Assembly (NCBI RefSeq): GCF_003231495.1
Contig: NZ_PQWO01000050.1
Coordinates: 1 to 8,470, forward strand
Direction of reading: 5' to 3'
DNA: 8,470 nucleotides
Source of the DNA: Acaryochloris thomasi RCC1774
GTDB taxonomy: Bacteria > Cyanobacteriota > Cyanobacteriia > Thermosynechococcales > Thermosynechococcaceae
The first letter of the stretch is position 1; each line of letters starts with the position of its first letter. A program made the position numbers and the translations under genes. Shown here piece by piece: positions 1 to 8,470 of this stretch. Below the pieces are notes generated by a model, which had not been told where the DNA came from, ran no database searches, and saw only the letters and a program-made list of their open reading frames with translations.

Positions 1-77
1 CTATACATAGAAAGAGATACATCGATTTAGGTGCTCTGAAAAAGGCGAAAAATAACGCCTGAAACCTATGCTGTCAA

Positions 78-110
78 AGCGCTGCAGCCTTAGCGTTGTT
101 TTCTGTTCCG
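78..110 (+). terminator. Weak hairpin plus T-rich tract; possible intrinsic terminator of a gene lying upstream of the window
   Basis: AGCGCT (78-83) pairs with AGCGTT (92-97). This gives 6 bp including one G-U, with an 8-nt loop, followed by gttttctgtt (98-107). The stem is short, so the call is tentative. Confidence 0.25.
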
Positions 111-211
111 ATGTACCCTAAACACCTGATCCGTCGCTGTACTCTGATGCCGATCTGCAGCATAATCATTGTCAGATTGGACCGAGAGAGGTTGCAGAAG
201 TTCTGCGAAAA

Positions 212-472
212 TTGATATCTGGCGAGAAGAACGCCCAGCTAGTATTTGATACTCCCTTCCAAAGCTGCATATCTGGTGATCTATTTGACTTTACCGTTGA
301 TAATTACAAGATCAGTCTGTTCATAGACGATCCAGGCACATTCGACTACATCGAATCCGTAACCATTGATAACAGGAGAGCTGTCTACGGAAACTGGAAA
401 GTTGCCCCTGAATTTCTATTGAGTGAAGAGGAACAGAAGCAATTTCAGATACTGCTAGAAAGCCTGGAATGA
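212..472 (+). CDS. Small conserved hypothetical protein (86 aa as called); the 5' end is uncertain
   Basis: Track ORF with a TTG start at 212. The frame is open from 122, with no ATG or GTG upstream. The core YKISLFIDDPGTFDYIESV...EFLLSEEEQKQFQILLESLE recalls, from memory, a widespread small uncharacterised family with the pattern x-I/L-x-L-F/Y-x-D..DY.(D/E)S ... LL..E...L..LL. The expected N-terminal helix (REVAEVLRKL) is encoded upstream of 212. Confidence 0.5.
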   Translation: MISGEKNAQLVFDTPFQSCISGDLFDFTVDNYKISLFIDDPGTFDYIESVTIDNRRAVYGNWKVAPEFLLSEEEQKQFQILLESLE

Positions 473-687
473 ACACCTACGCCCAAGAAGCCAGCGATGC
501 GATGGCCCCTGGCCTGCCTTCGGCAATCGCAAGCTGAAGTGAGCGACCACCAGACCTTAACCCAGTAGCGATAGTTGGCGGCATCGCCCAGAGAACCATA
601 GAGGCTGGCTTGTGTGTCGGCATATTCTATAGCGGCTGACAATACGACTTCAAGACCTTCGGAGTGGATGAACTCTTGTGGGTCCAC
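445..687 (-). CDS. Hypothetical protein (80 aa), third gene of the minus-strand operon; the C-terminal third is doubtful
   Basis: The GTG start (687-685) overlaps the TAG stop of the upstream gene by 1 nt (TAGTG). The first ~47 aa look protein-like. The remainder is translated through the 35-nt palindromic element (498-532) and overlaps the convergent gene 212-472 by 28 nt. Confidence 0.35.
   Translation of the reverse strand: MDPQEFIHSEGLEVVLSAAIEYADTQASLYGSLGDAANYRYWVKVWWSLTSACDCRRQARGHRIAGFLGVGVHSRLSSSI
498..532. repeat. 35-nt nested palindromic element, copy A
   Basis: The sequence is TGCGATGGCCCCTGGCCTGCCTTCGGCAATCGCAA. It is identical to 3159-3193 except at one base. The outer arms are GCGAT/ATCGC, and the inner mini-hairpin is GCC-ttc-GGC. 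It lies between convergent genes. Confidence 0.8.
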
Positions 688-896
688 TATCCGCTCTCGC
701 CGTCCTTACTCATCAGATAATCCACAGCCCTCTTGAGTTGCATCGTTTGCTGGGCAATCTGCCCTCTCAGAACATCACCTGCCAACTGTGCTTCAACGAG
801 TCGATCCAAGGTCTCCTGGTGATTGGACTGAACATTTACAAGCCTCTCTAACATCGCCTCTATGCGATCGAGCCTTTCGGGCGTTGCCTGAGTCAT
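687..896 (-). CDS. Small coiled-coil protein (69 aa), hypothetical
   Basis: The ATG overlaps the stop of the upstream RHH gene (ATGA at 893-896), and GAGGGA lies 8 nt upstream. The protein is a heptad-like helical sequence: LDRIEAMLERLVNVQSNHQETLDRLVEAQL. Confidence 0.6.
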   Translation of the reverse strand: MTQATPERLDRIEAMLERLVNVQSNHQETLDRLVEAQLAGDVLRGQIAQQTMQLKRAVDYLMSKDGESG

Positions 897-1090
897 ATCA
901 ATCCCTCACGCTCAGCAGCCTCACAAATCACTCGCCGGAGCCAAGCTGTTCTATTTGGCAGTTTTCTAACTGCTGTGTCTAACCTTTCAGACAACAAAAC
1001 AGACACAGGCTTTTTAGCCAATTTGCCAGTAGTATTATCAGCCCGATCTGGCACTTTCAAGGTTTGGGGATATCCCGCAGGATTCGGCAC
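893..1090 (-). CDS. Ribbon-helix-helix (CopG/Arc-like) DNA-binding protein, 65 aa
   Basis: GTG start at 1090. The C-terminal 45 aa fit the RHH pattern: a beta strand (KPVSVLLSERL), helix 1 (DTAVRKLP) and helix 2 (NRTAWLRRVICEAAEREGL). It is the first gene of the operon and sits next to the palindrome-bearing divergent region. Confidence 0.6.
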   Translation of the reverse strand: MPNPAGYPQTLKVPDRADNTTGKLAKKPVSVLLSERLDTAVRKLPNRTAWLRRVICEAAEREGLI

Positions 1091-1163
1091 GTTATATATC
1101 TCGGTTCAACACCAGAATCCTAGCATAAACAAAAACTGTAAATGAATATTACAAAAACCATTT

Positions 1164-1183
1164 AAGCGATATATATATCGCTT
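1164..1183. promoter_or_regulatory. Perfect 20-bp palindrome; candidate operator in the divergent intergenic region 1091-1285
   Basis: AAGCGATATATATATCGCTT is its own reverse complement. It is centred in the AT-rich 195-nt spacer between the RHH operon (minus strand) and the + strand gene array. A second perfect 12-nt palindrome, TATGTATACATA, lies at 1194-1205. Confidence 0.45.
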
Positions 1184-1285
1184 CAGATGCTATTATGTAT
1201 ACATACAGCAAAGGCACCGCCCAATCCCGCTAAGAAACAAGCGATGCCAATGCACTCCCAAGACTAATCAGGAGCTTTACCAATT

Positions 1286-1561
1286 ATGACTATTTCCCTC
1301 GCCCCTGCAACAGCCAAGCAGTCGCAACTCTTCTCCGTCACTGCCTGCGTCGAGCAGTTCGACCGCGATCACGGTCGCATGGTTCGTGAAGATTACCTCT
1401 TCGCCTGTGAGCGCAAAGGCGGCTACGTTGGCCGCATCAAAGCCTGGGTCGAAGCCAATTGCACCATCGGCGGCGTCAGCCCCAACCTAATCGAACTCTA
1501 CTGCTCTGAGTGGAAGACCGCAGCCGACGACCGTATCGCAGCCCTTGACGACGAATTCTAA
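1286..1561 (+). CDS. Hypothetical protein, 91 aa
   Basis: ATG start, with AGGAG at 1270-1274. It is the first gene of the + strand array. I recognise no motif. Confidence 0.65.
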   Translation: MTISLAPATAKQSQLFSVTACVEQFDRDHGRMVREDYLFACERKGGYVGRIKAWVEANCTIGGVSPNLIELYCSEWKTAADDRIAALDDEF

Positions 1562-1565
1562 ATAT

Positions 1566-1642
1566 CAGGGGGCCACGGTGCCCCCGCCGCCACACTTCAG
1601 AACAACCCCAGCACTACAGAAGGGGACTACCGGAGAATACAC
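1566..1642 (+). repeat. Intergenic module copy 1 (GC hairpin + CTACA-purine box + SD)
   Basis: The hairpin is GGGGGC-cacggt-GCCCCC at 1568-1585. The 25-mer CAGGGGGCCACGGTGCCCCCGCCGC (1566-1590) is identical to 1847-1871. CCCAGCACTACA (1607-1618) is identical to 2731-2742. SD GGAGA lies at 1632-1636 and the GTG at 1643. Confidence 0.85.
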
Positions 1643-1840
1643 GTGATTGATGTCAAAGCCGCTCCCATTCCATGCACCTGGACTGCCTCAGATTCAAACG
1701 ACGACCCTGAGATATTTGCAGTCAGTACCGGCAGCTCACCAGAGCAAGCTATCGCCAACTACTTCGATGCTTGTTTGGAGCTAGACCCGCATTACATGAA
1801 CGATTCGCCAGAGTTCGTTCGATTCCTTCGGAGCTACTAA
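1643..1840 (+). CDS. Small acidic hypothetical protein, 65 aa
   Basis: GTG start 6 nt after GGAGA. By my count it has 11 D/E against 3 K/R. I recognise no motif. Confidence 0.55.
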   Translation: MIDVKAAPIPCTWTASDSNDDPEIFAVSTGSSPEQAIANYFDACLELDPHYMNDSPEFVRFLRSY

Positions 1841-1846
1841 AACAAG

Positions 1847-1916
1847 CAGGGGGCCACGGTGCCCCCGCCGCATCACTTCCGTAAACCCATCGCTACAGGG
1901 AACAGGAGACTTACCA
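1847..1916 (+). repeat. Intergenic module copy 2
   Basis: The hairpin is GGGGGC-cacggt-GCCCCC at 1849-1866. GTAAACCCATCGCTACA (1881-1897) is identical to 2278-2294. SD AGGAGA lies at 1904-1909 and the ATG at 1917. Confidence 0.85.
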
Positions 1917-2252
1917 ATGAAAGCCACGGATTTTATCAACACCCTCTCTCACTCGATTGAAGAGCTTCTAGCTCTGACAAGTGAAGACGATACTGGCTCT
2001 GAACTTGAGCAAAAGCTCTCTGCCAATGGTGACAAGCGCTGGATAGCTCATGGCGCAAAGGGCATTGTTCAAGACTGTCAGCGGGTTATCGATAACCTTT
2101 TGAGCTTCGAGAAGGGCATCAAGCAACCCACACAGTGGGAACAGCAGCACCTCATTCCGCAATGGCAAAGAGCACTCGGGCTATACCTCAGCAAGATGCA
2201 GACAATTGACGAACACTATTGCGCCACTCAACAAAACCAAGGCGAAGCATAG
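1917..2252 (+). CDS. Hypothetical protein, 111 aa
   Basis: ATG start 7 nt after AGGAGA, with a TAG stop at 2250-2252. I recognise no motif. Confidence 0.65.
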   Translation: MKATDFINTLSHSIEELLALTSEDDTGSELEQKLSANGDKRWIAHGAKGIVQDCQRVIDNLLSFEKGIKQPTQWEQQHLIPQWQRALGLYLSKMQTIDEHYCATQQNQGEA

Positions 2253-2313
2253 GCGGGCCATGAGCCACATCTATGCAGTAAACCCATCGCTACAAGGGAC
2301 AGGAGAAATATAC
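2253..2313 (+). repeat. Intergenic module copy 3 (hairpin degenerate)
   Basis: GGCGGGCCATGAGCCAC (2252-2268) aligns to the hairpin of the other copies but has lost the 3' arm. The CTACA box is at 2290-2294, SD AGGAGA at 2301-2306 and the ATG at 2314. Confidence 0.7.
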
Positions 2314-2691
2314 ATGATTACCGCAGAAGCGCTTCAGCAAAACCTCGCGCATTGCACCGGCACCGAGCAATGGCACCAGCATCCACTGGGAATCACTTAC
2401 ACAGACGGCATCAAGATATTAGCCGAGGATGCCCAGTGTCACTGGCTCATTGATGCGATCGCAAGTCACCAGAAGAGCTATCAGATTATATACAACCCTG
2501 ATTTGCAACAGTTTCAGCTCTGGTTGCTGACAGTCAACGAGGACAAAAGCGCAGTTCTGGCCTGCTACGAAGACAGCCCCAGCACTTGTGAACTTGTGAT
2601 CACTCAGCTCATACCGATGACGGATTTCATTTTGCCTGAGATAAAGCTCTACCTGGAGCAAGGAACGCTATTGCTTCCCTCCGAACACTAA
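2314..2691 (+). CDS. DUF6876-like protein, 125 aa (paralogue 1)
   Basis: I re-called the start at ATG 2314, which has an SD 7 nt upstream. The track start, TTG 2206, overlaps the previous gene. The motifs CTGTEQWHQHPLGITYTDG, HWLIDAIASHQ, FQLWLL, SAVLACYED, TDFILPEIKLYL and LLLPSEH match my recollection of the DUF6876 family found on plasmids and phages. Confidence 0.7.
   Translation: MITAEALQQNLAHCTGTEQWHQHPLGITYTDGIKILAEDAQCHWLIDAIASHQKSYQIIYNPDLQQFQLWLLTVNEDKSAVLACYEDSPSTCELVITQLIPMTDFILPEIKLYLEQGTLLLPSEH
2455..2462. repeat. HIP1 octamer GCGATCGC
   Basis: Exact match, read as Ala-Ile-Ala in the called frame. Confidence 0.95.
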
Positions 2692-2695
2692 AGCC

Positions 2696-2764
2696 ATCGG
2701 GGGCCATAGTGCCCCCCAGCAATACCCACGCCCAGCACTACAAGGGCACTACTGAGGATTACCC
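2696..2764 (+). repeat. Intergenic module copy 4
   Basis: The hairpin is GGGGGC-catagt-GCCCCC at 2699-2716. CCCAGCACTACA lies at 2731-2742, SD GAGGA at 2754-2758 and the ATG at 2765. Confidence 0.85.
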
Positions 2765-3139
2765 ATGAAACCAGAAGAACTTGAGCAACGGCTCAGGCAG
2801 TTCTTGCCTAGCCCCACTCGCCATAAACATTTCACTGGGCTTTTATACACCGATGGACTTTTATACATGGTTGAAGAGCTTGAGATGGAGTGGTTAGTTC
2901 TTGCGATCGCAACTCATCAAAAAGGCTCCAGCATCACGGAAAGCAAAGAACTACAGACGTTCCAATGCTGGAAGTTTCACAATGGCAGCACTCCCATCCT
3001 GTTTTGCTACAAGGATAGGCTCAACAAATCCCCAGAGTTTGGCCGTCAAGTCCGCTCTACAGCCTTTCCCCTGCCTGAACTAGAGCTATTCGTGGACAAG
3101 GGAGTGCTCATGCTGCCCTCGGAATACGACGGCTCGTGA
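2765..3139 (+). CDS. DUF6876-like protein, 124 aa (divergent paralogue 2)
   Basis: It aligns by eye to the 2314-2691 product at YTDG, WL..AIA.HQK, LQ.FQ.W, CY.D, P.L.L and G.L.LPSE(H/Y). Identity is roughly 30 percent by eye. Confidence 0.7.
   Translation: MKPEELEQRLRQFLPSPTRHKHFTGLLYTDGLLYMVEELEMEWLVLAIATHQKGSSITESKELQTFQCWKFHNGSTPILFCYKDRLNKSPEFGRQVRSTAFPLPELELFVDKGVLMLPSEYDGS
2903..2910. repeat. HIP1 octamer GCGATCGC
   Basis: Exact match, read as Ala-Ile-Ala in the called frame. Confidence 0.95.
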
Positions 3140-3158
3140 TTATCGCAGCTTTGGCACT

Positions 3159-3193
3159 TGCGATGGCCCTTGGCCTGCCTTCGGCAATCGCAA
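3159..3193. repeat. 35-nt nested palindromic element, copy B
   Basis: The sequence is TGCGATGGCCCTTGGCCTGCCTTCGGCAATCGCAA. It starts 20 nt after the stop of 2765-3139. The outer stem is TTGCGAT/ATCGCAA, and the inner hairpins are GGCC-ctt-GGCC and GCC-ttc-GGC. Confidence 0.8.
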
Positions 3194-3262
3194 CCGTAGG
3201 CATTGCTGCCACTCAACGCCGAAATTTCTATCTATTCCGACCCTACAAAAGGAACCAATGAT

Positions 3263-3469
3263 ATGCAGACTCCTACCTTACCCCCACGACTTCAGACCAA
3301 CCCACAACATGCAATCGCAGTTGCGATCGCAACTCTCATCAACGATTTGCTTTTCGCGGGCCGGATCGATTGGCATACAGCAGTTTACTACTGTCCGCCT
3401 GGAGTCTTTCATCTGCTGGAGTGTTCAGCAAGCCATGCAACAGTCGCAATCAAATCAATGGAGGCTTAA
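3263..3469 (+). CDS. Hypothetical protein, 68 aa
   Basis: ATG at 3263, preceded by AAGGAA and a CTACA-purine box (3243-3247). I chose this frame over the overlapping 3258 frame for two reasons. Its composition is protein-like, and the HIP1 site at 3323 reads Ala-Ile-Ala, as it does in the other genes here. Confidence 0.5.
   Translation: MQTPTLPPRLQTNPQHAIAVAIATLINDLLFAGRIDWHTAVYYCPPGVFHLLECSASHATVAIKSMEA
3323..3330. repeat. HIP1 octamer GCGATCGC
   Basis: Exact match, read as Ala-Ile-Ala in the 3263-3469 frame. Confidence 0.95.
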
Positions 3470-3473
3470 AGCC

Positions 3474-3944
3474 ATGCAAGCACTAGGATTCTGTGACAGC
3501 CCCAGCTTACTAACCCTTTACGCCCACAGGGGCAACGGTACTAAGCGCTGGTTTTCCTTGGTAGACGGGGAGCCAGTAGAAGCCAGAGAAGCAATCGTTT
3601 GCTACATCAAGGCCATCGAATTCCCAGAGGTAGAACGACGCAACAAGGAGTGCAGAAAGCTGCATATCAAGATCAAAGCTCACCGCTCCATACTCATCGA
3701 AAGCGGCTACAACTCCAATTTCTCAAAGGGATTTCTACTTGCGATCGCAAGCCTGACGCCCGAACAACTGAAGCAACAAATCACGATTGAAGCTGATCCA
3801 GGGAAAGAAGAATCTGTACTCTTCTGCAAGATTTGGCTAGCAGGTCAGCGCATCTTCGTGAAAACGGAGAGCGTCCATGACTGGAGGGCCATTGCAGAAA
3901 AAGCGATCGCTAACGTTCGGGCAGCTCAGGGGGTGAGGGCATGA
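3474..3944 (+). CDS. Hypothetical protein, 156 aa
   Basis: I re-called the start at ATG 3474. GGAGG lies at 3460-3464, and the start is 4 nt after the stop of the upstream gene. The track start at 3258 would overlap the whole upstream gene. I recognise no motif. Confidence 0.6.
   Translation: MQALGFCDSPSLLTLYAHRGNGTKRWFSLVDGEPVEAREAIVCYIKAIEFPEVERRNKECRKLHIKIKAHRSILIESGYNSNFSKGFLLAIASLTPEQLKQQITIEADPGKEESVLFCKIWLAGQRIFVKTESVHDWRAIAEKAIANVRAAQGVRA
3741..3748. repeat. HIP1 octamer GCGATCGC
   Basis: Exact match, read as Ala-Ile-Ala in frame. Confidence 0.95.
3903..3910. repeat. HIP1 octamer GCGATCGC
   Basis: Exact match, read as Ala-Ile-Ala in frame. Confidence 0.95.
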
Positions 3945-4453
3945 GTTTCAGTGATACCAGAGTTCAGCGGCATTCGATAGCATTTGTCCAGGTGATCGCA
4001 CCGCTCAAGAAAGATGCGATCGCAATCAATGAATCCTTGCTAGAGCCTGATGCCTACCACCGCGCTACCGCAGAAAGCTGGCGGCAGTATCAGCGGTCGG
4101 CCAGCAGCAGCAGCCCCAGGACGACGGGGGTTGACTGGCGATTGCTCAAGCAAGTCACGGGCTATACCCGCGATGACCTAATCGGCTTTTGCCTCGACGA
4201 GGACTTGCCTACCATTTCAGGGCAGCTCACGCCCCATCAAGCCAGACAACTCAGAGACATTGTGCTTTGCAACTGGGCTGTACTCGAAGGACGATTTACG
4301 GAACATTGGCAGGCCAGGGAAGCGCTGGCAGACATCAGGCGGATGCTGCCGTGGACAGCCGGAGACCAAGAGCTATTCAGGGCGTGGGCTAGCGTTTCCC
4401 AGGGCGCGGCCAAGGGACCAGCAGCAAACTTTTATCTGGAGGATGCAGCGTAA
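3941..4453 (+). CDS. Hypothetical protein, 170 aa; its N-terminal ~55 aa are paralogous to the 4512 ORF
   Basis: ATGA start/stop overlap with the upstream gene, preceded by GTGAGGG. The N-terminal segment AINESLLEPDAYHRATAESWRQY matches ALNENLVQPGAELRACDDAWRYY in the 4512-4739 product. Confidence 0.6.
   Translation: MSFSDTRVQRHSIAFVQVIAPLKKDAIAINESLLEPDAYHRATAESWRQYQRSASSSSPRTTGVDWRLLKQVTGYTRDDLIGFCLDEDLPTISGQLTPHQARQLRDIVLCNWAVLEGRFTEHWQAREALADIRRMLPWTAGDQELFRAWASVSQGAAKGPAANFYLEDAA
4016..4023. repeat. HIP1 octamer GCGATCGC
   Basis: Exact match, read as Ala-Ile-Ala in frame. Confidence 0.95.
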
Positions 4454-4511
4454 ACAGACAGCTCTAAGTCGAAGCTGCAATAGATAACTAGAAAGACCCA
4501 AGGAAAGACAA

Positions 4512-4739
4512 ATGGCACAATTCCGAATCAACGATCAGGTCAAAAAAGCTCCGGTCCCTTTCGATAGCGTACTGGGACAACTTGCAAACAACGCTCAAGC
4601 CCTCAACGAAAACCTAGTGCAGCCAGGAGCTGAGCTTCGAGCCTGTGATGATGCCTGGAGATATTACTCCGCTCACCTGCAGTTCAAAGATATCCCAGTC
4701 AAGATCAGACCGTGTGAGGTATACCATGCAGGCTATTAA
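4512..4739 (+). CDS. Hypothetical protein, 75 aa; a stand-alone copy of the N-terminal module of the 3941 ORF
   Basis: ATG preceded by AAGGAAAG (4500-4507). See the paralogy noted for 3941-4453. Confidence 0.55.
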   Translation: MAQFRINDQVKKAPVPFDSVLGQLANNAQALNENLVQPGAELRACDDAWRYYSAHLQFKDIPVKIRPCEVYHAGY

Positions 4740-5028
4740 GCACAGCCCTGCTACTCATACGCAAGCTGATATCAACCTGGAACTGCTGCCAGAAACTCAA
4801 AGATCGCTAATCTCTAGCTTGCTTGCAAATGCCGCTCAAGCCAAGCCGCAGCAGGCCAATGAATTGCTCTGGAAAGCTGTAAAGGAGATGTCGCGGACTG
4901 CTGTTCTAAGCGCCCTCAGAGGAGAGGAGCAAAGGTTATGTCACAGTATTGAAGAGCTGCGCTCTCAACTCAAAACTCTAGCAGGGAAAGTCAAGAAGCA
5001 TCAAAAACAATCAACTACTGAGAATTAG
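4726..5028 (+). CDS. Hypothetical helical / coiled-coil protein, 100 aa
   Basis: I re-called the start at ATG 4726, with GAGG at 4716-4719. It overlaps the upstream gene by 14 nt. The track start at 4645 would overlap it by 95 nt. Confidence 0.55.
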   Translation: MQAIKHSPATHTQADINLELLPETQRSLISSLLANAAQAKPQQANELLWKAVKEMSRTAVLSALRGEEQRLCHSIEELRSQLKTLAGKVKKHQKQSTTEN

Positions 5029-5029
5029 C

Positions 5030-5215
5030 ATGAGAGCCAAAGTGGTCAGTTATTTATCACTGCAACGTGATCTTATAGGTTTAGCCCTCGGTATGGCATT
5101 GGGTCTTGCTATCGGCATCATGGGAGCGAACGCTTGGCTCAGGGCGCAAAAGCCTCCGTTTGAGTATCGCCCACAGCCTTCAGGGGGGCCGATAACCCTC
5201 AACGTCAAAAACTAG
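5030..5215 (+). CDS. Small single-pass membrane protein, 61 aa
   Basis: The ATG lies 1 nt after the upstream stop (TAGCATG). The hydrophobic segment is LIGLALGMALGLAIGIMGANAWL. Confidence 0.55.
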   Translation: MRAKVVSYLSLQRDLIGLALGMALGLAIGIMGANAWLRAQKPPFEYRPQPSGGPITLNVKN

Positions 5216-5227
5216 CATGGAGCCAAC

Positions 5228-5410
5228 ATGAAAGCCAAAGAAGGCAGAGGCAACTACAGCCGCCGAACATTCGCCCCACCCCGGACCACAGACCCCGACG
5301 AGACCCGACAGCAGTGGAACCAGAGAAATACTGAAGCTAGGGCCGTGGCAGCGCGGGAGAGGGCACAAGAGAGGCAAGGGGAGGCTTCAGAAGAGGAGAA
5401 GAGTTGCTGA
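5228..5410 (+). CDS. Small highly charged, probably disordered protein, 60 aa
   Basis: The ATG overlaps the TGA of a 4-codon mini-ORF (5217-5231). The sequence is rich in R, E, Q and T with no hydrophobic core, so the coding call is weaker. Confidence 0.45.
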   Translation: MKAKEGRGNYSRRTFAPPRTTDPDETRQQWNQRNTEARAVAARERAQERQGEASEEEKSC

Positions 5411-5420
5411 TAATGGTCCC

Positions 5421-5822
5421 ATGACAGACGAATTAAGAGCTGAGCTGCACAAACTGGGATGGAGCAATCCGGTCTTTATCGACGGCCAATACTGGGGGTT
5501 TTCGCCAGGGAGCGTTATGCCCACGCCGATTCCAGCAGATGTTATCAAAAAAGTGAAACCGCTTACACGCAAGACCAGCATCTACGCTGAATTTGAGGCA
5601 GGCTTCCTTATCCCGGATGAGAGCATCGAGATAATTGACCCCGCAGCAGATGAGAGCATCGCTGATTTTTTACAAGAAGCTCCTTATCAGGGGGTAAAGA
5701 GAATAACTGCAGCATTGACAGTAGCAATCATCACCCTATCTCTAGCCTACCTTCTCCTACCTACCAAAGAAGACATATATCGTCCCATCGAGCCTAATAC
5801 CGAATCCACTCAATCCAGATAA
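5421..5822 (+). CDS. Hypothetical C-terminally anchored membrane protein, 133 aa
   Basis: The ATG lies 10 nt after the upstream stop. A single hydrophobic segment, ITAALTVAIITLSLAYLLLP, sits near the C-terminus. Confidence 0.6.
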   Translation: MTDELRAELHKLGWSNPVFIDGQYWGFSPGSVMPTPIPADVIKKVKPLTRKTSIYAEFEAGFLIPDESIEIIDPAADESIADFLQEAPYQGVKRITAALTVAIITLSLAYLLLPTKEDIYRPIEPNTESTQSR

Positions 5823-6053
5823 AAACGCCAGCTCAAATTTAAATCAGCAGTTCTTATAAGCACATTCTGCTTTTGCCAAAATCCCTGATCGCTTACCCCT
5901 TGTATCTCCAAAGCATCCAAGCGAAAATAGGCTAACGCTTCCAGTGATGGCGTCTTTCAAAACATCACCGGCCCGGAAAACACCGGAATAACAAACACAG
6001 CTTTGCAACCAAACTGAAACCACCGCGCATCTCTACAGCGTGAAGGAGACACC

Positions 6054-6509
6054 ATGCTACATATTCTCGATCTAGCCACAAACACCTTACTCCTGGGTTT
6101 TGCCCTAGCCACACTGCAGGCGGCAATCGCCCTAACAGCAAATGCTTTACGTCGGAAGATTACAGCAGATTCATCAAGTGCCATCTCGTCAGAGGCAGCA
6201 AACGATAAGCTGGTAGAGGCAAAACCGACGCCTGCTCAAAAAGCAAGGCCAGAGAGTCCAACCCATACACTTATCACTCAGGCAAAGCAGCCCCCTACAG
6301 AGAAACGCCAGGGTGTTTCAAGGCCAGTGGTTACAGCAGCCCAAGCTGCAGATTTTGCCAAGAATAACCCACTCGCACCCGAGCCAATCGTCAGAGAGAC
6401 TGCGGCACCTCGAACGAAGCCTGTAGCCCAAGCGATCGCTAAGCCGAAGGCCGCAGCCCCAAGATCCTTAGCAGAGCTGTTAGTCTCAGAACATAACAAG
6501 AAAGCTTAG
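6054..6509 (+). CDS. Hypothetical membrane protein with a Pro/Ala/Lys-rich low-complexity tail, 151 aa
   Basis: ATG 5 nt after AGGAG (6044-6048), with a CTACA box at 6033-6037. The N-terminal hydrophobic segment is LATNTLLLGFALATLQAAIALTANAL. The rest is rich in P, A, K and Q. Confidence 0.55.
   Translation: MLHILDLATNTLLLGFALATLQAAIALTANALRRKITADSSSAISSEAANDKLVEAKPTPAQKARPESPTHTLITQAKQPPTEKRQGVSRPVVTAAQAADFAKNNPLAPEPIVRETAAPRTKPVAQAIAKPKAAAPRSLAELLVSEHNKKA
6432..6439. repeat. HIP1 octamer GCGATCGC
   Basis: Exact match, read as Ala-Ile-Ala in frame. Confidence 0.95.
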
Positions 6510-6514
6510 GAGGA

Positions 6515-7342
6515 CTGCCGTTCAACCTATCCATCATCACCGCCACCCATCACCGCCCTGATCTGCTCCGAGCGATCGCACTCCCGAGCCTTCTCAATCA
6601 GACCTGCCTCGATTTTGAGTGGGTCGTCATCAACGACGGCAAAGACCTCACCACCCGAGACCTACTGCAAAACTCAAGCTTTCCCTTCCACACCCACTAC
6701 ATCGAAATCGATCACCCTAAAGAGGGCTTTGGCCTTTGCATTGCCCGCAGTTTAGGGATTAATACGGCTCAGGGCGATCTCGTCTGCTATCTCGATGATG
6801 ACAACGAGCTGAGGCCCGAGTTCATTGCCAACATCCTGCACTGGTTCAAGCAATACCCTGATCACTTCGGCTGTCTGCCGCAGCAGTGGCGACGGCGGGA
6901 CGTGATCCACGAGGGGCAGGTGGTCAAAACAGGAAAGCCCTTCATCTCACCCCAGGCAGATGACACAATCTCGGACCTGATTGCTCAGCGATCGCTATTC
7001 GATAGCAACGGGTTCACCCACCGACGCCAGGGGGCACCCCACTGGAATCCTGACTATCGCGTGTTCTGTGACTACGAGTACTTTCTTCAGTGCTTGGCCG
7101 GTGGCCGGGAGATAGGGCTGAACCCTCAGGTGCTGGTGGATTACGTGCAGACATCTGAAGGTGAAATCGGTCGCTCTAACTATGGTCAGTGGGCGCAGGA
7201 GCTGCAGCAGCTCTACGAGGGGCGTCACGGGTATGATGGAATGGCGCAAGGCTGGGCAGACTGGATGCCCCAAGCGATCCACAAGTATCAGGACAAGGCT
7301 CAAGCATCGATACCCGGATTTAGGAGATCAGCCAATGGTTAA
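6515..7342 (+). CDS. Glycosyltransferase family 2 (GT-A fold), about 275 aa; start codon unresolved
   Basis: The frame is open from 6497, after a TAA at 6494-6496. My hand translation gives LSIITATHHRPDLLRAIALPSLLNQTCLDFEWVVINDG, then GDLVCYLDDDNEL (a DxD motif), then FDSNGFTHRR. This is a classic GT2 N-terminal architecture. The track starts only at GTG 6902, which would delete the nucleotide-binding half. There is no in-frame ATG, GTG or TTG between 6497 and 6901, so the start shown (CTG 6515) is a placeholder. Confidence 0.8.
   Translation: MPFNLSIITATHHRPDLLRAIALPSLLNQTCLDFEWVVINDGKDLTTRDLLQNSSFPFHTHYIEIDHPKEGFGLCIARSLGINTAQGDLVCYLDDDNELRPEFIANILHWFKQYPDHFGCLPQQWRRRDVIHEGQVVKTGKPFISPQADDTISDLIAQRSLFDSNGFTHRRQGAPHWNPDYRVFCDYEYFLQCLAGGREIGLNPQVLVDYVQTSEGEIGRSNYGQWAQELQQLYEGRHGYDGMAQGWADWMPQAIHKYQDKAQASIPGFRRSANG
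6572..6579. repeat. HIP1 octamer GCGATCGC
   Basis: Exact match, read as Ala-Ile-Ala in the GT2 frame. This supports the view that 6515-6901 is coding. Confidence 0.95.
6988..6995. repeat. HIP1 octamer GCGATCGC
   Basis: Exact match. It is the only copy not read as Ala-Ile-Ala; here it reads Gln-Arg-Ser-Leu. Confidence 0.95.
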
Positions 7343-7820
7343 TCAAGTCGTCAAGACAGACAAGCTAACACCTGTGGTAGAGACGATCTTTCACTGGAAG
7401 GTAGGAGATTCTAGCCATTGTTTGCTGAGGATTTACAGGGACGAGCGAGAGGAGCAGGTCATTGTTGTCCTGTCAGAGATTGCCAGCAATCAAGACAATA
7501 CAAGTATCACCCGTGATTTCGAGGCTGTCGTTAATGCCGTCGCAGTGGGGCTTCAAGGTTATCTAGGCTCGGATGTTGCAAAGGTGAATTGGTTGAAGCA
7601 TTATGGCCGATTCTCAGAGCGACCAACATACGAGAATCAGTATGATCCTGAATTCTTCAGGAAATTCCAATTTGAATGGGACTCAGGATATCCCACTCAG
7701 CTCGAAAATGATATCTACATCCACTTAGAGCAAACTAACACCCTATTCCCAGCCTTAGAGTTAGGCTTGGGAGAACAAGTAGACACCGGCATATACGGAA
7801 CTACCATTTTTAATGGATGA
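7335..7820 (+). CDS. Hypothetical protein, 161 aa
   Basis: I re-called the start at ATG 7335, with AGGAGA at 7322-7327. It overlaps the GT2 stop by 8 nt (ATGGTTAA). The track start at 7161 lies inside the GT2 gene in another frame. I recognise no motif. Confidence 0.65.
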   Translation: MVNQVVKTDKLTPVVETIFHWKVGDSSHCLLRIYRDEREEQVIVVLSEIASNQDNTSITRDFEAVVNAVAVGLQGYLGSDVAKVNWLKHYGRFSERPTYENQYDPEFFRKFQFEWDSGYPTQLENDIYIHLEQTNTLFPALELGLGEQVDTGIYGTTIFNG

Positions 7821-8470
7821 GGTACGTGGTAGAGAGATTCTGCCTTCGGTCAAAGAACGGTGTGAGGTTTACCGCAGCAACTTAGCAGACAAGAACATCA
7901 AAATTGTTCGCTTTGCACCTGGCATTAACGAACATATCGATATGCTGCCGCAATATGAAGCAGCTCGATACTCAACAGAAAGCAAGATAAAAACCTTTCA
8001 GCACCTTAATTGCAACGTTGAAAGCCTACTGCTACCTCAAGAGACCTCCGTAAAAGAATTTAATAGGTTGCTTACACAGCTCAATAGCAACCCCAACACA
8101 GTTGGTATCATCGTCCAGAATCCTGTCCCAAAGGATCTTCGTGACAGCTTCGATCTGATTGGCTTCGAGAAAGACCTCGACGGGATGCGGACAGATAACC
8201 CATACTTCTCAACCTCAGCTACCTCAGAGACCATCTATCGCTTAGTCGAGTCTTTCGCTCAAGAGGGAGACACCGTAGCTGTTGTCGGAGCCAGAGGTTT
8301 TGTTGGTAGGGGCGTTGTCAAGCTGCTCAAAGAGGCGGGCATCGAGTTAGCGGCTAGAAGGTCTGGGTTAAGGATTAGTAGCGAGAGGCAGAGTTTGCCG
8401 ATCAACCCAATAGAGATCCCATGCCCGATTGAGCATGACTGTCTTCATTGCAGCGAGTGCATCAGCCGTG
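7813..8470 (+). CDS. Divergent FolD-like (methylene-tetrahydrofolate dehydrogenase/cyclohydrolase family) protein; partial, runs off the window
   Basis: It is absent from the track because no stop is reached. The ATG at 7813 overlaps the upstream stop (ATGGATGA). My hand translation shows several FolD-like stretches. These are YSTESKIKTFQHL (the Y...K.K region), LPQETSVKEFNRLLTQLNSNPNTVGIIVQNPVP (compare E. coli [33 protein letters not shown]), EKDLDGM (compare KDVDGF) and VAVVGARGFVGRGVVKLLKEAG (the Rossmann Gly loop). Similarity is lost after about 8350. Confidence 0.7.
   Translation, partial: MDEVRGREILPSVKERCEVYRSNLADKNIKIVRFAPGINEHIDMLPQYEAARYSTESKIKTFQHLNCNVESLLLPQETSVKEFNRLLTQLNSNPNTVGIIVQNPVPKDLRDSFDLIGFEKDLDGMRTDNPYFSTSATSETIYRLVESFAQEGDTVAVVGARGFVGRGVVKLLKEAGIELAARRSGLRISSERQSLPINPIEIPCPIEHDCLHCSECISR

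Follow-up and report, generated by a model that had tools for sequence, protein, structure and literature searches.

The window, which is the whole 8,470-nt stretch of DNA that was analysed, makes up an entire contig of Acaryochloris thomasi RCC1774. It contains an operon of small genes, and the proximal part of this operon is listed in Table 1 together with the elements between the genes. PHROGs and Pfam gave no function for the cargo genes except for the DUF6876 assignment. The start of the first DUF6876 gene was moved to its ATG from the TTG at 2206 given in the mechanical ORF list. The genes had been described as mostly unrelated to each other, and BLASTP agrees: the first three proteins are mutually unrelated and the last two are DUF6876 paralogs. 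A homolog of g111, 61% identical, is found in another locus (L001) in a context without the module described below.

The region in front of geneA is the probable promoter and control region of the operon. Homologous leaders are present on the A. marina plasmids, with a consensus TTGACA-17-TATAAT and variants of the stem. Farther along the window operon, neighbouring distal genes abut or overlap with no modules between them, thus the module belongs to the variable proximal part of the operon and is not needed by every gene.

Table 1. Genes, intergenic module copies and control elements of the proximal operon, in window coordinates.
Feature	Position	Strand	Details
Probable operon control region	1164..1250	+	Palindrome AAGCGATATATATATCGCTT 1164-1183; TATTAT 1191-1196
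5'-UTR hairpin, conserved	1213-1220 / 1241-1248	+	Arms GGCACCGC / GCGATGCC; part of the control region
geneA	1286..1561	+	91 aa; first operon gene; no family match; N-terminus matches the first gene of L023
Module copy 1	1562..1642	+	geneA/g65 junction; covariance-model match E = 3e-17; hairpin 1568-1585 (exact); box 1607-1618, closed by CCCC/GGGG; GGAG 1632-1635; GTG start 1643
g65	1643..1840	+	65-aa cargo gene; missing from L003; present in L021, L022 and a 39-kb A. thomasi contig
Module copy 2	1841..1916	+	g65/g111 junction; covariance-model match E = 6e-22; hairpin 1849-1866 (exact); box 1886-1897; GGAG 1905-1908
g111	1917..2252	+	111-aa cargo gene; missing from L021, L022 and L023; present in L003
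Module copy 3	2253..2313	+	g111/DUF6876 junction; covariance-model match E = 1e-8 (copy held out); decayed hairpin, remnant ~2254-2268; box 2283-2294; AGGAG 2301-2305
DUF6876 gene	2314..2691	+	Family match E = 1e-40; 100% identical to A. thomasi C1752_16672; start ATG 2314
Module copy 4	2692..2764	+	DUF6876/paralog junction; covariance-model match E = 3e-17; hairpin 2699-2716 (exact), loop CATAGT; box 2731-2742, closed by GCCC/GGGC; GAGGA 2754-2758
Second DUF6876 paralog	2765..3139	+	Family match E = 9e-28; 35% identical to the first DUF6876

Anatomy and folding of the intergenic module

The junctions that follow positions 1561, 1840, 2252 and 2691 are each filled by a module of 60-80 nt, and the four intergenic regions can be aligned end to end with a mean column identity of 73%. 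The alignment shows that they are homologous, as the initial annotation had claimed. The order of the parts is always the same: the stop codon, a GGGGGC-N6-GCCCCC hairpin starting 6-8 nt later, a C/A-rich spacer, a box reading CCCA.C.CTACA-RGGG, an SD sequence and the start codon, which in the window copies lies 19-24 nt after the end of the box. The all-GC hairpin is exact in copies 1, 2 and 4 and decayed in copy 3, at the coordinates first proposed, and none of 200 dinucleotide shuffles reached four or more hairpin matches when up to two mismatches were allowed. The box, first described as C(A/G)CTACA followed by a purine and placed before the SD sequence and the start, was also recovered, since the pattern CCCA[GT]C[AG]CTACA occurs in the window exactly four times, at the box positions of Table 1. 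In the window the box has a 7-nt complementary match to the 5'-UTR hairpin, which was rejected because A. marina does not conserve it.

The identical segments reported between copies are all real. Copies 1 and 2 have a 25-mer in common, which lies inside a repeat, D5 (42 nt, 86% identical, spacing 281 nt), the common 17-mer of copies 2 and 3 lies inside another, D2 (54 nt, 78%), and copies 1 and 4 have a 12-mer in common. In the alignment of the four units the copies are mosaic with one another. Copy 3 was recovered by a covariance model built without it, and no fifth copy was found in the window by the covariance model with filters off. The decay of copy 3 is old, because the related locus L003 has the same decayed form (443-499).

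The hairpin folds locally with about -13 kcal/mol, and it is the only stable helix in the module, 5-7 bp (6 bp in the exact window hairpins). Whole units fold no better than shuffles, with MFE z = -0.4 to -0.7, and z = +1.6 for copy 3. The suggested analogy to the RNase III sites of the T7 early region fails on these results. Both are repeated structured elements between cistrons of one transcript, the position is intercistronic in an apparently polycistronic operon, and a residual 3' hairpin would stabilise the upstream message. However, the T7 sites are long (~20 bp or more) irregular duplexes, and RNase III requires roughly two helical turns of double-stranded RNA. No pairing longer than the short helix, and so no extended double-stranded RNA, is predicted in the modules. 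Since the stem is only 6 bp, T7-like processing is unsupported, and we consider it extremely unlikely.

The bases directly 3' of the stem are GCCGCC, GCCGCA or CAGCAA. Thus, the GC-rich stem-loop of an intrinsic terminator is present and the U-tract directly 3' of it is absent. No terminator-like structure was called at the hairpins on the + strand, which bears out the view that the hairpin is not a classical terminator. The hairpins look like terminators on the antisense strand only, owing to the A-rich context of the stop codons.

Distribution on plasmids and exchange of genes at the module

The window is syntenic with an operon on 11 Acaryochloris conjugative or mobilizable MOBF plasmids, and a diverged homolog of the module is present there at the first gene junction. 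The idea that the element might be confined to this island must therefore be given up. The window copies align with the intergenic region that separates the first gene from DUF6876 on pREB2, pREB5, pREB7, pREB8, pREC4, pMB04 and S15 unnamed15. A. thomasi itself has three contigs with paralogous copies of the operon, of 8.5, 5.8 and 39.3 kb. In the A. marina copies the AGGGG of the box is found 9-12 nt before the ATG, which is the SD position. ArdC-like, SSB and UmuD genes are further members of the operon in the relatives.

The covariance model, run over 182 kb of loci, found copies at gene junctions only, all of them on the gene-sense strand, which shows that the element is tied to gene boundaries. 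The whole of pREB8 (120,693 bp) has a single copy, and a blastn search of all plasmids in PLSDB gave one or two places per Acaryochloris plasmid and none elsewhere. With one to four copies per replicon, at operon junctions only, the module is not a generic dispersed repeat in the related replicons. A pattern scan of viral contigs gave no matches. A scan of metagenome contigs gave five, which were all rejected as unrelated by context and have no HIP1 sites; one of them (L017) is a terminator that follows the gene of a lipoprotein. Box-like sites elsewhere in the A. marina operons, e.g. L004 9318 CCCATTCGCTTCAGAGGG, were also rejected as copies of the box: they lie inside an unannotated small hydrophobic ORF, their covariance-model E is about 1 or worse, and a 19-mer at 79% identity is at chance level. 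Rfam gave no match to the module, the only match in the window being an irrelevant one elsewhere to a snoRNA model (E = 0.79), and the literature gave no described cyanobacterial equivalent, in line with what had been stated at the outset.

The module is conserved independently of its cargo, as first claimed; it precedes DUF6876, an ArdC-like gene (L024-L026), g65 or g111. On the A. marina plasmids, what lies between the same two flanking intergenic regions is DUF6876 in some cases and the ArdC-like gene in others, and the hairpin of the second junction comes after either of them. This suggests that DUF6876 and the anti-restriction protein ArdC share one functional slot, a testable lead for a family that is uncharacterised. 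The relatives differ by whole gene-plus-module units. Locus L003 is shorter by exactly one 281-nt unit, the module and g65, which equals the spacing of the repeat; L021 and L022 lack g111, and L023 lacks both g65 and g111. The indels of g65 and g111 end in modules. With A for the first gene and M for the module, the architectures found are A-M-DUF, A-M-g111-M-DUF, A-M-g65-M-g111-M-DUF-M-DUF2 and g65-M-DUF-M-DUF2. S15, pMB04 and pMB06 have an extra 113-aa gene between two copies of the second-junction hairpin. Conserved intergenic sequence thus flanks non-homologous alternative genes, as at a mosaic boundary, and the behaviour of a cassette boundary, which the initial annotation had mentioned, is found. 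As far as can be judged from the sequences, it is at the module that related plasmids have gained, lost or exchanged genes.

An ORF followed by a structured site of 60-80 nt, in different combinations of g65, g111, ArdC and DUF6876, recalls cassette arrays. The module could then be a dedicated recombination site, similar to an integron attC or acting as a single-strand hairpin, where a recombinase captures ORF-plus-module cassettes. The subtype of the module also tends to follow the upstream ORF, the first intergenic region of the window being of the L023 type and the second of the L021 and L022 type. However, no integrase adjoins the array in the window, and the recombinases of the A. marina loci vary in type and position. 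Neither the sequences nor the folds have a whole-site imperfect palindrome or RYYYAAC/GTTRRRY cores. The 281-nt indel has the size of the direct-repeat spacing, as homologous recombination predicts, and the mosaic modules fit this as well, so a dedicated site seems to us quite improbable. Hairpin ends of the IS200/IS605 type or of PATE elements were rejected: there is no TnpA in the vicinity, and the distances of the module from the stop and start codons favour a role in expression.

Conservation of hairpin and box

Between the window-type and the A. marina-type loci, the identity at 4-fold degenerate sites of DUF6876 is 0.09-0.47, i.e. these sites are saturated. In spite of this, 25 columns of the module are invariant in 14 copies, among them the GGGGC/GCCCC stem, CCC, C.C..C and A.GG. 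The 6-nt loop of the hairpin has 12 different sequences in the same 14 copies. Since synonymous sites are saturated yet these columns never change and the loop is free, the pattern indicates that the module is kept by purifying selection. The same pattern refutes the reading of the module as a functionless, neutral remnant of duplications that took place here recently. The common 25-mer and 17-mer do point to recent duplication or gene conversion in the window, but the module is kept at the homologous junction across synonymously saturated lineages and its conservation is sharply non-uniform. A neutral relic is hardly credible.

A 4-nt loop also occurs, in L022, and together with the free loop it favours a hairpin over a dimer site in double-stranded DNA. 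The formal test of covariation gave no support for the hairpin of the first junction, where five of the six pairs never vary; because the stem does not vary, the test is uninformative there. For the second-junction hairpin the formal covariation is weak. The pairing of the second- and third-junction hairpins is preserved via G-U pairs that exist on the sense strand only.

The invariance across saturated divergence could equally mean that the sequence is recognised specifically. The box has a stem of 3-4 bp only. Its conservation goes beyond the need of a plain leader, which hints at a specific binding partner. The module would in that case be the operator of a dedicated post-transcriptional regulator, an RNA-binding protein or small RNA encoded by the plasmid or the host. 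Such a regulator would recognise the GC hairpin and/or the loop of the box and co-regulate the translation or stability of the module-bearing genes, e.g. in a burst after plasmid entry. The invariance of stem and box exceeds what structure needs, and the box is always flanked by CCC...GGG, its outer pair switching from GCCC/GGGC to CCCC/GGGG. Its G-run is SD-like, and binding or refolding could gate initiation; the 3' arm of the hairpin is predicted to pair with this G-run when the 5' arm is blocked. This alternative pairing is, however, inconsistent among the window-type copies, and neither an RNA-binding protein family nor a complementary sequence elsewhere was found in the window. A CsrA/RsmA site pair is not present either: the copies of pREB8 and pREB5 read CACAGGGGCUAAAU and have no CsrA-like GGA, and no CsrA-family protein is found in the window. 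We regard such an operator as rather unlikely. Resemblances to CsrA sites, lambda nut boxB and T7 promoters were rejected, as they are lost on comparison across the copies.

The order of hairpin, box, SD and start codon is also that expected if each small gene were its own transcription unit, like a moron. The hairpin would then end the upstream transcript and the box would serve a non-standard sigma factor or polymerase as its promoter, and sigma-70-family factors are encoded on some of the related plasmids. The start sites of phage polymerases have a G-run, and the module box ends likewise, which is a resemblance only; the box superficially recalls ...CACTATAGGG... of phage single-subunit polymerases. 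Against this, the stem has no U-tract after it, and no sigma-70-type -35/-10 is found on the sense strand in any module. The would-be -10 has no invariant final T and has T in position 2 in some copies (CGCTTCA), and the leader of the transcript would be at most 15 nt. The window encodes neither a sigma factor nor a single-subunit polymerase, and a strong consensus promoter with a conserved 5' UTR is found upstream of the first gene only. A terminator-promoter pair for each gene is thus improbable.

ArdC, SSB and UmuD-type genes are markers of plasmid leading regions (PMC11541004). Such content in the relatives, and the fact that hairpins can form in single-stranded DNA, could mean that the module acts as a signal on the single strand that a conjugating plasmid transfers, a priming site or single-strand promoter repeated through the region that enters first. 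Frpo-type elements are, however, long hairpins whose duplex mimics -35/-10 hexamers (PMC11541004), and the module has a 6-bp stem and no such hexamers. The module keeps constant distances to the stop and start codons and contains the SD sequence, both of which point to gene expression. On the template strand, the G-U pairs of the second- and third-junction hairpins would become C-A mismatches, and the A. marina plasmids have only one or two copies. It is very unlikely that the module has this role.

Proposed role and comparison with known systems

We give about an even chance to the following explanation. The module would be a selected intercistronic linker in the mRNA of a long one-directional plasmid operon, of establishment or anti-restriction type, and at the same time a recombination junction. 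By gene content only, the operon could be assigned to a plasmid leading region, the MobF relaxase of pREB8 being ~21 kb away. Within the polycistronic mRNA, the all-GC stem-loop, 6-12 nt after each stop codon, would delimit the upstream cistron structurally or shield it from 3' decay, and would not be an intrinsic terminator. The spacer, the box and the SD sequence would be a common translation-initiation leader for the downstream cistron, and the box itself may fold into a weak CCC/GGG hairpin overlapping the SD-like G-run. Because the linker occurs at several junctions and is shared by several paralogous plasmids that reside together, it would also be a place for the exchange of ORFs. Insertion, deletion or exchange would take place at the linkers, most simply by homologous or unequal recombination between copies. 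This would give a cassette-like array, where an ORF landing between two linkers is expressed immediately.

Acaryochloris has many large paralogous plasmids with a highly fluid gene content, and a selected, cargo-independent linker between the genes of their ArdC/DUF6876 operon gives a sequence-level handle on the exchange and continued expression of small establishment and anti-defence genes. If hairpin and box form a compact portable expression junction, it could be put to good use in building polycistronic constructs for cyanobacteria. Should they be only an ordinary 3' hairpin and a ribosome-binding leader, this is a neat but local case of mosaic evolution. It is conceivable, with a slim chance of being correct, that cyanobacterial conjugative plasmids have an integrase-independent cassette array in their establishment (leading-region-type) operon and that the module serves as its portable junction. 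By means of a hairpin-plus-leader of 60-80 nt, possibly bound by a dedicated RNA- or ssDNA-binding factor, anti-restriction or establishment ORFs (ArdC, DUF6876, the 65-aa and 111-aa genes) could then be inserted, moved from one co-resident plasmid to another and expressed without delay. If true, this would be a gene capture like that of integrons in function, by a different principle.

Stem-loops that act as barriers to mRNA decay are known from the REP/BIME at malE-malF of E. coli, the hairpins of the Rhodobacter puf operon and the 3' inverted repeats of chloroplasts. They are similar to the module in being GC-rich hairpins with no U-tract, just past a stop codon, inside a polycistronic unit and on the sense strand. 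In contrast to the module, REPs are dispersed genome-wide in both orientations; many dispersed copies in both orientations were not found in the related plasmids and the window, where all copies are on the sense strand. The module also includes a downstream translation leader, which these stem-loops do not, and its role as a barrier is putative.

The chloroplast PPR10 site upstream of atpH is an intercistronic site bound by protein. Like the box of the module, it is a conserved intercistronic sequence of 15-20 nt, tens of nt before a start codon. Such a site can set the ends of RNAs and can also expose or block the ribosome-binding site, which for the module box is an analogy only, the box having no known cognate protein.

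In integrons, as in the module operon, small promoter-less ORFs in the same direction are each followed by a structured site of 60-80 nt, with one upstream promoter and a combinatorial presence and absence of genes, and the module operon can be described as such an array. It differs in having no IntI integrase, attI, R/L core sites or imperfect palindrome over the whole site, and its indels fit homologous recombination between direct repeats.

The linkers at the mosaic junctions of lambdoid phages, reportedly covered by the module model of Susskind and Botstein and by comparisons of HK97, HK022 and HK620, are also short conserved intergenic sequences around interchangeable genes. In both cases the exchange is at ORF boundaries, and related replicons have different cargo between the same linkers. 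Unlike those linkers, the module is located on cyanobacterial conjugative-type plasmids, has a defined anatomy of hairpin, spacer and box, and is multiplied in tandem junctions of one operon.

Structure and distribution of the linker module

Full-length alignment showed that the four intergenic units are homologous, as the initial annotation had proposed. The hairpin GGGGGC-N6-GCCCCC is exact in three of them, 0 of 200 dinucleotide shuffles gave as many matches (4 or more at up to 2 mismatches), and the box CCCA[GT]C[AG]CTACA is present in all four; the 25-mer, 17-mer and 12-mer identities between copies were also verified. From the stop codon it is 6-8 nt to the beginning of the hairpin, and 19-24 nt separate the end of the box from the start codon. 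The hairpin is lost in copy 3, yet the unit was recognised by a covariance model built without it (E = 1e-8), and the decayed form is also present in one relative. The copies are mosaic, with a hairpin type common to 1 and 2, a box type common to 2 and 3 and a box type common to 1 and 4. The flanking genes had been described as mostly unrelated, which is true for the first three proteins, but the last two are DUF6876 paralogs.

Coordinates of the module copies and of the other features discussed
Feature	Sequence	Position	Remark
Module copy 1	window, + strand	1562-1642	hairpin from 1568
Module copy 2	window, + strand	1841-1916	hairpin from 1849
Module copy 3	window, + strand	2253-2313	
Module copy 4	window, + strand	2692-2764	hairpin from 2699
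Divergent small genes	window, minus strand	893-1090, 687-896	adjoin the palindrome
Palindrome AAGCGATATATATATCGCTT	window	1164-1183	perfect, 20 nt, immediately 5' of probable -10
5'-UTR hairpin	window	1213-1248	3' of the palindrome
35-nt repeat TGCGATGGCCCYTGGCCTGCCTTCGGCAATCGCAA	window	498-532, 3159-3193	97% identical
HIP1 sites GCGATCGC	window	2453, 2901, 3321, 3739, 4013	extended common context TTGCGATCGCAA
Family-2 glycosyltransferase	window	6521-7342	
Partial tetrahydrofolate dehydrogenase/cyclohydrolase domain protein	window	7813-8469	contig 3' end
ORF MNGYTLIWFLFWQ...IPFASEG	L009	~9395-9494	unannotated, conserved, ~33 codons, hydrophobic peptide
ArdC-like gene	L024	5070-5939	slot of DUF6876 in L004-L010
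ArdC-like gene	L025	5058-5933	same slot
ArdC-like gene	L026	5066-5935	same slot
Three tandem DUF6876 genes	L021	123-1346	last two overlap by one base
Motif GCTACCGCTT	L012 (Planktothrix agardhii plasmid p3)	1620-1656, 2240-2283, 3450-3500	distinct from the module

The covariance model found no further copy on either strand of the window, and its matches in 182 kb of fetched loci and three further loci were all at junctions and on the sense strand, as was the only copy in the complete 120,693-bp plasmid pREB8. A blastn search of all 72,556 PLSDB plasmids with the A. marina module gave 11 Acaryochloris plasmids, with one or two places each, and nothing outside them, and window-type pattern scans of viral, genome and metagenome collections gave no related match. 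Taken together, these searches imply that the module is lineage-restricted and operon-specific. The suspicion of a generic repeat is thereby answered, the module being tied to gene boundaries in the scanned loci, pREB8 and PLSDB; confinement to the island of the window does not hold, since the 11 plasmids carry diverged homologs.

Age and selection

Every A. marina-type plasmid has such a homolog at the junction of the first gene and DUF6876, consisting of a hairpin GGGGC-ACCnnT-GCCCC, a C/A-rich spacer with CACTTAC, a box CCCA(A/C)TCGCT(A/T)CA..AGGG(G/A), and an ATG 9-12 nt 3' of the box. The adjacent DUF6876 genes of the window and the A. marina lineage are saturated, with a 4-fold-site identity of 0.09-0.47. 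In the module 25 columns are invariant across an alignment of 14 copies; the six loop positions, by contrast, hold 12 different sequences among the 14, and the loop is 4 nt in one relative. Judged from these alignments, the module predates the window and selection acts on it. Conservation so sharply uneven is incompatible with a neutral duplication relic and, in combination with the variation in loop length, speaks for a hairpin rather than a double-stranded-DNA dimer site. Formal covariation gives no information on the hairpin, because the stem never varies. A separate stem-loop family, the second-junction hairpin 3' of DUF6876 or ArdC, occurs as GGGTGGT/ACCACCC, GGGTGA/TCACCC, GGGTGA/TCATCC and GGGTAG/CTACTT, with two compensatory changes (judged by eye) and pairing kept through sense-strand-only G-U pairs.

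Operon context and exchange of genes

The DUF6876 protein of the window is 100% identical to C1752_16672 of Acaryochloris thomasi RCC1774. That genome has at least two further loci paralogous to the window operon, and on a 39-kb contig homologs of the 65-aa gene, the 111-aa gene and DUF6876 adjoin one another. The operon is syntenic with one on Acaryochloris MOBF conjugative or mobilizable plasmids, where a divergent small regulator, a consensus promoter, a conserved 5'-UTR hairpin, a first small gene and DUF6876 precede a long series of small co-directional genes, including PAPS-reductase-like, DUF4326, SSB and UmuD. Plasmid leading or establishment regions typically hold such genes (PMC11541004), and the gene content alone suggests that the plasmid operon is of this type. 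In pREB8 the relaxase is ~21 kb away.

The palindrome AAGCGATATATATATCGCTT is a likely operator. The stem of the 5'-UTR hairpin changes between plasmids with pairing retained (GGCACCGC/GCGGTGCC as compared to GGCATCCGG/CTCGGATGCC). The MNGYTLIWFLFWQ...IPFASEG ORF is also found in L004-L007, L010 and L011, and in the A. marina operons it extends over the start codon of the following gene. The genes at the contig 3' end are ordinary metabolic cargo beside the small-gene operon.

Conservation independent of cargo was borne out by three plasmids with an ArdC-like gene, and not DUF6876, 3' of the module. The second-junction hairpin follows ArdC exactly as it follows DUF6876, so both occupy a slot bounded by one upstream module and one downstream hairpin type. 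This common slot suggests, from position, an establishment or anti-defence role of DUF6876 analogous to that of the anti-restriction protein ArdC.

With A for the first gene, M for the module, DUF for DUF6876 and g65 and g111 for the 65-aa and 111-aa genes, the arrangement is A, M, DUF in L023 and the A. marina plasmids; A, M, g111, M, DUF in L003; g65, M, DUF, M, DUF2 in L021 and L022; and A, M, g65, M, g111, M, DUF, M, DUF2 in the window. The window and L003 differ by exactly one 281-nt unit (module and g65), a length equal to the direct-repeat spacing in the window. S15, pMB04 and pMB06 have an extra 113-aa gene between two second-junction hairpin copies, and a g111 homolog (61% identical) is located elsewhere without any module. 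The idea of a cassette boundary thus gained support, as relatives differ by a gene-plus-module unit and DUF6876 and ArdC are exchanged between common flanks. The indels, exchanges and mosaicism fit recombination between linker copies, whether homologous or unequal, and the presence of several paralogous plasmids in one cell makes such events easy. The three tandem DUF6876 genes of L021, against two in the window, point to repeated local duplication of the family.

Other repeats were also observed. The 35-nt repeat TGCGATGGCCCYTGGCCTGCCTTCGGCAATCGCAA sits 3' of the stop codons of two unrelated genes, folds into two mini-hairpins with the closing stem TGCGAT/ATCGCA, and resembles a HIP1 palindrome interrupted by a 21-nt insert; it is found neither in the homologous L021 intergenic region nor on any PLSDB plasmid, and may be a tiny insertion element. 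The HIP1 sites are spaced ~420-450 nt within consecutive genes, at an equivalent position in both DUF6876 paralogs. GCTACCGCTT repeats in three intergenic regions of the Planktothrix DUF6876-containing operon, and in Pseudanabaena (L013) and Halotia (L014) CTACAA stands immediately 5' of the DUF6876 SD. Comparable motifs at gene junctions may have a wider distribution.

Possible function and comparison with known systems

The likeness to T7 RNase III sites was not upheld, the helix being too short and the units folding no better than shuffles. The modules lack a U-tract, in agreement with the view that the hairpin is not a classical terminator, and hold no sigma-70-type promoter; a strong promoter and conserved 5' UTR were found before the first gene only, and the distal genes overlap or abut without modules. 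The most economical reading of the sequences is an RNA-level intercistronic linker in two parts. The sense-strand GC stem-loop, just past the footprint of the terminating ribosome, would serve the upstream cistron as a boundary or decay barrier, and the spacer, box and SD-like G-run would form a common leader for the downstream one. Stem and box are conserved in sequence beyond need, which would be compatible with a specific binding factor. In most A. marina copies, blocking the hairpin 5' arm leads to predicted pairing between the 3' arm and the SD-like G-run, whereas the prediction is inconsistent among the window copies; such alternative pairing is speculative.

The module fails the defining tests of an RNase III site, an intrinsic terminator, a REP element and Frpo, and matches no Rfam family. 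The layout of the array is similar to that of an integron cassette array, but the window has no integrase gene and the modules have no attC cores or whole-site palindrome, so that the defining tests of attC fail too. The claim that no equivalent is described stands, the searched literature being silent on both the module and DUF6876. The module, real, selected and undescribed, has a narrow distribution and plausibly an ordinary role in expression, and can be likened to phage mosaic linker sequences and intercistronic stabiliser hairpins combined.
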